The notes beneath the pieces were generated by a model. It was not told where the DNA came from. It searched no databases and saw nothing but the letters and a program-made list of their open reading frames with translations. Source: a virus (Duplodnaviria > Caudoviricetes). From it: a stretch of 58,168 nucleotides of DNA. Below, one piece after another: positions 1 to 58,168 of this stretch (positions within the stretch are counted from its first letter, which is position 1; every line of letters begins with the position of its first letter). Made by a program: the position numbers and the translations under genes. The DNA is taken from IMG/VR virus record IMGVR_UViG_3300037117_000093, positions 1 through 58,168 of that record; one strand, written 5' to 3'.

Positions 1-102
1 CGCGGCAAGAGGGGATTGCGCCGGGGGCTGAAATGGCGGCTGGACCTGAGCGACGGCCGGGACTGCGACGAGAAGCGAGGCGGCGAAGATTAGGCGTTTC
101 AT
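1..102 (-). CDS. Secreted protein, N-terminal part (runs off window)
   Basis: Manual translation MKRLIFAASLLVAVPAVAQVQPP...; GAGG RBS upstream; Sec signal ending AVA-Q. Confidence 0.65.
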   Translation of the reverse strand, partial: MKRLIFAASLLVAVPAVAQVQPPFQPPAQSPLAA

Positions 103-118
103 GGTCATCCTCAGATTG

Positions 119-415
119 TTAGAGCGCAAAGGCAGCCGGCGGCGACTCTATGCGATTGGCTTGCCCCGGCGCAATGCCGTAAAGGCGTCTCAGGTGCTCA
201 CGGCGATAATTCCTACGCTCAGCAGTTTTCCTTTCTTCCGTCCACGTTTTTCGCACGCTGCGCATATGCGCAGCTTCGCGTGCCTTAGTTGCCGGGCGCT
301 GCTTGTACTCCGCGATCTTATCAGGATGGCGCTGACGATATTGCTGAGACTTCAAACGATGCCGTTCCCGCTCCTTAGCAACGCGTTCCTCAACCGTCAT
401 ATCGAGTTTTCTCAC
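119..415 (-). CDS. Basic hypothetical protein resembling the N-terminus of endonuclease VII-like homing nucleases (no nuclease core)
   Basis: Arg/Lys-rich helix ending HLRRLYGI; start overlaps upstream stop. Confidence 0.45.
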   Translation of the reverse strand: MRKLDMTVEERVAKERERHRLKSQQYRQRHPDKIAEYKQRPATKAREAAHMRSVRKTWTEERKTAERRNYRREHLRRLYGIAPGQANRIESPPAAFAL

Positions 416-2892
416 TGGATAATCCTGACGTTATAATTCGACGCACCTGGCGTCCCAGCGATGAAGCCGCAGACCTTGACCGTCACGGTCCCGGCGGCGG
501 AGACATATGCGCTCCAATCAAAGCCGTCTCCGGGATATGTTACAGGCGACGCGGCGGCAACCATCGCGGTCGTCGCGCCGGTTACGGCGACGGTCCCGGA
601 GGTGCAGGCCCCGGCGACTAGCGCGCTGCCGCCGATGCTGGCGGTCGTGCCGGAAAGAGAGCCGACAGAGTTATTGCACGTCACGGCGCCGGTCGATGGG
701 GTCGTCCCGAGCGCGGTGCAGCCGGCGGTGTAGGTGGCGTAATCCAAGACAAACGGCGTCTCAAGCGAGAACCCCCCGGCATTGTTGAACCTGGCGCGCT
801 CGGTTCCCCACGGGGCATCAAAGCGAAGAAAGGTCGTTCCACCAGAGGCAAGGATGACCTGATCGCTATCGGCGTAGAGTCGTCCCGAATAGCCGGCCGA
901 TGTGCCGCCGACGAAATAGGAGTTGCTGAGCGAGCTATCGTATTCGGCCGCGCTGTCGATTGCTCCGGTTACGTTGAGCGCCCCGCCGATCCCGGTGCCG
1001 CCGGTCACCACTAACGCGCCTGTGGAACCCGACGTCGAGACCGTAACGTTGGTCGTATTGATCGTACCGGCCGTTTGAAGCGGAGCGAGCGAGGACGCCA
1101 GGATCGTGCCATACTTGCCGCCGCCGAACCCCGTCATCTGGTTCCCGGCCTCGACGACGTGCGTCGCGTTGCCGCCAATCCCGATCCCGGTCGTGCTGCC
1201 CGTCTGATTGTTGTTGTTGAAGGCATTGCCGGAGAGGACGACGTTGTCGCCGTCCTGGACATTGATGACCGGGAAGGTGCCGGTGATGTAGTCATTCCCC
1301 ACGTTGTTCGCGAAAGTGATGTTGCGTATCCAGCCCGGCGCGGAGCCGGCATCGACGCAGAGCCGTTGCGCCGTCGCAAGGCCGGGATTGGCGACGATCG
1401 AGAACTCGTTCCCGGTGACGATGATATTCGCCCACTCGATCCCGCTGACCGCCTGATGCACGCGGATTGAGCAAAGCTGCGCATTTTCGATCGAGGCACC
1501 CGAGATGATCCATGTCCCTGTCGGGCCGAAGAAGGCGTTGAACAGCACGGCGTAGTTGGCGTCGCCGAGGCCACGCGCGGAATACTGCGCCGAGCCGCCG
1601 CCGAAAATCTCGACATCGGCGTTCGCTGAGGCCGCCCCGCTGTAAATGATCGCTCCGTCGTAATTACCGCTGGCACCGTCGTCCGGCTGCGCCGCGCCGA
1701 TCGCGGCAATCCCGTCGTGCTGCCATCCGGCGTATTCGCTGCCGGTCGTGCGGGTCTCGACTGAATTTTCGCGGCGCTCGCAATCCCACCATCCGGCGGC
1801 GCACGTCACGTTCTCAATGACGGCATCTGATCCGTAGGTATTGTAAACCGGATGATTGACGCTCGCCTTGAAACTCAACCCGGCAGCGAGTGTGATGACC
1901 TGGCCCACCGGGGTTCCGCTAACGGTGGTCGTTTGATAAAGGCCATCGTCGCGCTCGATCTCAAGCTGGGCGCCATTCGGGAAGCAGGCCGCCACGCTGG
2001 CGCAGCCGCCCGGCGTCGCCACGGTGATCGTGGTCGCGGCCGAAGCTGAGTCGGCAGTCAGCACGCTTTTCGGCCCCGAGATCGAGATGGCCGCCGCGTT
2101 GTCATAGATCATGTTGAATGTAGCGCCGGTGCCGGCACCCGAAGACGAGCCTTGCGCGACAGGCGAGGTCGCAGTCGGCGCGACCGAATAGGAGCCTGGC
2201 GTGACGATGACGGCGCCGGTCACGGTGCTGCCCGAGAGTGCCGTCACCTTCAAAACCGTGGCTGTCGTGAAGGTGCCGCCCGTCAGTGTGATCGTATCAT
2301 TGACCGCGTACCCGGTTCCCGCCGCGCTGACGCGAGCATAGCTGGCGCCGCCGACCTGCGTCGCCTGCCCGCTCTTGTCGATCTGCATATCGGTGAGCTT
2401 GAACTGCCCGAAGCCGTGAAAGGCGAACAGGTCTTTCCCGGCCATCGTCCCGGTGCCCCGCAGCACGAGGCCGCCCGCATTCAAGCCGGAATTCCCAAGC
2501 GTGCTGCTGCCGTGTATCCAGCAGCCGTTGGTGACATCGATCTGGCCGCTGACATCGTAGAAGTCGTTCGGAATGTAGACCTCGCCGGTGTGAAAGACCG
2601 AGCCGGGGTTGCTGTTGCACGCGGCTGTCACCGCGGCTTGCAGGGCCGTCGTGATATCGCTGCCGGCGACCGCGCCGTAATCGGTTATGACGTTGACGCC
2701 GTTGCCGGCGCCGGCGCCGAAAGTGGCGCGGAGGGCAGACTGACTTGTCGCCGCCGTCAGGATCGCCTGCGCCGCCGCCGAGGTCGCGCCCGCACCCGAG
2801 AGCGGCATGCCGCCGGTCCCGACAACCGTCGTCTGCGCCAGCGCCGGAGACGCGCTCAGCAGCAGCGCGGCGAGGAATGCCCGTATTCTCAT
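412..2892 (-). CDS. Tailspike/fibre-like pectate-lyase-type beta-helix protein with N-terminal signal peptide
   Basis: ATGA-coupled start at 2892 with GGAG RBS; MRIRAFLAALLLSASPALA-Q; NVITDYGAV..DITTALQAA..GEVYIP motif; Asn-ladder repeats; Gly/Thr-rich fibre C-terminus. Confidence 0.75.
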   Translation of the reverse strand: MRIRAFLAALLLSASPALAQTTVVGTGGMPLSGAGATSAAAQAILTAATSQSALRATFGAGAGNGVNVITDYGAVAGSDITTALQAAVTAACNSNPGSVFHTGEVYIPNDFYDVSGQIDVTNGCWIHGSSTLGNSGLNAGGLVLRGTGTMAGKDLFAFHGFGQFKLTDMQIDKSGQATQVGGASYARVSAAGTGYAVNDTITLTGGTFTTATVLKVTALSGSTVTGAVIVTPGSYSVAPTATSPVAQGSSSGAGTGATFNMIYDNAAAISISGPKSVLTADSASAATTITVATPGGCASVAACFPNGAQLEIERDDGLYQTTTVSGTPVGQVITLAAGLSFKASVNHPVYNTYGSDAVIENVTCAAGWWDCERRENSVETRTTGSEYAGWQHDGIAAIGAAQPDDGASGNYDGAIIYSGAASANADVEIFGGGSAQYSARGLGDANYAVLFNAFFGPTGTWIISGASIENAQLCSIRVHQAVSGIEWANIIVTGNEFSIVANPGLATAQRLCVDAGSAPGWIRNITFANNVGNDYITGTFPVINVQDGDNVVLSGNAFNNNNQTGSTTGIGIGGNATHVVEAGNQMTGFGGGKYGTILASSLAPLQTAGTINTTNVTVSTSGSTGALVVTGGTGIGGALNVTGAIDSAAEYDSSLSNSYFVGGTSAGYSGRLYADSDQVILASGGTTFLRFDAPWGTERARFNNAGGFSLETPFVLDYATYTAGCTALGTTPSTGAVTCNNSVGSLSGTTASIGGSALVAGACTSGTVAVTGATTAMVAAASPVTYPGDGFDWSAYVSAAGTVTVKVCGFIAGTPGASNYNVRIIQ

Positions 2893-3260
2893 TGCGCGCT
2901 CCGAATGGTTACCGGCGAGTTTGCCCCGCCCGCAATGCAATTTACCGCACCGATCGGCGCGCTCCCGTTCTGCCAGAATGCCGACACGGCGGGCGCGATC
3001 GTCGATGAGCCGGCCGCGTTGAGCGCCGGAGTGCACGTGCCGTTCGGCGCCGCGACGCAATAGGCAATGCTGTTGGTCGTGCCGGCGTTCTCGATGTAGA
3101 GCGTGCGGCGAGCGCCGTTCGGCGGTACGCATTGCTGCGCGGCCGTGCCAAGCGTTGCCGAGTAGTCCGTCGTCGAGAGCGCCTGTGCCAGCGCCGGGCA
3201 TGGCGCGAGCGCCAGCAGCGCCGCCGCGACAGCCGCGAATGCCGGTCTGCGTTTGCGCAT
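2889..3260 (-). CDS. Secreted Cys-containing beta-rich protein
   Basis: MRKRRPAFAAVAAALLALAPCPALA-Q signal; RRTLYIEN motif; coupled to neighbours. Confidence 0.7.
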   Translation of the reverse strand: MRKRRPAFAAVAAALLALAPCPALAQALSTTDYSATLGTAAQQCVPPNGARRTLYIENAGTTNSIAYCVAAPNGTCTPALNAAGSSTIAPAVSAFWQNGSAPIGAVNCIAGGANSPVTIRSAQ

Positions 3261-3262
3261 GG

Positions 3263-3499
3263 TCAGAACTGCTGGTCGGGCGTGGTTTCGCTCGCCAGGC
3301 GCTGCGTCAGCGTCGCGAGCAGCACGATCCCGTCTTGGAGCAACGCCCCCGAACTCGCGAACGAGGTCGAACGGCCCGAGCCGGCGTTGATCTGGTTCAC
3401 GACGACGGTCAGGGTATTGCCCGAGCCGTCCGTGATCACATAGGTCGTGATCGTGCCGGTCGCGGTGGTCGCGACGGTCTTGGTCTGTCCGGCAGCCAT
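3263..3499 (-). CDS. Small Thr-rich protein, paralog of 3509..3718
   Basis: Shared pattern YxITDxxGxTxTV...DGxxxLxxLxxxLASExxP; GGAGG RBS. Confidence 0.7.
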   Translation of the reverse strand: MAAGQTKTVATTATGTITTYVITDGSGNTLTVVVNQINAGSGRSTSFASSGALLQDGIVLLATLTQRLASETTPDQQF

Positions 3500-3508
3500 C
3501 GGCGCCTC

Positions 3509-3718
3509 CTACGGCTGGACTTCGGAAGCGAGCTGGATCAGAAGCACGGACAGCATTTGCACGCCATCCATGTGCAGCCCGGTCGTCGCGATCGAAATGG
3601 TGTAACCGCCGGGCAGCGGCGGGAAGGCGGTCACCGTGCAAGTCACGCCGAGTTGGTCCGTGATTGTATAGATCGTGTTCGAGCCGCTCACCGAGCGCGT
3701 CTGCGTTGCCATGATCAT
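3509..3718 (-). CDS. Small Thr-rich protein, paralog of 3263..3499
   Basis: Same shared pattern; AAGGA RBS. Confidence 0.7.
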   Translation of the reverse strand: MIMATQTRSVSGSNTIYTITDQLGVTCTVTAFPPLPGGYTISIATTGLHMDGVQMLSVLLIQLASEVQP

Positions 3719-3904
3719 GTCCTTTCGAGGATGTCAGGGAGGCGGCGTCAACCGCGCAAGGCTGGCACAAACAGGTCCAGCACGATCAGCAGCACGGCGA
3801 TGTATGGCAAAAGCTTCTGGCATACATCTTCCGATCGCATCCAGCATTTGAGCACGTCGTCATGATCGAGGCTCAAATCAGCGCGCGGATGACTTGGCCG
3901 AACA

Positions 3905-4150
3905 TCAATTACCTTCCTTTTCATGCGCCGTGACGCGCTGCTTGGCGTCCTGGACCGCGGAGTCGATTTCGCGCAAGCGCTTTTCGATTTCGCCCTTGGT
4001 GCCGGCGACGTGATGCGCAGCATCGGCCGGGCGATCATGATGAGCGGTCGGCTCATGATGCGCGGCCGGCTTGTCATATTGGACCGGCGTCGGCACCGGC
4101 TGTGCGCCGCACCCCGCCAGCAGCAGGATGAAGCTAATGATGATGGGCAT
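3905..4150 (-). CDS. Lipoprotein (possible o-spanin-like)
   Basis: Lipobox LLLAG-C; Pro/His-rich region then coiled coil; overlaps upstream gene. Confidence 0.6.
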   Translation of the reverse strand: MPIIISFILLLAGCGAQPVPTPVQYDKPAAHHEPTAHHDRPADAAHHVAGTKGEIEKRLREIDSAVQDAKQRVTAHEKEGN

Positions 4151-4418
4151 TTTGCGAGGCCGCGATGAGAACGCGGAGGTCGCTCAACTGCTGGGAAATG
4201 GCGTCCAGCCTCGTCCTCATGTCGCTTGCAAGCGCTGAGTTGTCGTGCTCGTTCCGCTCCATGCGCGAGTCCAGGCCGGAGACACGGGTGTCAAGCGACC
4301 CAAGCCAATTGCTCGCCCCGATGCCCGCGACAAACAGAGTCACCAATATCGCCGCGAAGCCGTACAGCGCGCCGCGGCCGGTACATGCGTGCGGCCCTTG
4401 CGGAATTTCATCGTCCAA
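4134..4418 (-). CDS. Single-TM coiled-coil membrane protein (i-spanin/holin-like)
   Basis: TM LYGFAAILVTLFVAGIGA followed by heptad repeats. Confidence 0.55.
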   Translation of the reverse strand: MDDEIPQGPHACTGRGALYGFAAILVTLFVAGIGASNWLGSLDTRVSGLDSRMERNEHDNSALASDMRTRLDAISQQLSDLRVLIAASQNAHHH

Positions 4419-4442
4419 TTGGCACCTCTCTTCCGAGGGGGG

Positions 4443-5102
4443 CTACGGCCGGCGCGCCACCACATGGAACCCCATATCTGGCCGCGCCACCGCATCCCAA
4501 TCCTGCGGCCCGTTCCCGCTGCCGCGAACGTAATCGGCATGAACGAACGGGCTTGGCCCCGGCACCAACCCGGCGGCGCACAGCCGAGCCTCCCACCATG
4601 AGCGCGGCCGGATCGATACATGCCAGCGCGCGCCGCTCGCCGGGTCTTCGTCCGGGAAGGTCGCCACGCTTGCGACGAACATGCCGCCCGGCGCCAGGTG
4701 CCGGACGATGTTGTCAAAAAGAAGCGGCAGATCGCCCTCGCGGATGTGCTCGAGAACGTCCCATGCCGTGATCACGTCAAACGGCTCGCCGCTCACCTGG
4801 AACGGCTTGGCGATGTCCGCGGTAAACAGGTGATCCGGGATCACCCGCCATTCCGCGCGCCGGGTGCGTTTCGAATAGTCGCTGCCGTCGATCCCGACCG
4901 AATAGTGCCCGGCGTCGAAGAAATCCCGCACTAACCCGCCACCGGCGCATCCCAAATCCAGATGCCGCACCGGTCGGCCGAAAATGCGCCCGCAGGCGTC
5001 AACGAATGCCGGGCCGTGCGTGTTGTCGTTCGCCGTGCCGCGCGGATAGCGATGATCATCGCTGTGGAGCGCGAGCGGGAAGCTCGTCACGACTTCTGTC
5101 AT
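4443..5102 (-). CDS. Class I SAM-dependent methyltransferase
   Basis: LDLGCAGG motif I; FDVITAWDVLEHI; LAPGG; ATGA-coupled start. Confidence 0.9.
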   Translation of the reverse strand: MTEVVTSFPLALHSDDHRYPRGTANDNTHGPAFVDACGRIFGRPVRHLDLGCAGGGLVRDFFDAGHYSVGIDGSDYSKRTRRAEWRVIPDHLFTADIAKPFQVSGEPFDVITAWDVLEHIREGDLPLLFDNIVRHLAPGGMFVASVATFPDEDPASGARWHVSIRPRSWWEARLCAAGLVPGPSPFVHADYVRGSGNGPQDWDAVARPDMGFHVVARRP

Positions 5103-5797
5103 GCCAGGATGGTGCCCTCTACCATCTGTCGCCAAGACGGATGCGCCCGCACATAATCGTTTGCCGCCGCGTGGCGCCGCGCCAAATCCTTCAACGCCAG
5201 CACCCGCGGGAAATTCCGGCAATCGTGGAAGCCGAAGCTGAGCCGCGAAGGCCCGTGCTCCAACGAGAACTGCGCCGCCAGCACTTCCGGCGCCCAGCGA
5301 AAGCCCTCAGCCTCAAGGTGCGGCCGATAGCGGCGGCACAGCACCTCATCCCACGGGAAGGCGTAGGGGTAGTCGCCGCGGCTGATCCGCTCGGCGAGGC
5401 GCCGCGAGATCAGCGAGAAGCCGCCGTTGCCGACGCGCGATGCCGCCGGATGCCACGGCCACGGCGCGCCGATGAAATCGCATTCCAGGAACTCGTCGGT
5501 CCACTGGCTCGGGTCGTTGATGCCGGTATCCCATTCGACGTTGAGGATGTGCGACGTGCGGCACTTGCGCCAGCCGGTTTCCCAAAGCTCGGCCTGCCCG
5601 AGCGGCTTGGCGAGGCCACCAATGATCGGATGAATGATAATGCCGGGTACATCGCCGAAGCATTCCGGCCGATCGCTCCAAACCTTGACCGCGCCGAACT
5701 TGACCGCGCCCATCATATCGCCGATCGCGAGCGCCGCCGCTTCGTGAGCAACCGCATCGTAGCAGCAAAGGGTCACGTCAGAGAGATTAAGCGGCAA
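5099..5797 (-). CDS. DUF5672-family glycosyltransferase-like protein
   Basis: TSHILNVEWD, WTDEFLECDFIGAPW, VGNGGFSL, FGFH motifs; TTG start with GGAG. Confidence 0.8.
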   Translation of the reverse strand: MPLNLSDVTLCCYDAVAHEAAALAIGDMMGAVKFGAVKVWSDRPECFGDVPGIIIHPIIGGLAKPLGQAELWETGWRKCRTSHILNVEWDTGINDPSQWTDEFLECDFIGAPWPWHPAASRVGNGGFSLISRRLAERISRGDYPYAFPWDEVLCRRYRPHLEAEGFRWAPEVLAAQFSLEHGPSRLSFGFHDCRNFPRVLALKDLARRHAAANDYVRAHPSWRQMVEGTILA

Positions 5798-7172
5798 TCT
5801 CCGCCTCCAAAGCCCGGTGCACGTCCACCAGCGCGCCCATCCAATCGCCGGGCGCGCGCTGCGGGAAAAGCCGCCCCGCGTACCACGGGGCCATCGTACC
5901 GTCAGCCGCGCCCCACCATCGCCAGCAGCGCGTGAACGGCGACAGCATCCAGATCGGCTTTCCCATCGCGCCGGCAAGGTGCGCGACCGCAGTGTCAACC
6001 GCGATCACAAGGTCGAGCTGCCTGATGAAGGCCGCGGTATCCGCCCAGTCGGCGAGGCGCGGGGTCAGGTCGCCGATCAGTCCGGCGGCGCCGATGCGGT
6101 CGATATCGCCCTCGGCGTCTTCGCCCTTTTGCAGGCTCCAAAGCCGCACGCCGGGGATCGACGCCATCGGCAGGAACAAGATCAGCGGGATCGAGCGGCG
6201 CAGCGCGGTATCCAGGTTCCATTTCCCGCTCGCCCAGCAGATGCCGATGTTGCGACGCCCTGATCGGAGGCCGTCGAGTTCGATAGGCAAACGCCCGTCA
6301 TCCTGAGCCGGCGCCCGCAGATACGGCGCCGGCCGGATATCCTCCGGCCGCGCATATCCAAGCCAGCGCAGCGCGCCGAACATTGGCGTGTGAAAATCGA
6401 ACCGCGGCGAAGCATCGCCGGCATCGAAGGTTTCGAGCGCGACAACATCAACGCCGGGCCATTCCTGCATCGCCAGCAACCGAACGAGCGCCGCCGGCAC
6501 CGCCATCGTCACGCGAGCGCCGCGCAGAGCAAGCTCGGGCGCGAGCCGCGCCAGCATGATCGCGTCGCCGAAACCTTGCTCCGAATGGAATAGGATTGTC
6601 TTACCGGCGAGGTCTTCGCCCTGCCATTCCGGCCAATGGTGGTCCCATGGCGACAGGTGCGTGAGGCTGTACCATCGCGCCTCGTAGGCCTCAAGCCCGT
6701 CGCCGAGCCGGCCGAGCGCCAGCAGCATGTGCGAGCGATCGGATCGCATCCCCTGCGATCCCGGCATTAGCGCCAGCGCACGGTTGATCGCGTCCAGCGC
6801 CTCGGCGTAGTCGCCTATGCGGTAGCGCAGCAGCGCGAGGTTGTGCCAGGTCACCGGGTCTTCCGGCGCTTCCTCGGCGAGCCGCAGGCATTGCGCCAGC
6901 GCCGCATCGTGCAGGTTCGCTCGCATCATCATGTTGGCGAGGTTGTTGCGCGTCGCGGTCGCGCCCGGCGCCAGACGTACGGCCCGGCCGGTCGCCGCGA
7001 GCGCGGCCGGGAGCATCCCAGCATCGGCGAGCGAGTTGCCGAGGTTCGCCAGCGCCGGCACGAAATCGGGGTCGATTCCCAGCGCCGCCAGGAAGTGCAG
7101 CCGCGCGCCCGAGGCGTCGCCGTCGCGGTGCAGCATCATGCCGGTGGCGTTCAGGTCGGCGGCGCTCGGCAA
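5787..7172 (-). CDS. TPR-repeat glycosyltransferase (GT9-like GT-B fold)
   Basis: N-terminal TPRs; YEARW, EQGFGDAIM, IGICWAS, SLQKG, DLVIAVDTAVAHLAGAMGKP, PWY. Confidence 0.9.
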   Translation of the reverse strand: MPSAADLNATGMMLHRDGDASGARLHFLAALGIDPDFVPALANLGNSLADAGMLPAALAATGRAVRLAPGATATRNNLANMMMRANLHDAALAQCLRLAEEAPEDPVTWHNLALLRYRIGDYAEALDAINRALALMPGSQGMRSDRSHMLLALGRLGDGLEAYEARWYSLTHLSPWDHHWPEWQGEDLAGKTILFHSEQGFGDAIMLARLAPELALRGARVTMAVPAALVRLLAMQEWPGVDVVALETFDAGDASPRFDFHTPMFGALRWLGYARPEDIRPAPYLRAPAQDDGRLPIELDGLRSGRRNIGICWASGKWNLDTALRRSIPLILFLPMASIPGVRLWSLQKGEDAEGDIDRIGAAGLIGDLTPRLADWADTAAFIRQLDLVIAVDTAVAHLAGAMGKPIWMLSPFTRCWRWWGAADGTMAPWYAGRLFPQRAPGDWMGALVDVHRALEAEIAA

Positions 7173-7184
7173 CGCCAGGTCGCC

Positions 7185-7460
7185 CTATTCCTGGTCAATC
7201 GAAATGGTTATGGCGTCGTTGGCCCAACCGTCCCGCGGCCCGTGCCCGGGGTTTGAGTGGCCCGACATGCGCACCCTGAAGGTGTGAGATGGCGGCCCAA
7301 GGCTGCCCGAGGCGATGATGGCGACGGTCGCGGCGACGGCCGCATCGAACTGGTCACTGCATTCTGCGTTTTGGCTGAGAGCTGCGTCCTTCAGCTGTAA
7401 GAGCGCATCGTTGCTCGATTGGTCATAGGGAACATGCTCTGCGCTTACTGACCAACTCAT
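7185..7460 (-). CDS. Hypothetical protein
   Basis: ORF with GGAGGAG RBS, in operon. Confidence 0.65.
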   Translation of the reverse strand: MSWSVSAEHVPYDQSSNDALLQLKDAALSQNAECSDQFDAAVAATVAIIASGSLGPPSHTFRVRMSGHSNPGHGPRDGWANDAITISIDQE

Positions 7461-7490
7461 GGACTCCTCCTATCCCGTGCTGCCGCTCTT

Positions 7491-8189
7491 TTAGCTGCCG
7501 ACCCCCGTGTACGCAAAGGCAAATCCGAAGCTGATCGTGCCGTTCGGCGCCGTCGATGGCGTGATGCTCGCCGCGCTCGATGCCACGGTGCCGATCGTCA
7601 CGTCGGCGCCCGCGTCAGTTTCCTTCAACACGGTGATATCCTGGAAGCCGGGATTGACGAGCAGCGAGAGCGAATTCGTGTCGTTGACCTGGACGCCGGC
7701 ATTAGCCGGTCCCGCGAGGCCCGTGACGATCGCCGAGGTCATGCGCAGCACGCCCTTGGTCGTCGTGAAGGTGAGGCCGGTCGATGCCGTCACGGTGTTA
7801 AGCGCCGCCGTATCGACCTGCGCGGTGCCGTCGTTCGCGGTATAGGCGAGCGCGACAGCGCCGCCGCTGATCGCAACCGAGCCCTGCGCCACGATCAAAC
7901 TGGCCTGGCGCGGAACGTCCGGCTGATGCGCGATCGTCAGCGTGCCGTTGGCGAGCGTCGTCGACGCGACGATCCGGCCCGCGGTCGCGGCGAGCGGCGC
8001 CGTAATCGGCTGCCACGCGGTCGCCTGGTTGACGTACACTGCGCCGGCCGCGAGCAGCGCCGGAACATCGCGGGTATCGACGGTCGCCGTCCCGTCCGCG
8101 CCGGGCACGACCTGGCCGCCGTTGTTGGTGTAGGCCAGGAACATCGGGCCGCCGAGCGCGGAAACGTTCATCCGAACAGTCGCTGCCAT
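7491..8189 (-). CDS. Ala/Thr-rich putative virion structural (decoration-like) protein
   Basis: Composition; GAGGTG RBS; position after portal. Confidence 0.6.
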   Translation of the reverse strand: MAATVRMNVSALGGPMFLAYTNNGGQVVPGADGTATVDTRDVPALLAAGAVYVNQATAWQPITAPLAATAGRIVASTTLANGTLTIAHQPDVPRQASLIVAQGSVAISGGAVALAYTANDGTAQVDTAALNTVTASTGLTFTTTKGVLRMTSAIVTGLAGPANAGVQVNDTNSLSLLVNPGFQDITVLKETDAGADVTIGTVASSAASITPSTAPNGTISFGFAFAYTGVGS

Positions 8190-8203
8190 CGCACACCTCG
8201 CGC

Positions 8204-8239
8204 AAACGAAAAGCGCCCCGAGGCTGAGCCTGGGGCGCT
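8204..8239 (-). terminator. Intrinsic terminator-like hairpin just upstream of the 8189 start
   Basis: AGCGCCCC...GGGGCGCT followed by TTTCGTTT on - strand. Confidence 0.55.
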
Positions 8240-8304
8240 GGGGATTATTGGGCCACGGACACCGGGTGCCCGTTTCAATTTGTCAAGCTAAACGCATTTT
8301 GTGG

Positions 8305-8331
8305 AAAAGGAAAGCGCCCATTTCTGGGCGC
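8305..8331 (-). terminator. Intrinsic terminator downstream of portal
   Basis: GCGCCCA-GAAA-TGGGCGC followed by TTTCCTTTT. Confidence 0.55.
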
Positions 8332-8448
8332 ATGCTGCGCGCATCACGGTCCCGGCGGCGAGGGCCGGGTCGGCGGCTGTGTCTTTCGACCTTGGCCGGT
8401 GCGATCCCCTATTCGGTGCGTGAATCTACACGCCGCAGCCCACAAACC

Positions 8449-10800
8449 CTACGCCACCCGCGCCTGCGGTTCAAGCTTGCCGATCGGCTTTGCCATGTCG
8501 CCGGTCTTCAGCCATTCCTTGAATGCCGCGACCGACAATTCCGTCACCCCGCCGAAGTGCGCGCGCCCGTCCGCAGGGTCGTCCCAGCCGGCGAGATAAT
8601 CGGCCAGCGCCTCAGCCTCGCTCTTGTAGCCGAGCATGCACTTCGTCTCGTCGAACTGCCCGGCCGTGTGCCCGTGCCGAGTGTTCGCGTGCACTTGGTC
8701 GATGACCCAGACGCGATCAGATTTCGGGTGCACCCCCATGTAGCAATCGACCTGCATCCCGTCGTTGCCGAGCGTGCCGCGGATGTAGCCGTAATGCGCC
8801 GGCATCACGACATGATGGTGCACGCCCTCTGCGTCGGTCACGTGCCGGGTGCGGCCGGAGGCGTTCTCGATCGTCAGGTCGAGTCCGTTCCACGCGATAT
8901 GACCCTTCGGATAGACGCCGCTGTCGATTTGCGCGGGCGACGGATTTGGCAGCGCCTTGTCAGCCTCGCGAGCAATCTGGTTTGCCAGGTGGCCCTTGGC
9001 GACGGCGCCGTGCTTCTTCGCCCATTTACGCCGGCAAATGCCGCACACCAGCCGGCCACCGCAGGTCTTCGGATTGTGCTGCTTTGCCACCGGGTCGCCC
9101 TGATCGTACCAAACGAGACCGGTCCCGGTCGAAACCGTATCCGCCTTCGCGATGAACTTCGCGGCAATGGCCGGCGGCGTGCGCTGGCGCGCTGGCGGCT
9201 TGCCCTTAGCCCCGCCGCCGGCAGGGACTTGCTTGGGGTCACGCCCCCTCGGCGCGCCACCCGGAATCCCAGGAGGCAGCGCGACGGGGGCCGGCGGCGG
9301 AGTTGGTGGATTGAGCACGCTTTCGAGCGTCACGACGATGCCGCCGGCCGCAACCGTCGGCTCGACGCCCTGCCCGTCCGGCAGCGGTTCCTCGCCGAGG
9401 TCGGCCCGGCATTCGTCGCGCGAGCGCAGCCCGGAGTTAAGCTGGATTTGATGCACCTGCGCCTGCTTCAGCGGATCGACCTCGGGCCGCTGGTCCCACG
9501 CCATTTCCACTTCGTCATAGCCGAAGCGGTCCTGGATCAGATGGTCGATGAGGTCTTCCTTGACGAACTTCATCAGGGGCCGCAGCCCCTCTTGCTCGGC
9601 GGCATCCTGCGCCTGGACCGCGGTATCTCGGTTCATCTGGCGGATGAAAGGCGACGGGGGCACGCTGAACACGTAGCAGACCAGCCTGATCCACATCTCA
9701 TCGATCGGCGCGTACATCTCGCCGCCGTTGGCGCTCTTGATCTCAAACGGCTTCATGCCGTCCGGGACGAACTGCACCTTCGATTTTCGGCTGAGGTTGC
9801 CGGAGTTCTGCGCGTCGAAATGCGCCTGGAAAGCCGCAATCTGCCGCACGCCCCACGCAGCCGGCACCGACATGATCATGTCGGGTATCGTGCCGTCTTC
9901 CCAATATTTGACCTCGTAGAAGGTCTTGCGAACGGCAGCCGTCGCTTCGCACAGGATCTGCGCGCAGGGACTGTATCCAAATACGGGTAAATAAGGCAAA
10001 GGCCGCATCGGCTTCCGTATAAGTTCAGTCTCGTCAAGGTTTACGATGGGCAAACCCTTGATGATTTGCTGATAGGCAGGCTGTGGCGCATCTGGTGTTC
10101 TTCCGGCGTCGTCGATCATCGGGAAAAGAGTCGCGGCATCAATTATTTCTGCTGTAATAGGACGCCCCATCCTGTCTCGGTTCCCGACATAAAGCGCTGG
10201 GCAATCCAGGATGAACAGGTCGTCCATCCACATGCGCATCCACTGGTCGAAAGAATGCTTACCGTCCGGCCGTTTCAGGAAATCGGCTATTTCCTTCGTC
10301 CATTTGCTTTCCTGTTTCGGCTTGCCGCGCACCTGGATCGTCCAGGGGATCGTGAGAAGCTGGTCCTTGCGTGTTTCGATGATCGCCGACAGAAAGCCCC
10401 AACTCGACCGCATCGCGCGGAGCATCTGGAAAAACTCGAACTGCTCCGGGATGAAGTTGAGGTTGTAGCCGACCGTGTAATCGAAGTCGCGCGGCCGGGT
10501 GACCGAGGGCGGCCCGTATGGCGCCACCGGCTGCATCGGCCCGAACCAGTTCGCCCCAACATCAACGTCGTGGATCGTGTCGGGCGGCTGCACCGGGCGC
10601 TCTCCGGTGTATTTGCTCTCGCCAGTGGGCTGCTGCTCAGTCGGGTGGCGCAGCGCCTCGGACAGCGCGGAGCGACGGGCGCTATCCGCCTGCCGCTCAG
10701 CCTGCGCGCTGCGCACCGGCGCCATGCGCGCGCCCGGCACCATCGCCGGCGTCTTCTGCATCGTGCGGGTCTGCGGCCCGCGGCGCGACTTGCGGCTCAT
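8449..10800 (-). CDS. Phage portal protein fused to a C-terminal inorganic-pyrophosphatase-like (InPase) domain
   Basis: Portal motifs (VFGYSP, EGLRPL, SRDECRADLGEEP); C-terminal YPKGH..GLDLTIEN..MPAHYGYIRGT.GNDG.QVDCYMG..DETKCMLG..FKEWL. Confidence 0.9.
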   Translation of the reverse strand: MSRKSRRGPQTRTMQKTPAMVPGARMAPVRSAQAERQADSARRSALSEALRHPTEQQPTGESKYTGERPVQPPDTIHDVDVGANWFGPMQPVAPYGPPSVTRPRDFDYTVGYNLNFIPEQFEFFQMLRAMRSSWGFLSAIIETRKDQLLTIPWTIQVRGKPKQESKWTKEIADFLKRPDGKHSFDQWMRMWMDDLFILDCPALYVGNRDRMGRPITAEIIDAATLFPMIDDAGRTPDAPQPAYQQIIKGLPIVNLDETELIRKPMRPLPYLPVFGYSPCAQILCEATAAVRKTFYEVKYWEDGTIPDMIMSVPAAWGVRQIAAFQAHFDAQNSGNLSRKSKVQFVPDGMKPFEIKSANGGEMYAPIDEMWIRLVCYVFSVPPSPFIRQMNRDTAVQAQDAAEQEGLRPLMKFVKEDLIDHLIQDRFGYDEVEMAWDQRPEVDPLKQAQVHQIQLNSGLRSRDECRADLGEEPLPDGQGVEPTVAAGGIVVTLESVLNPPTPPPAPVALPPGIPGGAPRGRDPKQVPAGGGAKGKPPARQRTPPAIAAKFIAKADTVSTGTGLVWYDQGDPVAKQHNPKTCGGRLVCGICRRKWAKKHGAVAKGHLANQIAREADKALPNPSPAQIDSGVYPKGHIAWNGLDLTIENASGRTRHVTDAEGVHHHVVMPAHYGYIRGTLGNDGMQVDCYMGVHPKSDRVWVIDQVHANTRHGHTAGQFDETKCMLGYKSEAEALADYLAGWDDPADGRAHFGGVTELSVAAFKEWLKTGDMAKPIGKLEPQARVA

Positions 10801-11021
10801 GGTTCGGCCTTTTCAACCAGCGCGCTCATAAAGGATATTTTTGTCTGATTGAGCATTGTTGCCCGCGAGAGGCGCTGGAACTTTTCGGCCGCCTCGCTTT
10901 CGTTTCGAGCACGAATGACGGTAAGACCGCTGATCGTCCACGCAAATGCGAAATCGCTATAAAGGCGCGGCTGGTTGATGGCGCGATCGGTGAGGTACCG
11001 GGTGTCATTGGGCGGCAACAC
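10797..11021 (-). CDS. Small chimeric protein; N-terminus resembles the start of a prokaryotic E2 (E2_E)
   Basis: GTG start with GGGAG RBS; MLPPNDTRYLTDRAI... Confidence 0.5.
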   Translation of the reverse strand: MLPPNDTRYLTDRAINQPRLYSDFAFAWTISGLTVIRARNESEAAEKFQRLSRATMLNQTKISFMSALVEKAEP

Positions 11022-11397
11022 GGTGGCGCTCCCAAAGCGATGCTCCTTTGCCCGGGTTGATCTGGGCTGGCGCGATAAAGAAGCGCAACCCACTCCGGAT
11101 TTCGACAACTTCATCGTTGCTGATCTTTCGATCAGACCCGCCGGGCACGACCTCAAACAGGTCGCGATCCGGTCCGATCGGCGTGGGAGGGACGTGGCGA
11201 AGTTCCTCGCCGGTCATTCGCTCTTTGTGGACCGCGTATTCTGTCCTGTCGATCTGGATACGATAGCTCCCTTCATGGTGGTGCTCGTGCTCGTGCTCGT
11301 GCTCGGTGCAATTCCGGCATGTCAGCGCCTCGCCGAACCTGAAATGCGTGCGGCAAACGACGCAAACCCACGGCTGCGCCATCAGGTCATCGTTCAC
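11005..11397 (-). CDS. Multiubiquitin-type ubiquitin-like protein with N-terminal CxxC-CxxC and His/Glu tract
   Basis: YRIQIDR...MTGEELR...DLFEVVPGGSDRKI...VEIRSGLRFF.AP..INPG beta-grasp signature. Confidence 0.8.
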   Translation of the reverse strand: MNDDLMAQPWVCVVCRTHFRFGEALTCRNCTEHEHEHEHHHEGSYRIQIDRTEYAVHKERMTGEELRHVPPTPIGPDRDLFEVVPGGSDRKISNDEVVEIRSGLRFFIAPAQINPGKGASLWERHRVAAQ

Positions 11398-11585
11398 AGC
11401 GCCGCCTTCCTCGCCTCGTCGAACGCGCGCCGAACATCGATGTCATCGATCAGCCGCACGATAACAGAGCGCCGGCTTATAAGTGCCTCGTCAGAACGAT
11501 TGCGAACGGCATCGTCAAGAACGTTCCCCAAGACCTCGCGCGCGCGGATCAGCAATTCATCGGTCGAGGGTGCATTGTCGGTCAC
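11394..11585 (-). CDS. Hypothetical protein
   Basis: Coupled ORF; start uncertain. Confidence 0.5.
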   Translation of the reverse strand: MTDNAPSTDELLIRAREVLGNVLDDAVRNRSDEALISRRSVIVRLIDDIDVRRAFDEARKAAL

Positions 11586-11589
11586 GATC

Positions 11590-11796
11590 TCACGCTCCCC
11601 CAAAGCCATCATGACACGAACCGACCGGATGACCGCACCCGCATCGAAGCAAGCCAATAACAGCACGCGCGCAGGAAAGCGCAGCGTCATTTGGCTGTAG
11701 CGGCGCACCACCGTCGCGGAAAGACTGCTCAAATGCCCCAAGCGCGAACGGCACGAGGGCCATCGCGATAGCGATTTCATCAACGGTAGCATTCAC
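11590..11796 (-). CDS. Hypothetical protein
   Basis: Fills gap after terL; start uncertain. Confidence 0.4.
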   Translation of the reverse strand: MNATVDEIAIAMALVPFALGAFEQSFRDGGAPLQPNDAALSCARAVIGLLRCGCGHPVGSCHDGFGGA

Positions 11797-13543
11797 GGTG
11801 CCAGGCATCGACGCCATCAGAAATCCTCTCAGCCCCCAGCGGCTTGCCGCAATGATGACACACTTCCGGCGGCGCCTGCAAATCCCGCAGCGCTATCTCG
11901 TAAAGCTCGGCGCCATCAGCCTCAGCCGCAGGCCGATCCGCCTCAGCGTCCACGTCCTTGTGCCACGGCAATTTCCGAGCTTCCGGCGTCAGCCGCTCCG
12001 GCCGGCTGCGGTCAACCAGCGGCCGGCGAGCCTCCTCGGCGTAGAACTTCATCACCGCCTCGCCGCTGAAGCCGTCCACGGCCCCGGCATAGACCAAGCT
12101 GTCGCCCTTGTCCGGCGAACGCTTCAGCCGGTCCATGATTTCCTCTTTGCTCTCAACTTGCCACCCGCGCGTCGTCAGCTTGCGCCGGGGCGCCGTCAAG
12201 TCGGCGAGCAACTCGCGATCCGGCGGCAACGCCCAATCGTCGCCGTATTCCGGGTCGAGCGCCTCCCTGGCCCGGCAATACCATTCCGCCCGCTTGTTGT
12301 AGAAGCCGACCAGCCCCGAGCGGTCGCGCGCCGTCGATGCGCCGGAGCCGACCATGCCGACCATGTTGAGGCCGCTCATCTCGCCGATATCGACCGGCGA
12401 CGACCCGACACCAATCACGTCGATTTGCACCGGCGTATGCTTGCCCGGCTTTTCCTCGAGCACGGCCTCAATGACGCTCTGCCCATTCGGCGTCAGATGG
12501 CCCGCGATCACCCGTTGCCGAGCGAACCAATAATCGTGCCGACGGGTGATGACCGTGCGGTCCCGCCCGCCGCGCGCCACGTCAACCCCGAGTGCAGACA
12601 GCACCGGCGAGGGCGGATCGTCCGTCCAGCGCTCCATCGCCATCTCAACCCACGCGGTCGGGATGACCTGGTAGGCGTCATCCTCAACCCCGGCCTGAAA
12701 ATCGCCGTCGAGCATCTGCGAGCGGAACGGCTCGTCGAGCGCCTGCAGCGTCGCCTCGTAGCGCGTGCCGCGAAGGTAGATGTTGTCCTTGACGCGGCTC
12801 GGAATGAAGGTCCGCGACTGCGGCAGGATCAGGCGATCTCCGATGCGCATCTGATCAGGACCGTCAACCGCCATATCGCGACCGTTAGCGTCGGTAGCGT
12901 ACCAACGCAACTCGCCGGGCTCGGCCGGGTGCGGGTGTTTCTTGTCCAGCCACGGGCCGAAGTAATCAAGCAACCACATACCGACCGCGCTCGTCGGCGG
13001 GTTGAACGCAATGACGGCGCGCGTCCGCTGCCCGCGAAGCGTCGTGCGCAACCACGCCAGGATGAACAGCACGACGGCGCGCGGAAAATGCTCGCCCTGG
13101 TCAAAGCCAATGAAATCGTGCGGGCGCCCTTGGAGCTTAAGCATGTCCGCGTCGTGGTGCACGCTGATGAATTCCAGCACGCGCGCGTCAGAGAAGCGCC
13201 AGCGGCCTCCCGTGCTGTCGGCGCGCCACGTTGCGCCGAGCGGTAGAAATATCTCGCGCGCTCGGTCGATCAGCGCCGAGAACTCGTTGCCGGCTCGGCG
13301 ATAGATAACGCTGCGCTGATGCTGTTGATGGGCGATGCCGAGCAAAGCGTCGGACTTACCACCCCCGAGCGCGCCACCCAGGCCGAGGATATCCGCAGCG
13401 CTATTGTAGGCGAGTTCCTGCGGCCCTGGCTGCGGCGTCCAGCGGTCCGGCTCCTTCAGCTCCGCTTCGATCCTCGTCAGCAGCAAGCGTAGCTCTGAGC
13501 GAGGTAGCGAATTCAGCGAGCTGCTCTTTGGTAAGTCGCTCAA
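11780..13543 (-). CDS. terL: Terminase large subunit
   Basis: PQPGPQ; Walker A GGALGGGKS; FIGFDQ; NPP; nuclease LGVDVARGGRD; SPDKGD. Confidence 0.93.
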   Translation of the reverse strand: MSDLPKSSSLNSLPRSELRLLLTRIEAELKEPDRWTPQPGPQELAYNSAADILGLGGALGGGKSDALLGIAHQQHQRSVIYRRAGNEFSALIDRAREIFLPLGATWRADSTGGRWRFSDARVLEFISVHHDADMLKLQGRPHDFIGFDQGEHFPRAVVLFILAWLRTTLRGQRTRAVIAFNPPTSAVGMWLLDYFGPWLDKKHPHPAEPGELRWYATDANGRDMAVDGPDQMRIGDRLILPQSRTFIPSRVKDNIYLRGTRYEATLQALDEPFRSQMLDGDFQAGVEDDAYQVIPTAWVEMAMERWTDDPPSPVLSALGVDVARGGRDRTVITRRHDYWFARQRVIAGHLTPNGQSVIEAVLEEKPGKHTPVQIDVIGVGSSPVDIGEMSGLNMVGMVGSGASTARDRSGLVGFYNKRAEWYCRAREALDPEYGDDWALPPDRELLADLTAPRRKLTTRGWQVESKEEIMDRLKRSPDKGDSLVYAGAVDGFSGEAVMKFYAEEARRPLVDRSRPERLTPEARKLPWHKDVDAEADRPAAEADGAELYEIALRDLQAPPEVCHHCGKPLGAERISDGVDAWHRECYR

Positions 13544-14123
13544 TGACCTGCTCCAGGCTCAGCTTGCCGGTGTGCTCGATCGGCGCCAGGCGAGCATGGA
13601 TATAGGGCGCCGCAGCCTTGCACGCGTCGAGAACGATCGCTTCGCGCGCCGGGTCGTGCCGATTGCGCGCGATAATCCGCAGCATTTCGTCGAGCGGCAC
13701 GATGCCGGCAATCGAGATTGCCTCGGCGATCAGGTGCGCCGGCTGCGCGGCAAGCTCGTGGCTCTGCGGCGCGCCTTGCGTGCGATGCGTGCTGTGAACG
13801 CTGGGTCGCGTGCTGATCTTCGGCGGCGGCAGCACACGTTCGCCGGTCTTCTGCTCAATGCGCTGGATCGTTTTTGAAATGCTCTGGTAGTGGCAGGCGA
13901 GAGCCTCAGCGATCGACCGCATCGTTTCGCCGGCTCGGCGGCGACGGACAATCTCTTGATCCCGCAGGAGAAGATCAACTCTGTTGAGGAGCGGCTTCCC
14001 CATCGGACCGCGGGCGACAACATAGGGCGTTCCGGCAGGCGATGGCGCGGTGACAGGCTTCGGCTTTGCCTTCGATCCCTTCGGCCGGCCGCGCGGGCGG
14101 CCTGTCGGGACGTAGACGCTCAT
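13401..14123 (-). CDS. terS: Terminase small subunit (AT-hook + HTH)
   Basis: GRPRGRPKGSK; HTH; AKAAAPYIH-like motif (CKAAAPYIHARL); overlaps terL. Confidence 0.75.
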   Translation of the reverse strand: MSVYVPTGRPRGRPKGSKAKPKPVTAPSPAGTPYVVARGPMGKPLLNRVDLLLRDQEIVRRRRAGETMRSIAEALACHYQSISKTIQRIEQKTGERVLPPPKISTRPSVHSTHRTQGAPQSHELAAQPAHLIAEAISIAGIVPLDEMLRIIARNRHDPAREAIVLDACKAAAPYIHARLAPIEHTGKLSLEQVIERLTKEQLAEFATSLRATLAADEDRSGAEGAGPLDAAARAAGTRLQ

Positions 14124-14359
14124 TGCGCCATCGCCGGCCGACGCTCGCCGCACCAGTCAGTCGGCGCGACGGTCTGCCAGAACGGTCCGCGCGGCGCATC
14201 ATCATTCGATCGGGGATCGCCAGGCTCGGCGACCTTGCGCAATGGCCGACCCGGCTCCGCTTCGGCGAGCGACGGCGGAAAGCGGTGGCACGCTCCTGCC
14301 GCCTCGATATCGGCGACCGGAGCGAAATAGCGGCAGGTGGCGCACATTGGGCTTGACAT
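14120..14359 (-). CDS. Small Cys-rich phage protein
   Basis: CATCRYF..GACHRFPP..DWCGE pattern. Confidence 0.7.
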   Translation of the reverse strand: MSSPMCATCRYFAPVADIEAAGACHRFPPSLAEAEPGRPLRKVAEPGDPRSNDDAPRGPFWQTVAPTDWCGERRPAMAQ

Positions 14360-14487
14360 GGCGCGCACCATACGCCGCGCGAGGATGGTTTGGCAAATCT
14401 TCGTATCTGATTACAATTTATCTTGCGCTTATCAAGAATGGCTGCACGATCACGGCTTCTAAAACGAACCGCCAACCCATCAGCGAG

Positions 14488-14505
14488 CGGCGCCTTCGGG
14501 CGCCG
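14488..14505. terminator. GC-rich hairpin
   Basis: CGGCGCC-TTCG-GGCGCCG. Confidence 0.4.
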
Positions 14506-14510
14506 TTCTG

Positions 14511-14690
14511 CTATTCGATCTCCCGCGCCGAAACCCCTAGCAGCTTTTGCAGCGCCAGCATATCGCGCCGCCACAGCCGCGACGACGGATCACGCCGCGC
14601 CATCGTCTCAGCCGCGCGCCGGCTCACGCCGCCCTCAAACTCATAGATCGCCGCGCGCTCGCTCTCGTCATCCGTCAACGGCTCGGCCAT
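14511..14690 (-). CDS. Small protein with ERAAIxEFEGG motif (59 aa, not in ORF track)
   Basis: Manual translation MAEPLTDDESERAAIYEFEGGVSRRAAE...; GGGGGA RBS. Confidence 0.65.
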   Translation of the reverse strand: MAEPLTDDESERAAIYEFEGGVSRRAAETMARRDPSSRLWRRDMLALQKLLGVSAREIE

Positions 14691-14824
14691 TCCGTCCCCC
14701 CTGCGTCTAAATGAGAAATCTCTGGCAGATCAGACATTTGGCCTACCGCTGCGAGGCCTTTTCAGGTTTGCGCCTAAATGATCCTAACGCCCTCTGTTGT
14801 GCCGCATTGTACCGCGCGGTACAT

Positions 14825-15367
14825 CTATTCCGCCGGCAACGGGTCGAGCTCGATCCGCCGCTCCCCAACGATCACCGTAACCCTGATCCCGTTCCGCCGC
14901 ACCAAATCCAGGTGATGCGCAAACGCCGGCTCGCGCCACGCATTCGGATGCTCCGGCTCCACGTTGACGTACAGGTGCTTCGGATCGCTCACCGGGTCGC
15001 CCCGCGGTCCCAACACAACGCCGCTCAGGTTCGGCCGCATCTCGCGCGGCATCCGCTCGCCAGGGTCCGCCCGGTCCTGCGAGGCAAGCCAGTCGCACTT
15101 GAATTGCCCGCACGCGGCCAGCGCGGGGCATATGGGCGCCGTACAGCGGCCTAAAGCGTTCGGGCAGTCGTCGCACGGCTCCGGCGCTTCAGGCGCATCA
15201 CCAGCCTCCGCGTGGGCATAATCGGGCATCTGCGGCTTCTGCTCATGCACCGCGCAGCCGCCGTGCGGGCGCACGCAGTGCCAGCACCAGGCGCCGCTCG
15301 GCTTAGATAGGTCAGTGATGCTGAGCAATCGACAGCACGAGTTGCAGGTGCCGCACGAGAAGGTCAT
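14825..15367 (-). CDS. YkgJ-like CxxCxxCC cysteine-cluster protein
   Basis: CGTCNSCCR..CWHC..GCAVH..CGQFKCDWL..RP..GVV..PNAWR; start may be further upstream. Confidence 0.75.
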   Translation of the reverse strand: MTFSCGTCNSCCRLLSITDLSKPSGAWCWHCVRPHGGCAVHEQKPQMPDYAHAEAGDAPEAPEPCDDCPNALGRCTAPICPALAACGQFKCDWLASQDRADPGERMPREMRPNLSGVVLGPRGDPVSDPKHLYVNVEPEHPNAWREPAFAHHLDLVRRNGIRVTVIVGERRIELDPLPAE

Positions 15368-16040
15368 TAGCGACCTCGCAGCAATTTTGTTTCGCTCGTC
15401 ATCGCGCACCCGCGCCCACCCGCACACGCATATACACCATCCTATAAGGCCGGGGCGCACTTTAAGTCGGTGCACGTCTGCGCTGTCGCGCAGCGCCGCA
15501 GTCGCCGATCGCTTGCCGCTCACCGATGGCAGCGCATTTACCGGCAGGCGGGTACCAAGGCCAAGCGGCCCAGCGTGCGAAGCACACCACCAAACCAAGC
15601 CCGCCCGGTTCGCTCTGAACCATCGAAACATCAACATGAAGGCCTAACCGCACCGTCGGCGGCTGAGAGGGCGATGATGGTCGGAAGCGACGATCGAGTT
15701 CCGGCAAGCGCTACACGCAATAGCGCTGATGGAATGCGCTCCGCCCTCGCGCATGGAAGCCCTTAACGCGCGCCCGCGCGCCTGAGAGGGGCGGCGTGGT
15801 GCACGGGCTTCCCCGCGGAGGGCCGGCCGAGCATGCCGGGACTTCTTGCTCCTGGGGGCCTGGAAGGGGGCGTTACCCTCGGCTCGCTTACGGGGTGACC
15901 GGCAGAAAAATCTAAACGGTTGGTCCCCACTCGTCTGTCGATGGTTGTTTGCCACGGCGCGACGGTGCGAGATTTTCCATCAATCCCTCGCGGAAGGGTC
16001 ACCGACTCAAAAGGGAAGGATGGATCAGGCTATGGAAATT

Positions 16041-16235
16041 TCATTCTCGTCGGCGGCGCTTGCTCCTGAATGTTAGAGGTTTCACCGCGATTGATCCGAA
16101 GCCTTTTTCGTCGCTCCATTTGCGCTTTCGCGGCGTGGCGGAGGGCGGAACGGCTTCGATATTGTGAGGACGCGCCAGCGCAATTTCGAAAGAAATGCGG
16201 GCTTGATTTCTTTGCGCCTTTGATATAGATGTCAT
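16041..16235 (-). CDS. Small basic hypothetical protein
   Basis: ATGA-coupled start MTSISKAQ. Confidence 0.45.
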   Translation of the reverse strand: MTSISKAQRNQARISFEIALARPHNIEAVPPSATPRKRKWSDEKGFGSIAVKPLTFRSKRRRRE

Positions 16236-16347
16236 TCTGTCTCCGCGAGGCGCTCGACACGCCGATGACCGGCAGACTGCTGCAAGCGCCGCGAGCTTGT
16301 CAAGCACAATTCGGGCCGCTCTGGGAAACCAGGGCGGCCCGTTTGCG

Positions 16348-17796
16348 TCATCGCCGTGCCTTCGTCCATGCGATTTGTTGTGATCTGATCCATTCCGAAA
16401 CCGGCATAGAGATATTCGTCGGCAAGACAGATCTGGAGCGCGGCCAAACGCCTACCGCTTCGCGGTATTTGTGCGCCGCCCAGCCTGGCTTATAGCCGCG
16501 ATCGGAGGCATAGCGAGCGAGTTGCGAATGGAATTCGCCAAGCGGGAAACATTGCCCGGAAACCTCGATCTGGCCTTTTCCGATCCGGCAAAGGCCGCCA
16601 GCCGTACGCAGTTCCTCAAGCTCGGCAGCGTCGTGCTCAATCACCTCGCGCTTACGAATAAATCCGTCCTCATTTTCCCATTTCGGCGCCGGCGGGGAGG
16701 GTTTTTTCTTCTCGCCGCGATCGAGTTCGGAATGGTGGATATCGGTCACAAACCCAAGGCGCAGCGTCGTGTCGCTGTGGTCGAGGATGAGGCAGTCGGA
16801 TTTTCCGGCAGCCGTGCGCAGGCCGCGACCGATAATCTGGACGTACAGCATTTCGCTTTTCGTCGGGCGCACGAGGCTGATGCACCGGACATCCCAATCG
16901 ACGCCCGTCGAAAGTGTTCCGATGTTGCAAACCACGCGGACGGCCCCGCTGTGGAAATCGCGCTTAATCCGCGCGCGTTCATCCTTTGGCGTGTCGGCAT
17001 CCTGATAGGCCGCCGGAATGCCGGCGCTGAGGAAATCCTCTTGCATCGCCTTGGCGTGAGCGCAGTCGACACCGAAGACCAGCGTCGGCCGGTTCTCGGC
17101 GAGCTTCGTCCAGGTATCGGTCACGTTGCCGTTAAGTCCGACTTGGTTCATGGCCTCGGAAAGCTGGCCTTCGTGATAATCCCCGGCAACGATCTTGACG
17201 TGCGACAGGTCAGGATGCGCCGCGGCGAACACGCGGAACGGGCTCAGGTGACCGCGATCGATCAGGCCCTGGGTCGTCGCCGAGATGATCAGATCGTCGA
17301 AATGCTTGCCCAGGCCTTTTGTCCAAGGCGTTGCCGACAGCCCGATAAATGGAATGGTGCTCCATGCCGGATCGGCCATCCATTTTGCATAATGGTCATA
17401 CCAGCGGTGGCACTCGTCGATGATGACGAGGTCGGCCTGCGGGTAGGGGCGCCGGGTCAGCGTTTGCACGCTGGCGATCTGAACCGGCCGCGACCAGTCC
17501 GTTTCCGCATGATCCGCCTGAATGACGCCGATATCGGCTAGGCCGTCGGCCCAGAAGCTTTCGAGCGTCTGGTCGATGAGGCTGAGCGCCGGCACGCAAA
17601 AGACGACGCGCTTATCCCTGTCGCGCGCGCTCCGCAGGATGTGCGAGGCAAGCACGGTCTTGCCGTAGCCGGTCGGCGCCTGCAGCACCGGGCGCCGGTG
17701 TCCGCTGCCCAGCGACAGGCGCAGCGCCTCGATGGCCTCAGCCTGATAATCCCGAAGCTCGCGCGGCGCTCCCGCTTTGCGTAGAAGGTCCGTCAT
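16348..17796 (-). CDS. SF2 DEAD/DEAH helicase (RadD/YejH-like)
   Basis: LRDYQ, APTGYGKT, DECH, GLSATP, TGVD, QIIGRGLR. Confidence 0.95.
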   Translation of the reverse strand: MTDLLRKAGAPRELRDYQAEAIEALRLSLGSGHRRPVLQAPTGYGKTVLASHILRSARDRDKRVVFCVPALSLIDQTLESFWADGLADIGVIQADHAETDWSRPVQIASVQTLTRRPYPQADLVIIDECHRWYDHYAKWMADPAWSTIPFIGLSATPWTKGLGKHFDDLIISATTQGLIDRGHLSPFRVFAAAHPDLSHVKIVAGDYHEGQLSEAMNQVGLNGNVTDTWTKLAENRPTLVFGVDCAHAKAMQEDFLSAGIPAAYQDADTPKDERARIKRDFHSGAVRVVCNIGTLSTGVDWDVRCISLVRPTKSEMLYVQIIGRGLRTAAGKSDCLILDHSDTTLRLGFVTDIHHSELDRGEKKKPSPPAPKWENEDGFIRKREVIEHDAAELEELRTAGGLCRIGKGQIEVSGQCFPLGEFHSQLARYASDRGYKPGWAAHKYREAVGVWPRSRSVLPTNISMPVSEWIRSQQIAWTKARR

Positions 17797-18120
17797 CTGC
17801 GGGCTTGCGTTTCGTTCGGGGAAATGCGATTTGTCATGTACGCCTTGGCGAAGGCGGTTATTCCGAGACTGGGCTGACAGGCCCGCCGGAACGAGACAAG
17901 GCTAAACCGGGCGCCAAGCCCACGTCAAGCCCCTCGATGAGGCGCCCGCCCTTCCTTCCATGGGGATACGGCGGGCGTTTTCATGTCCACCTTCCGCAGC
18001 TCGGGCCGCTGGCGCTCGTAATCGCGCGCTCAGCGGTCTCTCACCAGCGTGGCAACGCTGATCGCGACCCGGCGCTCGCCGCGGTCCGCTTCGGTCGCTT
18101 CGTGGTATTCCGTCCACATT

Positions 18121-18414
18121 TCAGGATTTCACCTTATTGGGGATGCGCGCCGGTCTCCCGGCTTCCGCCAGCGCCGCGTCCAGCTTCGCCGCAAGCGCGT
18201 CCATGCGGTCGAACAGCGTTTCCGGCTCGGCAACTGACACGTGCGTCATCGACGACACGCTGGTCTGGTCGCGGTTGGCATAGATGCCGGCACGGCGGCG
18301 GGCGCCTATCACCGTGTTTTTCGTGACGCCGAGCGCGGCGGTGATCTCGCGGTCTAGCTTGCCGGCGCGGACAAGTCGCAGGATTGCCGCGGTCCGCGCG
18401 CCGGCGGCTACCAT
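18121..18414 (-). CDS. GcrA-like N-terminal HTH protein
   Basis: EITAALGVTKNTVIGARRR. Confidence 0.65.
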   Translation of the reverse strand: MVAAGARTAAILRLVRAGKLDREITAALGVTKNTVIGARRRAGIYANRDQTSVSSMTHVSVAEPETLFDRMDALAAKLDAALAEAGRPARIPNKVKS

Positions 18415-19025
18415 GCTGGCGCCAGATGATCGAGGCCGCGGACCTCGTGCGCCCGGAATTCGATCGCCGCAGAGGCGAGGAGAAGGACCGTCATTGCCTC
18501 GAACCATCCGCAATAGGCAGCACGGGAGTAGGATACCTCGTCGTCATCAGGGTCGAGGGCGATCGGGCAAAACGAGACCTGGACCCGCGTGTCCGGGTCG
18601 GTCTCGTAGCGCACCTTTGGCTTGTAGCGCCGGCCGTCCCATTCCGGCACCGGGCGATAGCGATAATCCGCGCCGTCAGGGATATCCGGCACGACGCCGG
18701 TGCGCCCGTAGCGCACGACCTGGTGCCCGTGCAGCCATGGCAGCGCCAGGACAACATCGTGGAGCGCCTCGGCGTCGGGGTGCACGTCCTCGGCCAGGAT
18801 CGCCCGGCCGCGCCCGCCGTCTACCGCGCAACCGAGCTCGGCATTGCGTGCGACCGCGACGCATCCGTCCTGCGACGTGCGGCGTTGCGGCGGCAGATAG
18901 TCGCGCGGCCCGGATGCGCGCTCGCTGGCGTAGAGCGATCGGCCAGTGATCTCGATGATAAGCTGGGCGGAATAGGTCCATTCGACGAGCCATTCGAGGC
19001 TGACGGATTTTTTTGATGCCGGCAA
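18408..19025 (-). CDS. Conserved-looking phage hypothetical protein
   Basis: 205-aa ORF; SLEWLVEWTY...HPDAEALHDVV. Confidence 0.65.
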   Translation of the reverse strand: MPASKKSVSLEWLVEWTYSAQLIIEITGRSLYASERASGPRDYLPPQRRTSQDGCVAVARNAELGCAVDGGRGRAILAEDVHPDAEALHDVVLALPWLHGHQVVRYGRTGVVPDIPDGADYRYRPVPEWDGRRYKPKVRYETDPDTRVQVSFCPIALDPDDDEVSYSRAAYCGWFEAMTVLLLASAAIEFRAHEVRGLDHLAPAW

Positions 19026-19113
19026 AATTCCCGCCCCGCGGCAAAACCAGTGGTTCGCGCCGATGATTTGCGGCGAGCGGGGCGCCGGCGCAAGAAAAAT
19101 CTGCGCGGCGATC

Positions 19114-19150
19114 TATTTCCTATTGCGTTATGCGTTAGGTTATGTATGAT
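19114..19150 (+). promoter_or_regulatory. Early promoter, copy 1
   Basis: TTGCGT-16-TATGAT; 19-bp core CTATTGCGTTATGCGTTAG identical at 34607. Confidence 0.75.
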
Positions 19151-19178
19151 GGCGCTGTTGGATTTGGAGGACGAACCG

Positions 19179-19571
19179 ATGACCGATTTCACCGCACCGC
19201 AGTTCTGTATCGGCTTCGACGGCGAAGCTGACCCGATCGTTTGGGGCGATCGTGACCCGGCGAACGTCGTCAAGCTGCCGAAGCCGGCGAAGGTCACCGG
19301 GACGCAGGCGCACCGGGCCACGGAAGCCGAGCAATGGGCTTACGGCGTCGAGTTGCGGATCGTCGGATCGAAATGGCGCCGGCAGATGCGCGCGCCGCAC
19401 TATCCCGATATCGAGGCTTACAAGGGGCCGTACAAAACGCCGGAGCACATTGCGCACAAGGCCGCTCATACGCGCGCGCTCGGGACGCCGAAGGCCGCGG
19501 CACAGATTGAGAAAGCCTATTACGATTGGTTCGCGCAGCGGCCCGTCGCCGACGAGCGGATCGCGGCGTAA
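19179..19571 (+). CDS. Hypothetical early protein
   Basis: GGAGG RBS; first gene after promoter. Confidence 0.7.
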   Translation: MTDFTAPQFCIGFDGEADPIVWGDRDPANVVKLPKPAKVTGTQAHRATEAEQWAYGVELRIVGSKWRRQMRAPHYPDIEAYKGPYKTPEHIAHKAAHTRALGTPKAAAQIEKAYYDWFAQRPVADERIAA

Positions 19572-19625
19572 TCAACAGCTTACCGTGCGGCACTTAATGT
19601 GCCGCCGCAATCGGAGGATAGGACG

Positions 19626-20018
19626 ATGATCACGAAAATCATTCTGCACAACACCAGCGACGGCAGCTTTCCGAGCGTCGATACGGTTTGGGAGCGCTTC
19701 CGCGAAAGCGCCGTCGCTGCCGGGGTTCCGTTCGACGTGGCATCGCGCGTTTTCGAAGATGGGTGCGGCGGTGATACCGCAGCCCGCGAGTTGATTGAGA
19801 GCACCTGCAACGTGGAGTTTTCTATGACCTTCGATTATCTGTCGATAATCCCCGCCGGGCGGCAGCAGAGCGCCGGGCTATGGGGCCTCGCCGTCGCCGA
19901 TGCGATCGGGCGGGAGTTTATCGACAGCGCCAGCGACGACGAGCGCCTGACCGCGCGGATCGCCTGGGCACGCCGCGAACGCATGTTCGAGCAATCACTG
20001 GGAAGGGATTTGATATGA
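19626..20018 (+). CDS. Hypothetical protein
   Basis: GGAGG RBS; coupled. Confidence 0.65.
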   Translation: MITKIILHNTSDGSFPSVDTVWERFRESAVAAGVPFDVASRVFEDGCGGDTAARELIESTCNVEFSMTFDYLSIIPAGRQQSAGLWGLAVADAIGREFIDSASDDERLTARIAWARRERMFEQSLGRDLI

Positions 20019-20308
20019 CCCGCGCTGACAAGCTGCGCCGTCTCGCAGCGCTCGAAATCGAGAACACGGAGCCAGTCGCGCCTGCGTCCGGCACCTTCTA
20101 CCGACGCATCCTGGCGGCGGCTATCCTGGCCGCGAGCGTGTCGGGATGCGCAGGAGCACAAAAGATAGCGATAATGCCAACGCCAATTATTTGTAAGCAA
20201 TTACTAGAGCTTGATCCGACATATGTCGGATATGGCGAATATCTTAATGAACTGAGAAACCGCGGCGCTGATTGCGCGGAATACATGAAAAACTATACGC
20301 CGGATTGA
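20015..20308 (+). CDS. Putative lipoprotein with extended leader
   Basis: RRILAAAILAASVSG-C lipobox; ATGA-coupled. Confidence 0.6.
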   Translation: MTRADKLRRLAALEIENTEPVAPASGTFYRRILAAAILAASVSGCAGAQKIAIMPTPIICKQLLELDPTYVGYGEYLNELRNRGADCAEYMKNYTPD

Positions 20309-20321
20309 GGGAGGATTTGCC

Positions 20322-20486
20322 ATGGAAAAGATCATAACCGACTTCGTCTATCCGCCGATCCCTGATCGCCGCTGGGATTGGAGCGCCTACCGCGACGGTT
20401 ACGAGCCGGGCGAGCCGCTGGGAAGCGGTCCGACCGAACAAACGGCGATCGACGATTTGCTACAGCAAGAGGAGGATTTGCTATGA
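20322..20486 (+). CDS. Small acidic phage protein (54 aa, not in ORF track)
   Basis: MEKIITDFVYPPIPDRRWDWSAYRDGYEPGEPLGSGPTEQTAIDDL; GGAGG RBS. Confidence 0.75.
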   Translation: MEKIITDFVYPPIPDRRWDWSAYRDGYEPGEPLGSGPTEQTAIDDLLQQEEDLL

Positions 20487-20761
20487 ACAAGACCCCAGAC
20501 CAGTGGGCGAAATGCTCGGCCGCCGCGATTATTTGCGGTAGTCCCGCTCAGGCGCAGAACGTCATGACGATGGCGCTCGACGACATCGCCGCGATGGCGC
20601 GCCGGATAGCGCGGCTCGAATGTGCCCTTCGCGACATTGCCGGAGGCATGGGAACGGCCAGCCCTCCGAATGCAATGCTGGAACTTGGCCCCGGCGCGTT
20701 TCATAAGGCATTTGTTCCGCTCTTGCAGAAATGTGCTCTCGAAGCGCTGGAGGATTTGTGA
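20483..20761 (+). CDS. Hypothetical protein
   Basis: GGAGG RBS; coupled. Confidence 0.65.
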   Translation: MNKTPDQWAKCSAAAIICGSPAQAQNVMTMALDDIAAMARRIARLECALRDIAGGMGTASPPNAMLELGPGAFHKAFVPLLQKCALEALEDL

Positions 20762-21237
20762 TGACCGCAACACCGATGCTCGACAAGATTGCCGCCGAGG
20801 AATGTCTCGACGACAGCATGCAGCTTGTTGTGGCGCTTGGGGAACTGGCCATCTACCACGATACGGCGCTTCGCGGTCGCGGCCTCTCGGCCGAGCTTTG
20901 CTGCACAATTCGAGGATGGCGGATTTCATACAACGATGGCTATTCCCACCCGTCCATCCTATCGCCCTCATCTGGCGGATATTTTGCTTGCGCCGAAGAC
21001 GCGATCCACGCGCTGCGCGAGAAGGTCGATGGCTGGATCGTCCGGGCCGAAGGCGAGGACGCCGCGCCGTGCACCGAGGCGGCGCGCAAAGCCGGCTGCA
21101 CGTGTACGATCCCGGCAGCGCACTCGGCGAGCATCGACCCGCCGGAACCGCGCATTGATCGCGAGTGCCCCTTGCATGGGCGAAGCGACCCGGACGCCGA
21201 GCGGCAGCGGCGGATGGACGAGAGGATTGCCCGATGA
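20761..21237 (+). CDS. Hypothetical protein with C-terminal CxC...CPLHG motif
   Basis: GCTCT...RECPLHG. Confidence 0.65.
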   Translation: MTATPMLDKIAAEECLDDSMQLVVALGELAIYHDTALRGRGLSAELCCTIRGWRISYNDGYSHPSILSPSSGGYFACAEDAIHALREKVDGWIVRAEGEDAAPCTEAARKAGCTCTIPAAHSASIDPPEPRIDRECPLHGRSDPDAERQRRMDERIAR

Positions 21238-21809
21238 GCGGAGACCAGAAAGATTTCTACATCCACCAAACCCTGGTCACAAAAATCCTCTCTCACGCGC
21301 ATACCGCGCTGCTAGGGATTGAGAGCGAGGAAATCCCATTTGAATTGGGGGCCGCTGTCGTTGATCGTCCGGCGTTCGACCGCGCCATTGAAGCCCTCAC
21401 GGCCATTGACGAGTTTGCCCGCGAGCACGGCCTCTCGTTGACGACGTTTCGAGCCGGCGCGCCGTTCAAAGAGGGGGACCTCGTTACGGTCAAGGGAAAT
21501 TCTCATCTTGGACGTCACCGCGTGGATTCATGTGAATGGTTCACGCCGCGACCCGGCGCGGCCGAGCCTTATTGGCTCTGCGAATGCACGGAAATTCGCG
21601 ACCCGATTGATTGGGAAAAGATACCGCCAGGCGCGACCGGGATCGTGGTCGGATCAAGCTGGCGCGGCGCAGCAACGCACCTTGAGCATGTCCCCTGCGA
21701 ATGTTGCGGTGCCCCGCTTCTCGCTCCGGATTGCTGCCGGGCATGTGACAAGGCGCGGGCCGAAGGCGAGCGGTTCGTCGCAGAGCACGGAATACCGAAA
21801 GGACCTTGA
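21234..21809 (+). CDS. Hypothetical protein (SH3-like segment, C-terminal Zn ribbon)
   Basis: FKEGDLVTVK; CECCG..CCRAC. Confidence 0.6.
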   Translation: MSGDQKDFYIHQTLVTKILSHAHTALLGIESEEIPFELGAAVVDRPAFDRAIEALTAIDEFAREHGLSLTTFRAGAPFKEGDLVTVKGNSHLGRHRVDSCEWFTPRPGAAEPYWLCECTEIRDPIDWEKIPPGATGIVVGSSWRGAATHLEHVPCECCGAPLLAPDCCRACDKARAEGERFVAEHGIPKGP

Positions 21810-21812
21810 GCA

Positions 21813-21950
21813 ATGACCCGCGCCAACAAGCTGCGCCGCCTCGCGGCGCTCGAAGCTGAGAACGCGGAGCCGATCGCGCCCGCGTCCGGCACGTTCTATC
21901 GGCGCGTCCTGACGGCGACGCTGACAGGGATTGAAAGGATGCCAACATGA
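21813..21950 (+). CDS. 45-aa protein duplicating the N-terminus of 20015..20308
   Basis: MTRANKLRRLAALEAENAEPIAPASGTFYRRVL. Confidence 0.6.
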   Translation: MTRANKLRRLAALEAENAEPIAPASGTFYRRVLTATLTGIERMPT

Positions 21951-22177
21951 CCTATCTCGACCAGCTTTACCGCGCGGAGGACGAGTGCCGCGCCCGGCTC
22001 GCGGCGGCGGAAGCGGCGATCCTCGCCGCCGACACCGGCAGCGAAGCGGATTGGCCGGCCTACGATCGCGCGTCCAAGGCGTTCGATCAGGCCGAGGCCG
22101 AGTTGTCGGGCATCCTCGATGAAATCGAGGAATATGAGTGTCAGGATCGCGCGGATTATCAGGCGATGGTACTTTGA
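21947..22177 (+). CDS. Small acidic helical protein
   Basis: Coupled ORF. Confidence 0.65.
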   Translation: MTYLDQLYRAEDECRARLAAAEAAILAADTGSEADWPAYDRASKAFDQAEAELSGILDEIEEYECQDRADYQAMVL

Positions 22178-22212
22178 GCCATGCTTATCCGGTTGTCGCA
22201 CACAGGAGCTAG

Positions 22213-22500
22213 ATGTTGATGGGAACAAAGAATAATCCCGGAGCTTTCGATTGCTACGAGAACGCTGAGTCGGACGAACCGATGTTCGTATTGCTTGGTC
22301 GCGATCCTCTCGCGCCGTTTCTCGTTTCCATATGGTCCAAAGTGCGCATGGGCGACTTAGAGGCGGCTGGCGTCGTCTTTACAGCGATGGCTCATCGGGT
22401 CGCGCCGCGTTATCACAATACTCCCGACGTTGATAAGGCGAGCGAGGCACTGGACTGCTCACTTGCGATGTTCGCATGGCGCAAGGAGAACCGCTCATGA
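22213..22500 (+). CDS. Conserved phage hypothetical protein
   Basis: MGTKNNPGAFDCY..DEPMFVLLGRD motif. Confidence 0.75.
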   Translation: MLMGTKNNPGAFDCYENAESDEPMFVLLGRDPLAPFLVSIWSKVRMGDLEAAGVVFTAMAHRVAPRYHNTPDVDKASEALDCSLAMFAWRKENRS

Positions 22501-22682
22501 TCGACGTGGGCGGCAAGCTGATAAACCCCACGCACGTCGTTTCCGCTGAGGTGGAGACGCGCCACTACATGAACGGCTCAGCTTCCTGGCTTGTGGTGAA
22601 ACTCGACGACGGCTCCGAAATCAGGCGCGAGCACGGCTACGGCTTCGATGCCTGGGCCGTCCTTGACAAGATCAAGGGTTAG
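22497..22682 (+). CDS. Hypothetical protein
   Basis: Coupled ORF with GGAG RBS. Confidence 0.6.
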   Translation: MIDVGGKLINPTHVVSAEVETRHYMNGSASWLVVKLDDGSEIRREHGYGFDAWAVLDKIKG

Positions 22683-22798
22683 TCGTCATGGGTAACAACC
22701 GGATAGGCATGCTTTGAGCGATCTTGCCGCACCGCTCGGCCGCGTCTGTCCGCTGGACCGGCGCCCGTGCGTCTACCCGCGCTGCGCGCTGTGCCCGG

Positions 22799-23137
22799 TC
22801 AGCCTGCCCGCGCCACAGCCCGCGCAACCCCCGGCGGCAACCATACGCCGCCGGGCGTCCGGGTCCGGGCGCCGACGTGATCGCGCACCAGGCTCGGGAT
22901 CGACGCCACCATTTCCGCCACGACCTCCGCTCGCATACCTGGCGGCTCGACGATAGCCGCAAGGCTCGCAGCGTGGTTCAAGAGACAGCCGATAAGCTCT
23001 TGGACCGGAACGCCAGCCTCAAGGCATCGCCGCTCCTGCGCGCCGAGCCCCTGAGCAACCAAATCGACCAACATCTTCGCCGGCCCTGCCGGCAGCGGCG
23101 CATGGGTTTTGCTGGCGCCGTTCGGCTGATCGAGCAT
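22799..23137 (-). CDS. Hypothetical protein
   Basis: Follows AAA gene. Confidence 0.6.
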   Translation of the reverse strand: MLDQPNGASKTHAPLPAGPAKMLVDLVAQGLGAQERRCLEAGVPVQELIGCLLNHAASLAAIVEPPGMRAEVVAEMVASIPSLVRDHVGARTRTPGGVWLPPGVARAVARAG

Positions 23138-23140
23138 CGG

Positions 23141-24337
23141 CTATCCTTTGACCGTCCATTCGGTTTCGCCGGGATACGCCATGTCGATAGGCCGGAGCAA
23201 GCATCTTCCGCGCACCGACACCCGCACGATCTGCCCGGCGTCGAGCAGCGCCTGTTGCGCGGCGTACAGCTCGTTGAGCGGCACTCGGTTGATCTCGCCG
23301 TCAGAGCAGCGGCGCGCGCGGTTCGGCAGGCTGCCGCCAGCCATCTCGTCCGCCGGCACGAGAGCGCCGCCCTGCATCGATCGTTTCAGTCCCATCAATA
23401 GCCGGTAGCGGATCTCGGTGCGCTCGGCCTCGCCGATCTTCTTGCGTCTCGGGCGATCGTTCTCAACCTCATCGATCACGAAAACGCCGTCCTGCCAGCG
23501 CCAGCGCTCCGGCCGGAACCGCGGCCCGTAGTTCGATTTGAGGCTGCTGAAAACGCGTTGCAGCCCGAAATCGCCGTACGCCATTTCTTCCTCTTCGACG
23601 CCCGGCGGAGGCTTGGGACGGCTGATATTGAAGCCGGCGCGCGCCGCCGCCGACCATTGGCCCGATCCGCCAAACCCGGCCTTATCCTGCTTGGGCGTGT
23701 GCGAATTGAGGATGATTACGCAGTTGTGCCGGATCGCCTCACGGACCAGCGCGCGCATCGCCGCGCTGACCTGGGCTGTGTGATTGTGGTTCAGGTCGAA
23801 CATCGCCGCCGCGGTGTCGAGCAATACAACGCGATAGCCGCGGTCGCCGACCTCGCCCGCCCCGAGGTATCCGGCGCCGCCGAACAGCTGGTGGAACAGC
23901 GGCGTCGGTTGCCCCTTGCCGAACTCGGTCTGCCACAGCAGCGTCTCGCGGTCCGGACAGGCGAGCCAGGCGAGTTCGTGCTCGATCACGGAATTGTGCA
24001 CCTCATAATGCTCGCAGATTTGCAGGCAGCGGCTTTCGACGCGCTCCTTCACGTCCTCGCAGAAGACGGCGAGACAGCGGGCTTGCTCGCACGCGCGGCC
24101 GAGCCAGTCGCGGCCGAGCGCGATGGCGACCAGCATCTGCAGTGTCGCGAGGCTCTTGCCGACATCCGGTGCGCCTGCGAACAGCGTGACGGTGCCGGGG
24201 AGCAGCATGCCGTCAACGAGCCACCGCGGCGGGTCGGGAGGGCCGTCGATGTCGCCGGCATAGCTGAGGCTCAGCGGTTGCGGCAGCGCGAGTTTTGCTG
24301 CCGGGTGGGCGACGACATTGCCGCGAGGATCAGACAC
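23141..24337 (-). CDS. AAA_25/RepA-like replicative helicase
   Basis: WLVDGML; GAPDVGKS; CED; VLLDT; SHTPK; GSGQW; KSNYG. Confidence 0.9.
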   Translation of the reverse strand: MSDPRGNVVAHPAAKLALPQPLSLSYAGDIDGPPDPPRWLVDGMLLPGTVTLFAGAPDVGKSLATLQMLVAIALGRDWLGRACEQARCLAVFCEDVKERVESRCLQICEHYEVHNSVIEHELAWLACPDRETLLWQTEFGKGQPTPLFHQLFGGAGYLGAGEVGDRGYRVVLLDTAAAMFDLNHNHTAQVSAAMRALVREAIRHNCVIILNSHTPKQDKAGFGGSGQWSAAARAGFNISRPKPPPGVEEEEMAYGDFGLQRVFSSLKSNYGPRFRPERWRWQDGVFVIDEVENDRPRRKKIGEAERTEIRYRLLMGLKRSMQGGALVPADEMAGGSLPNRARRCSDGEINRVPLNELYAAQQALLDAGQIVRVSVRGRCLLRPIDMAYPGETEWTVKG

Positions 24338-24401
24338 CGCACATCCCTTCGCATTCGTTGGCGAACAGGTCGGCGATAGCGGCAGCCTCGGTGCTTACCA
24401 T
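24330..24401 (-). pseudogene. 23-aa remnant resembling the C-terminus of phage PAPS-reductase-like proteins
   Basis: DLFANECEGMCGV*. Confidence 0.45.
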
Positions 24402-24643
24402 TTCCGCTCTCCGCAGTTGAAATTGGCGATGCAATCCGATCGCGCGCTGAAGCAGTCCGGCGCCGGCTCGCAGCGCGCGGGCGTGCCCGGCGCGACCCCT
24501 GGCAGCCAGCCGCGTCCGATCGCCTGCCGCGCGGCCTCGCAGGTCTGTGCTGATTTCGCGCAATCGCGCTCATGCGGGAGGACAAGCGCGTAATCCGTCG
24601 CGCTGGCGAGCATGAGGACGGCAGCGAGGGCGGCGCGGGTCAT
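24395..24643 (-). CDS. Secreted Cys-rich small protein, paralog of 47006..47266
   Basis: Signal peptide; DYALVLPxERDCAKSxxTCEAARxAIxRGWLxGV. Confidence 0.75.
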   Translation of the reverse strand: MTRAALAAVLMLASATDYALVLPHERDCAKSAQTCEAARQAIGRGWLPGVAPGTPARCEPAPDCFSARSDCIANFNCGERKW

Positions 24644-25605
24644 TCCGCCGCTTCCGCCGCGAACAGCGGCAGCCCCTGTTCGGCGCGCTTGGCCGCGGCG
24701 AGGTTCTTGACGGCCTGCCGGTAGTAGCTCGGTTTCAGGTCGATGCCAATCGCACGGCGGTCATTGATGACGGCGCCGTAGACCTCGGACCCGACGCCCA
24801 TGAAAGGCGTCAGCACCGTCTCGCGCGGATTGCTCCAAAGTACCAGCGCGCGCTCGATCACGTCGAGTTGCAGCGGATGAACGTGCTTCTCGTCTTCCTC
24901 ATCACGGGCCTTCTGGTAAGGCAGCACGCGGTCCAGCCGGATGTCATCCCAGAAGGCGCTCGCGTATTGCCTCCAAATCCAGTGAGAGAACTTGTTTTCG
25001 AGCTGCGCGCCGGTCCAGTTGCGGTATTTCAGCACGTCGGCCGGCATCGCTCGCTCGCCGGCATATTCGGTCAGTCCCGCCGGGTGCGCGACCGGGACCG
25101 GGTTTTGCCCAGAGCGCCGGAAGATCAGCAGATAGTCGGCATTGGCGATGCTGCACCGCGTGCTGTCGATCGTGACACCCTTGTGCGACAGGCTTTTGGT
25201 CATCGTCCGGTTGCGAACGGTCAGCGGCTCTTTCCAGATGTGATAGCGCGCGACGTACTCGAAACCGCAGCGCAGGTGCAACCGGATCACGTCGCCCGAG
25301 AAATCATAGAGGTTGTCGAGACCGGTGTTGCCGGTCGGGATGTCCATGCAATGCACGGCCGACATGCGGCCCGGCATCGTGACCCGATGCAGGGCTTTGA
25401 CGACATGGGTGTAGTGTTCAAAAAATTCCCCCCTATTTATCGCATTAGATAAATCGCGCGGATCGGAAGAGTATTGATATAAGCCGCCAAACGGCGGAGA
25501 AAATATTGAAAGATGTATGCTTTCAGCAGGAAGCCCCGCCATCACCTCCACACAATCCCCCTGATATATTGCATAATTGTCGGTAATGATTTGTCTGTCA
25601 GACAT
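24640..25605 (-). CDS. DNA N4-cytosine/N6-adenine methyltransferase (beta class)
   Basis: GDCVE; FSPPF; KHVHPLQL; TPFMGVGSE. Confidence 0.92.
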   Translation of the reverse strand: MSDRQIITDNYAIYQGDCVEVMAGLPAESIHLSIFSPPFGGLYQYSSDPRDLSNAINRGEFFEHYTHVVKALHRVTMPGRMSAVHCMDIPTGNTGLDNLYDFSGDVIRLHLRCGFEYVARYHIWKEPLTVRNRTMTKSLSHKGVTIDSTRCSIANADYLLIFRRSGQNPVPVAHPAGLTEYAGERAMPADVLKYRNWTGAQLENKFSHWIWRQYASAFWDDIRLDRVLPYQKARDEEDEKHVHPLQLDVIERALVLWSNPRETVLTPFMGVGSEVYGAVINDRRAIGIDLKPSYYRQAVKNLAAAKRAEQGLPLFAAEAAE

Positions 25606-26107
25606 TGGCAAATTCCCCATGTATGCGAAGCGCGGCCATTCGATAAGCTGCGTGGGCCGCCTCTTCTTCAGTGAATAATCCAAGATGGACATGCTCGCCG
25701 TTATCGATGATTTGGGCTTGCCACTTTCTGGCTCGCCTATGCCAACTGACGCCACGAAGAGCGCTTGTAGTCCCCGATTTCTTGTGCTTGGTATTAGCTC
25801 GATTTTGCGCCCGTGTGGCAGGTCTAAGATTAGCGGCTTGATTGTTTCCCCGCTCGCCATTCCTTACGTGATCTACGACCGAAATGGGCCATTCTCCGGT
25901 CATATAAAGAACAGCTAGCCGATGCTCGAGGTACACGCGCCCGTCAATCCCGATCTCGCGATATCCGGACGATTTGTTCTGTGATCCGGCCCGCCCGCCA
26001 GCCTTGCCTCGGCTTCCCCGATATCCGCGATCTATTCTCCATATGAAGAAACCCGTCGCAGGATCGTATGCGGCAACCTCGCGGAGGCGCTCCGCTGTCA
26101 AAGCCAT
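25598..26107 (-). mobile_element. HNH homing endonuclease with AP2 domain
   Basis: YDPATG; HRLA; VDH..NN..NLR; GVSWH..KWQAQI..HLGLF..HGEFA. Confidence 0.9.
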
Positions 26108-27567
26108 GCCGGCACCGTCATGCTGCGATCATAGGCCGCTCCCGAGAGGTGCAGCGCGTCATTCATGTGTGCGACGAGTTCAGCGAACATATGATCGGCG
26201 GCGGCAGCCTTGCGTGCCGTGTTTTCTTGGACCCGGCGTTCACCCTCGGTTGCAATAATGTCCACCGTCACCGGGCGGTCCTGGCCGAAGCGCCAACAGC
26301 GCCGCACCGACTGGTAATATTGCTCGTATGAGTGCGAGGCGAAGGTGACGACATGGTTGCAGTTTTGAAAATTCAAACCCCATGCCCCAATCTTAGGCTT
26401 CAGGATCAGGCGTTGGAGTTCGCCGGAAGCGAATGCGGCGAAGGCTTCCTCTTTCTCTTCGTCGCTGTTCGCGCCCGCGACCTGGCGCGAGTTCGGAATG
26501 ACCTCGGCGAGCCGATCCCCCTCGGCATTAAGATGACACCAAATCATCGCCTGGCGCTCGTGGTTGACGAGTTCCGCTACCAGATCGCACCGCTCTTTCA
26601 GCGTGCGCCGGCGCTCGTCGCGTTCTTCGTTGAGGCCGATCGCCGGCAGCGTCAGCAGCATCCCGTCAGGCGACCGGTCGGGCATGATACTGTGCGCGCG
26701 CTCGATCAGTTCCGGCAGCACAAAAGCATCGTCGGAGAAACCTAGATCGCTTGGCTTGCGGCAGGCCCTGGCCCAGGATGCGATCCATTGCCAGAACGGG
26801 GTTGTAGCGTGGCCCTTCAGGTGCCATTGCCCGATCTGCTGGTGGACGCGGAACGCCAGCTTGCCGAAGTGGTTGGCGAGCTTCTCCCGTCGCTGGTCCT
26901 TGATTTGCTGCATCCGGTGCATCTTGTTGTCGGATTGCTTGAAGAACCGGCTGAGCATCTCGGAATAGCCGAGCTCGCCGAGAGCCTGACTCGACGTGCC
27001 GAGTTCGATGTAATCGTTCGGCGCCGCGGTCGCGGTGCAGAGCAGCCGGTACGGCACCTTCAGCATGAACCGGGTCACGGCCGATTGCGTCGCCCCGGTG
27101 AAGTGCTTCAAGATCGAACTTTCATCGCACACGACCCCGGCGAAATCGTCCGGGTTGAAATAGTGCAGCCGCTCATAGTTGCTGACGACGATCGTTGACC
27201 GGACCTCGCCCGCGTGCGAGCGCGCGATCGGGATATCGAACTTCGCCGCCTCGCGCACGGTCTGCCCGGCCACGGCAAGCGGCGTCAGGATCAGCACCGG
27301 GCGCATCGTCTTGCGCACGACGTTCTCGGCCCAGACGAGCTGCATCGGGGTTTTGCCGAGGCCGCAGTCGGCGAAGATTGCCGCGCGGCCCTTGCGGATC
27401 GCCCACTCGACGAGCGCCTTCTGGAAGTCGAACAGGAAATCAGGGAGCCACAGCGGATCGAAGCCGGCCATCTCGCCGCCCTGCGACTTGCGGTCGATAA
27501 ACGCGGCGTAATCCACGGTGCCAGCGCTGTCGCCAATACCGTTCGCCCAGGCGCGATCGTAGGTCAT
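26098..27567 (-). CDS. SNF2-like helicase paired with the DNA methyltransferase
   Basis: FADCGLGKT; DESSILK; TATAAPND; GLNFQ; QSVRRCWRFGQ. Confidence 0.92.
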   Translation of the reverse strand: MTYDRAWANGIGDSAGTVDYAAFIDRKSQGGEMAGFDPLWLPDFLFDFQKALVEWAIRKGRAAIFADCGLGKTPMQLVWAENVVRKTMRPVLILTPLAVAGQTVREAAKFDIPIARSHAGEVRSTIVVSNYERLHYFNPDDFAGVVCDESSILKHFTGATQSAVTRFMLKVPYRLLCTATAAPNDYIELGTSSQALGELGYSEMLSRFFKQSDNKMHRMQQIKDQRREKLANHFGKLAFRVHQQIGQWHLKGHATTPFWQWIASWARACRKPSDLGFSDDAFVLPELIERAHSIMPDRSPDGMLLTLPAIGLNEERDERRRTLKERCDLVAELVNHERQAMIWCHLNAEGDRLAEVIPNSRQVAGANSDEEKEEAFAAFASGELQRLILKPKIGAWGLNFQNCNHVVTFASHSYEQYYQSVRRCWRFGQDRPVTVDIIATEGERRVQENTARKAAAADHMFAELVAHMNDALHLSGAAYDRSMTVPAWL

Positions 27568-28697
27568 TTGCTGCGATTCCCCAAAAGCTGATCCGCAAAA
27601 TCCCCAAACCCCTCGCTCGGGAGTATCGCCTCTGCGGCTATCCCGTGCCGGCGCCACCATCCGGCCGCGTATGCGGCCACTGCCTCGCCGACGAAGCCTC
27701 TATCGCCAAATATCCAGAGGCCGCGCACATCGGGCGGTATCCAGATCGACGGCGCGCGCTCGTCGAACCACCGCGCGGTGACGCCCTGCGGCGGCACGTC
27801 CGGCGCAATCCAGTGCCGGCGATCGCCGACGCCCTCAGACCAATGCGCCGGGTAGCCGAGCCGCGACAGGCCGCATAGGGACCAGACCGGTATGCGGTAG
27901 AGGATCGATGCCGCGACCGCGCTCTCGACGCCTTCCGCCAACCCGAGGATCGGCCCAGCCGGTGCCAAGCGCACGGCGCCATCTAGCATCGCGCCCAGCG
28001 TCTTCTTCCTTATATTGAGTTTCGGCCGGGCGTCCGGCGCTGAGCGCGCCAAGCTGCGGATGCTCGCCAGCGCCTCGCCGCTGAACATGCGCTGATGGTT
28101 CCGTGCCCAGCCGGCCGGGTCGCGTTCGTAATCCTCGATTGACAGGCACCAAATTCGCTGCACCGCCGTCACGCGGCCGTCAGATGCGGTGATCGGCGCG
28201 ACCATCGCAGGGAGCGGCCTGCCGACCTCATGGCAGTAGAGCGCGGCATGCGACAGCAGCGCCGGATGATCCGAACCGAGGCCGCGGCTCCAAAGATACA
28301 GGCGCGCCGCCGTGCCGTCCGACACCGGGCCGCACTCGCGTAGGATAACGTTAATGCGGGCCGCCTTCCGGGAAGGATCGTCGTAATGACGTTCTCTAGG
28401 CGTTCTTTCCAAGTTTTGCCTTTGAAGAGGCAGCGGCGGCAGATCGATCAGCCAGCGCACGGCGCCGGCGAAGTCCAGATGCTCGGCGCGCTGCACAAGG
28501 TCGATCACGTCGCCATAACCGCAGCCGGCGAAGCAATGCCAGTGGTCATCCTTGATCCCGAAGCTCGGCTTGCGATCCTCGTGGAAGATGCATGGGCCGG
28601 TCAGCCAAGCCCCGGCCCGCTTGAGCGGCGTGTATCGCGCGGCAATGTCCGCGATCGGGACGGCTTTGGCCCGCGCGAAATCGGCGTCAGGGATCAT
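27564..28697 (-). CDS. DNA primase (CHC2 zinc finger + Toprim)
   Basis: CIFHEDRKPSF..HCFAGC; AEGVESA; FGD. Confidence 0.88.
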   Translation of the reverse strand: MIPDADFARAKAVPIADIAARYTPLKRAGAWLTGPCIFHEDRKPSFGIKDDHWHCFAGCGYGDVIDLVQRAEHLDFAGAVRWLIDLPPLPLQRQNLERTPRERHYDDPSRKAARINVILRECGPVSDGTAARLYLWSRGLGSDHPALLSHAALYCHEVGRPLPAMVAPITASDGRVTAVQRIWCLSIEDYERDPAGWARNHQRMFSGEALASIRSLARSAPDARPKLNIRKKTLGAMLDGAVRLAPAGPILGLAEGVESAVAASILYRIPVWSLCGLSRLGYPAHWSEGVGDRRHWIAPDVPPQGVTARWFDERAPSIWIPPDVRGLWIFGDRGFVGEAVAAYAAGWWRRHGIAAEAILPSEGFGDFADQLLGNRSK

Positions 28698-30649
28698 GGC
28701 CTGTAGACCGCCGCGATATGCCGGCTCAACGCCTCCGGGATTTTCGCGATCATTGCGCTCGCGGCTTTGCGGCTGTCCGATTTTTTGATGCCCTCGTGCT
28801 CGGCGGAATTCGTCAGATGGCGGGTGTGCGGTGCGCCATCTCGAATGTGGGGAATATGTCCGGTCGTTTTGACCCTATCGCGGTAGCGTTGCGCGGCCGT
28901 CACGTTGAAGCCCTTTGCCTTATAGCCCGGTTTGTCATGCCCGCTGAAATTAAGCCCCGCAACCTTCACCGACGCCGATTGAAACGATCGGCCGCTGCCG
29001 TCGAACCGGAAGCCAGCAACCTTGTGCCCGTGAAAATTCGTGACACCATCAGGGCGATGCGCAATTCCTGCTTTCATTACTCGTCCGGTCGTGAACGGCA
29101 TCAGCGCCGGAACATCGCCCCAAAGGTGGTAGCTACCGAAGTTCCACCGCGAGCGGCCCACCCAAGGAATCGCCCCGCGGACGTTTTCGACGACCATAGG
29201 GATGTGCCGCCCGGCGGCGAGCGAGGCTTGCGCCTGGATACGAAAGCAGGCATCGAACAGGCGGGTGAGGTCGGTGAGCATCTGCCCGCTCGTGTCGGCG
29301 CGGATCGCCGCCGCCTTGGCCTTCGCCAGCGACCACGGCATCGCCATCCACGAGTAGGCTTGGCAATTATGGACGACCACGCCATCAGCGACGTAGCTGT
29401 TGTCCTCCTCAACTTCGAGGTTCCAGACTTCAGCGGCGGGTTGGCCTTCGGCGATGTGTCGGACGCGCCCCCACTGCATCCCATAATCGCACTCGACCAA
29501 GCGATTATGATCCGCGCCAGGCGTCCATCGCGTGTCCCAACTGTCCCGCTGGTTTACCGTGCGACCCTCAATTTCATAGGTCGGCGGCCGTGGTTGATGA
29601 TGCACCGTAGAGACGGACCCAAGAGAGGCGGCAAGGAACCGCGTTCCGATAGCCAACCCCTTGCTGACCGTAGTCGTCTTGATGATCTGTGTGTGCCCAT
29701 TAAGGACTGCGTAGCCATCTGCCGAGACATATCCGTCAAGCAACGCCTGACGGCGGCTCCGCTCCATACCGAACACCCACGCCGGCCACGATTTCCCGGC
29801 AGCGCCGAGGCCGAAGTGGTGGGATATCCATTCCGCCAAGGAATTGCTCGCCGCCGTGAAGCGCGCCGTTGTTCGCTCGACAGAACGTCGCCAATGCAAT
29901 TCGCCGGGTTTGGCCCGAGAACCGGCCCGTGGTGCCACGGCGGCGAGCCGGCCATCAAGATCATCAGCCTCGTCGTGGGCGCAGCAGATGAGCACCTCGT
30001 CACCGCCTCGCGTCTCTGGCCTTCGCCGCAGCCATCCGTCGCCGACCCATCGTCCCACCATCCACCAGAATTCGGGTGTGTCGGGAAGATCGTTCGGCAG
30101 CGGCGGGATCGGCAACTCGTCAAAGGCGACGGGGCTGGCCCAATGGCTTCCTGCGCTTTCGGCCATCGGAATCCATTGGGGTTCCTCTAGGTGTTTGGGA
30201 TGGTAGGTCCAACTTACTCGGCAGGAACCGCTGTCGCGCCGCGCGTAAACCGGATGCTCAGCGGTGCCCTCAAGCGTCGCCCCATAGCCCGATGCAATTA
30301 CCGTCGCTGCAAAGGTGCTCCCCGTCCGCAGAACTCGACGCCAGCGGTTCTGATGGGTCAGGACAAGATCGCCTACAACGACATCGGGAATGGGGAGCAG
30401 CCCGCGATCAGTCAAAATCAGCGTGTCAGCGACAAAGCACGGCGGCGAGGCGACGATCAGCGCCGCATCGCGGAACTGCGAACCGTGCAGCGTCAGCACG
30501 TCCTGGATTACAAGCTGCGCCGGGTAGCGGTGCTCGCCGTACTGGTGCCGCTCGATATCGAAGCCGATGACATCGTAGCCCTCGGCGAGGAATCCTTCCG
30601 ACCATCCACCCAACCCGCAAAAAAGGTCGATCATCAGCGGGTTGGTCAT
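28694..30649 (-). CDS. C5-cytosine DNA methyltransferase-like protein with intein
   Basis: DLFCGLGG; SPP|CQ split by intein; ENVRG. Confidence 0.88.
   Translation of the reverse strand: MTNPLMIDLFCGLGGWSEGFLAEGYDVIGFDIERHQYGEHRYPAQLVIQDVLTLHGSQFRDAALIVASPPCFVADTLILTDRGLLPIPDVVVGDLVLTHQNRWRRVLRTGSTFAATVIASGYGATLEGTAEHPVYARRDSGSCRVSWTYHPKHLEEPQWIPMAESAGSHWASPVAFDELPIPPLPNDLPDTPEFWWMVGRWVGDGWLRRRPETRGGDEVLICCAHDEADDLDGRLAAVAPRAGSRAKPGELHWRRSVERTTARFTAASNSLAEWISHHFGLGAAGKSWPAWVFGMERSRRQALLDGYVSADGYAVLNGHTQIIKTTTVSKGLAIGTRFLAASLGSVSTVHHQPRPPTYEIEGRTVNQRDSWDTRWTPGADHNRLVECDYGMQWGRVRHIAEGQPAAEVWNLEVEEDNSYVADGVVVHNCQAYSWMAMPWSLAKAKAAAIRADTSGQMLTDLTRLFDACFRIQAQASLAAGRHIPMVVENVRGAIPWVGRSRWNFGSYHLWGDVPALMPFTTGRVMKAGIAHRPDGVTNFHGHKVAGFRFDGSGRSFQSASVKVAGLNFSGHDKPGYKAKGFNVTAAQRYRDRVKTTGHIPHIRDGAPHTRHLTNSAEHEGIKKSDSRKAASAMIAKIPEALSRHIAAVYRP
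29366..30439 (-). mobile_element. Intein (358 aa) with LAGLIDADG-type endonuclease
   Basis: Starts CFVADT; TAEHP block B; GRWVGDG and LLDGYVSADG; ends VVHN followed by Cys+1. Confidence 0.93.
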
Positions 30650-30849
30650 GCTTGGCGATCCGGCGGCGGGTCGCGCGGCGGCTCGACGGCGCGCGCCTCA
30701 AGATGATTCAGCCGCGCGGATGCACGCCGATCGCCCGACATTAACGGATTTTTCGATCGATCATGACGCCATCGCCGCAGCAGTTCAGTCTCCACGACTT
30801 CGGCCAACGAACGGTGCGACCGCCAAGGGAAACGCCACGACCCGGTCAT
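30646..30849 (-). CDS. Hypothetical protein
   Basis: Coupled at both ends. Confidence 0.5.
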   Translation of the reverse strand: MTGSWRFPWRSHRSLAEVVETELLRRWRHDRSKNPLMSGDRRASARLNHLEARAVEPPRDPPPDRQA

Positions 30850-31079
30850 CCGCAACCCCCCGATGTTGATCCGCAATCCAGGCACAAGAGACAAGTCCCG
30901 GCGCGGATCATTCGCGGGCTATGGCAGTCCTGGCAGAAATCCCCGCTCAGCGAGGGTTGCCGCGCCATCTTTGGCAGCACGCGGCGCGCTTCCGGCGGGC
31001 ACTCCGCCCAGCCGCCAAGGTTCTGCAGCCGGCAGGTGCAATCGCGGGCGCTGCCGCCATAGGCTCTTTGGCAAATCAT
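30846..31079 (-). CDS. Small Zn-ribbon protein resembling the class II RNR (NrdJ) C-terminal tail
   Basis: SGDFCQDC..MIRAGTCLLCLDCGSTSGGCG*. Confidence 0.7.
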   Translation of the reverse strand: MICQRAYGGSARDCTCRLQNLGGWAECPPEARRVLPKMARQPSLSGDFCQDCHSPRMIRAGTCLLCLDCGSTSGGCG

Positions 31080-31303
31080 GCAAAACGCCTTGTATTAGAA
31101 AAATAAGGGTCGGGATCGCTGAGCGGCCTCTCATCGCGGGCTCACGCCAATTGCTCGCAGACGGTGCGCCGACATGAGCACAGCCTTTGCCGCCGCAATC
31201 TCCGCTGCCCGGCGCTTTCCGGCACGCCACCTCCGCTGAAGCCGCGCGCGCAGGTGCGGGTTGCGGCGGTAATAATCGAGCTTCTGCGCGAGGGTGAAGG
31301 CCA

Positions 31304-31549
31304 TCAGAAATGCCTCGCGTACGGTCGTCCCGGAATGCCGCGGTTTGGCTCACGTCCGGCACCGCGATACGGACCCGGGACGCATTCGCCGCAGCCGGTA
31401 CACTGGCAGCAGGCGCGCATCGCAGGCGGACCTTGTTCGCACCAGCACGGTTCTGCGCCGATGCACGCTGTCGGCCGATACGCCGCACGCGCATCGCGGT
31501 ATTGCGCGAACAGCGCAAGCTCGGCCTGGGTGTAGACGCGCGCGGCCAT
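31304..31549 (-). CDS. Cys-rich hypothetical protein
   Basis: Coupled ORF. Confidence 0.5.
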   Translation of the reverse strand: MAARVYTQAELALFAQYRDARAAYRPTACIGAEPCWCEQGPPAMRACCQCTGCGECVPGPYRGAGREPNRGIPGRPYARHF

Positions 31550-31788
31550 CAGAGCGCCCCCAGGCGCTGCCAGTAGCGTTTGAGCGAGCGGAGAACGACG
31601 AGCTTGGAAAGAGAACCGACGACCTGCCAGTCATCCTCGAACGGATATGCTGCCGTGATGGCGGCGCTTATCTCGGCGATCTCGGCGCCAACGCGCTCGA
31701 TTTCCGCGCGGATTTGCGCTCGCGACCATTTCCGGCGCGGCGCACCTTGACATTCCTGTGACGAATAATTTATTTCTGCGTCAGACAT
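31549..31788 (-). CDS. Hypothetical protein
   Basis: GAGG RBS after structured leader. Confidence 0.6.
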   Translation of the reverse strand: MSDAEINYSSQECQGAPRRKWSRAQIRAEIERVGAEIAEISAAITAAYPFEDDWQVVGSLSKLVVLRSLKRYWQRLGAL

Positions 31789-31893
31789 AGCGACCTCGGC
31801 CGTCGATATTGTCAGGAACCGCCCGCTGAGTTTGCCGCTCGCGGGCGTTCCGCTTTCTAGGGCACCATCATGCTCCCGCGACGGGAGGCGATG

Positions 31894-32343
31894 TCAAGAC
31901 GGTTTCGTGCGGTCTCCGCTCTTGTTCCACGGCTTGAACATCTTGATATTCTCCGGCGCATAGTCGGGATGCGACCAATCGCCATTGAAAGTCACCGCGC
32001 GGTCATCGATGGTCAACAGCGCCGCCGGTTTGAACCAGGGCCAGGAAAATCGCCGATAAACCCCGGCAGCGTCGCTCCAGCATTCGGCCTCAACGCCGCT
32101 CGGTAGCGACCCGCCTTTGAGCCAGTGTTCCGTGATGGCGCGTTCCAGCCAGCGCTTCATCGCCCAACGGCCGCGAAAGCTACTGCTGCGTGAGGAATAG
32201 ATCGCGACCTTAAACCCTCCGTCGATCAGCCTGAATAACGCATCGATTGCGCCCGGCACCGGAGGATCGGGGATTTTCGCGACGCCCTGCCAGCCGCTTT
32301 CGTAGCTGTGGATCACGCCGTCGAAATCGACGCAGACCGTCAT
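31894..32343 (-). CDS. HAD-superfamily phosphatase-like protein
   Basis: VDFDGVIHSY; YSSR; KP..IDDRA. Confidence 0.85.
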   Translation of the reverse strand: MTVCVDFDGVIHSYESGWQGVAKIPDPPVPGAIDALFRLIDGGFKVAIYSSRSSSFRGRWAMKRWLERAITEHWLKGGSLPSGVEAECWSDAAGVYRRFSWPWFKPAALLTIDDRAVTFNGDWSHPDYAPENIKMFKPWNKSGDRTKPS

Positions 32344-32576
32344 AATATGATCTCCACCTTCTTCGCGCCAGCCTTGCGCAAAAGCATTCGAGCCAGAACG
32401 ATGACCTGATCTCGCGGCAGCGCAATCCAATCGACCGGAACCCCGAAGTAGATATGAATGTTGCTTTGGCTGTCAGCGTCGGAAATGACGATATTCAGCC
32501 CCCCATGATCATCGGCCCGGATCATGCCCGCAGGGAACTCGCCAGTTGGTCCGACACGCCGCTTTTGCTCGCCCAT
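32340..32576 (-). CDS. Conserved phage hypothetical protein
   Basis: GPTGEFPAG..DDHGGL..FGVPVDW. Confidence 0.65.
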   Translation of the reverse strand: MGEQKRRVGPTGEFPAGMIRADDHGGLNIVISDADSQSNIHIYFGVPVDWIALPRDQVIVLARMLLRKAGAKKVEIIL

Positions 32577-33205
32577 CAGCTTAATACCCTCCGCCCGATC
32601 CGCGCCTGCGCCGGAGCCGCGAGCGTGCCGTACAGCGGCAATTCGAGGCTCGCCCCGGCCGCGCGCCGGCTGGCAATCTCGGGCGCCACAATAAACTCCG
32701 CGTAATGCCAAAGAGCCAAAGAGTCGGCCGCGTTGTCATCTGCTACGTCATATCCGCGCTGCCGGCAGACCCGCATGACCGCGGCCTTCTTCGCGTCCCG
32801 CCCACCCCATGATCCTTTGCCGGTCCAGAACTTCACGAACTCGCCCGAGACGCACTCCCGGCACTTGATCCCGCGCTCGAATGCGATCTCCTCGACGGTT
32901 CCACTGAGCGCGAGCAAAAGCCGCAATGTCGCCGGGTTCATCGGCGGCGGACCCTTTGGCGCGCGGCTTGGGTCTGTCCCGGCACGCACAAACTGCGGGT
33001 CGCGCGGCACCGGGACGTACGGTGCCTCAAACGCCAGCAACCCTGGCTGAATCGCGATCACCCTGGACATGAGCCAGAACCGGAACCGGGATTTCTTCTC
33101 GCCGAGGCTGTCGCCCTTTGCCTTGAAGGTTTCCCATTGCGGCTCGCCACCGATTTTTCCAAAAGCCATTCCCGAAACTGTCGCCGTATCGAGCGCAATA
33201 ATCAT
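32576..33205 (-). CDS. RuvC-like Holliday junction resolvase
   Basis: IIALD; FEAP; VKFWTGKG..K; DDNAADSLAL. Confidence 0.85.
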   Translation of the reverse strand: MIIALDTATVSGMAFGKIGGEPQWETFKAKGDSLGEKKSRFRFWLMSRVIAIQPGLLAFEAPYVPVPRDPQFVRAGTDPSRAPKGPPPMNPATLRLLLALSGTVEEIAFERGIKCRECVSGEFVKFWTGKGSWGGRDAKKAAVMRVCRQRGYDVADDNAADSLALWHYAEFIVAPEIASRRAAGASLELPLYGTLAAPAQARIGRRVLS

Positions 33206-34173
33206 GGCGCGGGCGGATACCAGATGCCGGCGCCATTCGTTTGGATCTTGCCTTCCGCGACCAGTCGATTAAGCGCGACTTTGATCGCTTCTTCATCGGC
33301 GCCGAGCGCTTCCGCTGCGCCGATAATCGAGACAGCCCGGCTCGGCGTCTCTGCGTCGAGCCGTATGGCGAGCGTCAGCAGCCGGCCGTCGATTTCGGTA
33401 TCGTGATCGGCGCCATTTGGGGCGGCTGGTGCTGTTTCGCCTTCGACTGGCCGCTCGCGCTGACCTTCGGCGTGCCCCAACTCGTAATCGCCATGGCCAT
33501 TCTCTCCGGCGGCGTATCGCGCAGCATGGTCCCTGTTGCCGGCCAGTCCGTCAGCCTTCCCTGCGGCGCGAGCGATGTCATTCTGAGGCGCGGTATCGCC
33601 ATTCGCCTTTGCGGCGTTCTTGCTCCCAGGCGGTCGACCCCGGCGCTTCGGCGCATCGGCTGTCGGCTTAATTTCCTTCTCGACCTTCTCGGCTTGGCCG
33701 CGGAGCCACGAAGAATGCCACCGGGCGAATGCCTCAGTGCCGGGGCTGTAGCTGTTGCGGTCGGCGCGCTCGCCGGCCTTCCCGGCATCGAAACCCTCGC
33801 GGTCCACGCGCTTCAGGTCATGCACGCTCCACTGCATGGGAGCGGGCGCCGCGCCGGCCAGGTCGAGCGCGGTCTGATGGCCGACCGGCTTCCCCAGCCA
33901 TTCCATGTTGCGGCGGTAGATATTATCAGCAGCCTCGCGTTCCGCGCCTGATCGAGCCGCATCCTTCAGCGCGCGGTCGAACTCGTCGATGTCGTGCCCT
34001 TCGTTCGCGATCAGCTTGCGCAGGTCTTTCCGGCGCCGGTTGATCGACCGCACGGTTTCCTTGGCGTCGACAAGCTCGGTTTCGATTTCGGCGTGTTTCT
34101 CTACGAAACCGAGGAAGCCAGCGCGGTCTCCGCCATTTGCCCCCTGGCGCTCGGACGATAGGCTCTCTGCCAT
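33202..34173 (-). CDS. Multi-domain DNA-binding protein (GapR-like coil, RMF-like motifs, AT-hook, wHTH)
   Basis: See finding; KRRGRPPGSK; IKVALNRLVAEGKI. Confidence 0.6.
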   Translation of the reverse strand: MAESLSSERQGANGGDRAGFLGFVEKHAEIETELVDAKETVRSINRRRKDLRKLIANEGHDIDEFDRALKDAARSGAEREAADNIYRRNMEWLGKPVGHQTALDLAGAAPAPMQWSVHDLKRVDREGFDAGKAGERADRNSYSPGTEAFARWHSSWLRGQAEKVEKEIKPTADAPKRRGRPPGSKNAAKANGDTAPQNDIARAAGKADGLAGNRDHAARYAAGENGHGDYELGHAEGQRERPVEGETAPAAPNGADHDTEIDGRLLTLAIRLDAETPSRAVSIIGAAEALGADEEAIKVALNRLVAEGKIQTNGAGIWYPPAP

Positions 34174-34181
34174 TTCAACTC

Positions 34182-34562
34182 CTAATTCGCAGGTTCATAA
34201 GTCGTCGTCCGGCGCAGGGTGCTGCGTGGCGGCATTCCCAACGTATTCCAAATCTGCCGCACTCTCGACGCGGAAATCCCGCAACGCCGCGCAGTCTTTT
34301 CCGAACTTTCGGTTGCCCAGAACTGCCGGACGATCGCCGCATGCTCCGGTTCTTTCACCTGGTGCAGAGCGGGCTGCGGTGATGTCAGCGCGCGCTCGAT
34401 TGCGATGCGGGTCGGGGGTCGCGGCTCAGCGCCTTTTGACAGGATGCCCCGCAGAGTCCGATATGGGATGCCGGCATGCGCGGCCATCGCCGGCTCAGAC
34501 AGGCGATGCTCGGCGATATAGGCGCGCAGCGGGCCGCAGTCGAAAGGCTGGCGATCACTCAT
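34182..34562 (-). CDS. Cro/XRE-like double-HTH regulator
   Basis: AMAAHAGIPYRTLRGIL; TARRCGISASRVRQI; divergent from early promoter. Confidence 0.7.
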   Translation of the reverse strand: MSDRQPFDCGPLRAYIAEHRLSEPAMAAHAGIPYRTLRGILSKGAEPRPPTRIAIERALTSPQPALHQVKEPEHAAIVRQFWATESSEKTARRCGISASRVRQIWNTLGMPPRSTLRRTTTYEPAN

Positions 34563-34578
34563 CGCCTGGGATCATTTC

Positions 34579-34637
34579 AGAAAATAATGCGCGATGCAAT
34601 TATTTTCTATTGCGTTATGCGTTAGCTCCTATATGAT
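34579..34637 (+). promoter_or_regulatory. Operator-like palindrome plus early promoter, copy 2
   Basis: AGAAAATAAT-N10-ATTATTTTCT, then TTGCGT-16-TATGAT. Confidence 0.75.
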
Positions 34638-34714
34638 AGCTGTGCACCAAGGGAGGAACCGATGCCAAACAGCTTCAACGTGATGGTGAACGGCAAAGAA
34701 GTGGAGATCAGGCA

Positions 34715-34968
34715 ATGAACTACCCAAAAGATTTGAAAATTACCGAGACCAACCGGAAGAAATATGCGGCGCTGACTTCTGTCGGCGGCTGGCTGGACGT
34801 GCACGCCGAGGGGCTGAGCCTGCCGGCGCTGACTTTCGTCGGCGGCTCGCTGTACGTGCGCGCCGAGTTTAGCGCACCGCTCTTGCGGCTATACAAGGGC
34901 GGCGAAGATCGGCGCGGCTACTTGCCGAGGACGTGATTGCGGCTGAGTCGAAGGAGATCGAGCGATGA
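34715..34968 (+). pseudogene. Internally deleted, frameshifted paralog of the LRR-like repeat protein
   Basis: LTSVGGWLD/LTFVGGSLY repeats, DRRGY, then LAEDVIAAE in another frame. Confidence 0.55.
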
Positions 34969-35046
34969 TCAGCAAGTTGCGGACTTACGCCGAGCGCAGA
35001 CGGCGATCGGGAAGTTGGTATCAGAGATAGAGAGAGATATCGGGCG

Positions 35047-35643
35047 ATGAAAAATTACGTGATAGTGGACGGCAAGCGGATGAGCGTTGCTAAATTTCAG
35101 GCAGCGAAGGGCCTCAGCGTCGGCGGCTCGCTCTACCTCAGCGGCACGGCGATCACGGCGCTGCCCGAGGGGCTGAGCGTCGGCGGCTGGCTCGACCTCA
35201 GCGGCACGGCGATCACGGCGCTGCCCGAGGGGCTGAGCGTCGGCGGCTTGCTCTACCTCAGCGGCACGGCGATCACGGCGCTGCCCGAGGGGCTGAGCGT
35301 CGGCGGCTGGCTCGACCTCAGCGGCACGGCGATCACGGCGCTCCCCGAGGGGCTGAGCGTCGGCGGCTTGCTCAACCTCAGCGGCACGGCGATCACGGCG
35401 CTGCCCGAGGGGCTGAGCGTCGGCGGCTCGCTCGACCTCAGCGGCACGGCGATCACGAACGTCTTTTATGGTGCCACCGACCGGCGACGCTATCGGTTCT
35501 CCGGCGCGCGGTTGGCGAATGGTTGGCGCGTCTTAGCCGGCTGCCGGAATTTCTCGCCGGATGAGGCGCGGAGGCATTGGGCTGGCAATGCGGAATGCCT
35601 GGCGCTCGCCGAGGCAGTGATCGCAGCGGAGACCGGACGATGA
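35047..35643 (+). CDS. LRR-like 20-aa repeat protein with C-terminal AGCR..EARxHW domain
   Basis: GLSVGGxLxLSGTAITALPE x~6. Confidence 0.85.
   Translation: MKNYVIVDGKRMSVAKFQAAKGLSVGGSLYLSGTAITALPEGLSVGGWLDLSGTAITALPEGLSVGGLLYLSGTAITALPEGLSVGGWLDLSGTAITALPEGLSVGGLLNLSGTAITALPEGLSVGGSLDLSGTAITNVFYGATDRRRYRFSGARLANGWRVLAGCRNFSPDEARRHWAGNAECLALAEAVIAAETGR
35110..35457 (+). repeat. 60-bp coding tandem repeat, ~5.8 copies
   Basis: Near-identical sequence lines 35101-35401. Confidence 0.95.
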
Positions 35644-35822
35644 TCAGCGGTCTCTACCCGGCAACGCTTTCGCAGCAGAGCCCGGCGCGCTCGCTCGAAA
35701 CGCTGCTCGCCGAACTGGTCGAGCGCTTCAACGCGTTGCCGATGACCGATCCGGCTCGCGGCAAACTGGCGGCGAGAATACGCCAGATCGAGGATGAGAT
35801 TGCAGCGAGGCTACCGCTATGA
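35640..35822 (+). CDS. Hypothetical protein
   Basis: ATGA-coupled. Confidence 0.6.
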   Translation: MISGLYPATLSQQSPARSLETLLAELVERFNALPMTDPARGKLAARIRQIEDEIAARLPL

Positions 35823-35925
35823 TCGCTCGTAACCTCTTGTCAGACGCATTCGACCGTGCCGGGTCGTTCTTCGCCGGCCTCGCGCTGGCGGCGGCGATCT
35901 TCGTGCTGTTCTGCTGGTGAGCGTG

Positions 35926-36093
35926 ATGACGAGCCGCACCAATATTGAGTTCTCCGGCGAATTGCGCGGCGATTTGGCCGAGCGGTTCCGCAAGGAGTGC
36001 GAGCGCCGCAAGATCGAGCCGGCGACATTGGCCGCCGACATCCTCGAAACGGTCATCAAAGACGACCTGTTCGCGGCGGTGCTCGATGCCTGA
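35926..36093 (+). CDS. Small RHH-like protein (not in ORF track)
   Basis: LAADILETVIKDDLFAAVLD. Confidence 0.55.
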   Translation: MTSRTNIEFSGELRGDLAERFRKECERRKIEPATLAADILETVIKDDLFAAVLDA

Positions 36094-36304
36094 CCTATTC
36101 CCGCCGAGCATCGAACAGCAGATCGGCTGCGTGGAGCGCGAATGCCGCATGCGCGAGGCCGTGTACCCGAGGCAGGTCGCGCGCGGAAAGATGAATCAGG
36201 ATGACGCCGACCGCGAGCTTGCGGCGATGCGCGCCGTGCTCGAAACGCTGCGCCGGGTGCGCGTCGGCGAGACGCGGCCGGCCTGGGAGAGGAATGGGGA
36301 ATGA
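36086..36304 (+). CDS. Conserved phage hypothetical protein
   Basis: QIGCVERECRMREAVYPRQVARGKM. Confidence 0.75.
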   Translation: MPDLFPPSIEQQIGCVERECRMREAVYPRQVARGKMNQDDADRELAAMRAVLETLRRVRVGETRPAWERNGE

Positions 36305-36645
36305 TCGCGCAGCGCCGCATGGATCGTCCCGAGCCGGGCTTCTGGCTAGTGCGCCTCGCCAAAGGCGCGCCTCGGGTGCCGGCTTGCATCCGGGTCGTGC
36401 AAACGCTCGCCGAACCCGGCGATCCGCTCAACCTAATGGACCGTTCGCCGTTCATTGCGGCATTCGTCGCCGGCGAGCCGGTCGCGGTCGATGATGTTTG
36501 GCTGCACAAGGGCGAGCCGATCACCGAGGCTGAGCACAATTTCCGGGTCGCCGATCTGCGCTGGGCGCAGCAGCACGCGCCCGATGAGCCGCAGGCCAGC
36601 CCGCGCAAGCGCATCGACCTGATGCGGGCGCCGCTTCCGTTCTGA
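36301..36645 (+). CDS. Conserved phage hypothetical protein
   Basis: PEPGFW.VRL.KGAP.VPA..PRKRIDL. Confidence 0.75.
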   Translation: MIAQRRMDRPEPGFWLVRLAKGAPRVPACIRVVQTLAEPGDPLNLMDRSPFIAAFVAGEPVAVDDVWLHKGEPITEAEHNFRVADLRWAQQHAPDEPQASPRKRIDLMRAPLPF

Positions 36646-36699
36646 CTCACGAAAATATCAGTATGATCGCGCCATCGCCAATCGAGTTCTAACGGGAGA

Positions 36700-36927
36700 G
36701 TGAAAATGAAACAGGTTACGATCACGATCGACCATGATGAGGTCGAAGAAATCCTGCGTGAGCATCTGGCGCCGATGTTCCCGGGATTGCGCATCGATGA
36801 TATCGGCGGCCTTGGGTACGGTGACGTGACGGTTCGGCTACGAAAGCCTCATCCCCCAATCGAGGCTGCGCCCGAGCAAATTGAGCCGCCGTTGCGCGTC
36901 CCACTATCCATCGAAGATGAAATCTAG
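36700..36927 (+). CDS. Hypothetical protein
   Basis: GGGAG RBS. Confidence 0.6.
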   Translation: MKMKQVTITIDHDEVEEILREHLAPMFPGLRIDDIGGLGYGDVTVRLRKPHPPIEAAPEQIEPPLRVPLSIEDEI

Positions 36928-36946
36928 TTTTGAACGGGAGAGCGAA

Positions 36947-37768
36947 ATGGACCAGAACAACGACCTCGCTGAGCCGGGCATCGGCCACAATCTCGGCTTT
37001 GTCAGCCTCGACGCCGATGGCCGCGTGCTGCTCGACGCCGACGTGATGCGGGAATATCTCGACGAAGAAATCGGCGCCTTGATCGCGCGCAAGACCGAAC
37101 TGCTCGCCGGCGTCGGGCGCGCTCCGGCAACGATCGCCGATCAGGAAACCGCCGGAAAAGTCGCGGACCTGACGAAGCTGATCGCCGCGTGCATCAAGAA
37201 CGCCGAGGCTGATCGCGTTGCGCGGAAAGAGCCGTTCCTCGAGGGCGGTCGGGTGATCGATGGCGTGTTCCGCGGTATCACCGAGCCGCTGACCCGCGCC
37301 AAGGCCGATGTCGAGCGTCGGCTGACGCTGTATCAACGCGAGGCAGCCGAAGCCGAGCGTCGGCGCCGCGAGGAAATCGCCCGGCGCGAACGCGAGGAAG
37401 CCGAGCGGCTGGCGCGCGCGGCGGCAGAAGCCGAGGCCGCAGCGCAGACCGAGGCGGATGTCGATGAGGCGATCAGCGCCGATGCCCTGGCACAGCAGCG
37501 CGAGGCGGACGCGATCGCCGCGCGGAAGGCAGCGGAGGCGAAGCCGGCCGAACTGAGCCGGCAGCGCTCCGATTATGGTGCCGTCGCGAGCCTGCGCCGC
37601 TTCTGGGATATGGAGGGGCTGGACCGCGAGACACTTGACCTCAATACACTGCGCCCGTTCCTCCCGCTCGACGCGCTCGAAAAGGCCGTACGCGCCTTTG
37701 TCAAAGCCGGAGGCCGGGAGTTGAAGGGCGTGCGCATTTTCGAGAACACCGCGACTTCCGTGAGGTAG
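36947..37768 (+). CDS. Coiled-coil protein of the recombination module
   Basis: GIGHN; RKEPFL; GVRIFE. Confidence 0.75.
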   Translation: MDQNNDLAEPGIGHNLGFVSLDADGRVLLDADVMREYLDEEIGALIARKTELLAGVGRAPATIADQETAGKVADLTKLIAACIKNAEADRVARKEPFLEGGRVIDGVFRGITEPLTRAKADVERRLTLYQREAAEAERRRREEIARREREEAERLARAAAEAEAAAQTEADVDEAISADALAQQREADAIAARKAAEAKPAELSRQRSDYGAVASLRRFWDMEGLDRETLDLNTLRPFLPLDALEKAVRAFVKAGGRELKGVRIFENTATSVR

Positions 37769-37770
37769 CC

Positions 37771-38076
37771 ATGCCTGAGATCAAAACCGTAATCGTCGGC
37801 GCCAAGTTCCGCGGGCCCGGCGCCGTCACCGCGACCGCAGGGCTTGCCGAGGGCGACGATATCGAACTGCGCCGCGAGCCGAAAAACCAATACGACGCAA
37901 ACGCCTGCGCCTGCTATTTCCGTGGCGAGCATATCGGATACATTCCGGCCAAGCAGAACGGCGATATCGCCCGCGCGCTCGACGGGAGCCATGCTGTGAC
38001 GGCCGTTGTCGCCGACGCAGCAATCATGATCGGCGGCGGCATCAAGGAAGTGCCGCGGATCATCGTGCGATTTTAG
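37771..38076 (+). CDS. HIRAN domain protein
   Basis: VGAKFR; LRREPKNQYDANA; IGYIP. Confidence 0.88.
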   Translation: MPEIKTVIVGAKFRGPGAVTATAGLAEGDDIELRREPKNQYDANACACYFRGEHIGYIPAKQNGDIARALDGSHAVTAVVADAAIMIGGGIKEVPRIIVRF

Positions 38077-38085
38077 GAGAGAGCC

Positions 38086-39948
38086 ATGCCCGACGACATT
38101 CAGACCATCGCCCCCGCCGCGACGCAGCGCGACCTCGCGACGATGCCGATCGAGCAAGCGCTCGAACTCTATGCGCCGAATTTCGCGGCCGTGCTACCGC
38201 CGAACATTCCGGTCGATCACTTCCGCCGCATGGTCGTGACGGCGATCAACGTGCAGCCGGCGCTGATGAAGGCAGACCGGCGCACGCTGTTCAATTCGTG
38301 CGTGAAGTGCGCCAGCGATGGTTTGCTGCCGGACGGGCGCGAGGCAGCGCTCGTTATCTACAAGACGAAGATCAAAGACGGCATGGGGGCCGAACGGTGG
38401 ATCGACGCGGTGCAATACCTGCCGATGGTGGCCGGCATCCGCAAGCGGTTGCGCAACAGCGGCGAGGTGGACAGCGCCACGGCCGAGGTCGTTTATCGGA
38501 AGGATCGCTTCAAATATGCACTTGGCGACGGCTCATTCATCGAACACGAACCGCCCCCGCTCGACGAGGACCGCGGCGACGCGATTGGTGCCTATGCCAT
38601 TATCAAGCTGACCAGCGGCGAGGTGATCCGCGAGGTAATGAGCCTGCGGGAGATTGAGCGCGTGCGCGCGGTGAGCCGCAGCAAGGACAAAGGCCCGTGG
38701 GTTGATTGGTGGGGCGAGATGGCGCGCAAGACGGTGCTACGCCGTGCCGCTAAGGCCGCGCCGCAGGCGTCGACGCTCGAAAAGTTGCTGATGCGCGATG
38801 ATGACGAGGAAGAATTGCCGGACGCCGCATCGCTGCCGCCGGCGCCAGCCAGGCCGACTCGGCAACAATTCGCGCTGCCGCCGCAGGATTACGCCGACCC
38901 ACCCGCCGCCGAGCCGGCGCAGACCTTCGCCGTCATCGACCTCGATGGCGTCGAGATACAGTACGCGACGGCAGCCGAAGCCGCGAATGAGATCGCGCTG
39001 ATCCTGGCGCAAGCGGCCAAGCGCGGTCCCGAGGCGCTGGAGGGCGCCCTTGAGCAGAACGAGCCGATCATGCGGCTCGGCGATGCGGCGGCCTCGGTCA
39101 TTGAGGCGTATAACGCGCTGTCGGCAGATTTGAAACAGACTTCGGCGCGCGAAGCGTCGGAGCGCTCTCAGGCCGGTGGTCTTGGCGGACCGGAGCCGGT
39201 CGGGGAGCGTCCCAATCATCCCCGTGCTGGTGCAGAGCCAGGCCGCGGCGGCGCAACCTTGCCGGAACGTGAACCCGGGAACGCGGCGCATGCCGAGGGC
39301 GGCCGAACAGCCGGTTCAATTCCGGCGACGGGGGCCACCGATGCCGCGCCAGATCGCCCGGTTCCGCAAGCGCTTATCGACCGCGGCGATGCGGTCGCGG
39401 TGAGCGGCAAGGACAAACTCAACGATTGGTGGAGCAACCTCTCGGCGTTCCAGCGCGGCGACCTCGGGGCCAAGGGCCGCGGGAGGGGACCGCATTACGA
39501 GCGATGGGAGACGGTCGCCACGGAGGCGGATGATGCCGCGCGCCAGCCGCCGCCAGCGCAGCAGAGTGCGGCGGCCAGTCCCAACCACCCGGCGCGCGCG
39601 CCCGTAGCGGCACCGGCCGCTCCCGCTGGCAATCTTCTGGCCGGCGATACCGAGCGCCGGGTGCCGAGACGCGTTCCGGAGCCGGAGCTGACCGCAAAGC
39701 CATTCGACCCGGCCGCCACGCTGCGCGGATCGCTCGCCATCGAGCCGGTGATGAACAATGGGCGCCCAGACTGGCGCGCTTGGTATGTGGCGCTGTTCGC
39801 CCCGAAGCTGCGCCAGGCGACCGGCGAAACTCTCCCATTCCTGCTCGGCGATAACCAGGATCACCTGACGGCGGCGCGGAACGCGGGCTATGCGGCGGAA
39901 ATCGACGCCGCGGTCAAGGAAGCTTGGGCGAAGGTGGGTGCGCCCTAA
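38086..39948 (+). CDS. recT: RecT-family single-strand annealing protein with long C-terminal extension
   Basis: DGLLPDGREAALV; GPW...EMARKTVLRR. Confidence 0.9.
   Translation: MPDDIQTIAPAATQRDLATMPIEQALELYAPNFAAVLPPNIPVDHFRRMVVTAINVQPALMKADRRTLFNSCVKCASDGLLPDGREAALVIYKTKIKDGMGAERWIDAVQYLPMVAGIRKRLRNSGEVDSATAEVVYRKDRFKYALGDGSFIEHEPPPLDEDRGDAIGAYAIIKLTSGEVIREVMSLREIERVRAVSRSKDKGPWVDWWGEMARKTVLRRAAKAAPQASTLEKLLMRDDDEEELPDAASLPPAPARPTRQQFALPPQDYADPPAAEPAQTFAVIDLDGVEIQYATAAEAANEIALILAQAAKRGPEALEGALEQNEPIMRLGDAAASVIEAYNALSADLKQTSAREASERSQAGGLGGPEPVGERPNHPRAGAEPGRGGATLPEREPGNAAHAEGGRTAGSIPATGATDAAPDRPVPQALIDRGDAVAVSGKDKLNDWWSNLSAFQRGDLGAKGRGRGPHYERWETVATEADDAARQPPPAQQSAAASPNHPARAPVAAPAAPAGNLLAGDTERRVPRRVPEPELTAKPFDPAATLRGSLAIEPVMNNGRPDWRAWYVALFAPKLRQATGETLPFLLGDNQDHLTAARNAGYAAEIDAAVKEAWAKVGAP
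39220..39337 (+). other. Degenerate tRNA-like structure inside recT
   Basis: Acceptor CCCCGT/ACGGGG; T arm GCCGG-TTCAATT-CCGGC; terminal GCCA. Confidence 0.5.
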
Positions 39949-40547
39949 GCCGCCGTGCCGCGGTGGTAGCGCCAGTCCTCTAGCGCAAGCGCCGCCTCGG
40001 CGCGCGGGTCGGTTCCCCAGGGAATGTTCGTGCTCCAGACGCGCGGCAAGACCTCGACGCGCACCGCAAATACCCCAGGCGAGATTTTGGACGGAGCGAG
40101 CCAGCATGCCGACAGCACCTCGCTAACCTCGCTGGTATCCTCGGCGCCCTCCGAGCACATCCAGCTATCGGGTTCTCGCCAGTTTCTGGTCAGGCCGAAC
40201 GGGACGAGAAACGAGACGATCGACCGCCAGTCGTAGGGTTTCCCCAGCTTTACCCGATGCGCCGCCCAGAACGCGGAGAACTGCTGATCGGTGACGGGGA
40301 CCGTCAGGATGTCGCATTGGTGGAACGTGGTGTAGCCAGGAGGCCTTAACTGAAACCCGCGCGGCACCCCCGCCAGCCTGTCATTGCGCGCCCCGTAGAG
40401 CCAGCCTTCGATCGCCCAATCCAGCCCGGCCGGAACGATCGTGTCGACATGGCTACGGCCACCCGAGTAGCCCGCGATGAACGCAGACCCGATATCCGGC
40501 ATGAACCGCCGACCGCCGACGATAATGCGAAATTGCAGGAACTTCAT
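39945..40547 (-). CDS. Permuted papain-like (YiiX/YaeF, C92) amidase
   Basis: SHVD; GAR; LGKPYD; WREPDSWMCSE. Confidence 0.75.
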   Translation of the reverse strand: MKFLQFRIIVGGRRFMPDIGSAFIAGYSGGRSHVDTIVPAGLDWAIEGWLYGARNDRLAGVPRGFQLRPPGYTTFHQCDILTVPVTDQQFSAFWAAHRVKLGKPYDWRSIVSFLVPFGLTRNWREPDSWMCSEGAEDTSEVSEVLSACWLAPSKISPGVFAVRVEVLPRVWSTNIPWGTDPRAEAALALEDWRYHRGTAA

Positions 40548-40578
40548 GGCCGGAACGTCACGATCGTGAACGGCCGGC

Positions 40579-40956
40579 TCATTTCGCCGGGGGCGCGATC
40601 GCCGCGGTCAATGGCGGGATGATCTGGTTGAGAAGCCATGCGGCCTGCTGCGCCGGCGTCGTCGTGTCGTTCAACGGCGGCCCGTTCAGGCAATAGGCGT
40701 CGCCCATGCCCTTGACGACACCGATCGCGGCGCCGGCAGCGCCGCCGGTCGCACCGCTCGCCGCAGCAAGGCCGATGTTTATGCTCCCCTGCAACAGCGG
40801 ATTGGCCTCGACTGAGTGCAGCGTCGCGCATGCTTGGGCGATGACCGGCGCGGCCTTCGCCTCGAAGGCGATTACCTGAGCTTGCTGCGCCGTCGAGCAG
40901 GAAGCGAGGGCGAACAGAGAGATGCCGGCGAGAACGCGGCGGGTGAGCGAGGTCAT
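40579..40956 (-). CDS. Lipoprotein in lysis region
   Basis: MTSLTRRVLAGISLFALAS-C. Confidence 0.7.
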   Translation of the reverse strand: MTSLTRRVLAGISLFALASCSTAQQAQVIAFEAKAAPVIAQACATLHSVEANPLLQGSINIGLAAASGATGGAAGAAIGVVKGMGDAYCLNGPPLNDTTTPAQQAAWLLNQIIPPLTAAIAPPAK

Positions 40957-40960
40957 GGGT

Positions 40961-41119
40961 TCAAAGCCTTCCCGATAGAAGTAGCACGATCAGAACGATG
41001 ATGATGATCGTCCCGAGGCCGATGCCGCCGTAGCCGAAGCCGACATTGCCGCCGCGGTAGGCGAAGCCGCCCCCGCCCATGAGGATGACCACAAGAACGA
41101 TCAGCAGAATGAGGCCCAT
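40961..41119 (-). CDS. DUF3309-like small Gly-rich 2-TM protein (not in ORF track)
   Basis: MGLILLIVLVVILMGGGG..GGIGLGTIIIIVLIVLLLSGRL. Confidence 0.7.
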   Translation of the reverse strand: MGLILLIVLVVILMGGGGFAYRGGNVGFGYGGIGLGTIIIIVLIVLLLSGRL

Positions 41120-41298
41120 CACGGCGTCTCCGACTTGGTGAAATAGGTCGCGGCGAACGTGAGGCCCGCAGAGAGAACCGTCGTCATTGCTGCCTGGACC
41201 TCGGGCGGCGCGGGATGCCCGAAGGCCCAGAAGCCAATCATGCAGATGGCGCCGGCGAGTGCCGTCGACCCCGAGGCCGCGACCGCCTTATTCGGCAA
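41119..41298 (-). CDS. Putative 2-TM holin (not in ORF track)
   Basis: PNKAVAAS..ALAGAICMIGFW..PPEVQAAMTTVL..ATYFT. Confidence 0.6.
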   Translation of the reverse strand: MPNKAVAASGSTALAGAICMIGFWAFGHPAPPEVQAAMTTVLSAGLTFAATYFTKSETP

Positions 41299-41299
41299 G

Positions 41300-41560
41300 T
41301 TACGGGGCCGGCGTGGTCGTGCCGCCGCCGGCCGCTGCCGGGCCGCTTGCTGGCGCCGGGACGCTGGTCGCCGCCGTGACGGCCACCATCACCGCAGGGG
41401 CTGCGGTCGCGATATCGTTGAGCACGGACACGGCCTTCTGCTCCGGCGTGTCGCTGCTGTTGACCTCGGTCTTTGCTGCTTCGAAGACCTGAAATAGCCC
41501 CTCGACCGTCGAGCCGATCGGCTTGATGTTGGCGAGGATCGTGGCGAGCCATGTGGGCAT
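41300..41560 (-). CDS. Hypothetical protein in lysis region
   Basis: ORF after endolysin. Confidence 0.6.
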   Translation of the reverse strand: MPTWLATILANIKPIGSTVEGLFQVFEAAKTEVNSSDTPEQKAVSVLNDIATAAPAVMVAVTAATSVPAPASGPAAAGGGTTTPAP

Positions 41561-41618
41561 GATGCAATTCCCGTTGGATTGAGGATCTTCGGTTCGCCAT
41601 TTATGCGCGCGATGACCG

Positions 41619-42467
41619 CTATTTTGCAAGCGCCGCAAAGGTCAGCGGCCCGACCGCGCCGTCCGCGGTCAAGCCGTTTGCCTTCTGGAACGCCCGCACG
41701 GCGGCATCCGTGTCCGGCCCGAATACCCCGTCAACGGTGATCATCCCGAGCTTGGTCTGCAAATCCGTCACATCAGCGCCGCTCATCGGCGGGTCGGTCA
41801 GCCGCAGGAAGCGGTGCGGCTCTGTTGGCGCGGGTCCCGGAGCCGCTGGCGCAGAACTAGCCGCAGCGGCTGCCTGATGCCTGGCATAGGCGGCGCCGAT
41901 CATCGCGGCGTAGTGATCGACCTGGCCCGGTCCATTATAATGCAGCGCGAAGGTCGCCCAATCCTGATCCGCCAGCGCCGCGTCGAGACGGCCGTGTCGG
42001 CAGAATGCGACGAAAGCCGCCAGGTGCTGCGCTTCGCCTTCGCACATCGCGCCGACAAAGCTCTCAACGTCAGGGAAGCCACAGACGGCGAAGTTCTCGC
42101 CCATGACCTGAAACCGCCCCCAGCTCGCGCTTTGGAGCGCCGCCGTCCGGTCCAGCGCAATCGCCTCGGCGAGCCGATCGTATTGGTGCGCGCCGGCCGC
42201 CCCGTACAGCGATCGATCCCATGCCGGCGAACTGACGTTCGGATTGCTGCGGTCCCATCGCCCTGCGGTCAGGCCGTGGAAAGTATGAGCCTCGAAAAGT
42301 ATCTTCGGGCGCCCATCGCCATTACCGAGAAAACCGCCGCCGGCGCTCTCGACATCGCAGACGGCCTCGACCGCGGCTAGGTCGCAATCAAGCGCCGTCG
42401 CGGCAGCCGCGAGGTCAGCCGGAGTAAGCGGCGTTGCTGCGCCGCGAAAATCGAGAGGAATGGTCAT
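41619..42467 (-). CDS. Endolysin: DUF3380-type N-acetylmuramidase + PG_binding_1
   Basis: VES.GGGF..RPKILFEAH; SASWGRFQVMGEN; YNGP; DGVFGPDT..VRAFQ. Confidence 0.93.
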   Translation of the reverse strand: MTIPLDFRGAATPLTPADLAAAATALDCDLAAVEAVCDVESAGGGFLGNGDGRPKILFEAHTFHGLTAGRWDRSNPNVSSPAWDRSLYGAAGAHQYDRLAEAIALDRTAALQSASWGRFQVMGENFAVCGFPDVESFVGAMCEGEAQHLAAFVAFCRHGRLDAALADQDWATFALHYNGPGQVDHYAAMIGAAYARHQAAAAASSAPAAPGPAPTEPHRFLRLTDPPMSGADVTDLQTKLGMITVDGVFGPDTDAAVRAFQKANGLTADGAVGPLTFAALAK

Positions 42468-43261
42468 GTCACCGTCCATGAAGCGGTTGCTGATCGCGAA
42501 ACCCATTGCCCGGCAGCATGAGCCTCGATCGCGAGCGTGGCAAATGGGGTGTTTGTCTGCGCATTCCCGCCCCCCGCGCTGTTCGTCCCGCCGATTGCGA
42601 TCTTGTCCGTGCCTGCGCAGAGGATTTCGACCGTGAATGCGGCGCTCACCAGGAATTCGTAGCTGAGACCGCGGGCCGCAGCCGGAAGGCTGAAGATCAC
42701 GGTCCCCGAGGCACCGATGTTGTCGAAATGCGTCCCGTTGTCGATCGTCGAAACCGTGTAATTCGTCGTCTTGCTGACCATAGGAACCGGAGGTCCGGTT
42801 CCTGGAATAAATGGCGCCGCAAACGGTGTGTAGTAATTAGCGCCACCGCTCAAAACCAAAGCAGCCCATCCACCAGGCAAGGTGAAGCTGCTCACGCCGT
42901 TAATAAGGCTAGTTGTTGGCGTTAGCGTGACGAGGCCGGATCCTTCATTGGCGACTATGAAACAAGCACCATCCTGGAAATTATTAGCAACCCCTGCTTG
43001 CGGCAACGTGACCGCAACCGGAGAAGCGTCATTAAAGACGACAAAACCGCCCTGATCGGAGGGCTGAATAGTATAGGCCGTGACCCCCGCATGGGCATGC
43101 AACGGGAAACCACCAACGATCCATCCCCCCAGTGTTGTTCCGTCCATCACATGAAGAGAAACATCATCAGTATTTACGACTAGTTGTCCAGGCGACCCTC
43201 CGACGCCATTGAAGGCGGCAATTGTTGCCGTCGTTCCGATTACCTGTTCAACCGGGATCAT
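42464..43261 (-). CDS. Tail fibre with Mtd_N-like N-terminus
   Basis: GQLVVNTDD.SLHVMDGTTLGG; repeated YT..D.G..N..V..LP.A modules. Confidence 0.7.
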   Translation of the reverse strand: MIPVEQVIGTTATIAAFNGVGGSPGQLVVNTDDVSLHVMDGTTLGGWIVGGFPLHAHAGVTAYTIQPSDQGGFVVFNDASPVAVTLPQAGVANNFQDGACFIVANEGSGLVTLTPTTSLINGVSSFTLPGGWAALVLSGGANYYTPFAAPFIPGTGPPVPMVSKTTNYTVSTIDNGTHFDNIGASGTVIFSLPAAARGLSYEFLVSAAFTVEILCAGTDKIAIGGTNSAGGGNAQTNTPFATLAIEAHAAGQWVSRSATASWTVT

Positions 43262-43272
43262 AGGCGTCCCCC

Positions 43273-45627
43273 TTATAGCGTTCCGAGATGGATATTATAG
43301 AGGAACGGACTGCAAGCGGCCGACCCTCCCGAATTCAAGTTCAATCCAGGCAAAACCGGCGATCCCAGCGCGCCCCAATTTTCGGGATTGCCCGCCAATA
43401 ACCCAGCGAGGACGGCATTGTTCGATGGTCCTACCCCGGCGCCTGTCGGCGAATAGGTGTACGTGACGATGTTCGGATCGCTGAGCGATTGCACCCCGGC
43501 ATTGTAATTATTGAAGCTCGTCATCTTCAAGTATACCGTCTCGCCGACGAGCTGCGGCGGAAGGGTGATATTCGCCACGGAGCTGTCAACCCGCAGGAAC
43601 TGCGCCCCAGAAAGATGCGCGAGGCCCTGCGTGCCATAGAGGCCACGGTAAAGCCCCGTGAGGTTGTAGGCGTTCGGCCCGGTCAGCGTCGCCGTGGTGA
43701 AGGAAAGCAGCTCGATGCATCCGCTGGCGTCGATGATCGCGCAGAGGGTCGCACCGCCGGCCGCGATGGTCGCTGTCGTCGAAGAGAGTTGGCCGCCGCT
43801 TTCGAGCAACGTGACGGACAGGGTGTTGGTGCCGTCTGGATTGGCGCCCGTGTAGGCCGCCAGGTTAGCGGTCAGCGTGCCTTGCCGCGACGGGCCATTG
43901 ATGGTGCCGATTTGGGTATAGACCCCGTTCGACGCCGCCGAGGCGTAGATCTCGCAGCCGCCCCAATTTGGATCGGCAACGCCGCTGATCGCGCTCGATG
44001 CGCCAATGACGATCGTCGGCGACGCTGTGCCTGCCGCGGCGAGCATCTGGGCTGTCGGCTCGAAAATCGCCGGCACGTTGATGGAATGCGCCGGCACATT
44101 GGTTTGGAATGTCGTTGTCGCGGTCGTTACCGGCGCGGGGAAAATAGTCGGCGCCCCGGCGCCCGCCGGGAATTCCTCCGCGACAATGGTGAGCGCGCTC
44201 TCTTCGTCTTCGTCGATCGACACGATGCGGAAGGTCATGTTGACCAGCGGCCCGCTCGTCACCTCGATTACGTCCATCGGATCGAAGAACGCAAAGGCCG
44301 GGGGCAGGCGAAATGTGACCTTGCGGCGGATGGACATATTGCGCCGGAGTTGGACCGTCGCTGACGCCTGCGCATATCCACCATGACTAAACTCATGCGC
44401 GACCTGCGCGTTGTCAATGCGCGGGCCGTAAAGCTCAATCGCGACCTCGTCTGAGTCCTGCTCGATGTTGTCGTTGAATTGGTTTGACTGATCGCGAAAA
44501 CTCACCCGAACGTAGTTATACACGTCGGATGGATCGCTGCGCTCAAGCGTGACCGGCTCTTCCTCGGGGTTTTTCGACTGGAGGAAATGGTCATCGGTGA
44601 AGGCGATAATCGGATCGACGATCGGAACAAAATACTTTTGCAGGACGCCGGTCGGATTGGGCCATGTATAGCCAGGATTAGATGCGTTCGGTTCATCCCA
44701 ATAGGGAATGAATTTGAGCGTCGCGCCGGTCCAAACAACCGCAACGGCCATGTTCTTTGTCCAGCGGTCGATGATCGAGGATGCCGACTCCGCGCTGTTA
44801 ATGTATTCCGACCAGCCGAACCCGATGGCTTGGCAATAGGTCTGAAGAGTGCCGTCGCCAACAGCCGGAATGGACGATGATGTGGTCGAAAAGATGCTCG
44901 GGTCGATCAGGTCAGCCGGAAAGCCGGCACCGTAGCGCGGGTTTGTCAGGAAGTCATTGATGCAAAGCGCCGGGTCAGCGTCCACGAGGCCAGCTGCATA
45001 GCTGACAAAGAACTGCCCGTCGTTGTTCTGGTAGCTGCCGGTGTAGGTCGATGGGAAGAGCGGACAGGTGCCGGCAAACGCTCCCAACGGAACGAAGTTG
45101 ATCTGCGGCGGCGTCGCGGTCGAGTCGAGTTGCATGTTCGGCAACCCGACATAGCAGGTGTCTTTGTACCCGCGCGCGTCGGCCGGCCATAGACCCTCAA
45201 CATAAGTCCATGGTTCCTGATCCGGGCCGCCGGGGAAGAATGTCGCATTTACCGGGATATCGTTGGGCTGCCCGGACTTGCCAACCTGGCTGTTCGGGTC
45301 CACCTCGGAGAGCGCGAGGTTGAACGAGATGTTGCTGTCGTAGTACATCGCGATGATGTTGCCGATCGGCCCTTCGCATATCGCGATCACCAGCGTCGCG
45401 TAGTAGAGAGACTGCTGTGAGGTATTTTTGCCGCCGGTGAGAAGGCCCTTGCCGCCCTTTCCGCCACTGGTGTTTACTTGGACACGGTTAAACCCGTTCG
45501 CATAAACGATATTTCCGGGAACACGCGGCGCGCCGTAGACTATGGCAATGGGAAGCGCTTGAACCGCGGACTGGATCTGCGTTCCGTAATAATTTATGAC
45601 TCCATACTTTTGCTGCGAGAAACCCAT
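43273..45627 (-). CDS. Tail tip/host-specificity protein (Phage-tail_3, GTA-like)
   Basis: PIAIVYG; ICEGPI; LTNPRYGAG; LYRGLYGT. Confidence 0.85.
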   Translation of the reverse strand: MGFSQQKYGVINYYGTQIQSAVQALPIAIVYGAPRVPGNIVYANGFNRVQVNTSGGKGGKGLLTGGKNTSQQSLYYATLVIAICEGPIGNIIAMYYDSNISFNLALSEVDPNSQVGKSGQPNDIPVNATFFPGGPDQEPWTYVEGLWPADARGYKDTCYVGLPNMQLDSTATPPQINFVPLGAFAGTCPLFPSTYTGSYQNNDGQFFVSYAAGLVDADPALCINDFLTNPRYGAGFPADLIDPSIFSTTSSSIPAVGDGTLQTYCQAIGFGWSEYINSAESASSIIDRWTKNMAVAVVWTGATLKFIPYWDEPNASNPGYTWPNPTGVLQKYFVPIVDPIIAFTDDHFLQSKNPEEEPVTLERSDPSDVYNYVRVSFRDQSNQFNDNIEQDSDEVAIELYGPRIDNAQVAHEFSHGGYAQASATVQLRRNMSIRRKVTFRLPPAFAFFDPMDVIEVTSGPLVNMTFRIVSIDEDEESALTIVAEEFPAGAGAPTIFPAPVTTATTTFQTNVPAHSINVPAIFEPTAQMLAAAGTASPTIVIGASSAISGVADPNWGGCEIYASAASNGVYTQIGTINGPSRQGTLTANLAAYTGANPDGTNTLSVTLLESGGQLSSTTATIAAGGATLCAIIDASGCIELLSFTTATLTGPNAYNLTGLYRGLYGTQGLAHLSGAQFLRVDSSVANITLPPQLVGETVYLKMTSFNNYNAGVQSLSDPNIVTYTYSPTGAGVGPSNNAVLAGLLAGNPENWGALGSPVLPGLNLNSGGSAACSPFLYNIHLGTL

Positions 45628-45633
45628 CTGGAG

Positions 45634-46077
45634 CTATCCCCACAAGCTGAAATACTTGCGCGGTAGCTTTGCCATCGCCCGCGGCCCGAGCGTGCAGCGC
45701 TCAACGTTCTCGATCCTTACGCCTTCCGGCGAAAGCGAATGCACCACGCGCGGCCAGTCGATCACGATCGCGCCGTGCGAGTAGACGCGGCCGAACCGGA
45801 ACATGACGACATCGGCCGGCTTCGGTGGCCCATCGATCTCATGCGCATGCGCCAGGACGTAGTTAAGATAGACCTCGGCGTTCGAGTGCAAATGGTGCTG
45901 AGGATTGTAGTATTCGACCTCACGATCTGGAATGGCTCCCACCTTGGAATAGACCGCTAGCAGCAGAAGGCCACAGTCAACCCCGGCACCTTTGCAGCGC
46001 TGACCATCAACATAAGGCGTCCGCAGCCATTGTAGACTTTCTGCAACGATCGCGGCGCGCATTTCTTCTTCGTTCAT
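45634..46077 (-). CDS. NlpC/P60 tail peptidase
   Basis: WLRTPY..KGAGVDC; SHGAI; VVH. Confidence 0.9.
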   Translation of the reverse strand: MNEEEMRAAIVAESLQWLRTPYVDGQRCKGAGVDCGLLLLAVYSKVGAIPDREVEYYNPQHHLHSNAEVYLNYVLAHAHEIDGPPKPADVVMFRFGRVYSHGAIVIDWPRVVHSLSPEGVRIENVERCTLGPRAMAKLPRKYFSLWG

Positions 46078-47009
46078 AATGAAACCATCACCGGCGGAAC
46101 CACGTCAAAGCCGCGAAAATTCGCCGTGTTCCCGAATTTGGTTCCGCATGTGTTGAATGATTTTTGACACCCCGGATAGATCGTGAAGGTGTCGCCTGGG
46201 CTACACGCGGCGTTGAGCGGATAGGCGAGGTAGACGTTGTTCGCATCGTTGGTGTCCAGGGTTGCCATCAGCCCGTCATTGACGCCGCTGGAGAAGATGA
46301 TGCGCCCGCGCTGGTAGTTGGGCAATCCGTCGCCTCCCGTGCGCGTGGCGACGCCGCCTGCGACCGGGATCACCTTCTGCGTCGGCGACGCGCCAACGGT
46401 CCCAGTGACCGCATAGGACGAGGCCAGGAGCGTGCAACCAACGCCCGCGACGTGCGTCGTCACGCTGTCGTCAAACAGCGACCACAGGCAGCTCGGCTGA
46501 TAAAAGTTCCGCGGCATGTCGATGTTGAGCTTGACGAGCGGCGACTTCACCTTGAACTGCACGCTGGCTCGGCCGAGCTTTTCGATCTTGCTCATGTAGC
46601 CGAGGAACATCGGCCACGCCGCGATCGGCGGCGCCAGGATGTCAGCCGCGACGTTGCCTGTCGTCGGCACCCAGACGATGCGGGTGCGCTGGATCGTGCC
46701 GCCGTCCATCAACCCCTCTGCCATCCCGGTGAGGAACGCCGCACCGAACAGCGTATCGGTCGGCGATGCCCAGATGGTGCAATCCTGCTCGTCGACCGAG
46801 ATGCCGACGGCGATCTTCATACGGAGCCCATCGATGCGCAGGCCCCCGGATTTGTAGTCGTTCCCGGCATAGGCGATATCGGTGTCGAAGTCGGTGAAAT
46901 AGTCGGTGAGGCCGGTCGCGGACGTGAATTTGTAAACGTGAGCGATGATCCATTGGCGCTGCCCCGCGACCAGCGCCAGGATGTACATCGAGTTCGTCGG
47001 GAGCTTCAT
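46074..47009 (-). CDS. DUF2163/BR0599 tail hub protein (gpL-like)
   Basis: FTDFD.D; CLWSLFD..C; PGCQKSFNTC..KF.N..NFRGF. Confidence 0.88.
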   Translation of the reverse strand: MKLPTNSMYILALVAGQRQWIIAHVYKFTSATGLTDYFTDFDTDIAYAGNDYKSGGLRIDGLRMKIAVGISVDEQDCTIWASPTDTLFGAAFLTGMAEGLMDGGTIQRTRIVWVPTTGNVAADILAPPIAAWPMFLGYMSKIEKLGRASVQFKVKSPLVKLNIDMPRNFYQPSCLWSLFDDSVTTHVAGVGCTLLASSYAVTGTVGASPTQKVIPVAGGVATRTGGDGLPNYQRGRIIFSSGVNDGLMATLDTNDANNVYLAYPLNAACSPGDTFTIYPGCQKSFNTCGTKFGNTANFRGFDVVPPVMVSL

Positions 47010-47266
47010 GGCTTGTGCGGCGCGTTGAAGCCGGGAATATACAGCGAGCGCTGGCCGAAGCACCAGGGCGACGGCTCGCACTTGGCCGGCGCATCGCGCG
47101 GCACGCCGGCCAGCCAGCCGCGGGTGATCGCCGCTCGCGCCGCCTCGCACGTCGGCAGGGATTTGGCGCAGTCGCGCTCGCCGGGAAGCACGAGGGCGTA
47201 GTCTCCGCTGCCGGCTGCTGAGGCCAGTAGCACGAAGGCGACGGCGAGGATGGCGCTGCGGGTCAT
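47006..47266 (-). CDS. Secreted Cys-rich small protein, paralog of 24395..24643
   Basis: ATGA-coupled both sides; shared motif. Confidence 0.75.
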   Translation of the reverse strand: MTRSAILAVAFVLLASAAGSGDYALVLPGERDCAKSLPTCEAARAAITRGWLAGVPRDAPAKCEPSPWCFGQRSLYIPGFNAPHKP

Positions 47267-47949
47267 GGCTTGCAACTCTGGAACTTACATGACTTCAACT
47301 GCCATAAATTATAGAGGAATTGTTCATAATTCTGCGAGTCGTCCGTGAACCGGCATCGGTAGTAGAAGCTGAAATCCATCGCGATCGCAACACCGGCGCT
47401 CGGCGCAGTCGTGAAATTGACATGGCTCCCCGAGAGGTCGTTGGTCACGGTCCAGAGCGATGACGAGAGCGGGGTGCCGTTCAGGTAGACCGTGATCATC
47501 TGCCCGAGGTTGACGCCGCCGACCGGCTCGACCCGAGCGAGAGGCCCGCTGCCCCAGGTGCGGTAGATGCGGAAGACGGTCGTGACGCCGTCGCCGGTGG
47601 CGACGGCCTGGCTCATGCGGCTGTCGTCTTCGAGGTCGTCGAAATAGAATTCCCCGTAGGCGCCGTAGCACGTCAGGAAAAGCTGCGAGATCGCTTCAAG
47701 CTCGACGTGGGGCGCGTTCGGCGCGTAGGGAGAGATGTTCTGCGTCTGCTCGCGCAGCCACGACTCTTCGCCGAATTGAAGCTCGAATTGCCAGTTGGGA
47801 TAAACCTGGCGCGCGCTCTGGTACATGCGGCCGGTGACGGACTTGTGTTCGGTCGCCGCGAACAGGGGAATTTTCTTGACCGGGAAACCCTGCGGGATCA
47901 GCGCCGGGAAGACGGGTGCAGGCGCAGGAGGCCAATTCACGAATGACAA
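47263..47949 (-). CDS. DUF2460 distal tail protein, copy 1
   Basis: TGDGVTTVF; FTTAP.AGV; FSFYYRCRF..D. Confidence 0.8.
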   Translation of the reverse strand: MSFVNWPPAPAPVFPALIPQGFPVKKIPLFAATEHKSVTGRMYQSARQVYPNWQFELQFGEESWLREQTQNISPYAPNAPHVELEAISQLFLTCYGAYGEFYFDDLEDDSRMSQAVATGDGVTTVFRIYRTWGSGPLARVEPVGGVNLGQMITVYLNGTPLSSSLWTVTNDLSGSHVNFTTAPSAGVAIAMDFSFYYRCRFTDDSQNYEQFLYNLWQLKSCKFQSCKP

Positions 47950-47964
47950 AATGAATGCTCCATC

Positions 47965-48867
47965 TTAGCCGCTAGGCGGCCAGCCGCTCGCGAACGAAAG
48001 CGGAGGCGAAGTTTGTTCGGACAAAACGCTGCGGAACTTGATTTTGACCGTCCAGCGGTCCTTGTAGAACTCGCTGTAATCGTGCTGGTCTTCGGCGAAT
48101 TGACATAGGTAATAGAAGCTGAACGTCGCCGTGATCGCCGCGCCGGACGCCGGAGCCAAGGTGAAGATTAGGGTGTTGCTACCAGAAACCGAATACGTAG
48201 ATGGTGATTGCGTAACACCAGCAACCTGGACGCTCGTCATGACATTGACCCAGCCGACCGGCTCGGTGAATTGCAGTCCGCCATATCCCCATGTGCGAAC
48301 AATCGTGAATGAAGTTGTCCCACCGTCGCCGGTGCCGATGGGCTGATCTGCGCGAGAATCATCCCACCACGCATCGAAAAGGAATTGCCCGAACTGCCCG
48401 ATGCTCGCGATGAAAAGCTGCGACAGCTTCATGAAGTCGGTGAAGCCGGCGAGGGAGCCAAGCGTTGCGTTCTGCGTCTGGTCGCGCAGTGTCTCGAAAT
48501 TGATCTCGAATTGCCAGATCGGAAGCTGTTGCTGCGGCGCGCGCATGTCGCGGCCGGACGAGATGCGGCCCTTCACGCTCGCCATGCTCGGCGTCACAAT
48601 GACAGGTAAGCCCCACGGCAGAGTTGGGAAGACCGGCGGAGGATCGATTAAATAATACTGAACCAGAAGCTCTTCAAGAACGACCTGTGACGCTCGTGCG
48701 TTGGAGTCCTTAACCAATATCTCAAGCACGGCCTGTGATGCCCGCGCGTTTGATACCGTTACCGCTGAGGATAGTTCTTCTAAAACAACCTGCGAGGATC
48801 GAGCGTTGGAACTAGCTGTAGCGAGTTCTTCGATAGCAACCTGAGAGGCGCGTGCGTTGGAAATCAT
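47965..48867 (-). CDS. DUF2460 distal tail protein, copy 2, with 4 N-terminal repeats
   Basis: SNARxSQxxxExL x4; GTGDGGTTSF; FSFYYLCQF..D. Confidence 0.8.
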   Translation of the reverse strand: MISNARASQVAIEELATASSNARSSQVVLEELSSAVTVSNARASQAVLEILVKDSNARASQVVLEELLVQYYLIDPPPVFPTLPWGLPVIVTPSMASVKGRISSGRDMRAPQQQLPIWQFEINFETLRDQTQNATLGSLAGFTDFMKLSQLFIASIGQFGQFLFDAWWDDSRADQPIGTGDGGTTSFTIVRTWGYGGLQFTEPVGWVNVMTSVQVAGVTQSPSTYSVSGSNTLIFTLAPASGAAITATFSFYYLCQFAEDQHDYSEFYKDRWTVKIKFRSVLSEQTSPPLSFASGWPPSG

Positions 48868-48870
48868 TTC

Positions 48871-49899
48871 TTAGGCCGTTGTCGCGTAGCCGATTTTCAT
48901 TGCATTGACGTTCGCAGCAGTCAGAGCGATGCCACCGTTTGGATCAACTATGTAAACGTCGTGCTGGTAGGTGTAAATGCCATTGAGAACATTGCTTGTA
49001 CCAGCTAATTCAGTCGCATTGGATAGGATTTGGCTTGCCATAGCACGAGTGCCGGCGCTGTCCTGCCGATAGGCTCCGGTCACTTGCAATGCGATGGGAA
49101 CTAGTCCAGTTGGCATCGTCGTTATTGTGAATAAATCCTTGTGGCCCACGGTGGCGTCATAATTGTATGTCGTATCTGAGTCCATCGCGGTTTCCTGGAC
49201 CTGCGAAACGTTTGTGCTCGCTGCTGGAGTGTATTGGGGCGAACCGGAGGCCGCGACCGGGAACGCAGTGAACACTCGCGTAGGGCCAACGAAGGTATTA
49301 AAGGAGCTAGTCGTCGTGTCGCAGATGTAGAAATCGTCGATTGCCGAGGCATTATTATTTCCGACTGCCGCATATGGCTGCACGGTGTCGAATGTAGAAT
49401 TCGTCCCCGCCTGAGTGTTTAGTCCAGTGAGATTAAGAACCGACACGCCATTGATCATTATATTGACCACGCCAACCGTCGCCGATATTTTTATATCGGC
49501 TTCAAAATAAAACCACGCGGCTGATGTGAAGGCATTATTTCCAGTTGCGCCAAGCAGCGTTGATGTACCTCTATAAACCGAAATGACGCCATTGTTGTTA
49601 TCAAAATTGATCGTCACCTGCGGAGTTGATGCTGACTGTAATGCGCTATCCCACACTACGAGTTGATGCGGGATGGTGGCTGGCAAATAAAGCGCGTAGC
49701 CGATAAAGGCTTCTGCCAGCGACGCAGTTAACACCCCGGTGAGAGTACCATAAGATCCTAAATTAATTGCTCTTCCGCCGTAACGTCCGGCAACAAAAGC
49801 TACTGCAGATTGCGCTCGCCACTCGAACGGCCCGAAATTGGCGATAAGGTCGGTGGTATTGTTCTGATGATCGAAGCCGTCGATGTAAAGGAGGGCCAT
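48871..49899 (-). CDS. Tail-associated beta-sandwich (lectin-like) protein
   Basis: LLYIDGFD; WFYFE; IDDFYICD; AT-richer than flanks. Confidence 0.7.
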   Translation of the reverse strand: MALLYIDGFDHQNNTTDLIANFGPFEWRAQSAVAFVAGRYGGRAINLGSYGTLTGVLTASLAEAFIGYALYLPATIPHQLVVWDSALQSASTPQVTINFDNNNGVISVYRGTSTLLGATGNNAFTSAAWFYFEADIKISATVGVVNIMINGVSVLNLTGLNTQAGTNSTFDTVQPYAAVGNNNASAIDDFYICDTTTSSFNTFVGPTRVFTAFPVAASGSPQYTPAASTNVSQVQETAMDSDTTYNYDATVGHKDLFTITTMPTGLVPIALQVTGAYRQDSAGTRAMASQILSNATELAGTSNVLNGIYTYQHDVYIVDPNGGIALTAANVNAMKIGYATTA

Positions 49900-49903
49900 C
49901 TGA

Positions 49904-52900
49904 TTATCCCCTAAAACCGTTCCTCATCGCGTTGCGAGCGTACCCCTCAAAGGCGCTCCCATGCGAGCGCAAAGTCCCCTCGACCTCGCCGCGCGACATG
50001 CCTCCGAACCGGCCGCTCATCTGCGGGGAATAGTTGAAGGTGTGGTTGCCGCCGCTGTTGTTGGTCGTATTGCCCGTCCCGGCGAGGTTGTCATTGCTCG
50101 GGCGCATGCTCCCCGGCGACAGGCCGGCATGCGCAGCGCCTTGCACGGCTGCCGATATGTGCGCGGGCAGCACCATCTCGTTCGGGTGCAGGATCGCCAT
50201 CTGGCCGCCGCCGGAGATCATGCCGCCCGCGGCTGATGGGATGATGCCGCCCTGGGCACCGAACAGTGCACCGATCAACGGGATTTTGCTCAACAAACTT
50301 GCGCCGCCCGCAGTCGCCTGAGCCGAACTGTTTGCCGTCGTGGCGACCGTGTTCGCCGTTGTCGCGACGGTGTTCCCCACGTTCGCGAGTTGCATCGTGG
50401 TCGTGGCCGTGCCGGCAAGCTGGGTCGCGCTCGTCACGGTCTTCGTCGTCGTTTCCGCCAGGCCAAAGGCGGAACTTAGATTTTTGCCAAAGCTGGATAG
50501 CTGCGAGATGACCCCGACGGCGCCGAGGATTTCGCGCGTCGCCGGTGAGAGCCGGCTGCCGAACAGCGCGGCGGCCGATGACGCGATCCCGAGGCCCTGG
50601 GTGAAAAGCTGCAATCCCGACGACGCATTCCCGGAGCCGCCGCTCCCGCTGCCGGACGATCCGCCGGTGCCTTTTTGCGCCGCCGTCGTGGTCGCCTGCG
50701 TGCTTTTATCGACGGATGTCTTGAGCGCGTCGGTCGCGGTCTTGTCCTGCCCGACCGAGCCGTTGAGTTGCTGCGCCTGCGTCGTGCCGGCCTGGGTGAC
50801 GCCGATGCCCTGCTGAGCAACCGTCGCGCTCGCCTGCGCCTGCTGGGTGAGGTTGCGCAGCCCGGTGACAAGCTGCGGGTCTTGCGTCGCGGCGCCGGTG
50901 CCCGCGCCCTGGCTGCCAGCCGCCGCCATCAACGGCTTGTCGCTCGACCAATCCCGCAGGCCGTGCTGCTGATAGTCCGCCTGGAAAACCCGGTCCTGCG
51001 ATGATTTGCTGAAATCGGTGACGCCGAGTGGCTTCGCGTATTGATCCCATGTCTTCGGCTCGAACTGGTAGGCTCCGGCAGCATGGCTGCGGCCGGCTGG
51101 TCCCATATTGCCGCCCCATTGCGGAAAGCCTGTCGCACTCAGCGGCGCGTTCGATAGGTCGGTTTGGCCGTACCCGACATTGTAGTTGCCGTGGCTCTCG
51201 TATTTCCGCACGAGCGCTGCTGTCTGGTCAGTGTCGCCGATGCCGACCGCGCCCGGCTGCGTCAGCGCGCCGCCAGGAACCATCGTGCCGGGGGCGCCAG
51301 TTCCAGCCCCTGTGCCAGTCCCGCGCGCCTCGCGCTGCCCCTTCTTCGTGTTGGCCGCAATCTCTTTCAGGATGCCAGTCTGGACATCGAGGGCCTTTTT
51401 CTCGTCCCCGAGAGCGCTAACGACGCGCTCCTGCGCGGTCTTTGGCGGCTCCTTGTACATACCGAGCGCTTTTTCGAGCGACAGCCCGAGCGCTGACCCG
51501 AGGCCGCCGCCCTCCGGCAGCTTGACGCCGGCCATGTCCGCGAGCTTGCCGCCGAGGAATTTTGATCCCTCGCCCATGACGCCCTTGACCGCATCGCCGA
51601 TCAGCCCGGTCACAAGCTGCTTCTCGGCCGCCCGGAAAGTCGTCGTCCGGGTCATGCTTTCGGTGATGAACTTCTCGAGAGCATCGCCGGTCGTGTCGAA
51701 AAAGCTCGTGAAGGTCTGCGCTCGCGCCTTGTTCTCAGCGTCGATCTTCGATGTGATCTTTTCCTGGTACTGCGCCTGCGTCTCGGCGTCCTTAGCGTAA
51801 AGCTCGGCCAGTTGCTCGTTGAGCTTCTGGCGTTGCCCCAAGGTCAGGTCATCGGCCTGGAGCGCGGCGATGGTGCGCTGCTCCTCCTGCGCCATGACCT
51901 GCGATGTCAGGGTCGCCTCGGCCGCGAGTTCCTGATCCTTGGCCGCGCTATTCGCCGCGACGCCGGTTTGAAGCTGGGCGCGCTTCATCGCCAAGCCCAT
52001 GTTGGCGATGCGGTTCTGCGCGGTCAGGTTCTCTTCGGCGGAGCGGAATTGCTCGGCCTGAGCGCTCTTGATCGCGGTCTGAAGCTGTTTCTGCTGCTCG
52101 ATTTCCTGAAGTTGCAATCCAGCCCGGGCCGGCGCTTGTTGAACCGTCGGCAGCTTTCCAGCCTCTGCACTCCGCGCCTGAAAAGATGTTTCGATATCGC
52201 CCTTCGTAAGCGTTCCCATCGCCTGCTTCGCCCGCAGCTTGGCTTCCTCGTTGCGGATGAAGGTCTCGTAATCTGCCCGCGCTTGTTGCGTCGCCGATCG
52301 CTGCGAAGCGCTGGCTTCCATGTTCTTGAGTTCGAGTTGCTTGCCGACTAACTCCGCGCGCAACTGCGTGATCTGCTGGACGGTCAACTTTTCGATGCCG
52401 ACCCGCTGATCGCCGGCCCGCTGCGCTGCATCGACCTCTTTTTGCAGCACGCCAATCTCAGCGCTAAGCTCGTTCTTCCGCAGCGTGGCGATGTCCGCAG
52501 CGCCCTTGGCCGCCGCCTGATAACCTGCCTGTTCGACGCGCTCGCGAATGCCTTGCATCGCAGCAGGATCGGCTGCGCGCGCGCCGCGCTTGGCGATTTG
52601 CTGATCTTCGAGCGCGAGGTGCTCTTTCAATATATCGAGGGCTTTTTGGGCACCCGCAGCGTCGCCGGTCTGATTGTCAGATATTGCCTTTTGCAGACGT
52701 GCAATCTCCGCGGCGGTTTTTGCTCTTTCGGCATCAATGCCGCGCAAAGCCGTGGTATCGGCAATCAGTTTCGAGGTGTCGGCCTCTTCCTGCGTCGGAA
52801 GATTAAGCGGAGCCGGCAATGAACGAGTCAGAGCTGCGCCAGTCGGAATCGACGCGAGCGCACCTAGAGGATCGTCCCCCCGTTTAAGCTCCTCAATGAA

Positions 52901-53908
52901 TTTTTTCTGGTCGGCAGCAATTTTCTGCTGCGCTGCTCCGTATCGTTGGGAAATTCCCTGCGCAGCGAGGTCAGACGCCTTTCCCCAATCATGCGTCGCG
53001 ATGGCGGTTTCAAATGCCGTATAGGCTTCCCCAGCGAGAAGATGACCTTTCTCGACAACCGACTGCAAAGCGCTCGGCGATGAAAATATCCGAGCAAAGC
53101 CTTTTGCCGCCTTCCCTTCATCACCGCCGAATTGCAGTTTGGCCCACGCCTCGGCGACGCTGGCAAGAGATTGCCTGGCACTATCCGATAGATGCGGAAT
53201 GTTTTCGAGCGCGACCGCTAAGCCCCGCGCCTCAGTACGGCCAGCCCAGCCGCTCTCATATATCGTGTCGCGCAGTTTGGCATAGCCTGCTTCGGCCTCG
53301 GCCGGAGCGCGCCCCATGACGATTGCCGCGGCGTGCACGTCGGCTAATGCCTGTTGAGCTTGATGCGCGTCGCTGATGATTTCGTAAAGCGCAACAGCTA
53401 TCGCACCGAGGCCAACTGCCGCCGCAATTCCTGCGGCAATACCTGTCGGTCCCAATGCCCCGATAGCCGCCCCAGCGAGACCAGAATCCCGCATCATGGC
53501 GATGAATGATGACGCCATCGCCCCCCGCGCGTGACGGAAGCTTTCGTCAACAAGCGCGACAGCATGTCTCGCGGTTTGCCCGTAATTCAGCGCGGCGGCC
53601 CCGGCTTTCTGGAAGGCTGGCGCCATATCGGCCGCCGCGGCATGAGCCGTTCGCAGACTGCGCGCGGCTTCCGTCGAATCCGCACCGAGAGCGGCGAACG
53701 CGCTCTTGAAAACCGCAGCGCTGCCGGCGGCTGATTTGAACGTATTGTCCAAGCCGCGGGTGTCGGCAGCGAGGCCGCTGACGCCGCCTTGCGCGGCTTG
53801 AGCCGACGCCCGAATGCGTTGCAGCGAGGCATCGACTTGGCTGACAGCCGCTCCGCTGCCGCTTTCCCTCGTTACGATACCGACCCGTACCGTGCCATCA
53901 TCGGACAT
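49904..53908 (-). CDS. Tape measure protein with internal lysozyme-like domain
   Basis: Long Ala-rich helical ORF after chaperones; YES.GNYN..AAGAYQF..TW..DFS..SQD. Confidence 0.9.
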   Translation of the reverse strand: MSDDGTVRVGIVTRESGSGAAVSQVDASLQRIRASAQAAQGGVSGLAADTRGLDNTFKSAAGSAAVFKSAFAALGADSTEAARSLRTAHAAAADMAPAFQKAGAAALNYGQTARHAVALVDESFRHARGAMASSFIAMMRDSGLAGAAIGALGPTGIAAGIAAAVGLGAIAVALYEIISDAHQAQQALADVHAAAIVMGRAPAEAEAGYAKLRDTIYESGWAGRTEARGLAVALENIPHLSDSARQSLASVAEAWAKLQFGGDEGKAAKGFARIFSSPSALQSVVEKGHLLAGEAYTAFETAIATHDWGKASDLAAQGISQRYGAAQQKIAADQKKFIEELKRGDDPLGALASIPTGAALTRSLPAPLNLPTQEEADTSKLIADTTALRGIDAERAKTAAEIARLQKAISDNQTGDAAGAQKALDILKEHLALEDQQIAKRGARAADPAAMQGIRERVEQAGYQAAAKGAADIATLRKNELSAEIGVLQKEVDAAQRAGDQRVGIEKLTVQQITQLRAELVGKQLELKNMEASASQRSATQQARADYETFIRNEEAKLRAKQAMGTLTKGDIETSFQARSAEAGKLPTVQQAPARAGLQLQEIEQQKQLQTAIKSAQAEQFRSAEENLTAQNRIANMGLAMKRAQLQTGVAANSAAKDQELAAEATLTSQVMAQEEQRTIAALQADDLTLGQRQKLNEQLAELYAKDAETQAQYQEKITSKIDAENKARAQTFTSFFDTTGDALEKFITESMTRTTTFRAAEKQLVTGLIGDAVKGVMGEGSKFLGGKLADMAGVKLPEGGGLGSALGLSLEKALGMYKEPPKTAQERVVSALGDEKKALDVQTGILKEIAANTKKGQREARGTGTGAGTGAPGTMVPGGALTQPGAVGIGDTDQTAALVRKYESHGNYNVGYGQTDLSNAPLSATGFPQWGGNMGPAGRSHAAGAYQFEPKTWDQYAKPLGVTDFSKSSQDRVFQADYQQHGLRDWSSDKPLMAAAGSQGAGTGAATQDPQLVTGLRNLTQQAQASATVAQQGIGVTQAGTTQAQQLNGSVGQDKTATDALKTSVDKSTQATTTAAQKGTGGSSGSGSGGSGNASSGLQLFTQGLGIASSAAALFGSRLSPATREILGAVGVISQLSSFGKNLSSAFGLAETTTKTVTSATQLAGTATTTMQLANVGNTVATTANTVATTANSSAQATAGGASLLSKIPLIGALFGAQGGIIPSAAGGMISGGGQMAILHPNEMVLPAHISAAVQGAAHAGLSPGSMRPSNDNLAGTGNTTNNSGGNHTFNYSPQMSGRFGGMSRGEVEGTLRSHGSAFEGYARNAMRNGFRG

Positions 53909-53920
53909 GGCGCCCTCCAC

Positions 53921-53949
53921 AAATGAAAAGAGCGCCCCGAAGGGCGCTC
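53921..53949 (-). terminator. Intrinsic terminator-like hairpin before tape measure gene
   Basis: GAGCGCCC-TTCG-GGGCGCTC followed by TTTTCATTT. Confidence 0.7.
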
Positions 53950-53953
53950 GCCG

Positions 53954-54406
53954 TCAGAATGCCGCCGTCCCGCCGGGACGCAGCCCAAATGCCGTCACAA
54001 GGCCGCCAAGCCCCATCGGGTCCGGCGGCAGGTCACCGACGCGCTGCGCGGCCTTCTTCTCCGCCAGCCGCGCCAGCACCGCCTGATATGCCTCTTCCTC
54101 GGTCTGCGGCTTCGGCTGCCCCGCAGCAGCGCCGTCGAACCGCGGCGCCGGGTCGCGCGTGTGCGATACCCCGGCGGCCGGCGGCTTGTACTTATGCTCG
54201 GCCGCGACGAACCAATCAGCCGGCGGCGTCTGCGACCATTGCGCGTGTAGGAGCTTGTACCAGCGCAGCGACAGGTCGCGCTTTATGACGCGAGGATGTC
54301 CGCCGCAGATGTTTCGGACGGCAAGCTCGGCGCAGAGCTTGTCGATGTCCCAGTCCCAAGATCGGCCGCCGGAGGCGCCACCGGCGTCTCCGGGATCGGA
54401 AAACCC
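53954..54406 (-). CDS. Tail assembly chaperone, frameshift (T-like) segment
   Basis: -1 frame entered at GGGTTTT. Confidence 0.75.
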   Translation of the reverse strand, partial: GFSDPGDAGGASGGRSWDWDIDKLCAELAVRNICGGHPRVIKRDLSLRWYKLLHAQWSQTPPADWFVAAEHKYKPPAAGVSHTRDPAPRFDGAAAGQPKPQTEEEAYQAVLARLAEKKAAQRVGDLPPDPMGLGGLVTAFGLRPGGTAAF

Positions 54407-54720
54407 GAGGCGCGCAACAGCCCGTTCATCTGGCCCGCGAGTTGCGCCGCCTCGCCGCCGGTGCACATGCGTTTCAGGACTTCCGCCGTCAGGTCGCGCC
54501 GCGCGGCTGGACCTGGATTCGCAAGTTGGTGCGCGACGATCGCGATCACGTGGCCGGCGTAATCGACCCAATAGAGGCCAGCATCGAGCGCTTGCATCGA
54601 CGCTCTGGTTTCCTCCAGATCGGCGAAACTCAGTGCCGGCACGTCAATATCGACGCCGCCGATCCTGAATTTGACCGTCTCGGGCGGCAGCGCCATGAAT
54701 GTCCGTTGCCGTCCCGCCAT
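54283..54720 (-). CDS. Tail assembly chaperone (G-like)
   Basis: Between tail tube and tape measure genes. Confidence 0.8.
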   Translation of the reverse strand: MAGRQRTFMALPPETVKFRIGGVDIDVPALSFADLEETRASMQALDAGLYWVDYAGHVIAIVAHQLANPGPAARRDLTAEVLKRMCTGGEAAQLAGQMNGLLRASGFPIPETPVAPPAADLGTGTSTSSAPSLPSETSAADILAS

Positions 54721-54766
54721 CGCCGGCCCCTTCAAAGTTGAGGCCGACGATATAGCGCAACTATGA

Positions 54767-55519
54767 TCAGAACGCCATGCTCAACGATCCAACCACATTC
54801 GCGGCGTTCGCGAAGGAGCTGAAATCCAGTTCCTCGTACCAGTAATCATCGAGGCGCGACGGGAAGGTCAGCCGGCTGCTGATGCACTGGTTGAGCACGA
54901 GCTCAAGTTGGTAGCCCTCGAACACGTCCACGAGTGTCACGGAGAACCGCGGCGTCGTGCCCATGAAGGGGTTGCCGATGGCGATCGAATTGCCGGTCGC
55001 CACGGTGTAATCGTAGTTGACGAGGACGCCGGTGCCGATATCCGCCGACGCAAAGGTGTAGACGCCGGTCGACGCCACGAATGCATAGACCCCGATGCCG
55101 GTCGCCGTCGATCCGGCGGTAAGCTGGACACCCGTGGCCGTGTAGAAGACGCCCTGATCGGAGAGCGGCGTCGATGACGACAGTGCGACGGTGTAGCTGA
55201 GCGCGGCCGTGCCGGGAATGAACGCCTCGCCCGGCGGGATAGTGATCTTCGTCTGACCGGCGCTGAGGGTCTGCCCGAAGAACAGGTCGTTGAACGTCGC
55301 GGCCTGAAGCGTCGCCACCTTCGCCTTCCCGGTGATCTTCGTCTTGCCGCGCGCCGCGTCCACCGGGTATTGGTAGGAGCCATAAAGTTCTTTCACGTCC
55401 CCACTGAACTCAATAGTTATGTCCTGCAAGGTACCGAACCGCCGCGGAGTAGCGATGAGCGGCGCGAGGTCCGTTCGCGTGCCGGTCATGAAGCCGGCGC
55501 CAAACCCGAATTGACTCAT
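54767..55519 (-). CDS. Major tail tube protein
   Basis: FGFGAG; KELYGSYQYP..ARGK.KI.GKAK; synteny. Confidence 0.85.
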   Translation of the reverse strand: MSQFGFGAGFMTGTRTDLAPLIATPRRFGTLQDITIEFSGDVKELYGSYQYPVDAARGKTKITGKAKVATLQAATFNDLFFGQTLSAGQTKITIPPGEAFIPGTAALSYTVALSSSTPLSDQGVFYTATGVQLTAGSTATGIGVYAFVASTGVYTFASADIGTGVLVNYDYTVATGNSIAIGNPFMGTTPRFSVTLVDVFEGYQLELVLNQCISSRLTFPSRLDDYWYEELDFSSFANAANVVGSLSMAF

Positions 55520-55540
55520 ATCGATCTCCACCGTGAGGGC

Positions 55541-55571
55541 AAAAGAAAAGGGCGCCCCGCGAGGGACGCCC
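55541..55571 (-). terminator. Terminator-like hairpin before tail tube gene
   Basis: GGGCGTCCC-TCGC-GGGGCGCCC followed by TTTTCTTTT. Confidence 0.65.
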
Positions 55572-55615
55572 AAGTTTTGGAAGGAAACGCGCCGGCCGCA
55601 GCCGACGGCGGCAGC

Positions 55616-55861
55616 CTACCGCTTCATCAGTTCCGTTTCCAGCATCGTCTTCAACTGCGGCAGCGCGGCGCCGAGATGGTTCCACGCGGCGGCTGACTGC
55701 GCGAGCGGCGAGTTTCGGACATAGCGGTCGATCCAGGCGGACGACGCGACCGTCCAGGCGATATCGAAGCTCTCGCCAGCGGTGATCGGCGCAGCCTCGG
55801 CGCCAGGTGCGGCTAGCCCGTGTTCGTCGGCGGTGAAGCCGGTCGTCGGTGCTTCGGACAT
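55616..55861 (-). CDS. Hypothetical protein
   Basis: GAGGGAG RBS; RNSPLAQ motif. Confidence 0.65.
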   Translation of the reverse strand: MSEAPTTGFTADEHGLAAPGAEAAPITAGESFDIAWTVASSAWIDRYVRNSPLAQSAAAWNHLGAALPQLKTMLETELMKR

Positions 55862-55871
55862 TGGTGCTCCC

Positions 55872-56372
55872 TCAGAAATTTGTCGATGTCGGAAGTAGGA
55901 TGCGAACGGGAAGTACCAAAAGGCCCTGCCCATCGATATCCCCCGGATCGCGGACGTAGTTGCTCGCGGTCGGATCGATCCTGACCCAGCCGCTCGGGTC
56001 GAGCAAGCCGCCCAAGGTCTGTTCGTTGCGCGCGGTCCCCGGCGGCGGTTTCAGCACGGCCTCGATCGATCCGGTGAGCGTGTCGAGGATCTGATCGCCG
56101 ATGATGTCGTCATCGCCTGACGGGAAGAAAACCCATGCGCCGGCCAAAATGTAGATGCGAGGCGGTAGCCCACCGCCCCGGCGCTCATAGGTTTCGTGAT
56201 GTTGCGCTATAAACAAAGCGGGTTGCTGAGATTTGTCAATTGCTCCAAACATCTTCAACCGCTGAGACGCATAGGCCCACGTAGAAAATGAATTTATAGG
56301 CTCACCAAATGTCGCAGTTTTAAGCAAATTGAATAGTGACAACTTAACTTGCGATCTAAAATCAAGGGGCAT
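55872..56372 (-). CDS. Tail terminator-like protein
   Basis: QQPALF; QTLGGL; DPGDIDGQG; TAATG coupling. Confidence 0.75.
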   Translation of the reverse strand: MPLDFRSQVKLSLFNLLKTATFGEPINSFSTWAYASQRLKMFGAIDKSQQPALFIAQHHETYERRGGGLPPRIYILAGAWVFFPSGDDDIIGDQILDTLTGSIEAVLKPPPGTARNEQTLGGLLDPSGWVRIDPTASNYVRDPGDIDGQGLLVLPVRILLPTSTNF

Positions 56373-56923
56373 TACGATATCCTGGCGAAATCGCCATGCA
56401 ACTCTTTTGCCGCCCTTACATATTTTGCCGCCCTTACATATGTCAAGTGCGCCGCTTCTGGTGTCGAGTGCAGCCCCAAATACTGCCGTTCTCCGTTGAG
56501 GGAAATCGCGGCTTGCCAATAATCCTTACCACTGCAGCAAACTTTGTAGACGCCCTTAAACCCGCTGGAGTTGTTGGACTGCGCGCGACGATTGCAAAGA
56601 TTTTCAGATCGGTTTGCTTCGCGAAGATTATCCCATGCGTTATTAGTTGTGTCTAAATCGATATGATCTATTTCATCAATCGGCCAAGCTCCGGTCATCC
56701 AAAGCCAAACCAACCGATGAGCAAAATAATGTTGGTAGTCGATGACGATAAGCACGCGCCCAATGGCATTCACGCAGCCGGCTTGTTTCCCCGCAAATCG
56801 GCCATTCCATTGCTTGCGTTGGTCAGATCGATGTCGCCAGCGGAAGATGCCAGTGATCGGATCGTAATCCAGAACCTCTCGTAACCGCTCTGCGGTCATG
56901 CCGTCCCGCCGCGCGGCTGTCAT
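56372..56923 (-). mobile_element. HNH homing endonuclease with AP2 domain, copy 2
   Basis: YDPITG; AHRLVW; IDHIDLD..NNAWDNLR; SGFKGV; HGDFA. Confidence 0.9.
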
Positions 56924-57459
56924 GCGTTCGACCCTCCGCTCGCGACCCCGCGCGCCACGGCCGCCTTCAACTCGGCGAATATCGCCGGCCGCAGGTCCGC
57001 GAGGCTCGCCCGAGCATATGATCGCTCGGGGAGCGGCGGGTGATGCACCCGCATGGCGAACACCGTATCGCTCAGCGCCATCTTCCCGGACGCCAGCACG
57101 CTCGCCAGCGCCTTCCCACCGGACAGGAACGCCAGCACGCGCGCGTTGACCGGCACGATGTCATAGGCGGCCTTCCCGCCGTATTCCTGGACCCGCGCGT
57201 ATGGCGTCGGCCCGACCGAAACCTCGCCGGACACCTCGCCGAACCCGACTTCCACGCGGCTCTGCACCGATCCGACCAGCCGGCCCGATCGCGAGAACAG
57301 CGGATTGCCGCTCGTCAGCCGCTCGATGATCCGCGCCTTCAACTGCCCGGTCAGCATCTCGACGCTGGCGACGATCTCGGCCTCGACGCGCTCCGGCATC
57401 GCCGAAAGCGTGGCGACGACGTGATCCAGGTTCTCGATCTTGATTTCGATGTCGATCAC
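56920..57459 (-). CDS. Tail completion/neck protein (HK97 gp10-like)
   Basis: RSGRL..S; YARVQEYGG; VHHP..PERSY. Confidence 0.75.
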   Translation of the reverse strand: MIDIEIKIENLDHVVATLSAMPERVEAEIVASVEMLTGQLKARIIERLTSGNPLFSRSGRLVGSVQSRVEVGFGEVSGEVSVGPTPYARVQEYGGKAAYDIVPVNARVLAFLSGGKALASVLASGKMALSDTVFAMRVHHPPLPERSYARASLADLRPAIFAELKAAVARGVASGGSNA

Positions 57460-57674
57460 GGCCGGCTCTCCACCGCGCTCTCGTAGACGCCCGTATGCCG
57501 GAACGCAGCCTCAAGCTGCCCGATCGCCGCGACCGTCGCCGCGGTCCCGTAGCGCTGCCAGAACGCGAGGATGCGGTCGGCGTCGATCGGGAACGGCGAG
57601 TGCGCGATCAGGCGCCGCGCCTCCGCGGGGAGGTCGTCGTAGGCCGAAAGCTCATCGCGGAAGTCAGCCGGCAT
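57456..57674 (-). CDS. Small hypothetical protein (DUF6525-like)
   Basis: AYDDLPAEAR..PFP. Confidence 0.5.
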   Translation of the reverse strand: MPADFRDELSAYDDLPAEARRLIAHSPFPIDADRILAFWQRYGTAATVAAIGQLEAAFRHTGVYESAVESRP

Positions 57675-57806
57675 ATCAGCGCTCGTGGTCGGAGGTTTCC
57701 CAATAGAGCGACCCGAATGGCGCGCTCCGATCGCAATCGCGATAGGGATCGTCGATCAGGAACGCCAGCGCGCGCAGCCAATTGGCGATCTTCATGCGCA
57801 GGCGGC

Positions 57807-58168
57807 TCAAACGGATGCTCCCATCGCAGGTGGGATGACGGAGCAATACGGCCCCAGCGTCGCCTGCACGAACTTGTTGATGGCCGAAAGATCGTAGGAC
57901 ATAACCTCTTGCCCGGCAAGCGACTGGCTGCGCACCCCGACGCGCCGCCGATACGACGCGCGCTCCGAAATGAACTCGATCGCAGCCTGCTCCACATCCG
58001 CCGGGATGAAGCCGTAGCTGATCAGCAACCCGGTCGAAACGTCCGCCGCGTTGAAGGTGTAGGCCGTGGTCGGCGATGATGGCGCGTCCGGCGCCGGCGC
58101 AACGTACTGTCCGACACCTGGCGCGCCGCTTGTGATGGCCGTCAGCGCGGCGCCGGCCCCGGCATAGG
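57807..58168 (-). CDS. Head-tail adaptor protein, C-terminal part
   Basis: YGFIPADVEQAAIE..R..GVRSQSLAGQE.MSY. Confidence 0.75.
   Translation of the reverse strand, partial: YAGAGAALTAITSGAPGVGQYVAPAPDAPSSPTTAYTFNAADVSTGLLISYGFIPADVEQAAIEFISERASYRRRVGVRSQSLAGQEVMSYDLSAINKFVQATLGPYCSVIPPAMGASV

Follow-up and report, generated by a model that had tools for sequence, protein, structure and literature searches.

The ORF located on the minus strand at positions 11005..11397 of IMG/VR virus record IMGVR_UViG_3300037117_000093 encodes a ubiquitin-like protein (Ubl) that, by both family and fold, is of the Multi_ubiq/BubA type. The gene is almost certainly a bubA captured from a bacterial Bub operon, and its product may act as a decoy for the conjugation enzymes of the host. 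The window analysed comprises the whole of this virus record, which is linear, 58,168 bases in length and has a CheckV completeness of 93%. Genes for the terminase, portal, tail, lysis and replication were all identified on it, with the replication genes lying at approximately 16-40 kb and a tail module resembling that of gene transfer agents (GTA), together with a muramidase, at approximately 41-57 kb. A tyrosine integrase was looked for in the record and none was found.

The Ubl gene (130 amino acids plus stop codon, carrying a Cys4 motif and a BubA-like pro-Ubl) is situated between the genes of the large terminase and the portal, on the same strand as both. The gene of a putative small terminase, which contains an HTH (13401-14153, minus strand), is followed by the large terminase gene terL (11780..13543, minus strand; phrog_979, E 1.3e-33), which forms the upstream flank of the insertion and whose product is 43-47% identical to TerL of Limnohabitans, Caulobacter and Bordetella phages. 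Directly upstream of the Ubl gene lies ORF132 (11394..11792, minus strand), an ORFan of 132 codons with a GC3 of 0.71, for which no match was found in Pfam, PHROG, PADLOC or NCBIfam; its sole database match was to itself, and the Atlas returned nothing. The two genes are in translational overlap, with the GTG start codon of the Ubl overlapping the stop codon of ORF132 as GTGA. On the downstream side is ORF74 (10797..11021, minus strand), a chimeric and putatively coding ORF of 74 codons that consists of codons 1-17 of bubB followed by 57 codons of unknown origin. Its stop codon overlaps the ATG of the portal gene as ATGA. The portal protein, fused to an InPase domain (8449..10800, minus strand; PF04860, PF18823; phrog_2662, E 4.5e-55), forms the downstream flank. 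ORF74 is a called gene (P0125) on Logan contigs, with a GC3 of 0.57-0.64. Residues 18-74 were found to have no homolog besides ORF74 itself in the databases searched and, given this together with the low GC3, the ORF is treated as no more than putatively coding. The GC3 of the Ubl gene is 0.71, as compared to 0.80 for terL and the portal gene. A scan for promoters and terminators gave no signal exceeding that of shuffled sequences.

Assignment of the protein to its family is supported by Pfam, with a match to PF14452 (Multi_ubiq) over residues 45-109 scoring 35.6 bits where the cut-off is 24.5 (E 1.1e-8), and with a match of 36.7 bits in a six-frame search. The AlphaFold2 (AF2) model, built with 23 sequences, shows a beta-grasp fold with a pLDDT of 88-96 over residues 41-110, while values are approximately 50-56 for the N-terminus and tail and approximately 53-56 across the Cys4 motif. 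Foldseek comparison of the model to the PDB gave as top matches the bacterial multi-ubiquitin proteins 9d59, 9d5a, 8u38, 9d5b and 9cd2, followed by BubA in its complex with BubCD (9ea8). These matches had E values of 1e-4 to 5e-3 (six of them at E <= 1e-3), and the first eight superpose with rmsd values of 1.6-2.2 A across 70-74 columns. A PDB search with the Ubl using sequence only returned chance matches (E >= 0.25), and the protein was found to have no family in PHROGs, PADLOC or NCBIfam.

Translation of the Ubl gene is predicted to initiate at its GTG codon, which is preceded at a distance of 7 nt by the Shine-Dalgarno sequence AGGAAGG, and the GC content at the three codon positions (GC1/2/3 of 0.66/0.43/0.71) follows a coding-like pattern. 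The N-terminal part contains four cysteines, C12, C15, C27 and C30 (CxxC-x11-CxxC; 11308..11364, minus strand), read from the sequence as a presumed zinc-binding module, followed by a His/Glu-rich tract spanning E32-E42 (11272..11304, minus strand). Next is the beta-grasp domain (residues 45-116; 11050..11265, minus strand), the end of which reads APAQINPG with the glycine at position 116, and a C-terminal extension of 14 codons plus the stop codon (11005..11049, minus strand), which would constitute a pro-peptide and also holds the Shine-Dalgarno sequence and start of a bubB remnant. The preliminary description of this DNA had recognised a beta-grasp domain of the multiubiquitin type ending in INPG with a 14-residue extension, a CxxC..CxxC motif and His/Glu run ahead of that domain, and a position between terL and portal. 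All of these are borne out by the above results, including the Pfam HMM search that it had put forward as a check.

The Cys4 motif very likely belongs to the protein, given the good Shine-Dalgarno sequence and the GTG codon overlapping the stop codon of ORF132. Examination of 119 database homologs with a regular expression for CxxC..CxxC identified the motif in none of them, and an exhaustive HMMER search with residues 1-35 returned nothing credible. The sole match of that search, a Cys-rich repeat protein of 3470 amino acids, was dismissed as compositional. There was also no similarity between the Cys4 N-terminus and the small ORFs found beside related terL genes. With no homolog carrying the motif and no credible HMMER match, the module appears to be either an addition made by the phage or a sequence from an unsampled donor. 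It is also conceivable that the Cys4 N-terminus and the C-terminus of ORF74 might be the halves of one ancestral phage gene that was split by the insertion. His/Glu tracts precede the beta-grasp domain in bacterial BubA homologs as well (e.g., L090, L087 and P0048), so this tract is a trait of the family and not a novelty of the phage. The N-terminal domains of BubA proteins are described as highly variable in a section of Gong et al. (PMC11601603), in the text of which the word 'zinc' is absent.

Relatives of the protein were found to be numerous among bacteria. A word-indexed protein search gave 979 candidate proteins, 969 of which matched at E <= 1e-3, with PF14452 present in 120/120 of the matches listed, these being 55-84% identical to the phage Ubl over the domain; for the relatives in bacterial operons, identity ranges from 50 to 84%. 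Alignment showed the family to be unusually conserved, ending in INPG and continuing with a variable tail. A scan using one genome per species yielded 73 loci from many phyla, and relatives were also found on plasmids. In two loci, the genes downstream of the Ubl were assigned Pfam names, these being Prok-E2_E, a ThiF E1 with a weak N-terminal match to Prok-JAB, DUF6527 and an SDH/ClpP-like serine protease. When all 73 genome loci were searched with these proteins, Prok-E2_E was located directly downstream of the Ubl in 71. E2, JAB-E1 and DUF6527 occurred together in 66 loci, 57 of which also possessed the SDH-type protease. When grouped by gene content, with ORF lists that held closed ORFs only and none that were open-ended, the loci comprised 57 with all four genes, 9 with E2, E1 and DUF6527, 2 with E2 and E1, 3 with E2 only and 2 with none. 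Loci without E1 or DUF6527 stop shortly after the Ubl due to contig ends, the exception being L071, a single long bacterial locus lacking the operon, in which a frameshifted Ubl pseudogene lies beside HicAB-like genes. The E2 gene was immediately downstream in 10 of 11 metagenome loci, and no relative of terL, the portal gene or ORF132 was found in these 11. The same order of multiubiquitin, E2/UBC, ThiF, DUF6527 and hypothetical protein is given in the NCBI annotation of a Methylocystis plasmid, and the JAMM motif HxH..S..D was identified in 71 of 72 bacterial E1 proteins.

Operons of this class are termed Bub (formerly 6E/DUF6527) in the account of Ye et al. (PMC11601596). The preliminary description had grouped the protein with Bil/Bub-type systems; since Prok-E2_E, followed by a JAB-ThiF fusion and DUF6527, is found downstream of the relatives, these belong to Bub and not to Bil, leaving the first half of that pairing to be dropped. 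Judging from their JAB-E1 fusion, the source operons appear to be of a Type I-like Bub kind. Passages of PMC11601596 describe Bub as performing ATP-dependent conjugation via Tyr/Ser oxyester intermediates, the BubCD of Citrobacter as cutting after the conserved Gly, and the operons as being associated with defence regulators and mobile elements. According to passages of that 2024 preprint and of a 2026 paper (PMC13373217), protection against phage has not been shown for Bub.

Six-frame searches of the whole 58,168-base record for Prok-E2_E, ThiF, DUF6527, SDH_protease and Prok-JAB gave none at E <= 1. The phage Ubl is thus a BubA homolog that does not form part of a Bub system, in agreement with the earlier observation that no E1, intact E2 or JAB gene lies in the window. 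What was found of an E2 gene is a remnant of 17 codons. Comparison of the proteins of bacterial Bub operons to the window using tblastn revealed that, beyond the Ubl, only the N-termini of E2 proteins (13-17 residues) match, at positions 11021-10971 of the minus strand. This remnant of bubB, the Prok-E2_E gene, consists of a GTG and 16 further codons (10971..11021, minus strand) and was 65% identical to the E2 of locus L004 over 17 amino acids (E 6e-4, per query) and 77% identical to that of L009 over 13. In an alignment of E2 proteins, translation from the GTG at 11021 resembles the invariant N-terminus, with L2, P3, D6, L10 and R13 retained. The E2 start codon is situated 17 nt before the end of the Ubl stop codon, the two ORFs overlapping by these 17 nt as in the bacterial loci, with a GGGAG Shine-Dalgarno sequence located within the tail codons of the Ubl. 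Sharing of codons with the start of E2 also accounts for the conserved ...RVAxQ with which some of the bacterial tails terminate.

At the DNA level, alignment with bacterial loci was found to be collinear to approximately 10972, the point at which homology to bubB ends, and divergent beyond it. The homologous block identified with blastn extends from 11274 to 10972, with an identity of 69-77% among the 30 best-scoring matches. This collinearity through codon 17 of bubB indicates that a Bub operon was the source from which the phage obtained bubA together with codons 1-17 of bubB. The nearest bacterial loci show 74-77% nucleotide identity, a figure that mixes divergence since capture with divergence among the bacteria. 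The donor is unsampled, or else the capture lies further back in time. A tree based on 73 columns placed the phage Ubl in a polytomy outside the alphaproteobacterial clade, and does not single out a donor. Among 401 genomes of one class searched for terL, only matches of 45-51% identity were obtained, in 3 genomes, and no terL match was found in the 4 genomes that hold loci L004, L005, L026 and L044.

Comparison of the terL relatives suggests that the site of insertion is a variable one. The portal gene follows directly after terL in L076, L077 and Acidovorax phage AP1, while other small genes are located in the gap between the two in L075, Bordetella phage BPP-1 and Limnohabitans phage DC33. 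As the gap is either empty or differently filled among these relatives, the terL-portal spot is considered to be variable and tolerant of insertion.

A survey of phages for further orphan Ubls, which the preliminary description had suggested, was conducted and identified none. A tblastn comparison to 50,697 phage records gave no relative at E <= 0.01, and no other such gene was detected when 2.9 million IMG/VR contigs were scanned twice with sequence patterns (degenerate ones from 14 diverse domains in the second scan), although records very near to the window possibly fell outside of the scan. BFVD gave 0 structural matches at E <= 1e-3, the best being ubiquitin-like proteins of giant viruses with E values of 0.013 and worse. 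None of the titles and abstracts that literature searches listed concerned a phage-encoded BubA or multiubiquitin protein, and a full-text search for DUF6527 together with phage returned only the two Corbett-lab preprints.

The Ubl domain of the phage has remained intact. Over residues 45-116 it matches the consensus of the 119 homologs at all positions with a conservation of at least 80%, except for F45Y and T108I; a Thr is present at position 108 in 97% of homologs. G116 is invariant (119/119 homologs) and is followed in every homolog by a tail of at least one residue, with a tail of 14 residues in 34 of them. The terminal branch leading to the phage Ubl is long, at 0.39 as compared to a median of 0.11, and the invariant sites have been kept, a combination that may reflect continued constraint, with which it fits without constituting proof.

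Co-folding of residues 45-116 with the BubCD of locus L004 (alignment of 30) gave an ipSAE of 0.78, as compared to 0.00 for the best of three controls. Among solved complexes, 58 of 80 reach the mark that is passed here, as compared to 2 of 110 among mismatched pairs. At least 98% of contacts are common to the three runs, with a partner pLDDT of at least 91. In the interface, Ubl residues 107-116 face the JAB domain, with H89, H91, S101 and D104 among the residues opposite. The model supports a predicted recognition of the C-terminal end of the phage Ubl by the JAB domain of a bacterial BubCD. As JAB-Ubl and BubCD-BubA complexes have already been solved, the result is to be read as likeness to a substrate and not as proof of binding.

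The following course of events would account for these features. By illegitimate recombination, the phage would have taken bubA and codons 1-17 of bubB from a Type I-like Bub operon, with the fragment ending up in the variable terL-portal gap. The Ubl is most likely made late along with the structural proteins, as its gene shares the strand of the packaging genes and has a start codon overlapping the preceding stop. Where the host possesses a Bub operon, the phage Ubl may then be recognized by the JAB peptidase domain of the host BubCD and trimmed after G116, as expected from retention of the conserved surface, the C-terminal Gly and the removable tail. Host E1 and E2 could subsequently take up the trimmed protein. 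An abundant foreign Ubl bearing a Cys4 module would compete with host BubA, either soaking up the enzymes or being attached in its place, and such competition may blunt whatever Bub does during infection. Overall, we regard a role as decoy or competitor of host BubA, the decoy having first been raised in the preliminary description, as a serious candidate for the function of the protein, if one with somewhat less than an even chance of being correct. The complete scenario, in which the host JAB-E1 processes a late decoy Ubl that outcompetes host BubA, with Bub acting against phages, is proposed more tentatively.

The alternative that fares best is that the gene is a neutral passenger, a functionless piece of a Bub operon of approximately 300 bp that persists for now in the tolerant terL-portal spot. 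The occurrence of the gene in one phage lineage only, the bubB scrap, which looks like an unselected scar and is of no use to the phage carrying it, and a GC3 below that of terL and portal speak against the decoy reading and are also what a passenger would be expected to show. Such a passenger would also fit with flanking ORFs 132 and 74 being ORFans and with the terL-portal gap differing among relatives. However, the ORF is intact with all but two of the conserved family positions retained, and it possesses a good Shine-Dalgarno sequence, a Cys4 module in frame and overlaps of start and stop codons at both junctions. The long terminal branch with its retained invariant sites adds to this, as far as a fit with constraint goes. 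Phage genomes are compact and useless DNA is soon lost from them. A passenger is considered unlikely, if by no means negligible in probability.

It is improbable, to a greater degree than for a passenger, that the protein serves a pro-viral hijack, with BubCD and BubB of the host attaching the phage Ubl to host or phage proteins to the benefit of the phage, which might mean that a host factor is tagged or inactivated, or that a virion protein is modified. The same evidence of compatibility with the enzymes (conserved positions, JAMM motif and co-fold) that was given for the decoy applies here. The Cys4 module could in this case be cargo delivered by conjugation, and part of the text of PMC11601603 describes the N-terminal domains of BubA as diverse and possibly effector parts. 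Against this, there is no known target, nothing in the window suggests a partner for substrate recognition, and the gene is confined to a single lineage.

A role independent of Bub would have the beta-grasp domain and Cys4 motif functioning in packaging, head assembly or nucleic acid binding, with the Gly and tail being irrelevant. Beta-grasp domains are versatile, the gene is part of the packaging module, with coupling to the ORFs beside it, and the extra InPase domain of the portal shows that unusual additions are made to this module. On the other hand, the terL relatives do without a Ubl gene, there is no match to a PHROG family, and the retained positions, with INPG and the tail among them, correspond to a conjugation substrate, making this role a distinctly improbable one. 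The record originates from a metagenome and is classed as linear, but an artefact, whether a chimeric assembly of bacterial and phage DNA or a contig that is bacterial and not viral, is highly improbable, as proteins identical to the Ubl and to those of ORF132 and ORF74 occur on separate JGI and Logan contigs, which argues against an assembly chimera, both junctions consist of overlapping start and stop codons inside one operon, and the 93% complete record carries terminase, portal, tail, lysis and replication genes with no integrase found.

Bub operons are widespread and their chemistry is well described, with their biological role still presented as open in passages of PMC11601596 and PMC13373217. 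An intact orphan bubA in a phage is an independent hint at interaction between Bub and phages. Should the decoy reading be true, the protein would be the first anti-defence protein to mimic a Ubl, and its gene would be the first genomic evidence of Bub operons acting against phages. The protein of 130 amino acids is also a concrete reagent with which to probe cleavage, activation and conjugation by a cognate Bub operon, while the bubB scar forms an unusually clean record of a phage picking up part of a host operon.

Compared to BubA of Type I Bub, as set out in parts of PMC11601596 and PMC11601603, the phage Ubl shares the Multi_ubiq beta-grasp domain, a C-terminal Gly exposed by JAB cleavage (here predicted) and a variable N-terminal module. 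It differs from the BubA of Bub operons in being encoded without E2, E1 or BubE and in carrying a Cys4 motif that is absent from the 119 homologs. The source operons themselves depart from Type I Bub as described in those parts of the two articles in that bubA and bubB are not fused but form two ORFs with a 17-nt overlap, and in possessing the extra SDH/ClpP-like protease.

With Bil, a section of Hör et al. (10.1101/2023.09.04.556158) describes a bacterial Ubl that is conjugated by E1 and E2 late in infection, a setting in which a countermeasure by phage is conceivable; the sole anti-Bil idea found there, put forward as speculation, is counteraction of Bil by DUB domains of tail proteins. Bil possesses BilB (E2), BilC (a JAB on its own) and BilD (a Cys-based E1), whereas the relatives of the phage Ubl are accompanied by E2_E, JAB-E1 and DUF6527.

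Similar to baculovirus v-ubi and the ubiquitin-like proteins of giant viruses, the case described here is one of a virus with a copy of a host protein modifier. Those of eukaryotic viruses are, however, ubiquitin proper and not Multi_ubiq, and the BFVD comparison gave no significant structural match to them. Phages are also known to encode sponges and mimics, such as Tad, the Acb proteins and Ocr, that bind nucleotide signals or mimic DNA. The role proposed for the phage Ubl would resemble these in its logic, with a small phage protein occupying or starving a component of immunity, but it would differ from them in that what is mimicked is a protein substrate of a conjugation cascade.

The large terminase of the phage (terL) was found to carry a C-terminal extension of approximately 100 aa that lies outside the region covered by terL relatives, the matches of which end near residue 486-507. 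This extension closes, at the C-terminus of terL (window 11780-11860, minus strand), with a CHHC...HxxC motif, possibly a second zinc knuckle, adjoining the gene for the Cys4-Ubl (11005-11397, minus strand). On the other side of this gene, the portal protein (8449-10800, minus strand) possesses a C-terminal InPase domain (PF18823, E 7e-40). The PHROG matches of this fused protein were to very large virion proteins or 'DarB-like antirestriction' proteins, which suggests that its InPase part is one module of a polyvalent protein that is injected, here joined to the portal. In the stretch from the portal side to the end of the contig, an ORF resembling a methyltransferase, with a match to phrog_4752, and one for a TPR protein, with a weak match to glycosyltransferase-9, were identified (4443-7172, minus strand). 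Among the window ORFs scanned, no clear candidate for a major capsid protein was identified.

The 651-aa ORF adjoining the primase (28694-30649, minus strand) is a replication gene containing an intein, as it has Hint, LAGLIDADG and intein-splicing matches. A RecT domain was identified within the first 240 residues of a 620-aa ORF (38086-39948, plus strand), the C-terminal part beyond this domain being long and having no assignment.

Among bacterial relatives of the phage Ubl, the one at L071:8001-8540, in a Terriglobia genome, is a decayed copy, given that it is a frameshifted remnant, has no Bub enzymes nearby and is adjoined by HicA/HicB-like genes. On the tree of 70 Ubl domains, 17 changes of phylum label were required, and seven plasmids were found to carry homologs; it thus appears that this subfamily's Bub operon is mobile across distant phyla. 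Most operons of the subfamily (57 of the 73 loci) have an added SDH/ClpP-like protease.

Type I Bub has been described as having a BubAB fusion, whereas in the bacterial relatives of the phage Ubl the Ubl gene (bubA) and the E2 gene (bubB) are two separate ORFs with a 17-nt overlap (L004:8272-8288, with L087, L090 and other bacterial loci), the same DNA encoding both the conserved residues that close the BubA tail (..RVAxQ) and the start of the E2 (MLPPxD).
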